This document shows positions 1-64,000 of a stretch of 64,000 nucleotides of DNA, one piece after another. The position numbers and the translations under genes were made by a program. Under the pieces are notes generated by a model. It worked only from the letters and a program-made list of their open reading frames with translations, was not told the DNA's origin and did no database searches. Origin of the DNA: Candidatus Thalassarchaeaceae archaeon (GTDB taxonomy: Archaea; Thermoplasmatota; Poseidoniia; Poseidoniales; Thalassarchaeaceae); the NCBI GenBank assembly GCA_045568075.1, contig JBJLBP010000001.1, forward strand, positions 377,232 to 441,231. Direction: 5' to 3'. Every line of letters starts with the position of its first letter. Position 1 is the first letter of the stretch.

Positions 1-199
1 GCGATTCCGTCGCTCCTCGAGTTCGCTGACCGGAACTCGCCAGTCATCGCCATCAGGGCCGGTCAGCCTCTCCGCATCCCAAGCCATGAACGAGCCACTA
101 AGGCCCGGACACAAAGGCATTGGGGGAGGAAATGTGGTAGAAGTTGGACCCCGACCCACATCCATCATCATCAAAAGACGTCTGCTGCTGGGCTTTATC

Positions 200-1435
200 G
201 TGAACGGCGTTCTGTCGCTGGACGACATTCGCCTAAGTGGTAAGCGCGTCCTGTATCGCGTTGACATCAATTCACCTCTTCATCCAGAAACCGGAGCCTT
301 CCTTGATGACGGCAGACTTCGCGCCATAACCCCCACTCTATCGGCCCTCTCGGACGCCAAGGTAGTGATACTCGGCCATCAGTCAAGGCCTGGCCGCTCC
401 GACTTCACCGATCTATCGGGTCATGCAGATAGAATATCGCGGATTCTCGGTCGTCCGATCAAATTCATTCCAGATGTTTGTGGCGAAATCGCGATCGATG
501 CGATTCGCAGTATGAATACCGGCGAGATCCTCTGTTTGGACAATGTCAGGATGCACGCCGAGGAGATATCTCTCAAGAAGGCTGGACTCGAAGATTTGCG
601 GCTATCACAGATAGTCAGCAATCTCGCCCCCGAATTTGATGCCTACGTCACCGATGCCTTCGGAGCAGCACACCGAAACTCACCAACTTTGACAGGCTTC
701 GCCGACGATCTTCCTTGTATTGCTGGGCGCTTGATGGAGCGTGAAATCAGCGCCCTGCAGACAGCTGTTACAGCCCCACCTCGACCTTACGTGGCGATTC
801 TGGGCGGGGCTAAGGCCGACGACTCCTTCCGCGTCGCACAGAATCTCATTGAGCGAGGAGTCGTCGATACCATCGCCTTCGTAGGTGTTGTGGGAAATAT
901 GATCCTCTGGGTCAATGGCACTGACATCGGTGAGGGCAATAAGGAGTTCATTCGATTTACCCTCGGCGATGATTTCGACACCTCCTGGTCGATGGCGCAA
1001 GAACTCCTTCAGAACCATTCAGAATTACTCTTCATGCCCAGCGATGTTGCTGTGGAAGTAGATGGAGAGCGTGTGGCTAAACAGGTTGATGAGCTTCCAG
1101 TACCCCATCCAATCTACGATATTGGCCTTCAGACTCTAATGCGATTACGACCAATCATGATGAATGCAGGGTGTATCCTTTGGAATGGACCAGCCAGTTA
1201 TTTCGAGAAGCCTGCATTCGCTTTCGGGACAATCGAGATTCTCAATATGTGTACCGAGACCACTGCGATGACAATCGTTGGCGGAGGTCACACCAGCGCT
1301 CTTGTCAATTCACGTGGAGTTGGTGACAAAGTGACTCACAATAGCACCGGTGGAGGAGCTTGTTTGCAGATGCTATGTGGTGACGAGATGCCAGTAATAG
1401 ACGCCCTCACGCACTCCGCAAAGAAGTTCTCTTAG
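200..1435 (+). CDS. pgk: Phosphoglycerate kinase. The ORF is open from ATG 86, but the in-frame GTG at 200 gives an archaeal-PGK-like N-terminus (VNGVLSLDDIRLSGKRVLYRVDINSPL).
   Basis: PGK motifs are present: RVDINSP, ILGHQSRPG, DAFGAAHR, GGAKxxD, and C-terminal GGGHTSA..TGGGA. The start choice is an inference from the spacing to the GKRV motif. Confidence 0.85.
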   Translation: MNGVLSLDDIRLSGKRVLYRVDINSPLHPETGAFLDDGRLRAITPTLSALSDAKVVILGHQSRPGRSDFTDLSGHADRISRILGRPIKFIPDVCGEIAIDAIRSMNTGEILCLDNVRMHAEEISLKKAGLEDLRLSQIVSNLAPEFDAYVTDAFGAAHRNSPTLTGFADDLPCIAGRLMEREISALQTAVTAPPRPYVAILGGAKADDSFRVAQNLIERGVVDTIAFVGVVGNMILWVNGTDIGEGNKEFIRFTLGDDFDTSWSMAQELLQNHSELLFMPSDVAVEVDGERVAKQVDELPVPHPIYDIGLQTLMRLRPIMMNAGCILWNGPASYFEKPAFAFGTIEILNMCTETTAMTIVGGGHTSALVNSRGVGDKVTHNSTGGGACLQMLCGDEMPVIDALTHSAKKFS

Positions 1436-1494
1436 ACGAACTTGGAACGCGAGGGCGCCCCATTCTTTATCGTCGTTAAAGAAGAAGAAGTAGT

Positions 1495-1734
1495 ATGACT
1501 GATGAAGAGAGGGGAGAGAGTGGCTTCGCCAGTCCTTTGACCTTCGTAGTCTTCCTCGGGGTTATGTTCGCACTCCTTCTAATCATAATCCAAACCACTG
1601 AATGGGGTGAAGAAAATCAAGAGATGTTATTCGGTGATTTCATCTTCAAACTAATCCTCATTCCAGTCTTTATTGCGGTATTTGGCTGGAATCGTTTTTT
1701 CGGCGGCCAAGGAAACCAAAGAAAGGAAGATTAG
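1495..1734 (+). CDS. Small hypothetical membrane protein (79 aa, two predicted TM helices).
   Basis: Two hydrophobic segments; TTTAT about 25 nt upstream suggests a leaderless transcript; no family recognised. Confidence 0.4.
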   Translation: MTDEERGESGFASPLTFVVFLGVMFALLLIIIQTTEWGEENQEMLFGDFIFKLILIPVFIAVFGWNRFFGGQGNQRKED

Positions 1735-1754
1735 ACATTTAGAACGCGAAGTAA

Positions 1755-3137
1755 TCAACACAATTCGCTAAGGTCCAGAATATGTCCAATTCTTGAATTT
1801 ACATCATCTAAAATTGATTTTAGTGATTCTTCAGTTCTCCCCTCTGCTCGCATGACGAGAATTGACTCTGTGTTTGATGGTCGGCAGAGGTACCAACCGT
1901 CGGGATAGCGCACTCTGATGCCGTCGACGCTTGATTTCTCAAGATCCGCAAAAGCTCGCTCAACCATTCCCATGGTTTCCTCGCGCCCCGCCGTCAGAGG
2001 TACCTTCGTTTCGTCGGTTGAAGGATAATCGGGTAGATTGTTGAAACGCTCAGAGAAGTTTGGCCCGCCATCGTTTGGAGCGGGGTCTCGTCCGATTATT
2101 TCGAGCAGGCGGGCTGCATTGTAAAGTGAGCAATCGAAGCCAGGCCAGCGGTCGTGAAGGAAGAAGTGGCCAGACATCTCTCCCGCCATCACAGCGTCTG
2201 GATTGGCTCGCAGTTCGCGCTTCATGAATGAGTGACCGGTTCTGACCATTCGTGGGATTCCACCACTTGCGATGATGGCTTCCTCAAGTGCCATGCTGCA
2301 CTTGACATCGAAGAAAACGGTGCGCTCGGCTTCAGTTCCACCTCGTCGATCGACGAGGACATCTGCTGCGATGAGCGCCATCAGTCGGTCTGGGTGGATG
2401 AAGCGGCCGCGCTCATCGACGATTCCGATGCGGTCGCCGTCACCATCCATTCCAATTCCGAACTCGCAGCCATTCTCGATTACCGCTGCTGCGAGATCGA
2501 GCATATTCTTCTGGCGCGTCGGGTCGGGAGGGTGGTTGGGGAATGTATTGTCCCAGTCGCAATGGATGGGCACGAGGTCGACGCCTAATCGCTGCATTAG
2601 GCGAACGGTAAGTGGTCCAGGAACTGCATTTCCACAATCGATGGCGATACGGATAGTGCGGCGAGGTTTACCAGCATTTTCGACAATGGTATCGACGACT
2701 TCTCCCTCGAAATCAGGCAACTGAGTCACATTTCCTTGGCCAGTGCGGAACTCACCAGCATCGAATGTAGCCTTGAGTTCCTGCAATTCTTCACCAGCCA
2801 TCGGCAGTGAGCCATTACAGATCTTGAAGCCGTTGTATTCAGGGGGATTATGGCTTGCTGTAATCGCCACCGCGGCATCAACTTGCAAGTCGACGGTGGC
2901 GCGATACAAAACCCCAGTTGTTGTGATTCCCAAATCCAAAACATCGGCTCCAGCCGAGGTCAATCCCGCAAGAAAGGACGCGTGTAATTCTGGTCCTGAT
3001 TCACGGATATCGCGTGCCACAGCTACCGTATTTGCATTGAGGTGAGTGACGAGAGCAGCCCCTAGTCGACGCGCGAATTCAGTATCCAACTCACTGCCCG
3101 CAAGGCCACGGATATCGTAGGCCTTGAACACGCTCAT
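1755..3137 (-). CDS. Phosphoglucomutase/phosphomannomutase (alpha-D-phosphohexomutase family).
   Basis: VFKAYDIRG at the N-terminus, TASHNPPEYNGFK active-site serine loop, GMDGDGDR metal-binding loop. The ORF extends to 3167; the start was chosen at MSVFKAYDIRG. Confidence 0.8.
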   Translation of the reverse strand: MSVFKAYDIRGLAGSELDTEFARRLGAALVTHLNANTVAVARDIRESGPELHASFLAGLTSAGADVLDLGITTTGVLYRATVDLQVDAAVAITASHNPPEYNGFKICNGSLPMAGEELQELKATFDAGEFRTGQGNVTQLPDFEGEVVDTIVENAGKPRRTIRIAIDCGNAVPGPLTVRLMQRLGVDLVPIHCDWDNTFPNHPPDPTRQKNMLDLAAAVIENGCEFGIGMDGDGDRIGIVDERGRFIHPDRLMALIAADVLVDRRGGTEAERTVFFDVKCSMALEEAIIASGGIPRMVRTGHSFMKRELRANPDAVMAGEMSGHFFLHDRWPGFDCSLYNAARLLEIIGRDPAPNDGGPNFSERFNNLPDYPSTDETKVPLTAGREETMGMVERAFADLEKSSVDGIRVRYPDGWYLCRPSNTESILVMRAEGRTEESLKSILDDVNSRIGHILDLSELC

Positions 3138-3209
3138 GACCGAGACGGAGCGCTCGGCCTTCATCATTCCATCGTGGCGCTGGCGCCACCGAAGCGCGAG
3201 AGTGCGCGA

Positions 3210-3587
3210 TTAAGCAGAACCCGAACCGCGCACCGCGCGCGCAACGACTTCGACCTTTGCACCAGCAGGCAACTCCTTCACTCCATAAGCGGCGCGAGCA
3301 GGAAGAATCGCACCTTCGAGCCAAGCTGCGTAGACCTCGTTGAATTCGCCGAATTCAGCCATATTTTCAAGCAGGACCATTACCATCACTAGATCGCCCT
3401 TATCGGAGTCTGCCTCGCCGAGCAGTGCATCGATTTTTGCCAATGCATCAGCAGCTTGCTCGGCCATAGAATCTCCACCTTCGATACCGATTTGACCGGC
3501 TACCCAAATGTCGTCTCCAACGGTTATGCAAGGGTTGTAAGGGAACATCGGTTTGACGCCGGCGTAGATTGGTTGCTTCTTGTTCAT
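3210..3587 (-). CDS. RidA/YjgF-family reactive-intermediate deaminase.
   Basis: About 125 aa, YjgF-like pattern (PxxPYxP..VxVGDxIWVAGQIG...AEQA..AL.KI), typical size. Confidence 0.65.
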   Translation of the reverse strand: MNKKQPIYAGVKPMFPYNPCITVGDDIWVAGQIGIEGGDSMAEQAADALAKIDALLGEADSDKGDLVMVMVLLENMAEFGEFNEVYAAWLEGAILPARAAYGVKELPAGAKVEVVARAVRGSGSA

Positions 3588-3617
3588 ACAGTAGCCAGTG
3601 TAAAGCGGGACTTAGGA

Positions 3618-4115
3618 TTATTCACGCATCAAATCGACAATGGTTAGGTGATCCGCCGCAACATTTTCTCTATTCAGATCAGAAATCGGTATCCAAGCCG
3701 CAGAGACTGCATCATCGGCGCCCTGCGGCTCGGTCTCGATATCGGCCTCGACGAGATAGAAGAGACCGACACAATGCTTGCGCGGGTCTCGCCCAGGAGT
3801 GCCAAGAACGTGCATTATTCGCGGATTATCACCAACAACTCCGGTCTCTTCAAGCATCTCGCGCAAGACAGCATCCTCAGGATCTTCTCCATAATCGACG
3901 AAGCCACCTGGGAAGGCCCACATTCCAGACCAGACGGCAGGGTCTGGGCCGCGTTCAATCATCAGTAATTCGAGCCCGTCGTCAGTTTCGCGAGTAGCGA
4001 CTGCATCGACGGTGACAGACGGGCTTCGATAACTATCTCTCCCACACTCGAGGCAGCGTGCAGCGTTACCAGCATCGTCAGCATCCAAATTTTCACCAGC
4101 GCTCTCAACTTCCAT
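3618..4115 (-). CDS. NUDIX hydrolase with an N-terminal CxxC mini zinc-ribbon.
   Basis: Nudix box GGFVDYGEDPEDAVLREMLEETG. The start was set at MEVESAGEN because AGGAGG lies 7 nt upstream on the minus strand (rc of 4116-4130). The longer ORF (to 4244) overlaps the uppS 3' end. Confidence 0.75.
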   Translation of the reverse strand: MEVESAGENLDADDAGNAARCLECGRDSYRSPSVTVDAVATRETDDGLELLMIERGPDPAVWSGMWAFPGGFVDYGEDPEDAVLREMLEETGVVGDNPRIMHVLGTPGRDPRKHCVGLFYLVEADIETEPQGADDAVSAAWIPISDLNRENVAADHLTIVDLMRE

Positions 4116-4806
4116 ATCGCCGCCTCCTAAGTTGGTAGTCCTCGATGGCTTCGTAGAGGTCGCTGCGCCGGAAGGATGGCCAATGGACGTCGGTGAAGTA
4201 GAGTTCTGAATAGGCGATTTGCCACAACAAAAAATTCGACACACGCTCCTCTCCAGACGTACGAATCACCAAATCTGGGTCCGGTAAATCTGCGGTGTAG
4301 AGGCGACTTGAGATTGCTGCCGGGTCAATCGAGTCGATGTCCAAGTCTCCAGCAGCGTGGTCTGCCGCTATGGTTTTGACAGCATCAACAATTTCCTCTC
4401 GACCGCCATAAGCTAGGCAGACTGTGAACAGGAAATCACTGTACTGCGAGGTTGCTTCCTCGGCTTCAGCGATTGCTTTTCGAACATGATCGGGCAGAAG
4501 GTCGGTGCGGCCGACGACTTGTACCTTTACGCGATTTTCGTGAACCAACGGATCAGTAGAGATTTCCTCAAGGCCGGAAACATAGAGGTCGAAGAGTGTG
4601 TCGAGTTCCTCTCCCTCTCGCGAGGTCAAGTTCTCTGTGGAGAGAGCGTAGACGGTGAGGTAAGGAATCTCGAGGTCGAGGATCCAGCGCATGACATCCT
4701 TGAGTCTCTTCTTACCAGCGGCATGGCCGGCGTCGGTATTGATTGAACGGTTCCAAGCGAATCGACGGTTTCCGTCCATAATCATCGAGATATGTCGGGG
4801 CATCAT
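4105..4806 (-). CDS. uppS: Undecaprenyl-diphosphate synthase-like cis-prenyltransferase.
   Basis: MMPRHISMIMDGNRRFA, the RTSGEERVSNFLLWQ signature and the C-terminal RRYG motif. The ORF is open to 4995, but the upstream 63 aa are Arg-rich and uncharacteristic, so the start was set at MMPRH. Confidence 0.8.
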   Translation of the reverse strand: MMPRHISMIMDGNRRFAWNRSINTDAGHAAGKKRLKDVMRWILDLEIPYLTVYALSTENLTSREGEELDTLFDLYVSGLEEISTDPLVHENRVKVQVVGRTDLLPDHVRKAIAEAEEATSQYSDFLFTVCLAYGGREEIVDAVKTIAADHAAGDLDIDSIDPAAISSRLYTADLPDPDLVIRTSGEERVSNFLLWQIAYSELYFTDVHWPSFRRSDLYEAIEDYQLRRRRYGS

Positions 4807-5071
4807 TTCTGGACCAGCAGCCTTGATGCGGTCTCGTAGTCTGTTTCTTCGGATTCGGTCGGTACGCGAAATGACGCTCCATGCGATAGTGGAATTAGCA
4901 ATCCATCTAGCAGGAGCGGAGATAACGCGGAAGCGCAGCAGCCAATGTGCGAGGGCGTCGATTCGACGACCTGCGGATTTGCGTGCGCGGCTCATGGGCT
5001 CACCAACTCTTCGCCGCGCTAAAGGTCGTCGGCGGCGAGGGGTCGGTGATTACGAGGGATAGAAGCGATGG

Positions 5072-5659
5072 TTACCAACGGCTTACGAGTAGAGTTGTGA
5101 TTCTCAAACAACTCATTCGAAGACGAGGTCTGCTGCATCGTCCGACCTTGTCGAGCAGGCCACGCTCTGGATTGACGACGACGACCTGTCCGGCGTGGTC
5201 CCAGACTGGGATATCGTGGACACTATTGCCGCAGTAGCCGAACCCCTTCTCTCCATAACGCGCAATCAGTGCCTCGGCCTTCTTGTGGTCTCGAAGATTG
5301 ATTACACCGTCCGAGCCCATGACATCGTCGAAGAGGCCGACGTGTGCAGCGATTACTTCGGCTACGGAACGGTCTGAAGCGGTGGCTAGAATCAGCTTTC
5401 GGCCTCGCGCGCTCTCGCCGGTAAGCCACTCGACGAATGCAGCATGGTATTCCAGTTCAGCCGGGTCAAACTTGAGTTGACGCGCGAGATTCTTCTTCCA
5501 CTTCGCGCGCTTACCAGTAATCTCCAACAAAATTGTCGAGATGATCATCCATGGCTTGCGGAGAAACACCCGCTTTGCACTTAGGACACTCATGTCTGTG
5601 AGAATCAGCGTGCCGTCCATATCGACGGCCAGCGGCATCTCGACAGGTGCCTCCATCAT
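5072..5659 (-). CDS. HAD-superfamily hydrolase (phosphoserine-phosphatase-like HAD-IB).
   Basis: DxDxT motif (AVDMDGTL) near the N-terminus and a C-terminal GNSVHDIPVW HAD motif IV-like segment. The ORF extends to 5704. Confidence 0.55.
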   Translation of the reverse strand: MMEAPVEMPLAVDMDGTLILTDMSVLSAKRVFLRKPWMIISTILLEITGKRAKWKKNLARQLKFDPAELEYHAAFVEWLTGESARGRKLILATASDRSVAEVIAAHVGLFDDVMGSDGVINLRDHKKAEALIARYGEKGFGYCGNSVHDIPVWDHAGQVVVVNPERGLLDKVGRCSRPRLRMSCLRITTLLVSRW

Positions 5660-5697
5660 GGCCAATCGTCCCACCGACCCCGATTCAAGGCTTTGGA

Positions 5698-7029
5698 ATG
5701 ACACAGAAGCACCCGAACCGATTCCATCAAGCCCTCATCGGCTCTCGGCGAGCCGTGTCGCAGTCCGATTCAGCGCTCAACAGTGTTTGGCGTCCTGCCG
5801 AGATGGTCGAGGTGGATTGCGACCGCAAGCCACCCCTCGGATTCACTGCGCATCTGATGCGTGGCTTGCGATTCCGCCTCAACCTCCTCGAACCTGAAGA
5901 TTCTCTAGCAACCCTCGCCGGTTGGGATGAAGCAACCGAGGCGCTGGAATCTTGGGGCGAGGTTCCTGATGGTATCACAGCAATCGAAGCCGAGGCCACA
6001 GAGAGAGGCCCATTCTACCGAATCGAAGCCGCCGACGGTTCGTGGATAGCCGAAGTTCAACCGTGGGGTGGACCAAACATCCGACCCCGCGCGAGAATCG
6101 CACCCGAAACCGCTCGCATTCCATGCGGAGGATACCTGCATGAGGAAGCCGATTTGATTCTACTTCGACGCGTTAGCGTAGAAACCCCTGACGCGAATGA
6201 GGTTCTGCAAGACCATCTCAAGCGAGGCGATATCGATTCAGCCCAAGCCCTCCTCCACCGCTGCGGTGCAGCCCTCGGTCACTACCACGCCGCAGCAGAG
6301 GAAGAATGGACAAACCCACCCGACCAAAAGCGATGGAATGAACGGTTCAACGAGATTGAGCAGCGACTCAAAGCAGCAGCCCTCTGGCGCGCCCCCTTCA
6401 CTCGAGGAGCACCTGCAACCCTGAGTTTAGGAGATGTGCGATTTGCAATGTTCGCAGAGGGTTCAAGTGGCGAAATCGGAATCAGAATTGGCCCTTCTCG
6501 CCTCGCTCATGGTCTCATTGCTAGCAGTCTCGATTTACCTGCAATCCGTGACTTTGCTAGCCTATTACACGATTTGTCGAGAGTTCATAACTCGTCAGGA
6601 ACTGATCTCAAACTCTCGCACCTGAGAGCCTCATTGATCAAAGGTTGGTCATCCAGCGCGCCGACAAAATGGTGCAACAAGCGCTCCTTCAGTGCGCACA
6701 CGGGAGGGGTGGTGATTTGGGAGTATGAGCAGGCCTTATTGGACGTAGTCGAAGCGGTTTCGCATCAGTCAGGACGACCCGAACCGGCCGTAACTATAAT
6801 CGAGAAAGTACCGATTCTTCAGCAGTCACTTTTCAACGCACGAATTCTCTCTGCGGGCTGGTTGATGCTTGCAATTCTTGGCGGAATAGGAACCGTTAAC
6901 TGGGTAAATCTTGCTCTCGACGGCGAACTGTTATTCCCTTCGATACCGCTGCTTCTTCTTACTGCTGGCTTATTCCTCCGGCATCGCTACCAAACCTCGG
7001 CTCCGCCTCCTGAGAATCCGATTCACTGA
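5698..7029 (+). CDS. Hypothetical protein with two C-terminal TM helices; weak kinase-like LSLGDVRF segment.
   Basis: Long ORF with coding-like composition and two C-terminal hydrophobic helices. The ORF starts at 5647; MTQKHP is the more likely start given the divergent HAD gene. Confidence 0.4.
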   Translation: MTQKHPNRFHQALIGSRRAVSQSDSALNSVWRPAEMVEVDCDRKPPLGFTAHLMRGLRFRLNLLEPEDSLATLAGWDEATEALESWGEVPDGITAIEAEATERGPFYRIEAADGSWIAEVQPWGGPNIRPRARIAPETARIPCGGYLHEEADLILLRRVSVETPDANEVLQDHLKRGDIDSAQALLHRCGAALGHYHAAAEEEWTNPPDQKRWNERFNEIEQRLKAAALWRAPFTRGAPATLSLGDVRFAMFAEGSSGEIGIRIGPSRLAHGLIASSLDLPAIRDFASLLHDLSRVHNSSGTDLKLSHLRASLIKGWSSSAPTKWCNKRSFSAHTGGVVIWEYEQALLDVVEAVSHQSGRPEPAVTIIEKVPILQQSLFNARILSAGWLMLAILGGIGTVNWVNLALDGELLFPSIPLLLLTAGLFLRHRYQTSAPPPENPIH

Positions 7030-7206
7030 GACTGCCGAGTCATCGGGCGAATCAATGGGTAGACAGTGTACTGAGGGACTGAACACCCATTGAACTCTTC
7101 CAAATCTCCTGAGGGATTTGATTGAACCCTTGCGACGTCATGGGAATGATATGTCGGTTGTCTGTATCAGCCTCTACTTGAGTTGTATTATCTTCTAACG
7201 AAGGCA

Positions 7207-7512
7207 TCACTTTTTCTCTTGTTTCCTCTCATCTTCAACAGCATCAGCAATCTTACCAGCTGTACGAAGAGCCTTCTTTTTCAAACCATCGAAGTTAAGA
7301 AATATCATTCCACCAACTGTCAAGAAAACGCCTCCAATTATTGTAAAAATACCTCCAATATAGAGCCAAACTCTAGGCACGTCATCATCAAAGGTTGCAA
7401 ATCCATTTTGTACCATCATAATCCCAGTAATGAGTACAATTATTCCAGATATTATCAATGAGAATGAGGTGATTTTTCTCTTCGTTGTTTTTGTCATAAT
7501 ATCCCTCTCCAT
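7207..7512 (-). CDS. Small 2-TM membrane protein with a Lys-rich C-terminus, inside an AT-rich islet.
   Basis: Clean hydrophobic helices. The opposite-strand ORF 7183-7461 translates to low-complexity AT-rich sequence and is rejected. Confidence 0.45.
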   Translation of the reverse strand: MERDIMTKTTKRKITSFSLIISGIIVLITGIMMVQNGFATFDDDVPRVWLYIGGIFTIIGGVFLTVGGMIFLNFDGLKKKALRTAGKIADAVEDERKQEKK

Positions 7513-7564
7513 TCATTCCAATAGTGCATGCATTCCACGCGTCGGTACCCTTGCGATTGGCTAA

Positions 7565-8173
7565 TCAGTCGATACGGGAGATTTCGCCGTTGGTGAATTC
7601 GTAGTGCATCGGTACTCCTGTTGGAATTTCGAGGCTGGTGATATCTTCAGGCGAAATTTCCTCGATACGCATCACGATTGATCTTAGTGAATTTCCATGG
7701 GCTGCTACGAGGACGTTCTTGCCTGCCTCAAGGTCGGGAATGATTTCTTCGAGGAAATATGGTATTGTTCGCTCGGCGGTCATTTCGAGTGATTCACCAC
7801 CGGGTGGTGGTATGTCGAATGAGCGCCTCCAAATGTGGACTTGTTCAGCACCATGGATTTCTGCGGTTTCGGCCTTACTGAGGCCTTGCAAATCTCCGTA
7901 ATGACGCTCGTTGAGTCGCTCATCGCGGTGCGTCGGTACTGAGTTTGAATCGCCCGACGCACGATTGTGTTTCATCACGATCTCAGCGGTTCGCTGAGCT
8001 CGCATCAGTGCACTGGTGTGTACCACATCAAAGCGCACTTCGGCCAATTCCTCGCCAGCAGCGGCTGCTTCATCCTCACCTTTAGGAGAGAGTTCAACAT
8101 CAGTCCAGCCGGTGAATCGATTAGCCGCATTCCATACGGATTGGCCGTGCCTGATTAGGATGAGTTTCGTCAT
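7565..8173 (-). CDS. 2,3-bisphosphoglycerate-dependent phosphoglycerate mutase / histidine phosphatase family.
   Basis: LILIRHGQSVWNAANRFTGWTDVELSPKG is the classic dPGM catalytic RHG motif region. Confidence 0.75.
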   Translation of the reverse strand: MTKLILIRHGQSVWNAANRFTGWTDVELSPKGEDEAAAAGEELAEVRFDVVHTSALMRAQRTAEIVMKHNRASGDSNSVPTHRDERLNERHYGDLQGLSKAETAEIHGAEQVHIWRRSFDIPPPGGESLEMTAERTIPYFLEEIIPDLEAGKNVLVAAHGNSLRSIVMRIEEISPEDITSLEIPTGVPMHYEFTNGEISRID

Positions 8174-8185
8174 TGGACGCGCCTC

Positions 8186-9307
8186 TCAGTTCTGACGGCG
8201 CAGACGCGGTTCATGGAATGTTAGGCCGCAGTCGGCAGCGATTGTTGTGGCCAGAAGCAGAATGTCCTCAGTCATCTCGCGCTGCGATGCAGCCGATTGT
8301 ACTGAGTAGAAATTGCATGAAACGGTCACAAGCGATGGACCGAACGCATTCACACGCACCCAAGAGTCATCCTCTTTGACTGCGCGTGGGTCCTCTCTGA
8401 CCTTGGTGAGTAAATTCTCGCAGAATTTCTTGAGAGATTCTGGGTCCGAGTCGGCTTCGAACTCAAAGGTGGGCTGAATTCTGCGGAACCGACGCTGGCT
8501 GAAATTCTCAACGGGCGAGTTGACGAGGTTCGAGTTAGGGACGGTAATCAGGGTGTCCGCGCTCGAGCGAATGAGTGTCGTCCTAAGTCCGATTTCTACG
8601 ACTTCTCCTTCGATACCATCGACGAGAATCCAGTCACCGACATTGAATGGCTGATCGATGATAATCGAGATTGCGCCGAATATGTTGGCTACACTGTCGC
8701 GCGCGGCCAGAGCCAAAGCAAGACCTGTGATTCCAAGACCAGCAATCAGGCCGTTGAGGTCTAGTCCGATGAGTCCAGCCATAACGAAGGCGGCCAACAG
8801 GAACACGACAAGGTGGCCGACAGATTCAGCAACGCTCGCGAGCGAGCGTCGACTAGCCATATTCGCATCACCTTCGACGACGATGAAAGCGTCTAGGAAA
8901 TCGACTAGTCGGTATGCTGCTAGAAGCATACCGAGAATGAAGAGTGTGAATGACCAATCGATTACATTCTGCGCCATTGAATCATCCCAGATCGGTGTTG
9001 TATTACCATCGAGCCAGGACAAAATTTCAGAGAATATCAGGAAGCCAATCATCCAACCGAGTGACTTCGGCGCGAGCAAAGAACCGCCATCGATACGCTC
9101 AGACTTTGAGAGAAGGTCCAGAATTTTAGGGAAAATGAACCGGCGAGCGGCGATTCCACCACCAATCGACAAACCAATAGCCGCGATTATAACCATCATA
9201 GTCCCGCTTGAAAGGCCAAGCAGTACCTCATTTCCGCTCATTAAATCATTCAACATTTCAATCGGGAAGCCCGACTCCGAAGCGCCTGTATCAGACTCAT
9301 CCTGCAT
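8186..9307 (-). CDS. MscS-family mechanosensitive channel.
   Basis: N-terminal TM helices followed by the conserved MscS beta-domain (FNVGDWILVDGIEGEVVEIGLRTTLIRSSADTLITVPNSNL). Confidence 0.8.
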   Translation of the reverse strand: MQDESDTGASESGFPIEMLNDLMSGNEVLLGLSSGTMMVIIAAIGLSIGGGIAARRFIFPKILDLLSKSERIDGGSLLAPKSLGWMIGFLIFSEILSWLDGNTTPIWDDSMAQNVIDWSFTLFILGMLLAAYRLVDFLDAFIVVEGDANMASRRSLASVAESVGHLVVFLLAAFVMAGLIGLDLNGLIAGLGITGLALALAARDSVANIFGAISIIIDQPFNVGDWILVDGIEGEVVEIGLRTTLIRSSADTLITVPNSNLVNSPVENFSQRRFRRIQPTFEFEADSDPESLKKFCENLLTKVREDPRAVKEDDSWVRVNAFGPSLVTVSCNFYSVQSAASQREMTEDILLLATTIAADCGLTFHEPRLRRQN

Positions 9308-9343
9308 GTTCCGGCCGACGACGACCCCGCGATAAACCCCGCG

Positions 9344-9359
9344 CCGGTCCTATGGACCG
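9344..9359. promoter_or_regulatory. Perfect palindrome CGGTCC-TAT-GGACCG in the divergent MscS/M14 intergenic region; near-identical to the hairpin upstream of nuoA.
   Basis: Read directly from the sequence: arms cggtcc/ggaccg are reverse complements; a GCGATAAAC TATA-like element lies about 10 nt upstream. Confidence 0.3.
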
Positions 9360-9407
9360 ATGTGGCGAGAGATTGAAGACCGGCTCTTGAGTGGCTAAAC
9401 TGTTCCC

Positions 9408-11603
9408 ATGGCGAGTAGCGTGTCCATTTCTGATTTCGACGAAGTCTATCGGGCACGCAGAATTCCTGCAATTGCCCTCCTTTTGCCGCTTTTACTATCC
9501 GTGGCTGCTCCAATTGCTATGGTGGCCCCTGTATCAGCTCAAGAGCCTGAAACGGGGCTTACACCCGAAGAAATCTGGTCATCAGAGTATGTGAATCAGA
9601 TATTCCCCTGGGGTCCACACGGTGATTTCGAACAACTTCAGTTCCGTGAGTATCACGACTACTTCTCAATGAAAGAGAGGATGCAGACTTTGGCTGCCTA
9701 CTACCCAGAATTCCTCCAGTTCCACGAAGGTCTTCTCGGCGGAGTAAACGCTCGTGGTGATGAAATGACATCTACTGAATACGAAGGCTGGTACTACAAC
9801 CACCCAAGTCCATGGATGAAGATTACCGGTAATGTTCAGGGTGGCGAGTACAATGAATACAATGATGACGATGGGAATTACGCTGATCGCCCAGATGTCA
9901 TGTTGGTCGGAAACCACCACGCTCGCGAGTGGATGTCCTACGAGGTACCGATGTTCTTCCTCGAAACTGTGGCGTTCTACTATGGTAAGGCGGCCATCGA
10001 CAATGATGGCGACGGCTTGCTAGACGAAGACGGCTGGGATGGAATTGACAACGATGGCGATTGTCTAAGTTTGAATTTATCAGCCCAAGATTACAACGGA
10101 GACGGCATCAATTGTGGTCCGGGAGACCTTGGCGTCGACGAAGACTTCTCTGAACAATTCATCACCGACATGGTCAACACTCGCGAAATTTACCTAATAC
10201 CAATGCTCAATGTCGATGGTAACCGCTACGACAGAGAAGAATACTGTGGCGAGACTGCTTGGGAGAATTGTAGAACTTCTGGTTGGAGAAAGAACCTACG
10301 TGACAATACGGTTACTGGTGTGACTCCAATTCCAGATGTTGATGAGCAAGTCGATCCATCCTGCGATGGAGTCGATTTGAACCGCAATTATCAGTTTGAG
10401 TGGGGAGCACCACTCGGAGCGACCGGACCTCTATTCCCTGGAATGTGTTATGCTGGAGAAGCCGGAGCAAACAACGACGTCTACAATGGTCCGGTCAATT
10501 ACGAAGATAACGATGGAGATGGTCTAGTCAATGAGGATCACGTCGACGGCAAGGACGACGATGCTGATGGTCAGACTGACGAAGATTGGATGGGTGGCAA
10601 TAGTGAGCCTGAGACCAAGTTCATCCAAGATCTGACTGAGATGAACGACGACGACGGAGACGGAGCTTCCGACTTCAAGTCCACACTTACATGGCATTCC
10701 TTCTCAGAACTTGTCTTGTGGCCATGGGGGCACTGCACGAATTGTGACAATCCTGACCAAGAATATCTCGAATACCATGGATACATGATGGGAGACATGA
10801 CTGAATACGCACCAATGCAGTCATCCGATCTCTACCCAACGACAGGCGATTTCTGCGATTGGCACTACGGCGTACACAACTCCTACTGCTATACAATCGA
10901 AATCGGCAATGCCTTCCACGAATACCCCGAGGATATTGCTCACATCGCCGTCAGAAACCTCGGCGTTCCGTTCTATATGATTGAGATTGCAGACGATCCA
11001 AGATATCGAGCCATAGTAGGGATAGAGAATACCACCTCGACACAATGGCTTGAGGAACCAAGCAATGTCACAGTTCCATCCAATGGCGACATACCAATCT
11101 CAATGTGTCTAGACAAGGCCTTCCCCTTCACTCCAGATATCAATCGTACACATCTAATGTGGAGATTCGTCGAGCCGAATAGACAACAGAATGACTACGG
11201 TCCAACTGAGTGGATCGATGTGCCATGGAGTATGTCGGCATTCATGGAGCCAGGAGAGCAGTGTATACTGCTCGATGGTTCCAATGGGACTAGGCTTGAG
11301 AGCTACATTCCACTACCTGACACATCTGTCGGTAAAATTCAGTACAAAGCAAAATTAGGTACTATAAACGGGGCTTTCCCCTTCACATATCCTGATTCGG
11401 ATACCGCGAATTATTACGAATTGTCGATTCCTTATCGTGCACCATTCGGCTCGGGAGTCTTTGCTCTACTAATGTTCGCCTTCATCGCGACGATGGTCTG
11501 GGGTGGACTGGGTTTCACACTACGCGCTATGTTCGATGATGAAGGCGGAGTGCTCGGATTACCTGAGGATCATAGCCACCTCGTCGACGAGGAGGACTCC
11601 TGA
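9408..11603 (+). CDS. Secreted/membrane-anchored M14 zinc carboxypeptidase with inserted Asp-rich calcium-binding-type repeats.
   Basis: M14 motifs HAREW (HxxE), GVDLNRNY and TWHSFSELVLWPWG are present. Three DxDxDG-like clusters (DNDGDGLLDEDGWDGIDNDGDC..., NDGDGLVNEDHVDGKDDDADGQTDED, NDDDGDGASD) are inserted. The N-terminal signal has an RR motif and there is a C-terminal hydrophobic anchor. Confidence 0.8.
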   Translation: MASSVSISDFDEVYRARRIPAIALLLPLLLSVAAPIAMVAPVSAQEPETGLTPEEIWSSEYVNQIFPWGPHGDFEQLQFREYHDYFSMKERMQTLAAYYPEFLQFHEGLLGGVNARGDEMTSTEYEGWYYNHPSPWMKITGNVQGGEYNEYNDDDGNYADRPDVMLVGNHHAREWMSYEVPMFFLETVAFYYGKAAIDNDGDGLLDEDGWDGIDNDGDCLSLNLSAQDYNGDGINCGPGDLGVDEDFSEQFITDMVNTREIYLIPMLNVDGNRYDREEYCGETAWENCRTSGWRKNLRDNTVTGVTPIPDVDEQVDPSCDGVDLNRNYQFEWGAPLGATGPLFPGMCYAGEAGANNDVYNGPVNYEDNDGDGLVNEDHVDGKDDDADGQTDEDWMGGNSEPETKFIQDLTEMNDDDGDGASDFKSTLTWHSFSELVLWPWGHCTNCDNPDQEYLEYHGYMMGDMTEYAPMQSSDLYPTTGDFCDWHYGVHNSYCYTIEIGNAFHEYPEDIAHIAVRNLGVPFYMIEIADDPRYRAIVGIENTTSTQWLEEPSNVTVPSNGDIPISMCLDKAFPFTPDINRTHLMWRFVEPNRQQNDYGPTEWIDVPWSMSAFMEPGEQCILLDGSNGTRLESYIPLPDTSVGKIQYKAKLGTINGAFPFTYPDSDTANYYELSIPYRAPFGSGVFALLMFAFIATMVWGGLGFTLRAMFDDEGGVLGLPEDHSHLVDEEDS

Positions 11604-13408
11604 TGTCCGAGGGTGGATCCGACGAATTTAGTGGACGCCTTGGGCTGATTTTCGCTACCATCGGTGCCGCTATCGGCACCGGTAACATCTGGCGCTTTCC
11701 AAGGATGGTCGGTGCCAACGGTGGCGGTTCCTTCCTAGTTCCGTGGGTCATCTTCCTCTTTCTTTGGTCGGTGCCGCTGATTATCGCCGAGTTCGCACTC
11801 GGAAAGCGAAGTCGCACTGGAACTGTTGGAACATTCCGTATCTTCGCAGGCAATCGCTTCGCTTGGATGGGGCTTTGGACAGCCTGGATTTCGACCGCTA
11901 TTGGATTCTATTACGCGGTCGTGACAGGCTGGTGTATCAATTACTTCCAGACCGCTATCCGTGGTGGTCTCGGCTCAGAGGTCGATACCGTCGAAGTCTG
12001 GAATTCCTTCCTCAACAATCCCCTCGAAGTCGTCTTCTTCCAAGCGATCGCTGTTGCCATCACAATGCTCGCCATCTGGAAGGGTGCGAAGGCCATCGAG
12101 AAGGTCAACGTCGGCCTGATGATTTCGCTCTTCGTTCTCCTCTTCGCTGCCCTCTTCCTCGCCTTCGTGATGGACTTAGATGACGGTAGCCTCGACGGCT
12201 TCGTCTACATGTTCAGCATCCAACCAGAATATCTCATGCAGCCGGAGACTTGGATTAACGGCCTCTCGCAATCAGCATGGTCCTGTTCGGCCGGAATGGG
12301 TATGGCGATTACTTACTCTGTCTATATGCGTAAGGACGAGGATACTACTCTGAACGCGGCGACGATGTGCCTTGCCAACAATAGCATCTCCATCATCGCT
12401 GGCCTCACCGTTATGATGGCAGTTTTCGCTGTGGTCGACGACCCCCTTGCAGCGGTAAGCGGAGGCTCCAGTGCAATCACCTTCCTCGTGCTCCCTGAAG
12501 TGTTCGCACAGGCACCAGGCGGTCCAATCGTTCAGTTGACGATGGTGACGATGTTCTTCCTCGCACTTTCCTTCGCTGCCCTCACATCGATGATTTCCAC
12601 CGTCGAACTATGTGTTCGCAACTTCGTCGATCACGGAATCGACCGCCCAAAGGCGGTCGGCTTCACTTCCATCGCAATTTTCCTCTTCGGTCTACCAAGT
12701 GCAGGGTTGTGGATATTGGTTGACGATTCGACCGGTGTGGTATTCCCTCAATTCCTCGAGGTGCAGGATCACATCTGGGGCTATGGCCTAATGTTCAGCG
12801 GACTGTTCATCGCTTACTCGATTTGGAAGTACGGATGGAACCGCTACCGAGTTTGGCAAGAAGAGAATGATATCGAAGGCTTTGATTTCCGCGATTACCT
12901 CGATCATGGAGTGTCCTCATTCCGCGACGATTTCATCAATACCGGAGACAATGATTGGTGGATTGGAAAGTGGTGGGATTACATCATGTATCTCGGATTC
13001 CCACTAATGTTCAGCGTCCTCATCCTCTCCTACTTTGGCGACATGCTCATCAATGTCGAAAACCCCTGGGATCCGACTAACGCTAACGGAATCTCGATCA
13101 TTCTGCTTTTCTGGGGTGTAACGGCAGGACTGTTCATCGGTCTCAACCGCTACATCCTCGTCAATCGCATGGTTCCGACGACCGATGATTTCTGGCTTCT
13201 AGCAATTCTATCTGGAAATTACAGACTTGAGCCGCGCCCGCTCTACAGAAATGTCCCTGAGGGCGCGGAAGTATCAATCGAAACTCTTCCCGGTGGCGAG
13301 GACCCATACATCGTCCAAGCTGGAGATAAATTGCCAGCCACTTTCGTGGATGATTATGGGGAGACGAGGTCGCACACTGGTGCGACCCTCGATGCAGAAA
13401 TCGTCTGA
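11603..13408 (+). CDS. Sodium-dependent transporter, neurotransmitter:sodium symporter (NSS/SNF) family.
   Basis: GNIWRFPRMVGANGGGSFLVPW is the NSS TM1 signature; about 12 TM helices; the start ATG overlaps the upstream TGA (TGATG). Confidence 0.85.
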   Translation: MSEGGSDEFSGRLGLIFATIGAAIGTGNIWRFPRMVGANGGGSFLVPWVIFLFLWSVPLIIAEFALGKRSRTGTVGTFRIFAGNRFAWMGLWTAWISTAIGFYYAVVTGWCINYFQTAIRGGLGSEVDTVEVWNSFLNNPLEVVFFQAIAVAITMLAIWKGAKAIEKVNVGLMISLFVLLFAALFLAFVMDLDDGSLDGFVYMFSIQPEYLMQPETWINGLSQSAWSCSAGMGMAITYSVYMRKDEDTTLNAATMCLANNSISIIAGLTVMMAVFAVVDDPLAAVSGGSSAITFLVLPEVFAQAPGGPIVQLTMVTMFFLALSFAALTSMISTVELCVRNFVDHGIDRPKAVGFTSIAIFLFGLPSAGLWILVDDSTGVVFPQFLEVQDHIWGYGLMFSGLFIAYSIWKYGWNRYRVWQEENDIEGFDFRDYLDHGVSSFRDDFINTGDNDWWIGKWWDYIMYLGFPLMFSVLILSYFGDMLINVENPWDPTNANGISIILLFWGVTAGLFIGLNRYILVNRMVPTTDDFWLLAILSGNYRLEPRPLYRNVPEGAEVSIETLPGGEDPYIVQAGDKLPATFVDDYGETRSHTGATLDAEIV

Positions 13409-13417
13409 GGGAATCAA

Positions 13418-13891
13418 TTGCTGGTCAGCGATGATTATCCTTGGTCAAAGTTGCTTCTTGAGTACGCGATGTATTGTGCTGTTGGCTGCATCAATGTGGC
13501 AATCTTCGCGGCCCTCTACTACTGGCTTCACGGGATGACTCTCTCAGAAAGTTTCCCAGCGGCTACCGCTTGGGCTATCGCCTACTTCGTAAGCTCCTGG
13601 CAGGCGCACTTCCTACATCGTTGGCTAACCTTTGAATCACCAACTGGTTACACCAAAAGCCTCTCTATAATGCTGGTAATCTATACCGTTCTGTGGGCCA
13701 TCTCAACTGCCTCTATAGCCTACTTCAGCGATACCCTCGGCTACAATCACATCTACACATGGGCAGCCAACACAGCCGCTTTCGGCTTCTTCGCTTTCCT
13801 CGCACTGCGTATCTTCGCTTTCCCGCTGTCCGATGGACGTGTTACTCGCTCAGAACGGCTCGAAGCCTATCGCGATAGCCGTAGGTCTTGA
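13418..13891 (+). CDS. GtrA-like small multipass membrane protein.
   Basis: Four TM helices of about 130-157 aa with a VGxxNxxxF pattern at the first helix (CAVGCINVAIFAALYY). Confidence 0.45.
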   Translation: MLVSDDYPWSKLLLEYAMYCAVGCINVAIFAALYYWLHGMTLSESFPAATAWAIAYFVSSWQAHFLHRWLTFESPTGYTKSLSIMLVIYTVLWAISTASIAYFSDTLGYNHIYTWAANTAAFGFFAFLALRIFAFPLSDGRVTRSERLEAYRDSRRS

Positions 13892-13917
13892 AGAACAATC
13901 GGCTGCCCCTCGACGCT

Positions 13918-15174
13918 ATGGCTCAGGGAGTTCGTGGCACGCGCGACTTCTATCCAGATGATATGCGCGTGCGCAACTGGCTCTTCGAGAGATTTCACTC
14001 GGCTGCACGTGCGCACGGGTTTGAGGAGTACGATGCTCCTGTGCTCGAGAGTGAGGATTTGTACACGCGCAAGGCAGGAGAGGAGATTGTCGGCCAGTTG
14101 TACAATTTTGAGGATAAAGGCGGGCGACGAGTAGCACTCCGGCCCGAGATGACGCCCTCGCTGGCAAGAATGGTAATGGCGAGGGCGGGCGCTTTGGCGC
14201 TCCCTATCAAGTGGTATTCGATCCCCCAGTGCTGGCGTTACGAGAGGACTCAGAGAGGACGTGGACGTGAGCACTACCAGTGGAATGTAGATGTCTGGGG
14301 GATGGATGGTGTCGAGGCCGATGCAGAACTTCTCTCCGTACTGGCACATTTCTTCGGCTCGGTCGGGCTCAGCTCAGAGGATTTGGTTATTCGAATCAGC
14401 AGTCGCAAGGTGCTTGAAGAGGTTCTAGGCTCACTCGGAATCGAGGGTGATACCTTCGCTAAGACTTGTGTTATTGTCGATAAAATGGATAAGCTTCCTG
14501 CTGATGCTATCGAGGCGCAGTTGGCTGAATTAGGACTTTCTTCCGATGCAACTTCAAAGATTCGTTCCGTCCTCGGTCTAACCGATTTGGAGGCTCTCGC
14601 TTCAGCTCTTGGTGGTGAGAGTGCGGCAGTAGTCGAATTAGGCGCGCTGTTCGCTCTGTGTGATTCCTACGGCATTTCTGATTGGGTTGCCTTCGATGCC
14701 TCGGTGGTTCGTGGGCTTGCTTACTACACCGGCCCTGTATTCGAGGCTCACGACCGGGCCGGCAAGCTTCGTGCGATTGTCGGTGGAGGTCGCTATGACA
14801 AGTTGATTGGAACTCTCGGTGGAAAGGACTTGCCCGCCACTGGCTTCGGCTTCGGGGACATGGTAGTGATGGAACTCCTCGCCGAGAAAGGATTGGTTCC
14901 TGATCTGTCTTTGGGTGTCGAAGATGTGGTCTTCGGAATGGGGTCTGAATTACGTGGGCCTGCGATGCAGGTTGCTGGGCGATTGCGCTCTAGTGGTCGG
15001 AGCGTAGATTTGGTTCTTGAAGACAAGAAAATGAAGTGGGTCTTCAAGCACGCTGAACGATGTGGTGCGGCCCGACTCGTGATGGTAATGCCCGATGAAT
15101 GGGCCGCTGGAAATGTGCGCATCAAAAATCTCGATACTGGTGAAGAGTCGACAGTCTCAGTCGAAGATCTTTGA
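13918..15174 (+). CDS. hisS: Histidyl-tRNA synthetase.
   Basis: GTRDFYPDD (motif 1 region) and the RYERTQRGRGREHYQWNVDVWG class II motif 2. The ORF track starts at TTG 13888; ATG 13918 (MAQGVRGTRDF) fits the conserved HisRS N-terminus. Confidence 0.9.
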   Translation: MAQGVRGTRDFYPDDMRVRNWLFERFHSAARAHGFEEYDAPVLESEDLYTRKAGEEIVGQLYNFEDKGGRRVALRPEMTPSLARMVMARAGALALPIKWYSIPQCWRYERTQRGRGREHYQWNVDVWGMDGVEADAELLSVLAHFFGSVGLSSEDLVIRISSRKVLEEVLGSLGIEGDTFAKTCVIVDKMDKLPADAIEAQLAELGLSSDATSKIRSVLGLTDLEALASALGGESAAVVELGALFALCDSYGISDWVAFDASVVRGLAYYTGPVFEAHDRAGKLRAIVGGGRYDKLIGTLGGKDLPATGFGFGDMVVMELLAEKGLVPDLSLGVEDVVFGMGSELRGPAMQVAGRLRSSGRSVDLVLEDKKMKWVFKHAERCGAARLVMVMPDEWAAGNVRIKNLDTGEESTVSVEDL

Positions 15175-15206
15175 ACCGCTCGAGGAACTCGTCCGAATTG
15201 GCGAAT

Positions 15207-16028
15207 TCACTCTTTTCGCTCAAAGCGACTAGCACCGATTGCTGCCATCGCAAGTGCGCCCAGTCCGGCTGCGAGTCCGAATCCGGGTAGAGCATCATCG
15301 ACTGCTCCACCTATTCCACCATCATCGCCGCCATTTCCCGGTCCTACATCTGAGGCATTGATTACAGGGAAGTTTGCTTCTACTGAGTAATTATCCTCGT
15401 TATTTGAGTAGAACATAGTGAATTCTCCAGTGCAATCGAAAATCAAACATTCAATGCCACTAATACCCGGTGCAGAGTACTCAATTCGCACTACTGGTTC
15501 TTCTCCACTCTTGTTCCAACGATACATTGTTTCATTGACTGGAATATTCCATTGTATGGTAAAGTCCTCGTAATTATTTACAGTCTCAACAGATTTGACA
15601 AATTGAGAAATATCCATGGTTCCTCTAGACAATGTGATGGTCAAATCCTTGCATTCAGATGTATCAGTGCAATCAGCAGAATATATTCTGAATGACATTT
15701 CTACTGTGATTGTTCCATTTTCATTGATGTACATATCTTCCTTGAAGGTCTCACCAGATTGGATACGACAAGAAATGTCAACCTCAACCTGTGTTCCTTG
15801 AGAGAATTCCTTCATGCCATAGCCCTCTGATGCCGACCCCGCCGAGTCATTGACATCGAAGTGAGTCCAGCACTGATCCAATTGACTGGTTCCCCAGAAA
15901 TGCATGTGTGGGTTTTCCACCGAGGGCTGCTTCGGATCATCCGCTTGGGCGCTGGCTGGTGCAGCGATAGTTCCGCATGCTAGAATGAGCACGAGGCCAA
16001 GAGCCTGAATCCTGCGACTACCCTGCAT
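15207..16028 (-). CDS. Secreted protein with a PGF-CTERM archaeosortase sorting signal; lower GC than its surroundings.
   Basis: N-terminal signal peptide. C-terminal Gly/Asp-rich linker, then PGFGLAAGLGALAMAAIG and basic RFERKE, matching the PGF-CTERM tripartite architecture. Confidence 0.6.
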   Translation of the reverse strand: MQGSRRIQALGLVLILACGTIAAPASAQADDPKQPSVENPHMHFWGTSQLDQCWTHFDVNDSAGSASEGYGMKEFSQGTQVEVDISCRIQSGETFKEDMYINENGTITVEMSFRIYSADCTDTSECKDLTITLSRGTMDISQFVKSVETVNNYEDFTIQWNIPVNETMYRWNKSGEEPVVRIEYSAPGISGIECLIFDCTGEFTMFYSNNEDNYSVEANFPVINASDVGPGNGGDDGGIGGAVDDALPGFGLAAGLGALAMAAIGASRFERKE

Positions 16029-16112
16029 GAATCGCTCTCAATGTGAATCCGGTTTGAGGCTTTGCACGATTCGACAGCACGTTAGCGCGAGAAATTGAGC
16101 ATATTCACCTGC

Positions 16113-17258
16113 TCAGTCGAAGCGTTGTAGATTGCCGCCTTCACGGTGTTTTCCGTGACGTGCGATGTTGAGAGCGTCGCCGAGCATATCAGCACTCATC
16201 ATCTCTCTATCGAGTCTTTCAGAGGCGACGCCAGTAATGATCGACATTACCTTGATTGTATCTCCAAATGCTGGGTCTTGACGCGCGCCGAAGATGACGT
16301 TAGCATCGGGTGATAGGCGCGCAGTCATCAGGTCACAGACCTGATTTGCTTGTTCAAGAGTCATGTAAGGGCCACCAGTTACGTGGATGAGTGCACCCGT
16401 CGCCCCGTCTATTTCGATATCGAGAAGTGGATGGTTGAGAGATTCGTGGACTACTTCTTCTGGCCCTTGGTCGCTCTCTCCGTACAACATCATGGTGACT
16501 CCACCTCCCTTCATGATCGCCCGCACATCGGCGAAATCGAGGTTGATTAGACTTGGAAGGGTGATTGTTTCGACGATGCCTTTGACAATTTCAGCAATGA
16601 GCTGATCCATGATTGAAAAGGCCTCGTCGAGAGGCAGATTTGGCACATAGTGGAGAAGTCGATTATTATCGAGGACGAGGACTGCATCTGCTGCTTTTCG
16701 CAGCAGGTCAAGGCCCTCGAGAGCGCGCTGCATGCGCATACGGCGCTCGACGGAGAATGGAGTTGTGACAATCGCTACGACGAGCGCCCCAGAGCGCTTT
16801 GCCTCTTCAGCGACTATTGGCGCGATACCAGTACCGGTCCCACCGCCCAATCCGGCGGTGACGAATACGAGGTCAGCCCCCGAGACGATCCTAGTGATGA
16901 CATCGCGTCCGGCCTCCGCACAGCGGCGGCCAGTGACTGGGTCGCCACCCGCACCTAATCCGCGAGTAATGTGACGACCAACCAGCAGTTTCTGCTGCGC
17001 ACGCGTGTGGTCGAGGTGCTGCTTATCGGTGTTGATTGCGACTGTGATAGCGCCCTCAACTCCAATGTGCGTGATACGATTCATCGTGTTATTGCCCGAG
17101 CCGCCGCAACCACATACGAGAATGCGCGGATCGGGTGGTCCAAAGGCCTCGAGTTCACGATCTGTTAGAGCGGTTGGAATCCTTCCAGTAGCAGTACTTG
17201 CAGAACTTCCGCTCAACCCTGATGACGAACCGTCCCCCATCCCGTGTCCTCCGTGCAT
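16113..17258 (-). CDS. ftsZ: FtsZ-type tubulin-like GTPase.
   Basis: GGSGNNTMNRI (G-box), AINTDKQHL, GLGAGGDPVTG, the tubulin signature GGGTGTG, and the T7-loop region. Confidence 0.8.
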   Translation of the reverse strand: MHGGHGMGDGSSSGLSGSSASTATGRIPTALTDRELEAFGPPDPRILVCGCGGSGNNTMNRITHIGVEGAITVAINTDKQHLDHTRAQQKLLVGRHITRGLGAGGDPVTGRRCAEAGRDVITRIVSGADLVFVTAGLGGGTGTGIAPIVAEEAKRSGALVVAIVTTPFSVERRMRMQRALEGLDLLRKAADAVLVLDNNRLLHYVPNLPLDEAFSIMDQLIAEIVKGIVETITLPSLINLDFADVRAIMKGGGVTMMLYGESDQGPEEVVHESLNHPLLDIEIDGATGALIHVTGGPYMTLEQANQVCDLMTARLSPDANVIFGARQDPAFGDTIKVMSIITGVASERLDREMMSADMLGDALNIARHGKHREGGNLQRFD

Positions 17259-17384
17259 CCCTTGGCAGTACGCCTTACGTCAGCGAAGTGTCATTTCGGC
17301 CTTCTTAACCGTTGAGGGGGGTAAAGGGGGTTGCACCGTGATTATCGGAGTGAAGGTGTTTAGCCGGAAGCCCTCCGGAAAGCG

Positions 17385-17392
17385 AGATAAAC
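17385..17392 (+). promoter_or_regulatory. TATA-like box (GATAAACA) about 27 nt upstream of the tRNA 5' end, with a purine-rich BRE-like stretch before it.
   Basis: Position and spacing relative to the tRNA acceptor start at 17417 fit the archaeal promoter geometry. Confidence 0.35.
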
Positions 17393-17416
17393 AAGAGGTT
17401 GGTCGAGCAACCCGTA

Positions 17417-17520
17417 CCGCGCTTAGCTCAGTTGGCTAGAGCACCTGACTGTAGACTGGAAACACTTGGTTGTAGGCAGCCATCAGGGGGTCCCCGGTTC
17501 AAGTCCGGGAGCGCGGACCA
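17417..17520 (+). tRNA. tRNA-Tyr (anticodon GTA) with a 27-nt intron at the canonical 37/38 position and a genomically encoded CCA.
   Basis: Manual fold: acceptor CCGCGCT/AGCGCGG (7 bp), D-stem GCTC/GAGC, anticodon stem CCTGA/TCAGG with an intervening 34 nt (CT-GTA-G plus a 27-nt insert plus A), 5-nt variable loop, T-arm CCCGG-TTCAAGT-CCGGG, discriminator A, CCA. Confidence 0.75.
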
Positions 17521-17604
17521 AAGTATTCCCAGTTACTTGGTCAATTACGAACTAAGAACTGAAAAAACAAGAGACTATAACCCTAGCATTTTCGATAGGA
17601 AAGT

Positions 17605-19362
17605 ATGTCGCTTGCACCAACAGAATATGACTATGGAGATGAAAGTAATTACTCGTTTGCCGCCTCGGTGACTTGTTCTGATGAAGAAACAAGAAAAATG
17701 TTCGTCGAGGGTTATGGCCACATGCTAAATTACAACCACGAACAAGCAATTGCCTGTTTCTCTAAGTGCACTGAATTGGACCCAGATTGTGCTATGGCTT
17801 GGTGGGGAATTGCTTACTGCGTATCATCGAACTACAATTGGGAACCTGGACTTGGATCAGGCCATGACGCCATTCAACAGGCGCTGTCTGTAATGGGTCA
17901 CTGTAGCGATTTGGAGCAGGACCTGATCAAGGCACTCTCGACTCGTCACTCCGCTGAGGCTCGAGATGCAGCCGACCCGTCAGTTCTGAACATGGGCAAT
18001 AGTCCTGAATTGAACGTCGCATTCGCAGAAGCCATGGCTCCATTGCACGAAAAATACGCAGGTAATTTGGATGTCACGGCAATATACGTTGAGGCATTGA
18101 TGAATCTAAAGTCGTGGCAGCTTTGGGACAAAAACCCGTCAACTGGAGAAATCACCCCTGCCGATGACAACACATTACTTCTCGTCAAGATAATGGAAGA
18201 CGCATTCCAAGGCAGTGATGAGGCGAAGTCCCATACAGCACTATGTCACCTGTATTGTCACGCACTGGAACTATCCCCATTCCCGGAGAAGGCCCTTCCT
18301 GCGGCCGATATTTTGCGAACTCGTATGCCAGGTTTGGGGCATCTAGTCCACATGCCCTCTCACATCGACGCATGGGTTGGACAGTGGAAGGAAGCGATTG
18401 ATTGCAACATTGCTGCAGTCAAGGCTGATGATCGCTACGTCGAAATTACAGGAAACGAGTCCCAATTTTACAAATTCTATCGCATGCACAATCACCACTT
18501 CATTGTCTGGTGCTCTATGTTTGATGGCCAATATCAAACCGCTCTCAAATACGCCCGTAAGGCTGTCGATACTCTCCCTGCTGGTGATGAGAATGGGGGC
18601 GTTCAGTTCATGTTAGCAGGAATAATCCCAATGGGAGCAATTTTCTTGGAATCCTACGTTACCATGCCTTGGCACGTCATGATTCGATTTGGAAAGTGGG
18701 ATGAAATTCTGGCAGAACAGATGTACACCGATGGGGAAGTATTCCCTGCCACAATCGCCACCCAGCACTATGCTCGAGGCGTAGCTTTCGCTTCCAAAGG
18801 AATGGTACCAGAAGCAGAAGCCGAACAAGAATTGTTCAAGGCGGCACTGGAAAATCCAGCTCTTGCTGGACGAATGATGCATAACAATTTCATGTATCAG
18901 GGACCTTCAGAAGGCCCCTCAATACTGAATGTCAATGATGCAATTCTCGAAGGTGAAATAGAGTACAGAAGGCAATTCCTCGCTAAGAAAAACGGAGAAG
19001 ATTTCGATTTCACCGCGGCATTCAATGAACTTCGCCGAGGCGTGGACCTGTCATTGAACCTGGCTTACAATGAACCTTGGGGACAAATGCAACCAGTTCG
19101 CCACATTCTAGGTGCTCTTCTTCTAGAACAAGGACATGTTGAGGAAGCGGAAGAGGTTTACAGGGCCGATATCGAATTGTGGAAGGACAACATGTGGGGG
19201 CTTCTAGGCCTCAAACTATGTCTAGAGGCTAAGGGAGATTCTGACGAGGAACTTGCAGAGGTTACTGCGTTGTTCAACGAACGAAGTTCTCGTGCAGACA
19301 TCGTACCGGCAAAGACATGTTTCTGTGCTCAAGATGCGTTAGAAGACAACTGCTGTAACTAA
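17605..19362 (+). CDS. TPR-like helical repeat protein (hypothetical, cytoplasmic).
   Basis: 585 aa with repeated helical-hairpin Ala/Trp/Tyr pattern, no signal peptide, CTATAA box about 27 nt upstream of the ATG (leaderless), lower GC. Confidence 0.5.
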   Translation: MSLAPTEYDYGDESNYSFAASVTCSDEETRKMFVEGYGHMLNYNHEQAIACFSKCTELDPDCAMAWWGIAYCVSSNYNWEPGLGSGHDAIQQALSVMGHCSDLEQDLIKALSTRHSAEARDAADPSVLNMGNSPELNVAFAEAMAPLHEKYAGNLDVTAIYVEALMNLKSWQLWDKNPSTGEITPADDNTLLLVKIMEDAFQGSDEAKSHTALCHLYCHALELSPFPEKALPAADILRTRMPGLGHLVHMPSHIDAWVGQWKEAIDCNIAAVKADDRYVEITGNESQFYKFYRMHNHHFIVWCSMFDGQYQTALKYARKAVDTLPAGDENGGVQFMLAGIIPMGAIFLESYVTMPWHVMIRFGKWDEILAEQMYTDGEVFPATIATQHYARGVAFASKGMVPEAEAEQELFKAALENPALAGRMMHNNFMYQGPSEGPSILNVNDAILEGEIEYRRQFLAKKNGEDFDFTAAFNELRRGVDLSLNLAYNEPWGQMQPVRHILGALLLEQGHVEEAEEVYRADIELWKDNMWGLLGLKLCLEAKGDSDEELAEVTALFNERSSRADIVPAKTCFCAQDALEDNCCN

Positions 19363-19400
19363 TCAGAAACAGGAACTGCTCAATGAATGTCGGACTTTGT

Positions 19401-19425
19401 TTCAAGTCCGGGAGCGCGTTGACCA
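19401..19425 (+). repeat. Direct repeat of the tRNA-Tyr 3' end (TTCAAGTCCGGGAGCGCG, then TT and GACCA).
   Basis: Identical to 17498-17515 (T-loop/T-stem/acceptor 3' half); the following gacca matches 17516-17520 after a 2-nt insertion. Confidence 0.7.
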
Positions 19426-19494
19426 ATATCCTCTACTCATTAGAGTAGGCTCATAAAGGGGAGTCAGGTCGGCGGGATGCTTGGAGGGTCATAT

Positions 19495-20082
19495 ATGGGA
19501 GTCATGAAGCACCTTGGATCGGTTTGGAAGCAGCCGAAGGAGAACATTCCTCCTGCATACCGCCGTAACCGTATGGCAGGATGGCGCCGTGAGCCTGTAT
19601 TCCAGCGCGTCGATCGTCCAACTCGCCTCGATGCAGCCCGCCGCCTCGGCTACAAGTCGAAGCAAGGCATTACCGTAGTCCGCACGCGCGTACGACGCGG
19701 AGGACTCCGCAAGGGTAAGATCCACATGAAGCGCAAGCCGTCTAAGGCTGGTATCAAGAAAATCACCATGGCGAAGTCCATCCAGCGCATGGCTGAGGAG
19801 AGAACCAACAAGCGCTACCCTAACCTCGAAGTTCTCAACTCCTACTGGGTTGGCGAGGATGGCAAGAACAAGTTCTACGAAGTCATCATGATCGATCCAC
19901 ACCACCCAGCAATCAAGTCTGACAAGCAACTCGGCTGGATTGCTGAGGGCAATAGCCACCGCGGCCGCGCTGAGCGCGGAAAGACCAGCGCTGGTAAGCG
20001 CGGACGCGGTCTCTTCAACAAGGGTAAGGGTGCTGAGAAACTCCGCCCTTCCTTGAAGGCTAACAAGAACCTAGGAAAATAA
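19495..20082 (+). CDS. rpl15e: 50S ribosomal protein L15e.
   Basis: Conserved L15e N-terminus (MKHLGSVWKQP..) and the basic body RRLGYKSKQGITVVRTRVRRGG; CATAAAG TATA-like at 19452-19459. The ORF opens at 19477. Confidence 0.85.
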   Translation: MGVMKHLGSVWKQPKENIPPAYRRNRMAGWRREPVFQRVDRPTRLDAARRLGYKSKQGITVVRTRVRRGGLRKGKIHMKRKPSKAGIKKITMAKSIQRMAEERTNKRYPNLEVLNSYWVGEDGKNKFYEVIMIDPHHPAIKSDKQLGWIAEGNSHRGRAERGKTSAGKRGRGLFNKGKGAEKLRPSLKANKNLGK

Positions 20083-20115
20083 GCATCCTCGGGAGTAAGT
20101 TGATTTCATCCCCGA

Positions 20116-20385
20116 GTGCGGCAGCCTTCGATGGTCGAGAGCGAAGTCAGTGCGATTCGAGACTTACCGGTCATTCTGCCGGACGGTCGCCTGCTCGGAA
20201 CCGTCCACGACACGGTTATCGAAACCGACTCTTGGCGCTGCACTCACATCTTCGTTGCCGACCCTCCAGCCGACCTAGTTGAAGGCCGAGTTCACGTAGC
20301 AATCCCATGGAATTGGGTGAGGTCAGTAGGCGATGTCATCGTCCTTCGATGGTTTCCCCCAACACCAATTCCGAAGGACGAATGA
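20116..20385 (+). CDS. PRC-barrel domain protein.
   Basis: About 85 aa with the LxGxxVxDxxGxxIGxVxD-like PRC-barrel pattern (LPDGRLLGTVHDTVIETDSWRCTHIFV). Confidence 0.5.
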   Translation: MRQPSMVESEVSAIRDLPVILPDGRLLGTVHDTVIETDSWRCTHIFVADPPADLVEGRVHVAIPWNWVRSVGDVIVLRWFPPTPIPKDE

Positions 20386-20470
20386 TTCAGGTATTCTTCT
20401 CACTTCATCGTGAGATTCAACCGAACGTGATTGCGATACGATTCAAAAGGTAGGGGTGAACCCATACTCG

Positions 20471-23053
20471 ATGCGTCGCATATCCGCCGTGATGATGGTC
20501 CTCGTTCTCCTGACCGCGGCAGCACCAGTTATCGATGCTGCAAGCAAGGGTGTGATCTCTTGTACGCCAGCCGACTTGGAGATGCTTCCTGCTAACTGGG
20601 ATATCGACGATGGAGCCTGCGTCAGAGTTGATTTGGGCGTCCTATCTCCTGGAGATACGCTTTCCTTCGATGTCAACGCGAATACAGATGTTGACTTGCT
20701 TCTATTCTCAGCAAGCTCGATTTCCGTCTATCAAAACGAACAAAATTATCGCCATGAAACAGTTTGGCAGGGCGAGTCTGTATTCGAGTCATTTACTGGA
20801 GAAGGCACTTGGCATTGGACCACGCCCGACGATCGTGGCGATACTCGATGGTATCTCGTGCTCGACAATATGGCACACCCGCAGGATCAGGGTAATGGTG
20901 CTCAGGGTGGATCTCTGGCTAGTGTAATTCTTGACGTTGAAGAAGTCGATTCACCTGTCTTCGGCGTGGTTGACACAATCGTTCGCCTCGAAACAGGGGG
21001 TCACTCGGTACTCGCAGGTCCTTTGATGCTTGATGAAGGGACTCAAATCAATTTCTTTGCGACAACGATGGAGGGGCATCCTGACATTTTCCTCATGACT
21101 CAACCCCAACTCGATCTTTACCAGCAAGGTGGAACAGCCGCGACTCGAATCGATGAGACTGACATGTTACTGGTTTCTGACGAGCGAACCCTCGCTTGGT
21201 CGGTCACATCCGAGTACGCGGGCCAGGATCTCTTCCTCGTCGTCGACAATCGCGCAGGTCCCTCGGGTGGTGGCGCGGGTACGGGCTATGTCGCGACCAC
21301 TGTGGTGATGGATTTGGTCCCGGTTCTCAATCCCATGATTACTAATTCATCGACTCTGAGTATAGTCGATGTTGGCGCCGAGATTCTTCTCGACGCATCG
21401 GAAACACCGAATCTCTCGAATCAGATAGATCGCGAAACAGGATTCCAGTGGGATACCAACGGAGATGGATACCACGATACTGCTGGCACTTCGATCATGG
21501 TCAGTTGGGACGAGCCGACGCAGATCAGTGTCGGCCTACGCGTCGTCTCCGAGGATGGCCGAAGCGCCAGTATCTATTTCGACATATCAGTCGAGGATAT
21601 TTCGCCACCGAGCGTCAGTCTTTCAGCCACCGATACGATACGCAAGGATTTCGATGACCAACTTTTGTTGACCGCTTCAATCGAGGATAATTGGGGCATT
21701 CAAACAGTCGAATGGCTTGTCGATGACGAGGTCATCGATTACTACAGTAATTGGGATTGGCAAGATGGAAAGACATTCACATTCCGCTTCGATTCATCCT
21801 ACGAACCCGGCGACCACGAGGTTAAGCTGAGGGTGACTGATAAGGAGAGTCAGATTACTGAAAAGATTGCAATCATCGATCTTTATGATTCGACTCCACC
21901 GATTGTGCCTGAACAGACGGTGGAGATGACAGTGATTTTGGGAGAACCATATCAATTCAACGCTGAGGCTATGGATGCTGAATCTCCGAATATGCAATTC
22001 TACTGGGACTTTGATGCCGAGACGGATAGCGACGACGACGGTATTACCGACAATGATGTAGACGCGAGCGGTGCAAAGGTCATCCAAGACTTCCAGATTA
22101 GAGGCACTATCCAAGTGATTTGCACAGTTGTAAATGATGCTGGAGTTTCAACGCAAGTCACTTACTACGTGACTGTGCGCTCTCTTGCTGACGACGACTC
22201 CGGAATCACTCCAATGGTCATTGCTCTGTTGGCTGTAATTCTGGTTCTACTCTTAGTCGGTGGTGTTGGCATGATATCGTGGCGCAGAATGTCAAACGCG
22301 CGCCTAGAAGCGCTACTCGCCGAGCAGGCCGAAGCCGAGGAAGAAGAACCTCGCGAACTCTCCGTAGAGGAGCAGAAAGCGATGTTCGGTGCTGGTTCTG
22401 TAACAATGGATCAACCCGCTTCGATGTCGACGACATCTCCGTTTGGACAGTATGGCACGGGGATGTCGGGTGCCAGTGACCCACAGGCGACTATCGGCTC
22501 GGATGTGGCGATGGGTGATTCTGACCTTGAGGCTCTGATGAACACACCCGGTCCGATTACCGCAGACGCACCATCCAGCCCGGCCGCGGACTTACTCGCT
22601 GAATTTGGCGAGGATGATTCGGTTGGCCGAGATGAAATAGTCGAATTTTCACATGATGACGGCGCTGGCACCAGCGATGATATTTGGTCACCAGAAGGTG
22701 TTGTTGGAGATGAGATGGCAGACGCTTTGCCGGCTCCTCCTCCTCCTGCCCAAGAGCCGGATGCAAATTCACTACTCGATGATGACCTCCCGACCCCTCC
22801 TCCGCCGGTCAGCGAGGATTTACCATCTCCACCAGCACCAGAAGAGGTCGAATCCGATGTGGAAGACGTAGTGGAAGACGTAGAAGATTCAGAAGATCTG
22901 CAAGAATCTGAAGAATCCGAGCCCGAATCCCGACTTGTGCAACAGGATTGTAGCCAGTGTGAGCAGCGATTCGAAGTCACACTTCCAGAGGGTCATGATG
23001 TTGCTAGGACAGCTTGCCCATCCTGCGGCGCAATTGAGACAGTGAGCCTCTGA
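20471..23053 (+). CDS. Large type-I membrane surface protein A: signal peptide, Ig-like beta ectodomains, TM helix, ~260-aa acidic/Pro-rich disordered cytoplasmic linker and a C-terminal CxxC-x18-CxxC zinc ribbon.
   Basis: Signal MRRISAVMMVLVLLTAAAPVIDA; the start is taken at ATG 20471 because of an SD-like element at 20449-20460; TM ITPMVIALLAVILVLLLVGGVGMI; tail PPPPAQEPD...VEDVVEDVEDSEDLQESEESE; ends CSQCEQRFEVTLPEGHDVARTACPSCGAIETVSL. The ORF track starts at GTG 20456. Confidence 0.6.
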   Translation: MRRISAVMMVLVLLTAAAPVIDAASKGVISCTPADLEMLPANWDIDDGACVRVDLGVLSPGDTLSFDVNANTDVDLLLFSASSISVYQNEQNYRHETVWQGESVFESFTGEGTWHWTTPDDRGDTRWYLVLDNMAHPQDQGNGAQGGSLASVILDVEEVDSPVFGVVDTIVRLETGGHSVLAGPLMLDEGTQINFFATTMEGHPDIFLMTQPQLDLYQQGGTAATRIDETDMLLVSDERTLAWSVTSEYAGQDLFLVVDNRAGPSGGGAGTGYVATTVVMDLVPVLNPMITNSSTLSIVDVGAEILLDASETPNLSNQIDRETGFQWDTNGDGYHDTAGTSIMVSWDEPTQISVGLRVVSEDGRSASIYFDISVEDISPPSVSLSATDTIRKDFDDQLLLTASIEDNWGIQTVEWLVDDEVIDYYSNWDWQDGKTFTFRFDSSYEPGDHEVKLRVTDKESQITEKIAIIDLYDSTPPIVPEQTVEMTVILGEPYQFNAEAMDAESPNMQFYWDFDAETDSDDDGITDNDVDASGAKVIQDFQIRGTIQVICTVVNDAGVSTQVTYYVTVRSLADDDSGITPMVIALLAVILVLLLVGGVGMISWRRMSNARLEALLAEQAEAEEEEPRELSVEEQKAMFGAGSVTMDQPASMSTTSPFGQYGTGMSGASDPQATIGSDVAMGDSDLEALMNTPGPITADAPSSPAADLLAEFGEDDSVGRDEIVEFSHDDGAGTSDDIWSPEGVVGDEMADALPAPPPPAQEPDANSLLDDDLPTPPPPVSEDLPSPPAPEEVESDVEDVVEDVEDSEDLQESEESEPESRLVQQDCSQCEQRFEVTLPEGHDVARTACPSCGAIETVSL

Positions 23054-23141
23054 TTCATTTGAATTGAAGTCGTCCCTCGTCGAGTTCCCGGAACATGGCA
23101 AGACGACGCATCAACTACACCTGCCGCCCAAGACCCTAAAT

Positions 23142-23160
23142 CGCACCTCATAGAGGTGCG
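23142..23160 (+). promoter_or_regulatory. 5'-UTR hairpin CGCACCTC-ATA-GAGGTGCG immediately before the giant-protein start; the 3' arm is the SD (GAGGTG, 5 nt from the ATG) and the 5' arm is an anti-SD mimic (CACCTC).
   Basis: An 8-bp perfect inverted repeat read from the sequence; the ATG is at 23164. Confidence 0.4.
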
Positions 23161-23163
23161 CTC

Positions 23164-26100
23164 ATGGAACACGGTTCAGTGCGCTTAATCAGCAAAGCGC
23201 CGCGAGCCCGAATTTCACTACCAATTCTGATTGTAGCACTATTTCTTCTTCCAACTCTCGCCCCTTTCGCTGCCGTCAGTGGAGAGGCGAGAATCGAATC
23301 TGAGGACTTCGCAATTCTCAATGAGCTCAGCGAAGTCCTCGACCAACGCGAGCAGGTGGTCAGCAGCGATACTGTGAGCAAACTTGCTGGACCTTTACTC
23401 GATCAAGTTCGGGTCGGTGTACAGGAGACTTCAGTCGCCGATCCACTCCATGATATCGACGAGGCTCTCGACGAGGTATCAATGGTCGAAACCGCTGCAC
23501 CACAAGTCATTCATCCCGAACCTTACATCATTCTGACTGACGAAAATAGCCGCCCTCCTGGCGAAGTCAGAACCATTTGGTCGACTCTTTTCAATCTCAC
23601 AGATTACGTCATTTGGACACGATATGTAGACGATGAGGGTAATGTCGTCGAGCAATCTGAGACCATAACCTTCCTCACATCTCTCCTATCTCTTTTCGAC
23701 TCTGAGACCGAATTTTTGCTTCATCAGGTCGACATCGACCAGGATGGTGATGACGACATTCAGGTTGGTCTCAGCATCGAGATCAGTGACCCCGAACTCG
23801 ATGGAACCACACTTTCAGTCGCGCCTCAACTCGATTACAAGATCAGTGTGCTGCCCTCAAGCATGACTGATTCCGATTGGGAAAATCTAGAAACTCTAGA
23901 AGTGAGTCTTCTCAAAGCATTCGCGTATTCCGATGGAATCCTTACCGAGGGTGAATCATACGTTTGGGTTATTGATTCAAAATTCACTCATACACCTTAC
24001 GATTTCACCCTCGGAGTTGGTCTCGAACGATTCTACTTCGATCTCTCAGAAGCGGGGGCCGATTTCCTCCTATCGATTTTCAATGCGCTATCCTTCGGCG
24101 TGTTCAACGGTGGTGATGAATCTGGAATTACAATCGCTTCAATCGCCGCTCCATACCAGATATCAATAGACAATTCCGGCCAGACCGAATGTCCAGATCG
24201 CTACTCGCCGATTGAACTCACAACTCTTCCATCCAGTCAAATCTCCTGTGGAGTCACAGCAGGCTTCGGTTACGTCCACTATTCTCCTCCAAATATCGAA
24301 GATGAACGAGATGTCTGGGAGGTGGCCTACATTGAAGCCGCAATTCACCCTAATCGTCTCTCCACCACCCTCCCTGAACAGCTTGATCTCACAATCCGAA
24401 CTGATAGCACGATGGCCGACGGCACGGGCAGTGCTGGTGAAAATGGCCTGACAACCGTCGAGTACTGGGCCGATGAGCGCGCAGACCTCCACATACACTT
24501 CCACGAGAACCGCTCAGAGGTTCCACCCGAGAATGCCGATGGAACTTATGGTAACTCAACCGACTCCATCGGCTGGCTGCGCGGAATGCCTGCAGGCAGC
24601 CTCACCACAGAGGAGATCGATCGCACTTTCACCATGCTCGGTTCAAAGTCCGAGCCTCAACTACCTGGTGGCCAACCGAATCAACTCGGCCTCATCATCG
24701 GTGTCAAGAATTTCACCCGCGATACATCGCAGAACGTCGACGACCCCTCTCTCCCAGTCAATCCAGCATACCCGCCAAAGACTCTCGTTCTGGTAAGGTC
24801 AGTCCAATCGCTTGAGGAGGTGGATTATCATTCTTGGATGAAACGTGGTGGCGCGGCCACCGACCATCGGCGGATCGAAATTACTGCTCAAGACTTACCG
24901 ACCGCCGTCGTGCTCTTTGGCTCATTTGAGTTAGGTGGGACTGAAGAGGCAGACACAAGTCTCGATTCGGCACAAAATCTTGATTTCATGTCGAGAATCT
25001 TCGATGTTGTCCTGATCAACATAGTCGACCTCTTCCTCGATATCGGCACTATTCTGAACGACATTCCATCTGCCACAGTCGACGTCATCAGCGGTGGAGT
25101 CGGCGGTTCGGGTGGCCTAACAGGACAGACTCTTCACCTATTGATGAATGATCATTGGAGAGCCGATCGACAGGCTAGGTCAATCTCAGAAATCGGCCTG
25201 CAGATCGGTTCAAGCTCGCATCCTACGATGCCTGGCGATCATCTGATCCTCGCAAAAGACAGACAGTTGGAGACAGTTCAAGGGCGTCAGGGTCCGGTGG
25301 TGCCGATGGTGGTAGTAGCTGCGAGTTTACGTTTCAGTGGTCTGAGCCAGTTCACTCTTATCGATGATCTCGAGTCGGAATCCCAACAGGTTTCACTCCT
25401 GACTTCGTCGGAAAAACAGTTCTCATTCCTTTACATCGATCACAAACCGAATGATCTCAGCGGCGCAGCCCATCAAGGCGTCCGAATATCCGATATTCCG
25501 GACAATCTCTCCGCCGAACTCACACCCCAACTCGCAACATACCAAGCTAGTTCCTCTATCGATAGTATCAGTTACACTGGTATTGATGGTGACCAACGGC
25601 AGGCGACTCACGTTCTCGATTTGCCTGCCGAGTTTGAGATTGAATTTGGCGATGTGACTACTTGGAGCGCTTCATCGCCGATTTCTTCCATTCATGCCCA
25701 ACTCACAGATTCTACAAATCCTGTGACGATGGGCGGCGATCACTTCCTTTTCCATCACGAGCCGTCCGATGGTAGCTCGACTATCTCAACTCGTATTTCG
25801 GGATTGCAAGAGGTTGGCTGGCGAGCACCAGCCGAACCAGGTGCCAGTGGAGCAATTGGTCGTGGCACCGCTTTCATGACCGCTGCCGGCGACCGCACGA
25901 TGAGCATCAATGTCGATCATGCGCCGACTCAGGATGAGGGGGGCTTGTCGGCGCTCGTTCTCATCGATCCACTTCCATCCACTATCTCGGTCGATATTCC
26001 AACGGGAGCCGATGCAGGAAACAGCCTCGTCTTCCCCGAATTGAACACGACTCAAGGTGTCGCTGGCGTGGCTTTCTTCCTTGGCGGTTTTGCCGATCTC

Positions 26101-27531
26101 GGTCGCTCTGTGAACACGGTCCTCGCTGGTGTGACAAGTGAAATTTCGACAGGATCCGATGGTGGCAATGGTTCATTCTCTTACGGTCTTCAGCTCGATG
26201 CAGACAGTAATTTTGACCTGATTTTCGAAGCCAGCCATGGAAATGGCACTGCGGATGCCCCACCTTGGGTACACGGAATCGCGCTGAACGCAGCACCTTC
26301 AGGAATATCGGATGGCTTCCATATCCGTGGATGGATTCCAGATTTACCTCCGATAATCGATATCTCGGTCAGTCGAACCCCGACTTCAACCGGTGAAGAA
26401 TGGGCAATCGCCATGGGTTTGGATGGATGGTTGCCCGCGCGCAGTGAATTCATGCTGAACTCGCGCGGTATCAACGGTCAGGACCTGATGATGACACTGC
26501 AAGGCTTGACCGTTGGTGAATCAACTGCACTAGGACTCGATTCGGAATTCTTGATCCGAGAAACAAGTGGTGGGATTACCGAAGTAACAACAACGACTCA
26601 CTTCGTGATGTCGAATAGACTCGATTGGATTCATGCTCTTCTAATCAATCGAGAGGCCGGCGCACGGACGGAGATGCTGATCAATGACATTCCCGAATCC
26701 ATCGATTTGCGCGCCAGTCTAGGCACGTCCATATCGCTGGATATGACCGTGCCAGATGCATATCGTCGAGCCGGTCCTGCCGTGGACTCGATGATGATGC
26801 AACAGATGCAATGGATGGACGGTTCTTGGTGGCCGGCTACGATTTTCCTGACCGACGTCCCTGACGCGATTAATCTCACGACAGAGCCAGATCTCGATTT
26901 TGACATCACCAAAAGTCTCGCATTCCAAGGGACTCCTGTACTCGACTTCTCCGCCTCGGCTGATGGAATGTCACTCTACATCGAAGCCAACGGCCGCGCT
27001 ATCAACAGTCGAGGCGAAATCATCCTCCTCGCCGAGGGCATGACCGATCGAATGGTCATCAAACCGACTGAGGATTATGGTCTCGCGATTCGCAGTGGAG
27101 GCGATGGAGTCGATCGAATCTATTTGCGCGCCTCCAATATGCCGACAACTCCTCCTGTTGTCCTCGAAGAAATGGAGGCGCTTGGCGAGAATTTGCGAAG
27201 CGCGACGATTCATGTCATTGAGATAGTCGGCCCATACAGCGTCATTGAGATAGAAGATGTACAAGGTGGACGAATCGTTGCATCCGCGCGCGCGACGGCT
27301 GAAGTCGAAGCCATTGGTATGACCTTTGATTTGCGTGGCGTTCTACTCGACGCTCAGACCACCGGAGGAGTACCGACTGGAACCAGTCTTGGGGTAAACG
27401 GTCTCGCTTCCGATCTCTCGCTGCTGAATCTAATCCCTGGATTTGAAGGCTCCACCCATCACATAATTGTCCCGGAGCCTCTCTCATCCGGTGTGCTAAC
27501 ATTCTGCGCTACATTCCTGGGAGGTGACTAA
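23164..27531 (+). CDS. Giant (1455 aa) secreted or N-terminally anchored surface protein B with no recognisable domain.
   Basis: N-terminal signal/anchor LPILIVALFLLPTLAPFAAVSG; an uninterrupted 4.4-kb ORF with coding-like codon usage; Asp/Thr/Ser-rich beta-type composition; TAA stop at 27529-27531. Confidence 0.6.
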   Translation: MEHGSVRLISKAPRARISLPILIVALFLLPTLAPFAAVSGEARIESEDFAILNELSEVLDQREQVVSSDTVSKLAGPLLDQVRVGVQETSVADPLHDIDEALDEVSMVETAAPQVIHPEPYIILTDENSRPPGEVRTIWSTLFNLTDYVIWTRYVDDEGNVVEQSETITFLTSLLSLFDSETEFLLHQVDIDQDGDDDIQVGLSIEISDPELDGTTLSVAPQLDYKISVLPSSMTDSDWENLETLEVSLLKAFAYSDGILTEGESYVWVIDSKFTHTPYDFTLGVGLERFYFDLSEAGADFLLSIFNALSFGVFNGGDESGITIASIAAPYQISIDNSGQTECPDRYSPIELTTLPSSQISCGVTAGFGYVHYSPPNIEDERDVWEVAYIEAAIHPNRLSTTLPEQLDLTIRTDSTMADGTGSAGENGLTTVEYWADERADLHIHFHENRSEVPPENADGTYGNSTDSIGWLRGMPAGSLTTEEIDRTFTMLGSKSEPQLPGGQPNQLGLIIGVKNFTRDTSQNVDDPSLPVNPAYPPKTLVLVRSVQSLEEVDYHSWMKRGGAATDHRRIEITAQDLPTAVVLFGSFELGGTEEADTSLDSAQNLDFMSRIFDVVLINIVDLFLDIGTILNDIPSATVDVISGGVGGSGGLTGQTLHLLMNDHWRADRQARSISEIGLQIGSSSHPTMPGDHLILAKDRQLETVQGRQGPVVPMVVVAASLRFSGLSQFTLIDDLESESQQVSLLTSSEKQFSFLYIDHKPNDLSGAAHQGVRISDIPDNLSAELTPQLATYQASSSIDSISYTGIDGDQRQATHVLDLPAEFEIEFGDVTTWSASSPISSIHAQLTDSTNPVTMGGDHFLFHHEPSDGSSTISTRISGLQEVGWRAPAEPGASGAIGRGTAFMTAAGDRTMSINVDHAPTQDEGGLSALVLIDPLPSTISVDIPTGADAGNSLVFPELNTTQGVAGVAFFLGGFADLGRSVNTVLAGVTSEISTGSDGGNGSFSYGLQLDADSNFDLIFEASHGNGTADAPPWVHGIALNAAPSGISDGFHIRGWIPDLPPIIDISVSRTPTSTGEEWAIAMGLDGWLPARSEFMLNSRGINGQDLMMTLQGLTVGESTALGLDSEFLIRETSGGITEVTTTTHFVMSNRLDWIHALLINREAGARTEMLINDIPESIDLRASLGTSISLDMTVPDAYRRAGPAVDSMMMQQMQWMDGSWWPATIFLTDVPDAINLTTEPDLDFDITKSLAFQGTPVLDFSASADGMSLYIEANGRAINSRGEIILLAEGMTDRMVIKPTEDYGLAIRSGGDGVDRIYLRASNMPTTPPVVLEEMEALGENLRSATIHVIEIVGPYSVIEIEDVQGGRIVASARATAEVEAIGMTFDLRGVLLDAQTTGGVPTGTSLGVNGLASDLSLLNLIPGFEGSTHHIIVPEPLSSGVLTFCATFLGGD

Positions 27532-27532
27532 T

Positions 27533-28102
27533 ATGGGCTTGTTAGAGAAGATGCGCAATGCCGAGGAAGAGACTCGAGAGGATATAGACGAGGCCACTGA
27601 GCGCGCTCACGAAATTCTGCAAATCGTTGGCGAGCGTGTCGAGCAAGTTCGACCGAGTCGAGTGATATTCGCCTCGGTCGCCGTTCTGTTGATTGTCAGC
27701 GGGATGTTCATCATTGGAACTTGGTTAGTCCCATACGACCGGACGAGCGTAGATGTGGTATACATTCAAGGGGGCTCTGGTCACGTTGTTTTGGTCGAAT
27801 TAGACAACAAAGGATCTCGCTCGATAACCGACGTTAATCTTGACATTCGATTCCTCGATGATGCAAGTCTCGAAATCGGTAGATCTAACTTCCAAGCTGG
27901 TGAAATCGCCGCCCATACTTCGATTGCTGGAGACGACTTGGAATTGCTCATCGCCGGCGCTTCAGTCTGGGAGAATTACACGATTGAAATCATTCTCGAT
28001 TACACATATGGAGGCGATGATTATCACGAACGCTGGACCTACAATGTCGGTGGGTGGCAGATGGAGATGTTCACTTACAATGCCCCGATTCACTTCTTCT
28101 GA
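27533..28102 (+). CDS. Bitopic membrane protein C: charged helical N-terminus, one TM helix, ~120-aa ectodomain; translationally coupled to protein B.
   Basis: GGAGGTGA (27520-27527) lies 5 nt before ATG 27533 and overlaps the last codons of B; TM VIFASVAVLLIVSGMFIIGTWLV. Confidence 0.5.
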   Translation: MGLLEKMRNAEEETREDIDEATERAHEILQIVGERVEQVRPSRVIFASVAVLLIVSGMFIIGTWLVPYDRTSVDVVYIQGGSGHVVLVELDNKGSRSITDVNLDIRFLDDASLEIGRSNFQAGEIAAHTSIAGDDLELLIAGASVWENYTIEIILDYTYGGDDYHERWTYNVGGWQMEMFTYNAPIHFF

Positions 28103-28119
28103 CACGACCTACGGTCGTG
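28103..28119 (+). terminator. Intercistronic hairpin CACGACC-TAC-GGTCGTG directly after the stop of gene C; one of the CC-UAY-GG tip family.
   Basis: A 7-bp perfect stem with a 3-nt loop, read from the sequence; there is no downstream T-tract, so its function (terminator, processing or stability element) is open. Confidence 0.3.
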
Positions 28120-28144
28120 ATTCAAGACCATCCATCCAACCCGA

Positions 28145-31100
28145 ATGCTGAAAGGCGACTCAATGGGGCAGCGACTCATGACCAAACGCATCGCGGTTGC
28201 GATACTCGGGATTTTCCTCCTATCTCTCGCTCCGGCTGGTGGGGTTCATGTTGAGTCAACTGGGGATTCGGAGGAAATACTGGACCCAGTTGTGAATCGT
28301 ATTGGGATTGCACCTGATCCAGATTCAATCCAAGATCTTGGTTCACCACGAGTCCTTGAGGGTCTCGAGAGGACTCGTGAGAATACGGCCGACTCTACAA
28401 TCGGCGTTTACACCGAACTCGGCCTCATTCCATCGGTTCACTTGCCACGAGCTCTAGCTGAGCCTCGAAGCGACTTGGCGATGGTTATCGTCGATGGAGA
28501 TGTTGGCATCTGGGATGCTCGTATTGCTGTCGAGGAAGCGGCTGATGTTGAGATTCGCTCGACAATTCCTCCATCGGGATTCCTCGTGCAGGGTGATGAA
28601 AAGCAGATTTCATTGCTCGCTGAGGAATCGATAGTAGTCGCAGTCCACTCTGTCTCGTCCGGCCTGCTCGCCCATCCGCTTCTGCGGCTGGTCGAAGAAG
28701 GCCCGATGATGGTCGAGTTGCTCGGCTGGAAGGATGACGAATTACAACGCCACGCCGAGCCAGGCCTCGGTCTGGAAGATTCGTTAGAAGCAGTTGCAGA
28801 ACTTTGGTTGACCGATTCATGGAGCCCAGAAGAGGGGCGTGTATGGGGCGTCGTTGATATCTCCGATATCGGCAGTGTCCTACAGCACCCCTCAGTCGCT
28901 TGGGTTGCGCCGCTACCGGTGCTAGAAACCAAAAATGACAATGCCCGAACCCACATGGGAATCGATACGGTCGACTCCTTCTTCGTCACTGATCTAGATG
29001 GCTCCGGCCAAACTGTTGCCGTCGGCGATTCGGGCATTGACCATGATCATGGGGATTTCAACAACCGAATCGTCGGTCGAACTTCTGTCACCCCTGGAGA
29101 TTCCTCGACCGCTGATCCATCGGATGGTCACGGAACCCACGTGGCTTGCACAGTGCTGGGTTCCGGAATGCGCAGCAGCGGGACTTACAACGGCGTCGCT
29201 CCCGGTGCTAGCCTCTACTTCCAAGCAATGGAGGATGATGACACAGGTGCTCTCTACAGTTACGGCATTAACAGCATGTTGAATTCTGCTTACAATGCTG
29301 GTGCCCGCCTGCACACCAATAGCTGGGGAGCGGGCAGTGGACACGGATCATATTCGACCCAGTCCGAGGATGCGGACGACCGCACCTCGACTTGGGATCA
29401 ATACTGGAGTCACGAGGGTATGACTGTGCTCTTCGCGGCTGGCAACGAGCGTAATGACGGAGTTTCACCACCTGGTACTGCGAAGAATGTCATCACAGTT
29501 GGTGGCCACAAGAATCGCTACAGTGGCTCTCCTGACGAGATGTATTACTGGAGTAGCCGCGGTCCAACTGACGATGGCCGTCTCAAGCCCGACCTTGTAG
29601 GACCGGGAGACGGTGTTCGATCTTGCCTCGCTCAAGAGGCTCAGGATGCAGATTCAGGATGGTCAAACAACTGGTACATCGAGTACAGCGGCACTTCCAT
29701 GTCGACTCCAGCCGCTGCCGGAGCCGCCGCCCTCGTGCGCGAGTATCTGATGGAAGTGGCAAATCGACCGGCTCCACAGGGTGCTTTGGTCAAGGCACTC
29801 CTGATTCTTGGCGCCGAGGACATGGGAAATCGTAACATTCCGAATAATGACGAGGGCTGGGGAAGAGTCAATCTGATTAATTCACTCATCCCCGATAGCG
29901 ACGAAGGTATCTTCGTCGATGATCGTAGTAGAATTCGAAGTGGCGAGACCCAAGAATACACCTTCGAAATCACTCGCGCTGGTGAGCCTCTGAAGGTGGT
30001 CCTCGCTTGGTCGGACTATCCTGGTTCATCATCTTCAAGCAATCAATTACGTAACGATTTGAATCTTGAAGTGATTCATCCGAGCGGTGGAACTACCTAC
30101 AAAGGAAATGTCTTCAATTCAGGGCGTTCAATCGCTGGTGGCTCCTTCGATTCAAAGAATAATGTCGAGGTTGTTCTAGTCGATAATGCCGCTGTCGGGA
30201 CATGGACTGTCCGTGTCAAGGACGATTATCACGGCGGCAGCCGCACCTGGCAGCCATTCGCTCTCGCGGTTCGTGGAGTGAACGTCAACGATCTCTCACC
30301 AGACCCAACTTTTGCTCCTGATGTATCGGTTACTCCAACCATTCCTCAGATTGGAGACTCGGTTCAGATTGGAATCACTCTCGAGAATCTAGGAGCAGGA
30401 TCTGTCTCAGATCTCGAAGTAATGGCGCGTGCAGATGGGTCTCACATCTCGACCCAAACCATCTCTATGACTCCGGGTGAATCGGTCGGAATGACTTGGA
30501 ATTGGACACCGACAAGCGAGGGACTGATAGATCTGTCATTCCACATTGATCCAAACGAACTTGTCGACGAATCCAACGAAGGAAATAACCTACTCACACA
30601 CACAGTAATCATCAGTGCACCCGGAGTTCGAGTGACTTCGGATGAACCATTCATGACTCTTGGGGAGGCTGACGACAGCTCAACCACTTGGTCACTTACT
30701 CTGACGAATACCGCCCTCTTCGAGACCAATGCAACAATCGAAGCCTCCTCTCCTATTCGACAGAGCGATGGCCTCGAATTCGATTGGTTCTACTCTTTCA
30801 CATCGAATACGTTCAACCTGCTGGAAGCGGAATCTGTTGAGATTGGATTCACTCTGATCCATCCAGCTCCTCCGCAGCCTGGAACCTATGTCATGACGAT
30901 TACAGGAACTGATGTCGAGAATGAGATTGAATCGATGCTCGACATCTACTTCGAGGTGCCCATTCTTGCAGCCGCCGATGTTGAAATCACATCAGGCCAA
31001 GTCCAAGTCAGTCCAATTTCTAAGACTCAAATTCAGGTCTTCGTAACCAATGTGGGCAATGGCCCTCAGACCTACGATGTCGAACTCAGCTCTCCTGCGG

Positions 31101-32665
31101 GCTGGCACCTCGGCCTCGACGTGCTCGGAGCCTTCGCAGGTTCCTCACACGGCTCGACTGGAACTCTCTTCGTCGGCGAGCGCCGGACAATTGACATCAC
31201 GGTGAATCCACCCGGCGCGATGATCCCAGCCGGCTCGGTATTCGACGCCGGCTTGACGATCCATTCTCGCGTCAGTAGTGATTCTTGGTCGGTACCGATT
31301 CCTCTCGAGGTCATCATCATCGACCAACTTTCGACCACACCAATCAGTGATGGCATTGAGCACGAAGTCTCGCCCGATTCGACTCTCGTGCTCGATATCG
31401 ATTTCCTCAACAACGGTAATCGAGACCTGACGATGACCCCGTATTCGCGAGGTATCCCATCGGGTTGGACTGTAGTAGGAGGTCTTGACACACTCTTCGC
31501 ACCTACCGGCTCAACGACTAGTTGGTCGGTGACTCTGCAAGGCAATGGCAGGGCGACCAGCGGCGACTTCAAGCTCCGCTTCGCCACTGATGACGGCTTC
31601 GCTATCGACTGGAACAGAACCATCGATGTCCTCTCAGCCGCGATACCCGCTCTGACTTTCCACCAAGTCGTTCTTGGCGACGGCACATCTGCTGACACAC
31701 CACTAGGAGTCGGAGCCCATCCCGTCGGAACAGGCTTCGATTTGGCTTGGGAGGTCGAGAATGAAGGTACCTCAACTTGGAAGCCGACCACGAGTATCAT
31801 CATCCCTGAAGGTGATTGGTTGGGGACTTGCCCAACTACACCATCCTCTCTCGCTCCCGGCGCGAGTAGCATCATTTGGTGCACCGTGACGATTCCACTA
31901 TCGGCTGAGGCCGGGAGTGAACCATACGTCACTCTCAGGATGGAAGGCGAAGGTATCGAGATCGAGAATTCGATCTCGCTACGCGTAGACTCTGTCTCCG
32001 CGGTGACTTGGAATCTGCGAACCCAAGCCCAGGCACACGAGGGCTACCCTATCCAGATGACTGTGGATATTCAGAACGTTGGTAATGCGCAAGTGAATCA
32101 TCGCTTAGATGTCACAGCACCATCTGGCTGGAACGTCTTCATCAATGACGAGGTCCTAGTCATTCTGAGTCCCGGCGAATCACGTTCGATCGTCATTGAA
32201 TTCACCCCCAATGCTGGCAGCGATGGAATCATCGAGATGTCACTTCGCTATGGCGAGGACATTCAGGGGTCCACCTTCTCCTTCGATGTCGATGTGATGC
32301 CCGGTAAGGGCGGTGATAGCAGCCTTGGTTCAACACTCATTCCAATCTTCTTCATCCTCATTATCGCAATCATCGGTGGGGCCGGATTCTATGTCTTCAA
32401 GCAGCGCGGAGGCAAACTCGATTCCATCATCTCAAAAGAGGCTGTGAGCAAGATTTCCGAGTCGCTGAAACTTAGTGAAGAAGAGAGCGGATCTGGTATC
32501 GAATGTTGGGTTTGTAGTCGTGATATATTCGAGGGTAAAGCTCACGCTTGTGGCAATTGTGGAGCCCGCTATCACCAAGCCGGACAGATTCGAGGATGCG
32601 ATATCCTCTCCGTTGGCCGCTGTTTGCACTGTAACGCAGATTCGAGCGAGCTCGTCGAGGCTTGA
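28145..32665 (+). CDS. Membrane-anchored S8 subtilisin-like serine protease D (1506 aa) with many CARDB-like beta-sandwich repeats, a TM helix and a cytoplasmic C-terminal double zinc ribbon.
   Basis: Catalytic triad contexts VAVGDSGIDHDHGDF (Asp), DGHGTHVACTV (His) and GTSMSTPAAAGAAALV (Ser). At least six repeats of the (V/I)xNxGN..xxxL type. TM LIPIFFILIIAIIGGAGFYVF. Tail CWVCS-x11-CGNC...C-x7-CLHC. A signal peptide (ILGIFLLSLAPAGG) after alternative starts at 28163 or 28178. Confidence 0.8.
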   Translation: MLKGDSMGQRLMTKRIAVAILGIFLLSLAPAGGVHVESTGDSEEILDPVVNRIGIAPDPDSIQDLGSPRVLEGLERTRENTADSTIGVYTELGLIPSVHLPRALAEPRSDLAMVIVDGDVGIWDARIAVEEAADVEIRSTIPPSGFLVQGDEKQISLLAEESIVVAVHSVSSGLLAHPLLRLVEEGPMMVELLGWKDDELQRHAEPGLGLEDSLEAVAELWLTDSWSPEEGRVWGVVDISDIGSVLQHPSVAWVAPLPVLETKNDNARTHMGIDTVDSFFVTDLDGSGQTVAVGDSGIDHDHGDFNNRIVGRTSVTPGDSSTADPSDGHGTHVACTVLGSGMRSSGTYNGVAPGASLYFQAMEDDDTGALYSYGINSMLNSAYNAGARLHTNSWGAGSGHGSYSTQSEDADDRTSTWDQYWSHEGMTVLFAAGNERNDGVSPPGTAKNVITVGGHKNRYSGSPDEMYYWSSRGPTDDGRLKPDLVGPGDGVRSCLAQEAQDADSGWSNNWYIEYSGTSMSTPAAAGAAALVREYLMEVANRPAPQGALVKALLILGAEDMGNRNIPNNDEGWGRVNLINSLIPDSDEGIFVDDRSRIRSGETQEYTFEITRAGEPLKVVLAWSDYPGSSSSSNQLRNDLNLEVIHPSGGTTYKGNVFNSGRSIAGGSFDSKNNVEVVLVDNAAVGTWTVRVKDDYHGGSRTWQPFALAVRGVNVNDLSPDPTFAPDVSVTPTIPQIGDSVQIGITLENLGAGSVSDLEVMARADGSHISTQTISMTPGESVGMTWNWTPTSEGLIDLSFHIDPNELVDESNEGNNLLTHTVIISAPGVRVTSDEPFMTLGEADDSSTTWSLTLTNTALFETNATIEASSPIRQSDGLEFDWFYSFTSNTFNLLEAESVEIGFTLIHPAPPQPGTYVMTITGTDVENEIESMLDIYFEVPILAAADVEITSGQVQVSPISKTQIQVFVTNVGNGPQTYDVELSSPAGWHLGLDVLGAFAGSSHGSTGTLFVGERRTIDITVNPPGAMIPAGSVFDAGLTIHSRVSSDSWSVPIPLEVIIIDQLSTTPISDGIEHEVSPDSTLVLDIDFLNNGNRDLTMTPYSRGIPSGWTVVGGLDTLFAPTGSTTSWSVTLQGNGRATSGDFKLRFATDDGFAIDWNRTIDVLSAAIPALTFHQVVLGDGTSADTPLGVGAHPVGTGFDLAWEVENEGTSTWKPTTSIIIPEGDWLGTCPTTPSSLAPGASSIIWCTVTIPLSAEAGSEPYVTLRMEGEGIEIENSISLRVDSVSAVTWNLRTQAQAHEGYPIQMTVDIQNVGNAQVNHRLDVTAPSGWNVFINDEVLVILSPGESRSIVIEFTPNAGSDGIIEMSLRYGEDIQGSTFSFDVDVMPGKGGDSSLGSTLIPIFFILIIAIIGGAGFYVFKQRGGKLDSIISKEAVSKISESLKLSEEESGSGIECWVCSRDIFEGKAHACGNCGARYHQAGQIRGCDILSVGRCLHCNADSSELVEA

Positions 32666-32728
32666 ACCGCGACCCTACGGGCTCGCGTGGCCCGAAGCCC
32701 TTAGAGGGGCCCGATTCTCGGCAGAGCG

Positions 32729-35413
32729 ATGAATCGTGCTGCTTTGGCCCGTTTGCTGACGGTTCTGCTTCTTGTCACGATGCTCTCTCCTATGGTTCAG
32801 GCTGAGGTTGATCCACGTTTGACAGCGAGTCCGATGGCTCAGGAAGCCGACGCAGATGAACCAGCTGAGTACGATATCACCGTTCACAACGATGGCGACG
32901 ATGATATGGCCGTATCTCTGAGCACTTCGCAAGACGCATCGGATTGCAATGGATTCAGTTCCTCAATCGAACAGGTCTCGGGTACCATAGGTTCTGGTGA
33001 ATCTGAGACTGTCACACTCACAGTGACCGTTAACGATCAAGCCAATGGTGAGTGTGAGACAACTGTCCAAGCGACTGCACAAGTCGCTGATGGAGCGCCA
33101 GGTACTCCGAAGAATGCCGATATCACAGTCACCACCACCGCCGGAGACGGCGGTGGACTCTATGCAGTCAAACTCTCGACCGATGAACCGAGTGTCGATT
33201 ATGATGGAGACGACGATATCGTTTGGGAGGTCGAGGTGGAGAATACCGGTGAACAGCAGGCGAATGTCCAACTCGAGATGACTAGTGAGGATGATTGCGA
33301 GTCAGACGATCTCACAGCAACCGTCGATCCAGCGGTAGTACAGCTTGAATCCGGTGACAAGGAAACAGTCGACGTGACAGTCGAAATTCCCGACGGTAGT
33401 TCCACCGAGGCTGGTCAGCACTGTTTCCTATTGAGGGCTGAAGTCACCAACGACCCCAATCAAGCCGACCGAGCCGGAGACAATCTAACTCTCAGTCTCA
33501 ATATTCCAGAAGTCAAGGAGTGCGACGGATCTCTTTCAACCACATCTCACAGTCTCGATCCATTTGAGACAGCGGAGAATAGCTTTGAAGTCGAAAATAC
33601 GGGAAATACCGAGTGGACTGTTCAGATGCAAGCCCAATCGCCGGGAACCGACATCACGGGTTGGGTTGAGTTTGATAGCCCGAAGACAAAATTACTCGCC
33701 AAACCCGGTAATTCCGACGATAGCCACACCTTCACATTCTCAGTGACTCCTGATGATTCAGCCGAAGCCGGCTCTCAGATTGAAATCAAGATTCAAGGAC
33801 GTTCGAACCAAGGCGTCGGCTGCGAACAGATTCTCACAGTCACAATCGGTCAAGTTCATGATGCGAAATTGACCCTCAGTACATCGAAACTTTCCAATGT
33901 AGAACCGGGGAGTTCAGATTCAGTCACTTTGACGGTGGAGAATCGCGGTAATGGGCTCGATACCTTTTCTCTGACTACGATTGACCTCCCTGAAGGTTGG
34001 CAAATTTCATTCTCTCAATCTTCGGTCACCGTCAACAGTCGTCATGATTCTAACAACAAGGTTTCTCTGACCGCCACAATCAATGTCCCTGCAGATGCTC
34101 TCGCGGGCGATAACACGATTGAATTCGGCGTGACTGTTAGTGGTTCGACGACTATTCTAGCCAGCAAGGTTCTGACGGTATCGGTCGCGGCAAGGCACGA
34201 CCTGACAGCTGATATGCTCTCAACTCAGCAGACGGGTCGCTCAGGGCAGGTCGTCCAGTTCCCGATAGATATCACGAACACCGGGAATATCCGTGATACG
34301 TTCAAGCTCCAAGTCTGCGATCCGAGTGACCAGACAGGATGCAATCCTCCGATGTGGGCTGCGTCTTATTCTGACACAAATGGAAATTCAATTTCGCAGT
34401 TGATTCTTGATCCTAGCGAGTCTAAGCGAGTCTTCCTCGATGTTACCGTCGAGGGTGAGGAAGACGCGGATTCAGTCACAATTCTCTCACGCGTGGCGAT
34501 ATTTGGAACCAGCGAGAAGGTCGAGCATACGATTAGCGTGATCGTATCAAACTACGATTACGGCATGGCAATCTCGCCCGAAATGCCGGGTCCGATAGCC
34601 GGGCAGCTCGACGTTGTTCTACCACCAGGTGGAGTCACAGAAATCAATTTCTGGCTCGAGAATACAGGTAATTTCCCCGGCGGAGATAAAGCCGTCATAT
34701 CGATGGCGGGAATGGAATCATCGGTTCTGAGGAGTGTTCTGATCGATGGCGTGGTCGTCAATGATAACATCCCAGTTCCATCTGGTGATCGCGTTCTCAT
34801 TACGATTCAACTCGAGGTACTGGAAGGTGTGGGAAGTGGAACTACTGGCGTGATAAAGATCAGCGCTTCCTCCGAGAAGAATGCTGCTGAGAGCACCTCA
34901 GTTGATCTCGCCTTCGAGGTCAGGACAATCCATGATTTGCAATTCACACTCGAAGGCGAAGAGGATGCGACGACGGATGAGAAAACCAGTGTTGAGTTCA
35001 TTTTGTATGTGACTAATCATGGAAACATCGTCGAGACAGTCCAGATCCTAACAAGCGATTCTCTCCGTGGATGGACGGTCAATGTCATCCCTGACGAATT
35101 CCAACTCTCACCTGGGAACTCTCGAACCATCACAGTGAGGGTGACTCCTCCGGCGGGGATGATCCAAGATGACACCTATAGATTCACCATCACAGTCCAG
35201 CCCAAGGGCATGCCCGTAGCGGGCGAACCCCTCGATCTCGAAGTAACTGCTGAGGTCTCCCCTGGACTCAACTGGCTGAGCGAGCAGAACGAGCAGATTC
35301 TGGTTTACGGATTGACAGGCATTGGGGCTCTGCTCGTCGTCATTCTCTTCTTCCGCTCGCGCACAGAGAACCGTCGTATCATCGAGGCGCTCGAGCACGA
35401 ATCGAGCGACTGA
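32729..35413 (+). CDS. Surface protein E: signal peptide, ~8 tandem CARDB/DUF11-like repeats, C-terminal TM anchor with a short cytoplasmic tail.
   Basis: Signal MNRAALARLLTVLLLVTMLSPMVQA; repeated modules with VxVxNxGN...D.F.L motifs (VEVENTGEQQANV, FEVENTGNTEWTV, LTVENRGNGLDTF, IDITNTGNIRDTF, FWLENTGNFPGG, LYVTNHGNIVETV); TM ILVYGLTGIGALLVVILFF. Confidence 0.6.
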   Translation: MNRAALARLLTVLLLVTMLSPMVQAEVDPRLTASPMAQEADADEPAEYDITVHNDGDDDMAVSLSTSQDASDCNGFSSSIEQVSGTIGSGESETVTLTVTVNDQANGECETTVQATAQVADGAPGTPKNADITVTTTAGDGGGLYAVKLSTDEPSVDYDGDDDIVWEVEVENTGEQQANVQLEMTSEDDCESDDLTATVDPAVVQLESGDKETVDVTVEIPDGSSTEAGQHCFLLRAEVTNDPNQADRAGDNLTLSLNIPEVKECDGSLSTTSHSLDPFETAENSFEVENTGNTEWTVQMQAQSPGTDITGWVEFDSPKTKLLAKPGNSDDSHTFTFSVTPDDSAEAGSQIEIKIQGRSNQGVGCEQILTVTIGQVHDAKLTLSTSKLSNVEPGSSDSVTLTVENRGNGLDTFSLTTIDLPEGWQISFSQSSVTVNSRHDSNNKVSLTATINVPADALAGDNTIEFGVTVSGSTTILASKVLTVSVAARHDLTADMLSTQQTGRSGQVVQFPIDITNTGNIRDTFKLQVCDPSDQTGCNPPMWAASYSDTNGNSISQLILDPSESKRVFLDVTVEGEEDADSVTILSRVAIFGTSEKVEHTISVIVSNYDYGMAISPEMPGPIAGQLDVVLPPGGVTEINFWLENTGNFPGGDKAVISMAGMESSVLRSVLIDGVVVNDNIPVPSGDRVLITIQLEVLEGVGSGTTGVIKISASSEKNAAESTSVDLAFEVRTIHDLQFTLEGEEDATTDEKTSVEFILYVTNHGNIVETVQILTSDSLRGWTVNVIPDEFQLSPGNSRTITVRVTPPAGMIQDDTYRFTITVQPKGMPVAGEPLDLEVTAEVSPGLNWLSEQNEQILVYGLTGIGALLVVILFFRSRTENRRIIEALEHESSD

Positions 35414-35535
35414 GTCGCGGGCTCACAACTCGGACCAATGAATGTCTTCTCACGGCTCCTGCTTTCTCCGTGCTCGACCAATCTCAACGAGCGCACGGTT
35501 ATGCTTATGACCGAATTTCAGGTGGGCAACTCTGC

Positions 35536-35552
35536 CGGTCCCTACGGGACCG
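35536..35552 (+). promoter_or_regulatory. Hairpin/palindrome CGGTCCC-TAC-GGGACCG 14 nt upstream of the nuoA start; near-identical to the element at 9344.
   Basis: A 7-bp perfect inverted repeat; SD-like CAGGTG follows at 35554-35559; a TTATGCTTATGA TATA-like stretch lies about 35 nt upstream. Confidence 0.35.
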
Positions 35553-35565
35553 TCAGGTGTCAGCG

Positions 35566-36012
35566 ATGTCGACGGTACCAGAAGCCTATCTCGCATTGGC
35601 AATCATGACTCTCGTTGGCATCGGATTTCCAGTCATGAGCTTCGTCGCTTCCCGCTTCCTAAGGCCGATGCCGAGCGCTAATGACGGCAACAAATTGCGC
35701 TCGATTCTCTTACCGGGTTACGAGACTGATCAGAGCTTGTACGTCCGGCGAGATAGCACGTATGAGTGTGGATCCGAACCTGTTGGTGACGCTCACATCA
35801 ATTTCCACTTCCAGTACTACTGGTATGCAATCATCTTCCTCGTCTTCGATATCGCATTCATGTTCCTCGCGTTTGGCGGGATCGTCGCAATCGAAGAGGC
35901 CGGTGGCGACATTGATGTCTGGTCTGCGATGATGACTCTCACCGTGTTCATGGTGCTGATGAGTCTGGGCGTATGGCACGTCTTCCGCAAGCGAGGAAGG
36001 ATCTACATCTGA
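35566..36012 (+). CDS. nuoA: NADH-quinone oxidoreductase subunit A.
   Basis: Three TM helices and the conserved FLVFDIAFMFL motif. The ORF opens at 35470; ATG 35566 fits the NuoA length. Confidence 0.85.
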   Translation: MSTVPEAYLALAIMTLVGIGFPVMSFVASRFLRPMPSANDGNKLRSILLPGYETDQSLYVRRDSTYECGSEPVGDAHINFHFQYYWYAIIFLVFDIAFMFLAFGGIVAIEEAGGDIDVWSAMMTLTVFMVLMSLGVWHVFRKRGRIYI

Positions 36013-36021
36013 GGTGATTGA

Positions 36022-36618
36022 ATGAGCGATGAAACCTCTAATTTCTCTGTTTTCAACAGCAGAATCCTAGTCGATACCGTCGGTGACATCACCGATGAGG
36101 CCCTGAAGGCAAGTCGCATGAAGGAGATTATCGGTGTCCTTGGAGGACGCCTCTTCAACTGGGGTCAGCGCAAGTCGCTATTTCCTCTTCACCTTGGAAT
36201 CAAGTGCTGTGCTCTTGAGATGGCTGCGGCAGGTGCGAGTCGCTTCGATGCTGAGCGCTTCGGCGTTTTCTTCCGCTCCAGCCCGCGCCAATGTGATGTT
36301 TTACTGGTCAATGGTCCAATTTCGAAGAAGTTCGCTGACCCCATAGTTCGCCTTTGGGAGCAGATGCCTGAGCCAAAGTGGTGCATAGCCATGGGCGAGT
36401 GCGCTATCTCTGGAGGGCCTTACTTCCAATCTTACAACATCCTCGAAGGCGTCGATACGGTAATTCCCGTTGATGTCTACATCCCGGGATGCCCACCTCG
36501 GCCTGAAGCGCTAATCGACGGTTTCGGCAAGTTGCGTGAGAAGATCATTCGCATCGGTGCGGTACCAAGCGAAGTCAGGCCGATGAGTGAGGCACCGCTT
36601 ATCGTCGGAGACGAGTGA
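36022..36618 (+). CDS. nuoB: NADH-quinone oxidoreductase subunit B (N2 cluster subunit).
   Basis: CCALEMAAAG, GPISKKF and IAMGECAISGGPY cysteine motifs; CPPRPE. Confidence 0.9.
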   Translation: MSDETSNFSVFNSRILVDTVGDITDEALKASRMKEIIGVLGGRLFNWGQRKSLFPLHLGIKCCALEMAAAGASRFDAERFGVFFRSSPRQCDVLLVNGPISKKFADPIVRLWEQMPEPKWCIAMGECAISGGPYFQSYNILEGVDTVIPVDVYIPGCPPRPEALIDGFGKLREKIIRIGAVPSEVRPMSEAPLIVGDE

Positions 36619-36631
36619 AGGAGGATTCGAG

Positions 36632-37288
36632 ATGGGCAAGAAGGTCACAGCGGCGGCCCAGCAGAAGGCCGCCGAGTCTCTCGCCGAGGTAATGTCCTCG
36701 ATCGATGGTGTCAACGCCACTGTCGACACCCGCACCAGCGGCACACAGGACCGCCATACCGTCAGCGCCACCAGTACTCCTGAATCATGGCGCGCACTGG
36801 CTGAGAATCTCGCTGCTGAGCAAGGCGTCGACTATTGTTCCATGATTACCGGAATTCACTGGCCCGACGCGGCCGACAAGACCTGGGAGGTTGTCTACCA
36901 TCTGATGCGCACCTGTGTCAGGGACCCAGCGTCGATTCAAGGCGTCATCCAACCGAACATTACTGATGCAAACAATGTCGAGGGAGCAGATGTTCCTCTC
37001 GAGATTCAGATTAGTATCGCTCTTCCAGATACTCGTGAGCCCGCTGTCGCCTCGGTACAGGACATCTGGGTTGGAGCGGATTGGAATGAGAAGGAGACTT
37101 GGGATCTCGTCGGCATCGATTTCGATGGCCACGAGGGTATGCGCCGAGTACTCAATCCACACGAGACTCCAGTCGGATACCATCCGTTGCAGAAGCAGCA
37201 CAAGTTACGCTACCACGGCTTCGAGGAAATGTACGACGATGTTCAGGGATACCTGAGGAAGCCAGCTGATGCTGGCAAGCTGAAGTGA
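36632..37288 (+). CDS. nuoC: NADH-quinone oxidoreductase subunit C (30 kDa).
   Basis: GAAGGAGG lies 8 nt before ATG 36632; NuoC-like central region (DYCSMITGIHWPD...WEVVYHLM); separate from nuoD. Confidence 0.75.
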   Translation: MGKKVTAAAQQKAAESLAEVMSSIDGVNATVDTRTSGTQDRHTVSATSTPESWRALAENLAAEQGVDYCSMITGIHWPDAADKTWEVVYHLMRTCVRDPASIQGVIQPNITDANNVEGADVPLEIQISIALPDTREPAVASVQDIWVGADWNEKETWDLVGIDFDGHEGMRRVLNPHETPVGYHPLQKQHKLRYHGFEEMYDDVQGYLRKPADAGKLK

Positions 37289-37301
37289 GGAGGGGTTTCG
37301 A

Positions 37302-38438
37302 ATGGCAGAGATGTGGATTTCGATGGGTCCTCAGCACCCTATGACTCACGGTCTTTGGACCCTCAAAATCAAGGTTGACGGCGAGACCGTCGTTGACACT
37401 GAGCCGGATTTGGGATATATCCACCGTGGTGTCGAAAAGATTTGCGAGGCTCGCGACTTCACACAAATTACTACCTATTGCGATAGGTTGTGCTACGCTA
37501 GCGCAAACACTTGGTCACACTCTTACATCTACGCCGCCGAGGACCTCCTAGGCGTCGAGGTGCCCGAGCGTGCAGAGTACATCCGCCTCGTTGCGGTCGA
37601 AATTCAGCGCATCGCCAGCCACCTGATGTGGCTGGGCGCCTATGGACCTGACATCGGTAATCTGTCAATCATGGTCTGGTGCCTGCGCGAGCGCGAGATG
37701 ATGATGGATCTGCTTCAGGAACTTGGCGGCTCGCGAATGCACTACAATTTCCCGCGAGTCGGCGGTGTCAAGCGTGACCTGCCTCACGGCTTCGCCCAGC
37801 GCGCTCGCGCCAAACTCAAACTATTCCTCAACAGAATTCAGGAATATGAGTCTCTATTCGACGAGAGTACCGTCTTCCTAGTGCGCAGTCAAGGAGTTGG
37901 CTATGCTAAGCCTGAGGAGATGATCAATCACGGCGTCAGCGGACCGAATATCCGTGCCGCCGGAGTCGATTACGACGTTCGCTGGGCTCACCCTTACTCC
38001 GTCTACAGCGAACTCGACTGGCAGCCATCCGTCGAGCGCTCTTCGATCAAGGGTGCGGATTGCTACGACCGTTACCGTATCCGCGTCGAAGAAATGCGCA
38101 TGAGTGCATCAATGGTCCTCCAGGCTCTCGATAAGATGCCCGGTGGAGCCGAGACTTACCACGAGCCGGGCGACCCGAAAATCCTCGCCAAGGCTCCATC
38201 CCGTGCTCCGGAAGGCGCTACGGGAAGCCATCACTTCGAGGATAGCCGCGGCGAGTCGATGTTCTACCTCGCCGGTGGCGGCGAGGGCCGCGGTAAGATG
38301 CCATACCGTGTCTCAATCCGCTCGCCGATGTTCATCACAATTCCATACGCGGCCAAGTGTATGATTGGCTACAAGGTCGCGGATATCCCAGCGATCATGG
38401 GTTCATTCGACCCATGCATCGGGGAGACAGACAGGTGA
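37302..38438 (+). CDS. nuoD: NADH-quinone oxidoreductase subunit D (49 kDa).
   Basis: MWISMGPQHPMTHGLWTLKIKVDGETVVDTEPDLGYIHRGVEK, the canonical NuoD N-terminus. Confidence 0.9.
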   Translation: MAEMWISMGPQHPMTHGLWTLKIKVDGETVVDTEPDLGYIHRGVEKICEARDFTQITTYCDRLCYASANTWSHSYIYAAEDLLGVEVPERAEYIRLVAVEIQRIASHLMWLGAYGPDIGNLSIMVWCLREREMMMDLLQELGGSRMHYNFPRVGGVKRDLPHGFAQRARAKLKLFLNRIQEYESLFDESTVFLVRSQGVGYAKPEEMINHGVSGPNIRAAGVDYDVRWAHPYSVYSELDWQPSVERSSIKGADCYDRYRIRVEEMRMSASMVLQALDKMPGGAETYHEPGDPKILAKAPSRAPEGATGSHHFEDSRGESMFYLAGGGEGRGKMPYRVSIRSPMFITIPYAAKCMIGYKVADIPAIMGSFDPCIGETDR

Positions 38439-38447
38439 GGTGAGAGC

Positions 38448-39986
38448 ATGGCTAGCAGTGATTGGTTAGATATTCGCGGCTGGACCGAGTCGATTGTCGG
38501 TTGGTCAATGGACTTGGTCCACGACATCCTCCCTTCGAATGATATCGGCTTGGGCCGACTTGGAACGCTGAATATCCAGAATGAGTTTGGTAGCGTTCAG
38601 GGCGCACTTGAGACATTCATCTTCACGACAATCATGTGTACTGTTGTCTTCGGCACGATGATGATCACGCTGATGGTCGTACCATACATCGAGCGCAAAT
38701 TCATCGCGCGCTTGATGGACCGACTCGGAGCCACAACAACACTTCGCAGCCTATGGATTGGAGAAGGCCACACAACAGCTGGACAATGGTGGAATCAACT
38801 GCCATTCGGTATCGGAGCCATCGTTGGCTGGGTTGTCAAGACACTCAACTCCGTAGCCGGTAATGAGTCGAAGCACATTGCAGTCGACCGTGTACACAAT
38901 CGTGGCTATCACGGAATCTGGTTCCTTTTCCCTGGATTCTTCCAAGCCCTTGCGGACTTCCTCAAGTTCGCTACCAAGGAGCACATAGTCCCAGCTAAGG
39001 CAGATCGTGTAGTTTTCGAGACAGCCCCGGTCATCATCATCGCGACCACAGTCATGGTCTACGCTTTCGTTCCATTCGGCCCCCATATCTGGGCTGCTAA
39101 CCCCGAACTTTCACTCGTCTTCATGATGGCCGTATTCGGCGTCGCTCCGCTCGGTGTTTTCTTCGCAGGTTGGGCTTCCAACAACAAGTACACACTCATC
39201 GGTGGAATGCGCTCAGCCGCGCAGTTGACCGCTTACGAGATTCCGCTGCTGGTCAGCGTCCTCGCAATAGCAGTCATCTCAGGCTCGTTCAACATCCTCG
39301 AAATAGTCGACTTCCAAATAGAGACAAGCAACACTTGGAACATCTTCATCATGCCACTTGGAGCAGCCCTTTTCCTCATTACGATGATCGCTGAGGTTGA
39401 GCGAATCCCATTCGATATGCCAGAGGCCGAAGCCGAACTCGTCGAGGGCTGGTGGACCGAGTATGGTGGAATTCGTTGGGGTCTCATGTTCGCTGTCGAG
39501 ATGATGCGCGCGTATGCGGCTTGCATCCTCTTCGCGCTCTTCTTCCTCGGAGGCTGGCAACTCCCATTCGAGGATACTCTGATTGGCCTACCATTCGTTG
39601 GCGGTGCCTTCGACTTACTGGCAACAGCAACTCCCGGAATTGCAATTCTACTCGCCAAGGCCTACCTAATGTTCGCCTTCTTCGTCTGGGTCCGTGCCTC
39701 ACTCCACAGAGTTCGCACGGACCAAATCCTTGAATTCGGATGGCGCTGGCTCCTTCCAGCATCAATTGTCAATCTCGCAGTCGCCATCTTCCTGCGACTA
39801 GAAGTCTGGAATAGCACATCAGCCGGCGGCTGGCCAATTTGGACTGCTCCCGTCCTTTTCGGAGCCTTCGTAATCGCATTCATTGTTCTCGCAATTGACG
39901 AGGACCAAGAAGCCCTCGAACTCAATCGGAGAATGTACCACACTCAGACTCTGGAAAAGGCTAGCCCTGGGACGCACAGGGAGTAA
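38448..39986 (+). CDS. nuoH: NADH-quinone oxidoreductase subunit H, longer than usual with N-terminal insertions.
   Basis: ALADFLKFATKE, WASNNKYTLIGGMRSAAQLTAYEIP and EAEAELVEGW motifs of NuoH/ND1. Confidence 0.85.
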   Translation: MASSDWLDIRGWTESIVGWSMDLVHDILPSNDIGLGRLGTLNIQNEFGSVQGALETFIFTTIMCTVVFGTMMITLMVVPYIERKFIARLMDRLGATTTLRSLWIGEGHTTAGQWWNQLPFGIGAIVGWVVKTLNSVAGNESKHIAVDRVHNRGYHGIWFLFPGFFQALADFLKFATKEHIVPAKADRVVFETAPVIIIATTVMVYAFVPFGPHIWAANPELSLVFMMAVFGVAPLGVFFAGWASNNKYTLIGGMRSAAQLTAYEIPLLVSVLAIAVISGSFNILEIVDFQIETSNTWNIFIMPLGAALFLITMIAEVERIPFDMPEAEAELVEGWWTEYGGIRWGLMFAVEMMRAYAACILFALFFLGGWQLPFEDTLIGLPFVGGAFDLLATATPGIAILLAKAYLMFAFFVWVRASLHRVRTDQILEFGWRWLLPASIVNLAVAIFLRLEVWNSTSAGGWPIWTAPVLFGAFVIAFIVLAIDEDQEALELNRRMYHTQTLEKASPGTHRE

Positions 39987-40001
39987 TCAGGAGGTGAACA
40001 A

Positions 40002-40994
40002 ATGAACGATGAACAAGAATACAACACCGGCCACCCTCACGCGATCCCGAACTTCCGTAACCTGATTATCAGGCCAATGTGGATTACGATGAAGACGGCG
40101 CTTCGAACCGTACCATTCCTCGGTCGCCTCGGTATTCTGAAGAACAATTATCACGGTAAACAGGTCAATCTGAAGGATGATTTCACCCTCTCTCGAATCG
40201 GTGACGACCACCTCTCCGAGGGACACACGTATTCGGCTGACCGCGAGTCTACTGATCTGCTTCCATTCCTTGAGCGCCCAGTGACCGTGATGTACCCTTA
40301 CGAGCGCCTTGAAGACATGGAGCCTTGGCTCTTCGTCCCTGGAAATTATAACGGTCGAATCGGTATCGTTTGGGAGACCTGTACCGCCTGCAAAGCCTGC
40401 ATTCGTGCTTGCCCAAACGACTGCCTCCACATGACTTCGGAGGTCCGTGTCAATGTTCTTGACACGGCTGAAGAAGGAGATGAATGGCACGGATATGGGT
40501 CCGAGTTCGAAACCGGCGGATACGCAGCCAAGCCTCGTGAGGATTTCGAAGAGATCGAAGAATTTGACCTCGTAAACGAGCACTCAGCGGTTCCGCAGCA
40601 ATACGACTTCGCCGAGGTGATCGACATATCTGGTGACACAGCAACCGTCCGTTGGATGGATGGCTCTGGCATCGAAGAAATCAGTACAAGCGAGCTCAAG
40701 CCAGCCGAGACAGACATAGTCAGCGGCCGTATCGATATGGGCCGCTGCATGTTCTGCGGTCTTTGCGCTGAGGCATGTCCGTTCGAGTCGTTCTTCATGA
40801 CCAACGAGTACGATGGAATGTCAGGTTACTCACGCGATGACCTTTGGTTCGACGCAGACCGAACTCGTGTCCTTCCTGCGGTCCATCAGGAGCGCGTCGA
40901 CATGGAACTCGCTAAGCGCGCGAAGAAAGAGCAAACCAAGCGCGAAAAGAAGGCTGCTAAGGCGGCTAAGGCGGCTAAGGAAGCGGAGGCTTGA
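40002..40994 (+). CDS. nuoI: NADH-quinone oxidoreductase subunit I (2x[4Fe-4S] ferredoxin) with extended N-terminus, a ~75-aa insertion between the two cluster motifs, and a Lys/Ala-rich C-terminal tail.
   Basis: CTACKACIRACP and CMFCGLCAEACP are about 105 residues apart (about 30 in standard NuoI); tail KRAKKEQTKREKKAAKAAKAAKEAEA is encoded by a 9-nt tandem repeat (gctaaggcg)x3. Confidence 0.8.
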   Translation: MNDEQEYNTGHPHAIPNFRNLIIRPMWITMKTALRTVPFLGRLGILKNNYHGKQVNLKDDFTLSRIGDDHLSEGHTYSADRESTDLLPFLERPVTVMYPYERLEDMEPWLFVPGNYNGRIGIVWETCTACKACIRACPNDCLHMTSEVRVNVLDTAEEGDEWHGYGSEFETGGYAAKPREDFEEIEEFDLVNEHSAVPQQYDFAEVIDISGDTATVRWMDGSGIEEISTSELKPAETDIVSGRIDMGRCMFCGLCAEACPFESFFMTNEYDGMSGYSRDDLWFDADRTRVLPAVHQERVDMELAKRAKKEQTKREKKAAKAAKAAKEAEA

Positions 40995-40998
40995 ACCG

Positions 40999-41268
40999 AT
41001 GAACATCGATTTCGAGGCCATTGCATTCGTTATCATGGCGCTCATAGCCATCCTCGGTGCACTCGGCTGTGTTTACGCGCGCCGTGTCGCCCACTCACTT
41101 CTTTCGTTGATGATGACCTTCTTCGCCGTAGCCGGCGTGATGGTTCTAGCCCACGCTGAGATGTTGGCGGCTATCCAGATTCTCGTCTATCTCGGCTCGG
41201 TCATGCTAGTCGTTCAATTCGGTGTCATGCTGACCCGCCGCCAAATCCAGGAGGGAGATGTCCTATGA
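40999..41268 (+). CDS. nuoJ1: NADH-quinone oxidoreductase subunit J, N-terminal half.
   Basis: Three TM helices; the ORF track opens at 40813 but ATG 40999 follows directly after the nuoI stop; ATGA overlap with the next ORF. Confidence 0.7.
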   Translation: MNIDFEAIAFVIMALIAILGALGCVYARRVAHSLLSLMMTFFAVAGVMVLAHAEMLAAIQILVYLGSVMLVVQFGVMLTRRQIQEGDVL

Positions 41269-41561
41269 AGGCAGTCAGTATGTTCGCCCGCCTTGGTGTC
41301 TTCACCTTTGTTCTAGTTCTACTGCGCGAAGTAATGGAGCATCCAATGTGGGAAAATGAACCTGTAGGAGCCCCAACAACTCTTGAATTCGCAGTATCAA
41401 TTCTCGATGATTGGGCACTCGTCACCGTAGTACTCGGGATTCTTCTTTCTATGGCGATGATTGGTGCCTCCTATCTTGTTCGTGACGAGCGCCTTGTCAA
41501 CCTCCTCTACGATATGGGTTCAGAAGACTCAGTTCGATTATCTGGTGATAGCGATGATTGA
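41265..41561 (+). CDS. nuoJ2: NADH-quinone oxidoreductase subunit J, C-terminal half.
   Basis: Two TM helices plus an acidic tail; the start overlaps the nuoJ1 stop (ATGA); the stop overlaps the nuoK start (ATGATTGA). Confidence 0.65.
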   Translation: MKAVSMFARLGVFTFVLVLLREVMEHPMWENEPVGAPTTLEFAVSILDDWALVTVVLGILLSMAMIGASYLVRDERLVNLLYDMGSEDSVRLSGDSDD

Positions 41562-41856
41562 GGCCAGCTGGATTGCCGGCCTCGGTGTCATTCTCTTCGG
41601 AATAGGATTGATTGGGGCTTTCAGCCGCAAGAATGCGATTGTCGTGTTGATGTGCATCGAGGTTATGCTGAATGCAGCTAACCTCAACTTCGTCGCCGGA
41701 GCTCTCCACCACGGCTCCGTCGACGGTTGGGTATTCACCGCGGTGGCGATTGCGATTGCAGCCGCCGAAGTCGCCATCGGACTGGCCATCCTGCTCTCGC
41801 TATACAGCACGCAGGAGACAATATCGCTCGACGAGGCAACCCTGCTAAGAAATTGA
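41554..41856 (+). CDS. nuoK: NADH-quinone oxidoreductase subunit K.
   Basis: 100 aa, three TM helices, conserved LMCIEVMLNAANL. The ORF track starts at 41461 inside nuoJ2; ATG 41554 gives the canonical length. Confidence 0.85.
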   Translation: MIEASWIAGLGVILFGIGLIGAFSRKNAIVVLMCIEVMLNAANLNFVAGALHHGSVDGWVFTAVAIAIAAAEVAIGLAILLSLYSTQETISLDEATLLRN

Positions 41857-41857
41857 G

Positions 41858-44167
41858 GTGATTATGATGGGAGAACAAAAGCAGGAGTGGGACAAACTCC
41901 TCTATATCGTGCCATTCGTGGCAATCGTTCCTTACCTCTACGCCACTGGAGCCTCGTCCACTGATTATTGGTGGTTAATCATCGCCGCTCCTCTCGTTTT
42001 CTTTGCAACAATTGCCATTGCTGGCCAGATTTGGAACGGCAATGAGACTTGGGTTAACCAGTTGAAGGAAGGAGGCATTCTCGGCCTAGGTGCGCTGAGC
42101 GTATCTCTCTCGGCCGCCGTGTGGCTGATCTACGATTACCTCGACCACCACGGGCACGTCGAGTCAGGAGATCCATTCAGCTGGCTGACCTTCGATGTCC
42201 TGACATACAACGGCGATGGCTGGTCCATCGCCACCACAGGGTTCAGTGGAATCGGCTTTGGAATATATCTCGATGCAGTCAGCATCATGCTTCTCTTCGT
42301 TGCTACATTCCTCTGCTTCCTCATTTGCTGGTTCGCGATTGGCTACATGACAACGGACTCGATCAATGACAACTCGAACCACCGATTTTTCGCCGAATTT
42401 GTTCTCTTTTCGATGGGAATGTTTGGAATGGTTCTCGCTGACAACTTCCTCTGGCTCTTCATCTTCTGGGAAATAATGGGACTTTGCTCATACCTCCTCA
42501 TCGGCTTCTACTACTGGAAGGAAAGTGCCGCCTACGCCGCGAAGAAGGCTTTCCTGACTACGCGTGTAGGCGATGTTTTCCTGATGATTGGACTGCTGAT
42601 GCTGTACGATATCTACGGTTCTCTCGACTTCGCTGTCGTCTTCGACGACCCATCGACTGGAGTTGGTGGCGCGATGGTCGACTCTGCAATGCTACAGACT
42701 GCGCTTCTGATGCTCTTCATTGGCGCGGTCGGAAAGTCGGCCCAATTCCCACTGCACGTGTGGTTGCCCGATGCTATGGAGGGCCCGACCCCTGTATCAG
42801 CTCTCATTCACGCCGCGACCATGGTCAACGCTGGTCTCTATCTAGTCGCACGTATGGTACCATTCGTCGACGTCAGTCATCACGGTGTTGCCGGGATGGA
42901 GGACCTCGGGCTCATCGTCGCTTGGATTGGTGGAATTACCGCCTTCATGGCTGCGGCAATTGCCTTCGTTCAGAACGATATCAAGAAGGTTCTCGCTTAT
43001 TCGACGATGAGCCAATTAGCTTACATTTTCACTGGACTAGGAGCTGCTCTATGGTTCTTCAATACCGGTAATCACCATGCTGGCGCACTCGTCTTTGGTG
43101 GTGCATTATTCCATCTGTTCAATCACGCTATGGCAAAGGGCATGCTCTTCATGGCGAGTGGCTCGGTGATTCACGAAGTCCACCACGCCCACGATCACAT
43201 CTCTGAAGAGGGTGATCACTCAGACCACGACTTCGACCCGCAGGATATGCGCAATATGGGTGGCTTGGCCAGCAAGTTGCCGATTACCGCAACGGCGATG
43301 ATGTTCGGTTCGATGTCAATCATCGGCATTCCGCTCATCGGCGGATTCTGGTCGAAGGAAATCATCGTCGGCAAGACTTGGTATGCTTACTTCCATGGTG
43401 CTGACGCTCTACTCGGTCCAGCTCTACTGATTCTTGCAACCGCTGGAATGACCGGCTTCTACATGTCGCGTATGTGGTTCATGACCTTCGCTGGCGAACC
43501 GAAGAACGAGCTCGTTGACCACGTCCACGAGGCTACTCCTTGGATCAAGACACCTCTCGTTCTCCTCTCGATCATAACGGCTCTGGGTGGCTTCGGACTC
43601 GCCCTCTACGGAATGGTTGACTGGCTCGCGGGTGAGTCCGACCACCTGTCGATTCACAAGTCCACGTTCCTCGACCAGGTAATCTACGAGTTAGAGCATG
43701 CATTCCTCCCCGAGGATATGCAACTTCGTTTCGTTGGTTGGGCAACCATCGCACTCTCATTCATTCTCGGGCCTATAATGGCCGCTCGAATTTATGGCGG
43801 CGCACTTCGCGAGGGTGAGAGCGCCATCCCACTCGTACATTGGTTGACCAGTCTTTCAGGTAAGTTCGGTAGTCAGAATGTCGATGAACTCGCTAATTCA
43901 CAATTGGCTGAGGCTTTGCAAAACCGCCTCTACTTCGACGACCTATACGAGGGGGTACTCGCACGAACAATCGTTCCTTTCGCCGACTTCGCCGCTTGGT
44001 TTGACAAGAATATCGTCGACGGCGTGATCAAGCAAATCGAATCCAACTCGGTGCTTGGTTCAGTCCAAATCCGCCGAATTACGACCGGTAGCGCACGCGA
44101 CTACATCCTCATGGCGACCGTCGGTGCGCTGACCATATTCGCTCTAATCTGGGGGGTGAGCGCTTGA
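41858..44167 (+). CDS. nuoL: NADH-quinone oxidoreductase subunit L (antiporter-like, with a long C-terminal extension).
   Basis: WLPDAMEGPTPVSALIHAATMV antiporter motif; 769 aa. Confidence 0.9.
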   Translation: MIMMGEQKQEWDKLLYIVPFVAIVPYLYATGASSTDYWWLIIAAPLVFFATIAIAGQIWNGNETWVNQLKEGGILGLGALSVSLSAAVWLIYDYLDHHGHVESGDPFSWLTFDVLTYNGDGWSIATTGFSGIGFGIYLDAVSIMLLFVATFLCFLICWFAIGYMTTDSINDNSNHRFFAEFVLFSMGMFGMVLADNFLWLFIFWEIMGLCSYLLIGFYYWKESAAYAAKKAFLTTRVGDVFLMIGLLMLYDIYGSLDFAVVFDDPSTGVGGAMVDSAMLQTALLMLFIGAVGKSAQFPLHVWLPDAMEGPTPVSALIHAATMVNAGLYLVARMVPFVDVSHHGVAGMEDLGLIVAWIGGITAFMAAAIAFVQNDIKKVLAYSTMSQLAYIFTGLGAALWFFNTGNHHAGALVFGGALFHLFNHAMAKGMLFMASGSVIHEVHHAHDHISEEGDHSDHDFDPQDMRNMGGLASKLPITATAMMFGSMSIIGIPLIGGFWSKEIIVGKTWYAYFHGADALLGPALLILATAGMTGFYMSRMWFMTFAGEPKNELVDHVHEATPWIKTPLVLLSIITALGGFGLALYGMVDWLAGESDHLSIHKSTFLDQVIYELEHAFLPEDMQLRFVGWATIALSFILGPIMAARIYGGALREGESAIPLVHWLTSLSGKFGSQNVDELANSQLAEALQNRLYFDDLYEGVLARTIVPFADFAAWFDKNIVDGVIKQIESNSVLGSVQIRRITTGSARDYILMATVGALTIFALIWGVSA

Positions 44168-45777
44168 TTACATCCGACCCGCTCACATTCATCACACTGG
44201 CACCGATAGCCTTCGGTCTCACACTTCTCATCCTGCCTCATATTGCTCCCGCGAGCATGGCGGATTACATTCGAAAGATTGCTCGCCCACTATCCATGGG
44301 CCTCGCTTTGGCAATCTTCGCCATCACTTCGGCCCTCTTCCTCGGCCAGATTGGAAACATCGACTGGCTCGACATCATGCAGGGAGATTACGTCCTGCAG
44401 AACGAGGCAGTCGTCCTTCTCGATGAGATAGGAGTCCGTTGGGTCGTCGGTGTCGACGCTCTCTCATTCCCTATGGTTTGGCTGACAGCGATGCTCATCC
44501 CAGTCTCGATGTTGGTTGAGTGGGACGCTGAGAAGGGACACATATTCCATCCACTGATTCTGATTATGGAGGGCGCACTGTTGGGTGTGTTCGTCGTTCT
44601 CGATCTTTTCGTCTTCTACGTCTTCTGGGAACTTACACTCATCCCGATGTTCTTCCTCATCCTAGTCTGGGGTGGAGCTGACCGCCGCTACGCCTCGATG
44701 AAGTTCTTCATCTACACATTTACGGCGAGCGTCTTGATGCTCATCGGAATTCTCGTGATGTACTTCAACACTGGAGACGCGAGCCTTGCTGGCTCGCTGA
44801 CAGGTCATCACTTCGATCTTGTATCGATGACCGCGCAGGCCGCTGGTGGCGGTTTGATTGCTGGCGAAGGCCTGCGACACTTCGTTTGGATCCTTTTGCT
44901 CATTGGATTCGCTACCAAGATGCCGAGCGTCCCAGTCCACACTTGGCTGCCAGACGCTCACGTTCAGGCGCCTACGGCTGGCTCGATGTTGCTGGCTGGC
45001 GTGATGCTGAAGATGGGCGCCTACGGATTCCTGAGAGTAGCAGTTACCATCTTCCCCGAATCGACGGTGGTCTTCATTCCGCTACTCATCGTCCTCGGAA
45101 TGGTCAGCCTCGTCTATGGGGCGATTGTTTGCATGGGGCAGACTAACCTCAAGCGCATGGTTGCTTACTCATCCGTATCTCACATGGGATTGATCTTCCT
45201 TGGAATCGCGACCATGCAGCCTCTTGGTATCGCAGGAGCTCTCTTCATGATGTTCGCACATGGAATCATCAGCCCACTCCTCTTCGCGGTCGCGGGTTCA
45301 TTCAAGCATCATTACCACACGCTTGAAATCGGCTCGATGCGCGGAATCGCGCATCATTCACCATGGCTTGCCGGCCACATGATGCTCGGTTGGATGGCGA
45401 GTTTGGGTCTACCTCTGCTCGCTGGTTTCGTGGCCGAGGTCGCGGTTTTGATAGCCTTCTGGATGACCTTCGGATGGCTAGTCATCCTACCTGCATTAAC
45501 CCTCATCATCACCGCGGTTTACTATCTCACAAGTATGCAGAAAACAATCTTCGAGGGCGGCGACCCACACGTTGGAATCCTTCCCGAGAGCCTGCACGGA
45601 GAGGAGCCGCGTGACATCACTTGGCACGAGAATGCTGGTATGTTCATACTCGCTGCATTCACCGTTCTGTTCGGAATTCTACCATTCATCTTCTGGGATA
45701 TGATGTCTGATTGGTCGACCGAATTCATGCTAGAAACTCTGGTCGATGCGATGAATAGCAAGGGGGTGAAACCCTGA
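44164..45777 (+). CDS. nuoM: NADH-quinone oxidoreductase subunit M.
   Basis: WLPDAHVQAPTAGSMLLAGVMLKMGAYG motif; the start overlaps the nuoL stop. Confidence 0.9.
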   Translation: MITSDPLTFITLAPIAFGLTLLILPHIAPASMADYIRKIARPLSMGLALAIFAITSALFLGQIGNIDWLDIMQGDYVLQNEAVVLLDEIGVRWVVGVDALSFPMVWLTAMLIPVSMLVEWDAEKGHIFHPLILIMEGALLGVFVVLDLFVFYVFWELTLIPMFFLILVWGGADRRYASMKFFIYTFTASVLMLIGILVMYFNTGDASLAGSLTGHHFDLVSMTAQAAGGGLIAGEGLRHFVWILLLIGFATKMPSVPVHTWLPDAHVQAPTAGSMLLAGVMLKMGAYGFLRVAVTIFPESTVVFIPLLIVLGMVSLVYGAIVCMGQTNLKRMVAYSSVSHMGLIFLGIATMQPLGIAGALFMMFAHGIISPLLFAVAGSFKHHYHTLEIGSMRGIAHHSPWLAGHMMLGWMASLGLPLLAGFVAEVAVLIAFWMTFGWLVILPALTLIITAVYYLTSMQKTIFEGGDPHVGILPESLHGEEPRDITWHENAGMFILAAFTVLFGILPFIFWDMMSDWSTEFMLETLVDAMNSKGVKP

Positions 45778-47450
45778 TGCTGACAATCGATGAGATGGAG
45801 AATTTACTTCCTGAGATGGCACTCGTTCTGGGTATCATTCTAGCGATTCTCATCCCCAATATCGGAAACGCAACTTTCCGAATTCCACTCACACGCATTC
45901 GCGTTCCGATCTTTATTGGCGGAAAGCGGTACAAAATGACCTCAGACCCACGCCTTCCTGGTCGTATGTCAATCGCAGTCTTCTCAGTAGCCCTCTTCTT
46001 CTCCTTCTTCGGAATCAAGGGAGCGAGCGGAGAAATTGGCGGCGTGATTGAGATTAGCTCGTTCAGCCGCATGATGTCAGTTGTGTTCTTCGGTTCGCTA
46101 CTACTTGCTGCAGTCGCGACGACTTACCGAATGCCTGCTCGCCCTAGCGCTCGCGCCCCGCGCGAGAGAGATACTGAATCACGCGCGGAAGCACTAGTCG
46201 CCGCACTGATGGACAATCGCCGTCAAGTCGACTTCCATCTCTTGCTGATGATGGTAGGATTGGGCATGAGCCTGATGGCCATGGCGTCGAATCTCTTCTT
46301 CATGTTCGTCGCCATCGAGCTGACTAGTCTAGCAGCCTACGTATTGGTCGCCTTCCACAAGGAAGAGGCGGTCGGTGGCGAGGCTGGTGCGAAGTATTTC
46401 ATCGTCGGTTCAGTGTCTTCGGCCACCGGTATCTACGGTATGTCGCTGGTCTATCTATGGTCTGGAGACCTCGACTTTGATGCCCTTGCGGCCGCTTGGG
46501 CAGCGATGGACGGCCTCGATCCATTCGCCGTCATCGGAGTCGGTCTGATGCTCGTCGCCTTCGGCTTCAAGGTCAGTGCAGCCCCATTCCATCTAGCCGC
46601 TCCCGACGCATACGCGGGAGCGTCATCACCGGTAGCTGGCCTACTTGCAACCGCTTCGAAGGCGATGGGATTCGTCGCCCTCTTCCGTGTCCTAATCGAA
46701 GTCACCATGCCCGAAGAGGGTGAAGCATTGTGGTTCTGCCTGCTTGCACTCATCGCCATCGTGACGATGACTTGGGGTAACCTCGCCGCGCTAACCAGTG
46801 AGAACCCGAAGCGCATGCTTGCTTACTCGAGCGTCGCACACGCGGGATACATGCTCGCTGCTCTCGCTGCGGTTGGCAGCGGACTTGGCGACGCCTCGAC
46901 CACAAAGTTGGTCCTAATTGCAATCGTATTCCACTTGACAGTCCTCGTGCTCTTCAAGTTCGGAGCCTTCCTTGTCCTCGGCTTGCTGGAAACTGAGGGT
47001 AGAAGCCACCGTTTGGAGGATCTCCATGGATTGGCTCGCCGCGACCCTCTAATCGCCGGCTCGATGTTCATCTTCATGCTCTCACTTGCTGGTGTTCCAC
47101 CACTCTCTGGCTTCCTCTCGAAGCTACTGATGATTAACGGAATCATCAACATCAGCGCCGGCACAGGAAGCACTACTGCAGACGCAATCGTGCCTTGGGC
47201 CGAGACCGTAGATCCTGTCTTCTGGCTAGCAATTGCAATCGTTCTGAACAGTGCCCTCTCGCTATTCTACTACCTGCGACTTTGCCTTGTGATGTTCTTT
47301 GAGGAGCCTGAAGTATCGAAGCCGCTTCGTCGAGCTGGTCACTTGCGCAGGACCATCATTGTGCTAGCAGTTCTCTCCGTCTTCTTTGGAATCGGCGCTG
47401 GCGCTGAGTACCTCCTCGATCTCGTCGAGACGGCCGTAGCCGCAATGTAA
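45777..47450 (+). CDS. nuoN: NADH-quinone oxidoreductase subunit N (with N-terminal extension).
   Basis: Antiporter-like core (FHLAAPDAYAGASSPVAGLLATASK); the start overlaps the nuoM stop; last gene of the operon. Confidence 0.85.
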   Translation: MLTIDEMENLLPEMALVLGIILAILIPNIGNATFRIPLTRIRVPIFIGGKRYKMTSDPRLPGRMSIAVFSVALFFSFFGIKGASGEIGGVIEISSFSRMMSVVFFGSLLLAAVATTYRMPARPSARAPRERDTESRAEALVAALMDNRRQVDFHLLLMMVGLGMSLMAMASNLFFMFVAIELTSLAAYVLVAFHKEEAVGGEAGAKYFIVGSVSSATGIYGMSLVYLWSGDLDFDALAAAWAAMDGLDPFAVIGVGLMLVAFGFKVSAAPFHLAAPDAYAGASSPVAGLLATASKAMGFVALFRVLIEVTMPEEGEALWFCLLALIAIVTMTWGNLAALTSENPKRMLAYSSVAHAGYMLAALAAVGSGLGDASTTKLVLIAIVFHLTVLVLFKFGAFLVLGLLETEGRSHRLEDLHGLARRDPLIAGSMFIFMLSLAGVPPLSGFLSKLLMINGIINISAGTGSTTADAIVPWAETVDPVFWLAIAIVLNSALSLFYYLRLCLVMFFEEPEVSKPLRRAGHLRRTIIVLAVLSVFFGIGAGAEYLLDLVETAVAAM

Positions 47451-47462
47451 GCCTCGTCGCTC

Positions 47463-47481
47463 CTCAGTATCCGATACTGAG
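47463..47481 (+). terminator. Perfect 9-bp inverted repeat CTCAGTATC-C-GATACTGAG 13 nt after the nuoN stop.
   Basis: Read from the sequence; positioned as an operon-end hairpin; no T-tract. Confidence 0.35.
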
Positions 47482-47571
47482 CCGGGCTGTGACCGACGTC
47501 GACTCTGCTGGCTTGTTCTGACCTTGTTTACGAGGCATGGTTTCACATAGGGGTCGCTCGACCGACGGCCA

Positions 47572-48117
47572 ATGGCGCGTCGTGAGGAGCGTGTGGACAC
47601 AGAGTTGCTGGCGCAGCTTGAATCAGGCGCTGGCGATAAGATCCGCGTAAAGCTCCCTAACAAGAAGATCAACGAGATGTTCGCCATTGCCGACCAGATT
47701 CTCGGCGGTCGCCGCGTCCGCGCTGTTTGCGCAGACGGTGAGAGCCGATTAGCTCGAATCCCAGGTAAGATGCGCCGCCGCCAATGGGTGCGCGAGGGTG
47801 ATCTGATTATTGTTCAGCCATGGGACTTCCAGGATGCCAAGGCCGACGTTCGAATGCGCTACACTAAGACGCAGTCGATCTATCTCTCACGCAAAGGCGT
47901 GCTTCCCGAGATTGTCGATCTGTTCGGTATGACCGAGGACCAATTCAACCAGGACGACGATCGCGACTCAAAGATCGATTCCACCCCAGCCGCCGAGCCA
48001 ACCAGTGAAGCGGAGTCTGTTGACGAGGCAGAAGATGGAGAAGACGAAGTCGAGGACAAGCCAACTGCAGTCTGGGCTGACGACGACGACGACGACATTG
48101 ACTCGTTCTTCGGGTGA
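47572..48117 (+). CDS. eif1a: Translation initiation factor aIF-1A with a ~70-aa acidic C-terminal extension ending in a poly-Asp tract.
   Basis: OB-fold core KIRVKLPNKKINEMFAIADQILGGRRVRAVCADGESRLARIPGKMRRRQWVREGDLIIVQPWDFQDAKADVRMRY; tail ...WADDDDDDIDSFFG encoded by (GAC)6. Confidence 0.85.
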   Translation: MARREERVDTELLAQLESGAGDKIRVKLPNKKINEMFAIADQILGGRRVRAVCADGESRLARIPGKMRRRQWVREGDLIIVQPWDFQDAKADVRMRYTKTQSIYLSRKGVLPEIVDLFGMTEDQFNQDDDRDSKIDSTPAAEPTSEAESVDEAEDGEDEVEDKPTAVWADDDDDDIDSFFG

Positions 48118-49004
48118 GAGCGATGACGAACCCCGATTGGGAGGACGTCGATCCTGATTCTCTGATGAAAGCGGCGCGGCAACACGATTGGATGATGGAG
48201 CCGCGCTTCAAGCGAATGTTCGAGGATATCGAGGATAAGCTGCAAGGCGTGTTAGGCTCTGGTCAATACGACTGGGTTGATCGACGAGTCTTCGACGCGG
48301 TCTTTGACCGCTCGACCTTGATGTCACTTCACAAATTGATGCAAGCAGGCGAAATCGAAACCGTCGATTATCCAATTGCTCGCGGCAAGGAAGCTCACGT
48401 CTTCCATGCGACTACGAACCAAGGTCCTGCCGCGGTGAAAATTTTCCACACAACTAATGCCGTCTTCAAGAGCCTCGCAAAATACATCGATGGCGACCCA
48501 CGATTCGGCGGATTGAAGCGTCGCCATCGCGAAATCGTGAAGATTTGGGTGCGCAAGGAATACCGTAATCTCAAGCGCATGAGAAAGCATGGAATTCGAG
48601 TTCCCTCTCCGCGTGCAATCCTCAACAATGTCTTGGTGATGGATCTTATCGGCGATAAGGACGAACCTTCACCTCGTCTCAAGGACATCACCATCGACGA
48701 TCCGATGGGCGTCTTCGATGACCTCCTCGAGATTCTTGCAGTTTGCTGGCAAACCTGTGATATCGTCCATTCGGACTTCTCTGAATACAACATTCTCTGG
48801 TACGACGGCGAGCCATGGGTCATCGATGTCGGGCAAGCCGTCGTCAGCGCGCACCCTTCTTCCAACGAATTCTTGGTGCGCGATGTCACTCGCTTAGTTC
48901 AATGGATTAACCGCCAAGGTTTCGATGTCCAACTCGCCGACGCACTCCTCAGAGTGCTCGAAGAACCCGTTCCAACCTATCCGCCTCTGTCGGGCGGGGA
49001 TTAA
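48114..49004 (+). CDS. rio1: RIO-type serine/threonine protein kinase (Rio1-like).
   Basis: RIO domain: IARGKEAHVF, the catalytic-loop region HSDFSEYNILW, and the metal-binding region DVGQAV; the start overlaps the aIF-1A stop. Confidence 0.85.
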   Translation: MRAMTNPDWEDVDPDSLMKAARQHDWMMEPRFKRMFEDIEDKLQGVLGSGQYDWVDRRVFDAVFDRSTLMSLHKLMQAGEIETVDYPIARGKEAHVFHATTNQGPAAVKIFHTTNAVFKSLAKYIDGDPRFGGLKRRHREIVKIWVRKEYRNLKRMRKHGIRVPSPRAILNNVLVMDLIGDKDEPSPRLKDITIDDPMGVFDDLLEILAVCWQTCDIVHSDFSEYNILWYDGEPWVIDVGQAVVSAHPSSNEFLVRDVTRLVQWINRQGFDVQLADALLRVLEEPVPTYPPLSGGD

Positions 49005-49030
49005 AACGGGGAGGCGGGTCGCCCGCCTTC

Positions 49031-49759
49031 GTGGAACTACTCGCTCGTATCCCCATGGACCGCATCGCGGTACTCATAGGAAAGGAGGGGCGAACTCGCA
49101 AAATGATCGAAAAGGCCAGTGGAACTACTCTTGAGATTGATTCCCAAACAGGCGATGTGATGGCCGATTGGGGCGAGTCAGATGTAGATCTAATCATCCG
49201 AATGAAGATGCCAGATGTCATCCGTGCGATAGGACGCGGCCTCGCACCTAAGCGCGCTGTCAAGCTCCTCGAAGACGAGGTATTCCTGCGTATGTACGAT
49301 ATCCGTGAGTGGGTTGGCCGCCAACCGAACCAAACTCGCAGAATGCGCAGCCGTCTCATCGGACGTAATGGTCGCATTCGCAGTCGCATCGAAGAGATAA
49401 CCCATACAGAGATCGCAATCTATGGTTCGACAGTCCTCGTCATCGGTGACGAGGACGGTTTAGCACTTGCAACGCCCGCAATCGAGAATATACTCAACGG
49501 TTCTGAACACGGCACCGTGCTGCACGGCCTCGAGAAGGATCGTAAGCGAATGCGAGTCAAGTCCCGCAGCCTTGAATCGTACGATACAGGCAGTGAAACC
49601 TCTGACCAATTCGAGGCGTTAGTCCCTGGATTGGCAGACGCGCGTCGTCGCCGCGAGCGTCGATACAAGGGTTCCCAAGTCGACCCCGAGAATGCTGAGG
49701 AAGTATCAGAAATGCTCGAGCTCGCCGACGATGAAACAATTTCATTCGAAGAAGAGTGA
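49031..49759 (+). CDS. KH-domain RNA-binding protein (Dim2/Pno1-like, two KH modules) with an acidic C-terminal tail.
   Basis: VLIGKEGRTRKMIE and LIGRNGRIRSRIE GxxG-type KH loops; conserved archaeal aIF1A-Rio1-KH neighbourhood. Confidence 0.75.
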   Translation: MELLARIPMDRIAVLIGKEGRTRKMIEKASGTTLEIDSQTGDVMADWGESDVDLIIRMKMPDVIRAIGRGLAPKRAVKLLEDEVFLRMYDIREWVGRQPNQTRRMRSRLIGRNGRIRSRIEEITHTEIAIYGSTVLVIGDEDGLALATPAIENILNGSEHGTVLHGLEKDRKRMRVKSRSLESYDTGSETSDQFEALVPGLADARRRRERRYKGSQVDPENAEEVSEMLELADDETISFEEE

Positions 49760-49804
49760 GTGCCACCAACGAATTCTCGTTAGCAACTCAATCTGTCTTC
49801 GAGA

Positions 49805-50401
49805 TCAAGACTCGGCTGTCGTGATGTGTGAATCAACTCTCACACTCAGGGGCATCCTCGGTGGGTTACTGAAGCCGAAGCAGGCTGATGGAGCCATCCC
49901 AGTCATCTGGTTTGAGGTTCTCCCGTCTAGATCAAGCGTTACCGATTTCATTCTTGACAACCCTCGAACATGGTACCATTCCTTGAGGCCGTTTCTAGTG
50001 GTTCCATGTGTCTTAGTGCCGAATAACAATCTAGCAAAGAATGCCTCAACATTTGCTATGAACCAACGTGGCCTTGGGAATAGTAGTGGAATAGTCATTC
50101 CCCATTCCATGGAAACGCTACCTAGGTCGCAACTGACTTCAATGGATTTGCCAGTCCTGTTGATTTCCATCGGAGATACAATGACTTCTTCGAATGAATA
50201 CAGTGAAGAGACGAAGTCACCTAATTCCTGAGATGGTGCTATCAGTACCCTAGTACCGTCCGGCTTCGCCCACATCAGATTGGTAAAGGGGCCATGAGGA
50301 GAATTTTTCCAGTCTCCAATAACCACCATGTCTCCAGTCGCGAAACCGGATGAAATCACTCGGCCTTTGAATATCTCAATGTCTTTCTTTCCAGCGTTCA
50401 T
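49805..50401 (-). CDS. Hypothetical protein in a lower-GC segment.
   Basis: The ORF opens at 50449; the start is taken at MNAGKKD (ATG rc at 50399-50401) with GAGGAG 8 nt upstream on the minus strand; no family recognised. Confidence 0.4.
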   Translation of the reverse strand: MNAGKKDIEIFKGRVISSGFATGDMVVIGDWKNSPHGPFTNLMWAKPDGTRVLIAPSQELGDFVSSLYSFEEVIVSPMEINRTGKSIEVSCDLGSVSMEWGMTIPLLFPRPRWFIANVEAFFARLLFGTKTHGTTRNGLKEWYHVRGLSRMKSVTLDLDGRTSNQMTGMAPSACFGFSNPPRMPLSVRVDSHITTAES

Positions 50402-50546
50402 CTGCTCAACTCCTCTGTTTTTCGTTTCCGGTGCAGCCCTTGAGCACATAAGGCGTTGTTCGAGGTCATGGCCGATAGTAGGCCGGTGTTCTCTTCCGAA
50501 GTTTGAGAGCCGCCACGCCTAAGCGGAGGTCCTTGCTCGACCGGCC

Positions 50547-51827
50547 ATGAACCCGCTTGAGGAGTGGTATGATTACGAGCGGTTCACCATCCAAGCTCTG
50601 GTTGTTGTGATGGGTCTATTCTTTGCGGGAATCGCTCTCAATGAGCTCTCTGTTGGTGATAATCCGCTGACAGATTTCGTCTACACTTACTATCTCGATC
50701 CAATTAGCGGTGAATCGACTGGTGATTCAGGCTACAACATGGTCAACACAATGACCTACGGAGTCGTTCTCACGATGTTCGCCATCGCTCTATCAGGTTG
50801 GCTTCGACACTTGGGTATCGACCCCTCCGACAAGACTCTCCTTGCCCTGCTTCCCTTCGTACTATGGGCAGCCTTTGGAGAGGTAGTCGAGGACGCCGAG
50901 ATGTTCGGTGAGTTCTTCTCGGCTTGGTTCGTCAGTCCCGGTGTCCATTTCCAGACAGCCGGATGGGTGATCATCGCTGGCTGGGCTGGCTATGCTATTT
51001 CATCGTCTGATTCTGATGATGACAAGAAGAAAGAGAATGTCAAGTCGGTTTCGGCTTTGATTATCTTCTCTCAATTCATCCTTTACGGAGCATCGATTAA
51101 CGGTAGTGGAACGGTTGCGCGACTAGACATCGATCTGACGCTGATGATGCTGTTTTCTGTGTTGGCGCTCGCTGTTCCTTGGTTACTTGAATCGAGCGCC
51201 GAGGCTTTCGATTCTGTTCAGCGCACCGTCTACTTCTCTGGAGTAGGTGGAGGTGTAGTTCTATTCGGTGCGCTGGCTTCTTTCATGGCGACTAAGGATC
51301 TGTCTGAATTGAATCTCTGGCCTGTGGCTGTGGTCATAGGCGCGCCTGTAATTCTCTGTATGTGGATGCTTGAACAAGGGCGTGAGGCAGCAGCCGAGTT
51401 GGCTGATTTGGATATCGTTGCAGGGATTCTGCCTCCCGGAATGAACGAGGATGAATACCTCGCTTCCGAATCGAAAGAGAAGGATTTGATTGAGTCATTA
51501 CGCCTCAAGGCTACGATGGCTTATCCAGTCGCATTCTTGCCAGTAGCAGGTCAACTGCTTGATGGATTGGCGACCTACATCGGCATCGATTTCTTCTACT
51601 ACTACGAGAAGCACATCGTTTCAGCCTGGGTCATCGATCTATTCGATACAGCAGCAACTTTCGCTTTGCTAAAGTTTGCAATCGGTGGAATCATTTTCTG
51701 GTTCTACTCAATGGCCAATTTCGAATACCGCCAACAGCACCTGCGCTTACTCATCGGATTGGCCCTCATGGTGGTTGGAATGGCTCCGGGCCTACGCGAT
51801 GTTGGACGCTTGATGCTGGGCGTCTGA
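50547..51827 (+). CDS. Multipass membrane protein (about 10 TM), possibly DUF63-like; hypothetical.
   Basis: Long hydrophobic ORF with a central acidic loop ([12 protein letters not shown]); no catalytic motif recognised. Confidence 0.45.
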
Positions 51828-51855
51828 TTCAACTCGAACGGCCGAGCTTTTTCAC

Positions 51856-53541
51856 GTGTCTAATCACGACATCATAGATGTCGTATCCATTGGATTGAAG
51901 GTTCGCCGGCAATCTCGGGTGTTGAGAGCCATGGATAGATTGCCGACCCGAGTCGAGCGTTCAGGTCCTGATTGGCAACGTAGACGCGAACATAATCTCG
52001 CTTTAGCCGCCGACCTCAAGGAGCGTCTTGCAGCCGTCAAAGAGGGTGGAGGCGGCAAATATGTCGAGCGTCACCGCGCTCGAAACAAAATGCTCCCAAG
52101 GGAGCGAATCGCCGAGATTTGCGATCCGGGAAGTCCCTTTCTTGAACTCTCAAGCCTTGCCGCAAACGGACTCTACGATGGCAAGGCTCACTCGGCTGGA
52201 ATAATCACAGGAATAGGTGTCATCCACGGTCGCGAATGCCTCTTTGTCGCTAATGACGCGACCGTCAAGGGCGGCTCATACTATCCAATGACAGTCAAGA
52301 AACACATCCGCGCCCAAGATGTGGCCGATGTCAACAATCTCCCTTGTGTCTACCTTGTCGATAGCGGCGGAGCCTTCCTCCCGATGCAAGACGAGGTTTT
52401 CCCGGACATCGGCCACTTCGGCCGCATCTTCCGTAATCAAGCGATGATGTCTGGCAAAGGCATCCCTCAGGTCGCAGCAGTCCTTGGCAGTTGCACTGCG
52501 GGAGGAGCATACGTTCCAGCGATGTCTGACGAATCGATTATTGTCAAAGGAAATGGAACGATTTTCCTCGCCGGACCCCCTCTCGTCAAGGCAGCGACCG
52601 GCGAAGAGGTCAGCGCCGAAGATTTGGGCGGCGCTGATGTCCACACCCGTGAGTCGGGTGTGGCCGACCATTTCGCTGAAACAGAGGAGGACGCCCTGCG
52701 TATGGTCCGCAATGTTGTGGAGAATTTGAATATCGACCCGAAGCAGCGTTTGGACGTTAAACCGGTGGAAGATCCAGCCTACGAATCTGAGGATTTGATG
52801 GGTATTATTCCAAGCGATAATCGCACTCCAGTCGATGTTAGAGAAGTAATTGCTCGCATCGTCGACGGGTCGCGATTTCACGAGTTCAAACCACGCTATG
52901 GGGCGACTTTGGTTTGCGGTTTTGCTCGCATTCACGGCTACCCCGTCGGAATCGTCGCCAACAACGGGATTCTGTTTTCTGAATCCTCACTCAAAGGTGC
53001 TCACTTTGTCGAACTATGTGGACAGCGTGGTGTACCATTGATTTTCTTGCAGAATATTACTGGATTTATGGTCGGCCGTGACGCTGAATCGGGTGGAATT
53101 GCTAAGGATGGAGCCAAGTTGGTCACGGCCGTATCCTGCGTTCCAGTGCCTAAATTCACGGTGATTATTGGTGGCTCGCACGGAGCTGGAAATTACGGTA
53201 TGTGCGGGCGCGCGTATGACCCCCGATTCCTATTCATGTGGCCGAATGCGCGCATTTCTGTGATGGGCGGCCCGCAGGCTGCTGATGTCCTAGCGACGGT
53301 CAAACAAGATCAGCGGGCCCGCGAGGGTTTGCCTCCGATGAGTGATTCTGAGTTGGAGGAGTTTCGTCGACCGATTCTCGAGAAATACGAGACTGAAGGA
53401 TCGCCTTACTACTCTACTGCGCGGTTATGGGACGACGGCGTCATCGACCCGCGCGATACTCGTGATGTGCTGGGCTTGGCAATTTCAGCGAGTCTAAACG
53501 CGCCGTTCCCAGACCAGGATTACGGCGTTTTCAGGATGTGA
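51856..53541 (+). CDS. Acyl-CoA carboxylase carboxyltransferase beta subunit (methylcrotonyl-/propionyl-CoA carboxylase beta-like).
   Basis: N-terminal [34 protein letters not shown] (MCC-beta-like), tandem crotonase-fold CT domains, about 560 aa. Confidence 0.8.
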
Positions 53542-53545
53542 TTGA

Positions 53546-54418
53546 ATGGAACAACGCGCACGGATGAGTGATGAGATGCCTGCCTCTCAATTGTGCAGTC
53601 TCGATATCCATGGCGCGGTCGCTCGTCTGACCCTGCGCCGTTCAGATGTCTTCAACGCGCTCAATGTTCAATTGATTTCGGAACTGGTTGATGCACTTCA
53701 CTGGATGGAGGAGCGCTCAGTTGGCACCACACAAGTTCTCGCCGACCCAGATGGTGCTGCGTACCTTCGCGTAATTGTCCTGCGAGGCGATGGTAAGCAC
53801 TTCTGCGCAGGTGCTGACATCAATATGATGCGAGACGCTGGAGCCGCTGGCCCAGCGGCTAATCGTGCTGATTCTGAGCGTCTCGACCGTTTGTTCAATT
53901 CATTGTGGGCACACCCTTGTTTCACTATCGGAGCAATTCAGGGTGTGGCTCTGGGTGGTGGGGCTGGATTGGTCGCATGCGTCGATCATTCGATTGGCGA
54001 GCCACGCACCCGCATCGCATTATCCGAGGGAAAACTCGGGATTCTTCCCGCCGTCATCGGACCCTACGTCTATCGCCGGCTCGGCAGCGCTCAATTCCGC
54101 CGCCTTTCGATGCTGGCGAGCCGAGTCAGTGCCGAAGAGGGATTGCGAATCGGCTGGCTTAACGAGGTCGTCGATTCGCCGTTGGGATTCGACGAGGCGA
54201 TTGACCGGACCATCGGCGATGTGCTGACTACCGGCCCGATGGCCGTAGCCGAATCGAAGCGCTTGGCCATGACCTTCGATCGTTGGATGGCCAGCGACGA
54301 GGAACTGAGACTCTGGACTCTTGACAAGACAAGCCAGATGCGTGGTTCAGGGGAGGGTCAAGAGGGCCTGTCCTCTTTCCTTGAGCGGCGCAAGCCCGAT
54401 TGGGCACCCGAAGAGTGA
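53546..54418 (+). CDS. Enoyl-CoA hydratase/isomerase (crotonase) family; candidate methylglutaconyl-CoA hydratase.
   Basis: Crotonase oxyanion-hole region ...GDGKHFCAGADI... and the GAIQGVALGGGAGL region; the start may be at MSDEMP (53564). Confidence 0.75.
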   Translation: MEQRARMSDEMPASQLCSLDIHGAVARLTLRRSDVFNALNVQLISELVDALHWMEERSVGTTQVLADPDGAAYLRVIVLRGDGKHFCAGADINMMRDAGAAGPAANRADSERLDRLFNSLWAHPCFTIGAIQGVALGGGAGLVACVDHSIGEPRTRIALSEGKLGILPAVIGPYVYRRLGSAQFRRLSMLASRVSAEEGLRIGWLNEVVDSPLGFDEAIDRTIGDVLTTGPMAVAESKRLAMTFDRWMASDEELRLWTLDKTSQMRGSGEGQEGLSSFLERRKPDWAPEE

Positions 54419-54427
54419 GGTGAGGCG

Positions 54428-55984
54428 ATGATTCCTGAATGGATGGTCGGCGCTCCTCGTTCATTCGATACCGTTTTGGTAGCAAATCGTGGTGAAATTG
54501 CAGTTCGCGTATTGCGGGCTGCGAGCGAGTCTGGTCTACGCGGAGTTGCCTTGTTTTCTGACTCAGATGCTGGGTCTTTACACGTCGAAACTGCTGATGA
54601 AGCGGTTCATCTTCCGGGAGCTAGCTTGGCTGAGACTTATCTCAATGCTGAGGCGATTATCGAGGCGGCACGAAGTTCCGGGGCACAAGCGATTCACCCT
54701 GGTTTTGGATTCCTCTCCGAACGGGCTGACTTCGCTAATGCTGTGAAGGCGGCTGGACTGATTTGGATTGGTCCTCCAGCCGGCGCTATCGAAACGATGG
54801 GTGACAAGATTTCGGCACGCCGACGGATGATTGAGTCTGGCGTGCCGGTTATTCCGGGTGAAGAGATTGCAATTTCAGAATCGGTTGATCACCTTGGAGT
54901 ATTGGCTGCTGCGGCTGCTCGCGTGGGCTATCCGCTGCTGCTCAAGGCGAGTGCCGGTGGTGGAGGCAAAGGAATGCGTGCTGTGCACGAGCCTAAGATG
55001 CTCAGAACCGAGTACGAGGCGGCTGCTCGCGAGGCTACCGCCGCTTTCGGTGATGGCACCGTCTATGTCGAGCGATTACTGACCGGTGCGCGCCACGTCG
55101 AGATTCAAGTCATGGCTGACTCTCTCGGAAATTGCATTCATCTCAACGAGCGAGATTGTTCATTGCAACGGCGCCATCAGAAAGTCATCGAAGAGGCGCC
55201 GAGCCCGGCGGTCACTCCAGCGATTCGCTCGGCGATGGGTGAGGCGGCTGTTCAAGCGGCCATGGCAGTCGATTACGAGGGGGCCGGCACAGTCGAGTTC
55301 CTACTCTCGGAAAGAGGGGAGTTCTTCTTCCTCGAGATGAACACTCGATTGCAAGTTGAACACCCGGTCACTGAGATGATCACCGGTGTCGACTTGGTAC
55401 AGAAGCAATTCGAGGTCGCCGCAGGTATGCCGCTGGGACTTACTCAATCAGACATCGGCATCACTGGCCATGCCATGGAGGCGCGAATCTACGCAGAGGA
55501 CCCGAGCAAGGGATTCCTACCGGCGATTGGTGATTTGGCGATGTGGCGAGAGCCATCCGGTCCGGGTATTCGCGTTGATACCGGAGTGCGCGAGGGCGAT
55601 GCTGTAACAGTCGAATTCGATCCGATGCTTGCCAAACTCATCGTCCACGCGCCAACGCGCACAGCAGCTGCACGCCGCCTCGATAATGCGCTGGCCAACC
55701 TACGTGCGCTCGGTGTCACAACCAACATTGGATTTCTCCGTCAGATGGCCCAGCATCCTGATTTCACATCTGGCGGCATCACAACAGATTACCTCGATTC
55801 AAGAAATATCTCTGACTTCGCAGAACCCGAGGCTAATCCTGCAACTCTCGTGGCAATCGCAGCGGCCGCAAGCCGTCTTGGACTCGATCGCCTCGGCGCA
55901 GGCGGCTTATCTCAATCAACCACAGACGAACACACTGGCCATGCTGGTGACCCATTCAGGACATTGTCGAGGTCCTTCCCCTGA
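54428..55984 (+). CDS. Biotin carboxylase subunit (ATP-grasp) of the acyl-CoA carboxylase.
   Basis: VLVANRGEIAVRVLRA N-terminus, ATP-grasp GGGGKGMR, and the EMNTRLQVEHPVTE biotin-carboxylase signature. Confidence 0.9.
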   Translation: MIPEWMVGAPRSFDTVLVANRGEIAVRVLRAASESGLRGVALFSDSDAGSLHVETADEAVHLPGASLAETYLNAEAIIEAARSSGAQAIHPGFGFLSERADFANAVKAAGLIWIGPPAGAIETMGDKISARRRMIESGVPVIPGEEIAISESVDHLGVLAAAAARVGYPLLLKASAGGGGKGMRAVHEPKMLRTEYEAAAREATAAFGDGTVYVERLLTGARHVEIQVMADSLGNCIHLNERDCSLQRRHQKVIEEAPSPAVTPAIRSAMGEAAVQAAMAVDYEGAGTVEFLLSERGEFFFLEMNTRLQVEHPVTEMITGVDLVQKQFEVAAGMPLGLTQSDIGITGHAMEARIYAEDPSKGFLPAIGDLAMWREPSGPGIRVDTGVREGDAVTVEFDPMLAKLIVHAPTRTAAARRLDNALANLRALGVTTNIGFLRQMAQHPDFTSGGITTDYLDSRNISDFAEPEANPATLVAIAAAASRLGLDRLGAGGLSQSTTDEHTGHAGDPFRTLSRSFP

Positions 55985-55993
55985 GGTGAGAAA

Positions 55994-56494
55994 ATGGAGT
56001 GGAGTGTTGGAGAATCAAGCGAGCGGTACACCGCCAAGCTAACCGATACTGAGGGGACACTAACACTCACTGGATTCACGAGTGAAGGAGTCGAGCAGAC
56101 GCACAGCGAAATCTCAGTCGCACGCGATAACCAACCAGGCCGTCTGCTCGTCGAAGTAAACGGACAAGCACAATTTGCCCATGTCGCCAAGGTCGGCGAC
56201 TCATGGTGGATTCACCTCGACGGCCGCATCCACGTCATCAATGGCCACGAAACAGGTAGTGCAGATTCGGATGCAGGAGAGGGTGGTCTGACTGCACCAA
56301 TGCCGGGGACTATCCTCGAAGTTCAGGTTAATGAGGGCCAACGAGTTCGCGAAGGACAGACACTGCTGGTGATGGAGGCGATGAAGATGGAACATCGTAT
56401 TCAGGCTCCGAGGGCCGGGGAAGTCATCGCAGTAAATTTCGCTATTGGTGATCGTGTAGATATGGGCGATACACTTGTAGAACTTGGAGAATGA
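55994..56494 (+). CDS. Biotin carboxyl carrier protein (separate small subunit).
   Basis: C-terminal biotinyl domain with EAMKMEH (biotin attachment Lys) and the hammerhead-like region. Confidence 0.85.
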   Translation: MEWSVGESSERYTAKLTDTEGTLTLTGFTSEGVEQTHSEISVARDNQPGRLLVEVNGQAQFAHVAKVGDSWWIHLDGRIHVINGHETGSADSDAGEGGLTAPMPGTILEVQVNEGQRVREGQTLLVMEAMKMEHRIQAPRAGEVIAVNFAIGDRVDMGDTLVELGE

Positions 56495-56506
56495 TTTGGT
56501 GTTTCT

Positions 56507-57061
56507 ATGGATTTGACTCGCGACTATCTTCGACTGTTTACAGGAATATTTGGCCTATTGGTCCTTCTTTCGTATGTTTACGGAGTTAGCCGAGCCAATG
56601 ATCCTCAATCACTCTGGGGGGGAATTCCTCTATCTTGGCAAAGTAAAATTATTCCATTCATGTTTATCGCAGCAATCGGATATCTACTCTATTGGTGGGT
56701 TATTCTTTTTCAATTAGAAACCACTTCATTGGAAAATATGCATTGGCCATGGTCTGAATCAGATGGTTCAGGATTGCAACTTTTGTTCATTACTAATGCA
56801 TTGGTACTAATCCCTTCGGCTCTATGGTTGGAAAGCACGATTTTTCACATGAATAATCAGTATTCTTGGACTCCAATATTAGTTGTAGGAGTTCTATTTC
56901 TAGTGTCATTAGGAAATTTCCTTATGGGCGCTCTTGCTTATTCCGCTTACCAAGATTCCATTGATGGTTCAGGGCTATTGTTGGCTGGTAGTTTGATGCT
57001 TGCAATCCAATGTATTCTATTCGATTTCATAGTTTGGTCAGTAAAATTCCCATGGAACTGA
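56507..57061 (+). CDS. Hypothetical 5-TM membrane protein in an AT-rich islet.
   Basis: Strongly hydrophobic; markedly lower GC than the flanks. Confidence 0.4.
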   Translation: MDLTRDYLRLFTGIFGLLVLLSYVYGVSRANDPQSLWGGIPLSWQSKIIPFMFIAAIGYLLYWWVILFQLETTSLENMHWPWSESDGSGLQLLFITNALVLIPSALWLESTIFHMNNQYSWTPILVVGVLFLVSLGNFLMGALAYSAYQDSIDGSGLLLAGSLMLAIQCILFDFIVWSVKFPWN

Positions 57062-57156
57062 GGACGGGAAAAATCGTTTGGATTTTTCCATTTTTCATAG
57101 TTTAATGTTGATTATGACGGCATCGGATTCAATAATGACCGATTCGTGGGTTTACT

Positions 57157-57741
57157 GTGAACGAATTCGACGTCATAATTGCCTTGAGCATGGGATTAGG
57201 ACTAGCTGCTGCCTCTGGATTCCGAGTTTTCCTCCCTCCATTCTTGCTCTCTATAGCCGTCCGCGCCGATGCAGTTGACGTGAATTTGATGGATACTCCC
57301 TTCGAGTACTTCGACTCCAATGTGGCTGTAATTCTGCTTGGAGTCGCGACTGTGGCTGAATTTGCAGGGTATTACGTCCCATGGGTAGATAATCTGCTAG
57401 ATTCTATTGCGAGCCCTGCAGCGGTCGTTGCTGGGTCTGGCATGACCGCGCTTGTTCTTGAAGGCAATACAGATCCGGTGATTCAGTGGTCACTGGCTAT
57501 CATCGCTGGCGGCGGTGTTACCGCTATTGTGCAGGGAGCGACCGTTGTCACTCGAGGGATTTCGACTACGCTCACTGCAGGTTTTGCGAATCCCATCGTC
57601 TCTACAGGTGAGAACTTAGCGAGTGTGATTTTGGCACTCATCGCGATGGTTCTACCAATTTTAGCTGCGGTTATAGTAGCCGTGCTAATCGGAGTGATTG
57701 TTCTCAAGGCAAGTCAGAAGGTCGCCCCTTCGTCCGCTTAA
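57157..57741 (+). CDS. Membrane protein, DUF4126-like.
   Basis: Gly/Ala-rich TM helices, FRVFLPPFLL motif. Confidence 0.45.
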   Translation: MNEFDVIIALSMGLGLAAASGFRVFLPPFLLSIAVRADAVDVNLMDTPFEYFDSNVAVILLGVATVAEFAGYYVPWVDNLLDSIASPAAVVAGSGMTALVLEGNTDPVIQWSLAIIAGGGVTAIVQGATVVTRGISTTLTAGFANPIVSTGENLASVILALIAMVLPILAAVIVAVLIGVIVLKASQKVAPSSA

Positions 57742-57756
57742 ACGAACTCAATTGGT

Positions 57757-59037
57757 TCAGGACAGTGGCTCGAGAGTCTTCTGGCCGCCTAGGAATGGGA
57801 TGAGGACATCTGGGACTCGGACCATTCCGTCCTCATTCTGATATTGTTCCATAATGGCGACCAGCGCACGACTGGTTGCAATGGCGGTCGAATTCAGCGT
57901 GTGGACCGCCGAATTACCTTCTGTAGTGCGGTAGCGCATGCGGAGGCGATTTGCTTGATAATCGGTGCAATTTGAGCAGGATACGACTTCTTTGTAGGCG
58001 CCAGCACCGGGAAGCCATGCTTCGAGGTCGTACTTTTTCGAGGCGACAGTTCCCATATCACCTGTACAGATATTGACGACTCGGTAGTGTAGCCCGAGAC
58101 TATCCCAAAGGTCGACGGCATTGGTTAGCAATTCCTCGTGATGAGTCCAGGAATCCTCGGGCTTACAGATGACGATCTGTTCGATCTTAGTGAATTGGTG
58201 GACTCGCCAGATACCTCGGTCGGACAAACCGTGGGCACCGACCTCGCGTCGAAAGCAGGGTGAAACTCCAACTAATTTGATCGGCAGTTCGGCCGGCTCG
58301 ATGATTTCGTCCATCCTCATTGCAGTGAGTGGGTGTTCGCTGGTGGCGATGAGGTAGTACTTGTCCGGCTCGATGCCGTACATGACCGTCTCAAAATCGG
58401 CGAGATCCGTGACACCCTCGTAGGCCTCCCGATTCATCATCAATGGAGGATGGACGAGGGTGTAGCCGCGTTCCATTAGGAAGTTCGCCGTGTAATTCTG
58501 CAAGGCCATCTCAAGACGCGCGAGGTCGCCTTGTAGGAAGTAGAAGCGAGAACCTGCTACCTTTGCTCCGCGCGCGAGGTCGACCCAGCCATTTGCTTCG
58601 ATTAGATCGTTATGCGTGCGCGCCTCGAAGCCCAACTCCACCTTTTCGCCATGCAAACTGTGGAGTGTATTCTTCTGGTCATCCTCACCAACCGGCACCG
58701 AATCGTGTAACACATTCGGGACACGCATCCGAGCAGCATCGCGCTCGGCCAAGCAAGAATCAACGCGTTCGCCGAGCGCATCAATCTGCGCACCCAAGTC
58801 GGACACCTCTGCGAGAATCGCGTCCGCGGTCGCTGAATCGCCTGATTTCTTGGCTACCGCAATTCCACGCGCAGCCTCATTTCGCTTCTTTCTCAATTGG
58901 TCAGCATCGTATCTTGTCTGACGCCATTCTTCATCGAGGCGGATTACCGCATCGATGTGTTCGTGAGGCAAGTCACGCTTGTCATGGTCAGCCCTCAGCA
59001 CATCCGCGTGCTCTCGGAACATGGTCATGTCAAGCAT
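57757..59037 (-). CDS. serS: Seryl-tRNA synthetase.
   Basis: N-terminal coiled-coil arm plus class II core with the motif 2 and motif 3 regions. Confidence 0.9.
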   Translation of the reverse strand: MLDMTMFREHADVLRADHDKRDLPHEHIDAVIRLDEEWRQTRYDADQLRKKRNEAARGIAVAKKSGDSATADAILAEVSDLGAQIDALGERVDSCLAERDAARMRVPNVLHDSVPVGEDDQKNTLHSLHGEKVELGFEARTHNDLIEANGWVDLARGAKVAGSRFYFLQGDLARLEMALQNYTANFLMERGYTLVHPPLMMNREAYEGVTDLADFETVMYGIEPDKYYLIATSEHPLTAMRMDEIIEPAELPIKLVGVSPCFRREVGAHGLSDRGIWRVHQFTKIEQIVICKPEDSWTHHEELLTNAVDLWDSLGLHYRVVNICTGDMGTVASKKYDLEAWLPGAGAYKEVVSCSNCTDYQANRLRMRYRTTEGNSAVHTLNSTAIATSRALVAIMEQYQNEDGMVRVPDVLIPFLGGQKTLEPLS

Positions 59038-59128
59038 GGCGACCGAAGTGAAGGGTCAGCCCTCCTGCCTTCAATGAATCGGGGAATACCGGCCCGAGCC
59101 CCGTTGAAAGGAGCCAGAGAGCGAAGCC

Positions 59129-60196
59129 TCACAGGAATGTAATCGCCTGGAATAGTGGTCCGATATCGTATGCGTAGATGCCGCTCACAAGATATCCAAG
59201 AATTGCTCCACCATTCAGTAGTGGCAAACCCGGCTGTGGCTTACCTTGTGCGACGAAATACATCAGAGCGACATAACCGACCAAACCGCCAATCAAAGTC
59301 CCAATACCGACCACCAATTGAGCGAGGTGAATTTCACCGAAGGCATTCCACACCTCGGGCCCCCATTCTGGCAGGAAGGAGAGCGCTGAAATCACCAGCA
59401 TACCAGGGAAAATGACGTCTCCAAGACCCATGAAAAGTGCATCTCGACTCTTTTTCTTCGGTCGAAGCCTTTCGGCTTCGTCGACCATTTCAGCCTCCAT
59501 CACACCATCATAGCCGGGTGGAGGAGGTGCCATCTCGCCCGCATTACTTGAATCGCGCATGATATCGCCTTCTTGGTCGAGGAAGGAGTAGCCCTTTTCC
59601 TTCGGTGAAACCAGTAAAACCGGTAATTTGAGCCCAATCATCGTGTCAGCTAGTTCCAGCATGTGTTTGCTCTTGTGAACGGCCCAGTAATCGTAAATCG
59701 CCGCTAACAACATGAAGATAATCACCAAAGTTGGAACGAATGAAATTCCGATCATCACGATGACTCCGGCCCCAACCATCACACCGACGCTATTGACCAC
59801 ATACCACTCTGGGTAACGGTGCAAGGCAACCATGCCAGCGATTGTAATTACTAGAGCGCTGAGGCCGACACTCGCGGGTGTTGCGAAGCCAGCCAGATAG
59901 AGGATGATGAGAGTGAATGGCTGGAGGGCGTAGAATAGACTGAGACCGAGTGCAAGCATGACGATTCCTTTGATCAGTGCGTCTAGTCCCTTGCGCGCGA
60001 GCCATATGATTGCGACTGTGAAGACGCCAATCAACACCAATTCTAAGAGAATGAAACCGGATTTCGTCGTGCCTTCTTCACCAAAAGCGCGGGCCTCGGG
60101 AATATCGTAAAGTGGCTGGATGAACATACCGATTCCGATGGTCCCAATGAACATCGCAGCCATACCAGCCATGGACTCCCATTGATCAATCATCAT
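59129..60196 (-). CDS. Presenilin/signal-peptide-peptidase family intramembrane aspartyl protease (PSH-like).
   Basis: Multi-TM; YD motif (AAIYDYWAV) and GLGD motif (LFMGLGDVIFPG) in adjacent TM helices. The start is taken at MMIDQW (ATGATG rc at 60191-60196); the upstream 110 codons of the ORF are an Arg/Ser-rich antisense read of folC. Confidence 0.55.
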   Translation of the reverse strand: MMIDQWESMAGMAAMFIGTIGIGMFIQPLYDIPEARAFGEEGTTKSGFILLELVLIGVFTVAIIWLARKGLDALIKGIVMLALGLSLFYALQPFTLIILYLAGFATPASVGLSALVITIAGMVALHRYPEWYVVNSVGVMVGAGVIVMIGISFVPTLVIIFMLLAAIYDYWAVHKSKHMLELADTMIGLKLPVLLVSPKEKGYSFLDQEGDIMRDSSNAGEMAPPPPGYDGVMEAEMVDEAERLRPKKKSRDALFMGLGDVIFPGMLVISALSFLPEWGPEVWNAFGEIHLAQLVVGIGTLIGGLVGYVALMYFVAQGKPQPGLPLLNGGAILGYLVSGIYAYDIGPLFQAITFL

Positions 60197-60302
60197 GTCG
60201 ATGACACTTTCACTTTCTGCGGACACACCCTCCACGAACTTCAAGGACCATATCACATTGACCCGTTCCCGCACTGCTGTAACCGACGGCTCAGGTGAGA
60301 CT

Positions 60303-61511
60303 ATGAATGCACGAGAATGGCTCGACGACCTCCGATTCGCAGGTATGAGGCTAGGCCTTGAGCGGGCCGAGGAGCTACTAGAGCGCCTCGGGAACCCACA
60401 GCTTGAATTTCCTTCAATCCACGTCGCTGGATCTAATGGAAAAGGGTCGCTCTGCGTCCAACTTTCGGCCAACGCAGCGGCTTCTGGCCTATGCGTTGGC
60501 TTGTTCACAACACCACACCTCGTCATGGTCGAAGAGCGAATAAGAGTCGACGGTCGACCGATAGACTCGGCTGACTTCGACAGACATGTCGAGGCGATTA
60601 AGGCAGCGGCGAATGAAGGAGATCTTCTCGAACCGACATTCTACGAGGTTACTTTCATCGCCGCCATGCTGCATTTTGCCGAAGCCGGCATTGAGCGCGC
60701 CATCATTGAGACGGGACTCGGTGGACGAGGCGATGCAACTTGCCTCGTCGATGCCGATCTATGTATCATCACGACGATTTCACTAGATCACACCGAGGTG
60801 CTCGGAGAGACCCTGTCCGAAATCGCTCGTGAGAAAGCCGGCATTTATCGCCCCGGCGTACCGCTCATCGCTCTTGAGTCGGACGACCCAGAAGTAGCCG
60901 CTATCATCTCCGAGATTGCGGGCGATGATTTCTACATACATCAGAAGGACCCATACGAATCACCTTGGGAAACTTGGCGAGAATTATCCATCATGGTTTC
61001 CTTATTGATGAATTGGGGCCCTAACCAAGCTGAGTGCAGATGGCCGGGGCGTTCACCAGGATGGAAACCAACCAATATGCAATATGATGTAAAATTCAGT
61101 GCGGCCCACAATGACGAGGGTTTTGACGCGGAATTATCTCGAATCGAAGAACCATGCGTCTTCCTCATCGGGATGTCGCAAAAGGACGATATCCTGCAAG
61201 CGACGTCATCCTTAGCTTCGGAATTATACCATTCTCCAACTTTCCGTCATATCGTCGTGAGTAAGCCGACGTCGGGTCGTTTACCCGCCATCGAACCTGC
61301 TGAGCTTGCTGATACAATTTGCTCAAATAGGCTCGACCCCCCTCTCCTAATCGACAACCCAATTCAGGCCTTTGAGTGGGCACAAATAATGGCCCGACAA
61401 GCCGGGGTACAGTTGGTCGTGATGGGTAGCATTTACCTCATCGGAGATATCCTCAAGCATTGGTGTGAGAACAATGGACTCGACCTTCGTGATGAGTTGA
61501 GCGTTCATTGA
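60303..61511 (+). CDS. folC: Folylpolyglutamate synthase / dihydrofolate synthase family (Mur-ligase fold).
   Basis: LGNPQLEFPSIHVAGSNGKGS P-loop region typical of FolC. The ORF opens at 60195; ATG 60303 (MNAREW) fits the family N-terminus. Confidence 0.75.
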   Translation: MNAREWLDDLRFAGMRLGLERAEELLERLGNPQLEFPSIHVAGSNGKGSLCVQLSANAAASGLCVGLFTTPHLVMVEERIRVDGRPIDSADFDRHVEAIKAAANEGDLLEPTFYEVTFIAAMLHFAEAGIERAIIETGLGGRGDATCLVDADLCIITTISLDHTEVLGETLSEIAREKAGIYRPGVPLIALESDDPEVAAIISEIAGDDFYIHQKDPYESPWETWRELSIMVSLLMNWGPNQAECRWPGRSPGWKPTNMQYDVKFSAAHNDEGFDAELSRIEEPCVFLIGMSQKDDILQATSSLASELYHSPTFRHIVVSKPTSGRLPAIEPAELADTICSNRLDPPLLIDNPIQAFEWAQIMARQAGVQLVVMGSIYLIGDILKHWCENNGLDLRDELSVH

Positions 61512-61870
61512 GAGTCAAAAGGGATGACCCACTTCGGGTGCTGCGCATGACCTCCAACAGCGACGACAAGGTGGAAGTGAAAGTCACCGTCGAGTCGAAA
61601 GACACGAGCTCGAAAGTCATCCTAATCCTACTCATCTTGGTCCTTTCCGGATTGATGATTGCTGTGATGATGAAAGGCGGCCCTGAAGCGCTCTTGTCCG
61701 ATGTCAATCGCGGAGTAGGTAACTGTGGCGACGGAGTCGACAATGACAAAGGTGGCCAGGCCGACCGAGACGATCCTGATTGCTACAAGAATCCAGAAGT
61801 CTGGGATGGCTATGACCCGAACCGCTCTGAGGCGAATCGAGATAACGACCCGCCGGGTGGTCGACCCTGA
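61508..61870 (+). CDS. Small membrane-anchored protein with a Cys/Asp-rich calcium-binding-like motif.
   Basis: One TM helix (ILILLILVLSGLMIAVMM), then GNCGDGVDNDKGGQADRDDPDC. Confidence 0.35.
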   Translation: MRVKRDDPLRVLRMTSNSDDKVEVKVTVESKDTSSKVILILLILVLSGLMIAVMMKGGPEALLSDVNRGVGNCGDGVDNDKGGQADRDDPDCYKNPEVWDGYDPNRSEANRDNDPPGGRP

Positions 61871-61879
61871 GGTGAAGTC

Positions 61880-62317
61880 ATGAGTACGAAATGGGATACA
61901 CGATTTCTTGGTCTCGCCAAGCACATTTCGGGTTGGTCAAAGGATCCCTCGACCAAGGTCGGATGCGTCGTAGTTGGCGAGGACCGCGAGGTGCGCTCAA
62001 CAGGATTCAACGGATTCCCGCGTGGAATCGAGGATACGGCGGAGCGACTGAACAATCGTGAGATGAAGTATCCTATGATTTGCCACGCCGAGGAGAATGC
62101 CATCATGCACGCGGCACGGATTGGTATCTCTCTGAAGGGCTGCACTGCGTACGTCACTTGGCCACCTTGCTCGCGTTGTGCTCGCTCACTGATACAAGCC
62201 GGAGTCCTCGAAGTCGTCTATCCGGCTGATTCAGAAATCCCCGATCGCTGGCAGGAAGATTTTGAGATCGCCACAAGTATGTTCAATGAATCAGGCGTAT
62301 CCTATCGCTCAGCCTGA
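61880..62317 (+). CDS. dCMP deaminase (cytidine/deoxycytidylate deaminase family, zinc-dependent).
   Basis: HAEENAI (HxE) and the PCSRCARSLIQAGV (PCxxC) zinc-binding motifs. Confidence 0.8.
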   Translation: MSTKWDTRFLGLAKHISGWSKDPSTKVGCVVVGEDREVRSTGFNGFPRGIEDTAERLNNREMKYPMICHAEENAIMHAARIGISLKGCTAYVTWPPCSRCARSLIQAGVLEVVYPADSEIPDRWQEDFEIATSMFNESGVSYRSA

Positions 62318-62926
62318 TTACTCAGATAAGAGAACCCAGAGTTCCTCGAGATCAGAGTGTAACTCCTCTAAACTTCCATCGTTCACCAAAATTAGGTCCG
62401 CCAGTGCTGCGGTTGCGTTCAGAGCCTGTCCTGATTCATCCTTGGCAACCGCCTCTACCTCTTCATTAGCGAAGAAGGTCTCTTTGTCAGAAATATCACC
62501 AGTTCTTGCACGGGATTGTGCTCTTTGCCAGCGTGCTTCCATTCCCGCTCGAACCTCGATTAGAATGAAATCCTCACGCTGTCGTAGGGCTTTGACTTCA
62601 CCTGGTGTACGAATTGAATCGATGACAGCATTCTCTCCGTCTATTCTCTCGAGTAACATTTCGGCGAGGATGCCAGTTCCACCAACTCGGCGTAATTCAT
62701 TACCGCCCTCGATTAAGTTCTCTCGAGATTCTTCGATTCCTTTCTCTTTGAGATGAGCACGAATAGAATCAGAGCAGGATTCGCTGCTCAATCCTTTGGA
62801 AACAAGCCAAGCCACAACTGTAGATTTACCCGAGGCATAGCGGCCGGTCAGACCTATCAGCACACCCCTCCGATAGGTTGGCGTTCCATATCGGTTTCTA
62901 ACTCCAATAACGGCGTGTTCTGGCAT
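62318..62926 (-). CDS. P-loop nucleotide/nucleoside kinase, dephospho-CoA-kinase-like.
   Basis: Walker A VLIGLTGRYASGKST, then a DPCK-like lid region. The ORF is open to 63016 but overlaps the helicase gene there, so the start was set at MPEH. Confidence 0.5.
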   Translation of the reverse strand: MPEHAVIGVRNRYGTPTYRRGVLIGLTGRYASGKSTVVAWLVSKGLSSESCSDSIRAHLKEKGIEESRENLIEGGNELRRVGGTGILAEMLLERIDGENAVIDSIRTPGEVKALRQREDFILIEVRAGMEARWQRAQSRARTGDISDKETFFANEEVEAVAKDESGQALNATAALADLILVNDGSLEELHSDLEELWVLLSE

Positions 62927-64000
62927 ATTGCAGCTCAGCGTTGTGTATGGCTCGCAGCAACTTGACTCGGTTACCTCGGGTATGACCTCGCAAGAGCCTC
63001 GTTGCGGTTTCCTCACCCACTCCTCTGCCCATCAAGGCCAACACAGCATCGTGGCCATGGGTTCGGATGAGTTCTGCATTCTTTTTCATGCGTGCGCGCT
63101 CTTTGGGGTCTTCGCTGGCAACCCAGCCAGCGAGCATGGATTCCATGCGTTCTGGTGCGCACGCTCGCATCGTGCCGCTGCACTTTGGGCACGGCTCGAT
63201 ACGGTCCTCCATTCTCCCGACGCGCTTGTGCGTCTTGTCTTGACAATTGAGACAGATAAGCACTGCTCGCTCTGCTACAAGTCGTGTTTCTAGACGCTCG
63301 CGAAGCTGTGCGTCAGACCAGGCAGGTAGAAGCAGATCACGCTCGGACTTTGGTGAGAGGCCGAGCGGTCCGCTAGCTGTGTGAATAACCTCGACCTTGC
63401 CTGATTGAATTTCGCGGATGAGATCCATCGTACCTTCGATGTCCATCCGTTCATGGAAGAGTTTTGACAGCGCTTCCTCGACCACTGGCGTTCCTCGGTA
63501 GCGCTGCATCAGACCCTGCAGATTTACCCGTCGAGGGTCGACTGCCTTCTCCAGAACACCCATTTTTCGGGCGACTTGAACGATACGCCAGCGCAAGGCA
63601 CGACCGTTGGGGATTGTCATCCGTAGAATAGTTTCGAGGGCTTCTGGAGAGGTCTCAGTGAGCCATTCGATGACGTGACCAACTGTGGTTCCTGGGACTT
63701 GGAAGGCGATGCGATAGGGGTCGATCAGTGTCGTTCCCATCTTACCTTCACGCATCGATCCCATTGCTTGTATGAAATGCGCAAGGGTCTCGTTGATTCT
63801 ACTTCCTCGGCAGGTATTCAACACGATTGCTTTCTCTCGCATCTCGACGGTCAGCGTGGTATCGGTGGGTAGGTATTCTGTGGCGTCGAGATGCTGAGCG
63901 ACTGTGTTGAGCAGGTCTGTTCGCGCTTCGTTTGAAAGAGGGTATTCATCGTAGTCGAGATCTTTGGGTTGTGCCTCCAGCGCACCTATTGCAACCGCTG
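62898..64000 (-). CDS. C-terminal part of a large Lhr-type superfamily-2 helicase; the 5' end lies beyond the window.
   Basis: The reading frame is open through 64000 (upstream translation ...TDLLNTVAQHLDATEYLPTDTTLTVE continues without a stop). The C-terminal region has a CxxC...CxxC zinc element (LICLNCQD...CPKCSG), as in Lhr C-terminal domains. Confidence 0.6.
   Translation of the reverse strand, partial: AVAIGALEAQPKDLDYDEYPLSNEARTDLLNTVAQHLDATEYLPTDTTLTVEMREKAIVLNTCRGSRINETLAHFIQAMGSMREGKMGTTLIDPYRIAFQVPGTTVGHVIEWLTETSPEALETILRMTIPNGRALRWRIVQVARKMGVLEKAVDPRRVNLQGLMQRYRGTPVVEEALSKLFHERMDIEGTMDLIREIQSGKVEVIHTASGPLGLSPKSERDLLLPAWSDAQLRERLETRLVAERAVLICLNCQDKTHKRVGRMEDRIEPCPKCSGTMRACAPERMESMLAGWVASEDPKERARMKKNAELIRTHGHDAVLALMGRGVGEETATRLLRGHTRGNRVKLLRAIHNAELQYARTRRYWS

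Follow-up and report, generated by a model that had tools for sequence, protein, structure and literature searches.

What does a perfect palindrome do when it ends 3 nt before the start codon of a gene for a 1455-aa archaeal protein? The locus lies in a stretch of 64,000 nucleotides, analysed here over its full length (the window), and its initial annotation described a hairpin, CGCACCTC-ATA-GAGGTGCG, whose 3' arm holds an SD that would be occluded from the ribosome unless the stem were opened. The sequence and the coordinates of this hairpin are right (Table 1). The reading that we prefer is nevertheless a different one, and we hold it tentatively, at somewhat less than an even chance: the palindrome may be an operator-like dyad embedded in a leaderless promoter, its 3' half being an SD that is usable only on read-through transcripts.

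The palindrome and the giant gene

The start codon at 23164 is the first one possible after an in-frame TAA at 23137-23139. The protein that it opens has no match in Pfam, NCBIfam or PDB. At least 313 relatives are present in public collections, and the sixteen genome loci at which relatives were located all belong to Poseidoniales/Thalassarchaeaceae (Marine Group II) metagenome-assembled genomes. The window itself is of Marine Group II and not bacterial origin, and its archaeal features include a gene for ribosomal protein L15e and a 101-nt intron-containing tRNA, which was found by Rfam and missed by ARAGORN. The gene for a PKD-domain protein upstream on the same strand, whose true start is probably ATG 20471, stays next to the giant gene at most orthologous loci, and in the window 110 nt separate its stop from the giant-gene start. 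As a side observation, neither the L15e gene nor the PKD gene has an annotated start that is conserved across loci. The imperfect hairpin that lies just past the PKD-gene stop is probably the 3'-end hairpin of that gene, and comparable stop-proximal hairpins occur after other window genes. No oligo-T terminator was found between the upstream gene and the giant-gene promoter in the window lineage, so read-through RNA carrying the palindrome is plausible.

The palindrome measures 19 bp in all and spans -22 to -4 relative to the giant-gene ATG. As RNA it would form a perfect 8-bp stem with six G-C pairs, and this stem is present in the MFE and centroid structures alike when a 167-nt context is folded. 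At 4, 15, 37 and 65 C the isolated stem has free energies of -19.9, -17.4, -12.5 and -6.2 kcal/mol, respectively, and in computed folding the probability of being unpaired stays <0.01 for the core SD bases up to 55 C. Folding thus agrees with the initial annotation that the stem forms in its context and that the SD, if transcribed, is almost wholly buried. The annotation was also correct that GAGGTG is the sole SD-like sequence upstream of the giant gene; its 5-nt spacing to the start codon is that of six other full sites in the window. The annotation's identification of CACCTC in the 5' arm with the 16S anti-SD core is supported indirectly: these bases complement GGAGGTGA, the consensus of SDs in the window, in whose 64 kb no 16S gene was found.

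Perfect 8-bp hairpins are not rare per se in this DNA, with 35 observed in the window versus 7.8 in shuffled sequences, reflecting an overall excess of inverted repeats; we regard this one as non-random because it is conserved. Rfam returned no match at gathering score in the whole window and none at E<=1 in 22950-23350. The sequence directly after the hairpin is CTCATGG, with no U-tract, and a terminator scan found no intrinsic terminator there.

Table 1. Features at the giant-gene start, in positions of the window
Feature	Position	Strand	Remarks
Upstream gene, PKD domain and C-terminal zinc ribbon	20471..23053	+	Possible read-through source
Imperfect hairpin GTCGTC...GACGAC	23069..23107	+	Just past upstream stop; in MFE and centroid fold
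Conserved BRE/TATA-like block GCCCAAGACCCTAAAT	23126..23141	+	GGGCAATACCCTWTAG or GGGGAATAACCTTTAC in other clades
Palindrome, 5' arm CGCACCTC	23142..23149	+	Contains CACCTC (SD complement)
Palindrome, loop or central dyad spacer ATA	23150..23152	+	Nine variants among perfect-arm sequences
Palindrome, 3' arm GAGGTGCG	23153..23160	+	GAGGTG at 23153-23158, 5 nt before ATG
CTC (23161-23163) and ATG (23164)	23161..23166	+	C23163/A23164, predicted initiator and transcription start
Gene for 1455-aa protein, N-terminal signal/transmembrane segment	23164..27531	+	Marine Group II-specific family

Conservation of the element across orthologous loci

Upstream regions of orthologues were taken from genome loci, from contigs on which selected homologues are encoded and from a scan of metagenomes with distant relatives, and they yielded 63 distinct orthologous upstream sequences that carry the element. 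The sequences cannot be aligned upstream of -38, where they hold 0.45 bits/position; a conserved block then runs from -38 to -23, and the palindrome abuts it with an offset of 0 in 63/63. All 16 arm positions, the two outer pairs beyond the SD core among them, are identical in 42 distinct sequences, which come from GC-rich lineages. The loops of these 42 sequences take nine forms (TAG, TAA, AGA, TTA, ATA, TGA, TGT, TTC and TAT). The element is kept base for base across lineages whose giant proteins are only about 55-60% identical.

GAGGTG lies 5 nt from the start in 45/63 sequences and 8, 9 or 10 nt from it in the other 18/63. The 14 distinct 3-nt tails show every base at positions -2 and -3, but only pyrimidines, C in 9 and T in 5, at position -1. 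The giant-gene orthologue of one abundant clade starts with GTG. Sister clades of the giant-gene family have a TATA box and neither SD nor palindrome, which means that translation in this family can do without an SD.

Each orthologous locus has one copy of the palindrome, always at the giant-gene start, which led us to reject a mobile or repeated element; no second copy was found in the 64 kb or in the flanks of orthologous loci. Five matches in viral contigs, four of which are high in GC, were discarded as chance hits with no relation to the element. A promoter-proximal 'GAG' motif, considered as shared by all clades, was dropped since it is absent from some subclades. Three contigs (L010, L020 and L093) begin 33-37 nt before the ATG, and their ends were tried and rejected as transcript ends; these starts fall at the boundary of the conserved block and are best explained as assembly breaks between strains.

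Variation of the arms is confined to one AT-drifting clade of low GC (0.37-0.39), the arms of the GC-rich clades being uniform. Drift of the 5' arm in the low-GC clade (to CATATCTC, CATGTATC or CACGTCTC, among others) proceeds through C>T wobbles, a few compensated pairs and some mismatches. AGGT of the 3' arm is invariant in 41/41 distinct 25-mers, and its partner columns change in many sequences of the low-GC clade. The 3' arm has the higher information content, and the constraint on the two half-sites, equal in GC-rich clades, becomes one-sided in the low-GC clade, where the 3' half is kept. Over the 41 distinct sequences 90% of cells pair, twenty of them as G-U or U-G, and double changes occur in two pairs (GC to AU six times, CG to UA three times). 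These 9 double-change cells compare with 3.0 in shuffles, and the covariation score of 0.170 with 0.142, each value being reached by 1/500 shuffles. We consider this weak evidence for RNA pairing, because C>T changes in a C-rich arm yield wobble pairs automatically. The asymmetry of the arms would fit a functional SD and not what a symmetric operator predicts, and from sequence comparison the SD identity of the 3' arm is probably meaningful.

Promoter geometry and SD sites in the window

Which of the two signals before the giant gene, promoter or SD, is used by genes of this genome in a comparable setting? In 8/49 window genes a TATA-like YTWWR motif lies at -30..-28 relative to the start codon, a cluster that compares with a background of 0.38/position, and in the 49 window ORFs the motif is found zero times at -44..-31 and zero times at -27..-19. 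Seven window genes, the giant gene among them, have a full GAGGTG whose first base is at -11, leaving 5 nt to the start codon; the other six start <=15 nt after the preceding stop and have no TATA. First-in-operon genes of the window thus have a TATA-like motif and no SD, SDs being confined to operon-internal genes, and the giant gene is the only one with both TATA-like motif and GAGGTG. Given its 110-nt gap and its own TATA box, it does not share the operon-internal context of the other SD genes. The proposal that an SD-based mechanism is plausible here is supported by the canonical spacing and the invariant AGGT, and weakened by the restriction of SDs in the window to operon-internal genes.

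The BRE/TATA block ends at -23, where it adjoins the palindrome, and its TAAAT at -27..-23 lies where TATA-like motifs of the window are most frequent. Promoters of the same build precede gene 32729 (CCCGAAGCCCTTAGAGG) and gene 4995(-) (CGACGACCTTTAGCG). When promoters of neighbouring genes were footprinted across orthologues, a conserved BRE/TATA block was followed by a variable spacer; in the promoter of gene 32729 the ATG keeps a fixed distance across loci, and the giant-gene block has equal build and register. The TATA centre of the tRNA gene lies 28 nt from the mature 5' end. A PWM built from 12 other promoters gave the giant-gene block a modest 3.35 bits (top 0.75%), the best upstream match in the expected register, and on orthologues it often prefers other positions and does not single out the block; we did not rely on it because the score is weak and the best positions in orthologues differ. 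For Haloferax volcanii, PMC4983044 gives a leaderless share of 72% of mRNAs (leaders of 0-5 nt), to which those of highly expressed genes typically belong, a BRE of CGAAA, and leaderless mRNAs with native GUG starts. Our literature searches found no promoter or start-site data for Poseidoniales.

The giant gene has what is expected of a leaderless promoter, namely a BRE/TATA block at the expected distance, its centre being about 25-27 nt ahead of the start codon, and a pyrimidine at -1 followed by a purine at +1 on the start codon. These features and the fixed offset between TATA and palindrome together predict a transcription start at or near the ATG. Such a start would lie downstream of 23150, the position beyond which, as the initial annotation had allowed, the hairpin would not be transcribed. 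The palindrome would then be absent from the main mRNA, and only transcripts that read through or that start upstream could have their SD occluded. The claim that the ribosome-binding site is occluded thus keeps one half, an SD that is closed in silico if transcribed, and loses the other to a main transcript predicted to be free of the hairpin.

A model based on this geometry is that TBP and TFB bind the conserved BRE/TATA block and RNA polymerase starts at or within a few nucleotides of A23164, yielding a main mRNA that would begin with the start codon and contain neither hairpin nor SD. The palindrome would occupy exactly the stretch needed by TFB and polymerase. It shows conserved half-sites, a free central spacer and a fixed position in the promoter, as an operator would, and its two-fold symmetry makes it a putative site for a dimeric DNA-binding regulator. 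Once bound, the candidate regulator may block recruitment of the polymerase and so turn the gene off. The 3' half-site, a canonical SD, would be functional only on longer read-through transcripts from the upstream same-strand gene, and on such transcripts in GC-rich lineages the 5' arm would keep it shut. No cognate regulator for the palindrome was found in the 64-kb window or in the flanks of orthologous loci. The adjacent 189-aa gene was considered and rejected as a regulator gene, since its product, with a transmembrane helix and no family match, is a membrane protein and not a DNA binder.

Alternative readings and known systems

Several observations speak against the operator-like dyad, and many of them favour the strongest alternative, which is in our view a serious rival, if less likely than the dyad: a leadered mRNA, arising from PKD-gene read-through or from an upstream promoter, whose hairpin locks the SD until a protein, a helicase or an antisense RNA opens the stem. 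The 3' arm is the organism's own SD at the canonical -11 and the exact 5-nt spacing of the six operon-internal genes, a coincidence that we estimate at a chance of ~1e-3 for an unrelated half-site. This SD is fully paired in silico. AGGT stays fixed in the low-GC clade as its 5' partner columns change, and the G-U wobbles, double changes and compensated pairs that maintain pairing in several low-GC sequences are weakly RNA-like. The GTG start of one abundant clade is less favoured on leaderless mRNAs. The missing oligo-T terminator upstream in the window lineage makes read-through RNA with the hairpin plausible, and an AT-rich element about 50 nt before the ATG in several lineages could be a second TATA box. 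The absence of a second site and of a regulator in the 64 kb and the locus flanks, and the modest PWM score of the block, also count against the dyad.

However, a locked SD on a leadered mRNA has to contend with the conserved BRE/TATA block at leaderless distance and the pyrimidine at -1. The upstream AT-rich elements are missing in the GC-rich lineages L002, L003 and L009 and resemble T6-T7 terminators in the low-GC clade. The distance from SD to start varies from 5 to 10 nt, while that from TATA to palindrome is constant, and the outer C-G and G-C pairs never covary in GC-rich clades. Sister clades translate the orthologue without an SD. A stem of -13 to -17 kcal/mol at ocean temperatures amounts to a permanently closed SD; because the stem is so stable, the SD would be closed at all ocean temperatures if transcribed, unless something opened it. 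There is no obvious sensor, given the unconserved loop and the absence of aptamer-like structures and of Rfam matches. We also considered a conserved upstream ORF that would open the stem by coupling, and rejected it: a 14-codon in-frame ORF, from ATG 23095 to TAA 23137, is present only in the closest relatives.

The two readings can be joined in a bifunctional module, which we think improbable, in which the same 19 bp would serve as the spacer from TATA to start of a leaderless promoter (possibly as an operator) and as a self-locking SD on read-through RNA. Production of the giant protein would then depend solely on transcripts from its own promoter, which would insulate the gene from upstream transcription at the level of translation; where the 5' arm has decayed, the lock would be released and the SD used. 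Such a module would account for most of the observations at once, but we assign it a low probability.

Still less probable, and in our judgement very unlikely, is a hairpin that stops or stabilises the 3' end of the upstream RNA as a transcript end or insulator, its SD likeness being an operon-internal relic. GC-rich stems of 7-8 bp with 3-nt loops do follow the stops of two genes, at 28103-28119 (189-aa gene) and 32669-32686 (S8 protease gene), both stems being kept in orthologues with changed sequence; further cases, at 47463 and 57067, lie just past stops, and the window as a whole has an excess of perfect inverted repeats. However, these stop-following stems precede the next BRE/TATA, and the palindrome at 23142-23160 comes after its block; comparable stems vary between lineages, and the palindrome is fixed in sequence. 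A terminator of the upstream gene, which the initial annotation had allowed for, was rejected on the lack of a U-tract after the palindrome, the position of the element beyond the TATA box and the other hairpin already present past the stop, at 23069-23107 in the same intergenic region. The thermosensing that was also proposed, in which warming would melt the stem and free the SD, fits in topology alone, with an SD in a stem beside the start codon, and is contradicted to the point of being practically untenable because the computed stability of this perfect stem of six G-C in eight pairs is far too high, from 15 C and 37 C up to 65 C and with the SD core still paired at 55 C, in a host that is a planktonic marine archaeon.

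To our knowledge no gene-regulation elements have been described in Marine Group II archaea, which are uncultured and make up an abundant group in the ocean. A cis element conserved base for base before a lineage-specific 1455-aa surface protein offers a concrete handle on regulation, usable as bait for a regulator and as a metatranscriptome marker, and is a test case for leaderless and SD-led initiation on one gene. Should the SD half prove to be in use, one sequence would serve the control of both transcription and translation.

In its topology the palindrome resembles the SD-sequestering 5'-UTR hairpins of bacteria (riboregulators, ROSE and fourU elements), in which an anti-SD-like strand pairs with the SD near the start. 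Unlike ROSE, fourU and riboregulators, its stem is perfect and far too stable, its loop is unconserved and it has no ligand or sensor domain; moreover, it probably lies upstream of the transcription start, and its host is an archaeon. The sites of MDR1, LrpA, Phr and TrmB-family regulators are examples of archaeal repressor operators that lie downstream of the TATA box and overlap with the core promoter. The palindrome is like these in its fixed position relative to the TATA box, where a bound dimer would block polymerase recruitment. It differs from them in that its arm sequence matches none of the MDR1, LrpA, Phr or TrmB motifs, in that neither a regulator nor a second site was found, and in that one half doubles as a canonical SD which one clade conserves more strongly. 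The window as a whole follows the split of Sulfolobus and Haloferax into leaderless first genes and SD-led internal genes (for Haloferax, PMC4983044), with TATA at about -28 and no SD in the former and GAGGTG at -11 in the latter. Unlike the genes on either side of that split, the giant gene has both signals, joined in one perfect palindrome.

Hairpins after stop codons and inverted repeats across the window

GC-rich hairpins of a common build, with a 7–8-bp stem and a 3-nt loop, lie immediately after stop codons and precede the next BRE/TATA element (Table). Orthologues keep these hairpins with altered sequence, for example GCGACCC-TAC-GGGCTCGC versus TGCTC-CCAGAGT-GAGCA. No T-run is found 3' of their stems, and they may be 3'-end signals of the window's lineage. 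The window as a whole contains 35 perfect inverted repeats of 8 bp whose loops measure 3–8 nt, versus 7.8 in dinucleotide shuffles, an excess of about fourfold; many are intragenic.

Table. Coordinates of features in the window.
Feature	Position	Strand	Details
tRNA gene with intron	17417–17517	+	101 nt; Rfam match, 56 bits
GC-rich hairpin	28103–28119	+	directly 3' of stop codon
GC-rich hairpin	32669–32686	+	directly 3' of stop codon
Further GC-rich hairpins	47463, 57067		after stop codons
C-terminal motif and tail, giant gene	27460–27531	
Giant gene/189-aa gene junction	27520–27535		TAA-T-ATG

Gene starts and promoters

The longest-ORF rule probably mis-set several starts (20456/20471 and 28145/28163 in the window; 1501/672/1501 in the orthologous loci L031–L033). 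Because the upstream starts are unconserved, ATG 20471 is the more likely start of the upstream PKD gene than 20456, and ATG 28163 that of the S8 protease gene than 28145. In L031–L033, an in-frame ATG within the decayed 5' arm of the palindrome before the giant gene makes the called protein 5–7 residues longer.

A different palindrome, AAUCCUCCU-AUGA-AGGAGGAUU, spans the start codon (at 1501) in L044, L045 and L058, from a GC-rich subclade within a sister clade; it is absent from the AT-rich sister lineages. Promoter geometry predicts that this palindrome would lie at the extreme 5' end of the mRNA. Its 3' arm codes for Lys/Glu-Glu-Asp, and its ΔG is about –11 to –16 kcal/mol.

In three independent assemblies (L010, L020 and L093), the first base of the contig lies 33–37 nt upstream of the ATG, coinciding with the 5' boundary of the conserved promoter block. 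These breaks probably reflect a strain-variation breakpoint rather than an RNA end.

The intron-containing tRNA gene, which ARAGORN did not report, has a TATA-like GATAAAC centred 28 nt upstream of the mature tRNA 5' end.

The 3' end of the giant gene

The giant-protein family has a conserved C-terminal end, seen in P0121–P0129, in which a (V/F)PEP-x-(S/T)S motif precedes a short hydrophobic tail (PEPLSSGVLTFCATFLGGD in the window copy). Motif and tail together resemble a signal for sorting or anchoring at the C terminus. The gene for the 189-aa membrane protein begins 1 nt past the giant-gene stop, preceded by GGAGGTGA within the giant-gene 3' end. This element, kept in orthologues, is a textbook coupled internal SD.
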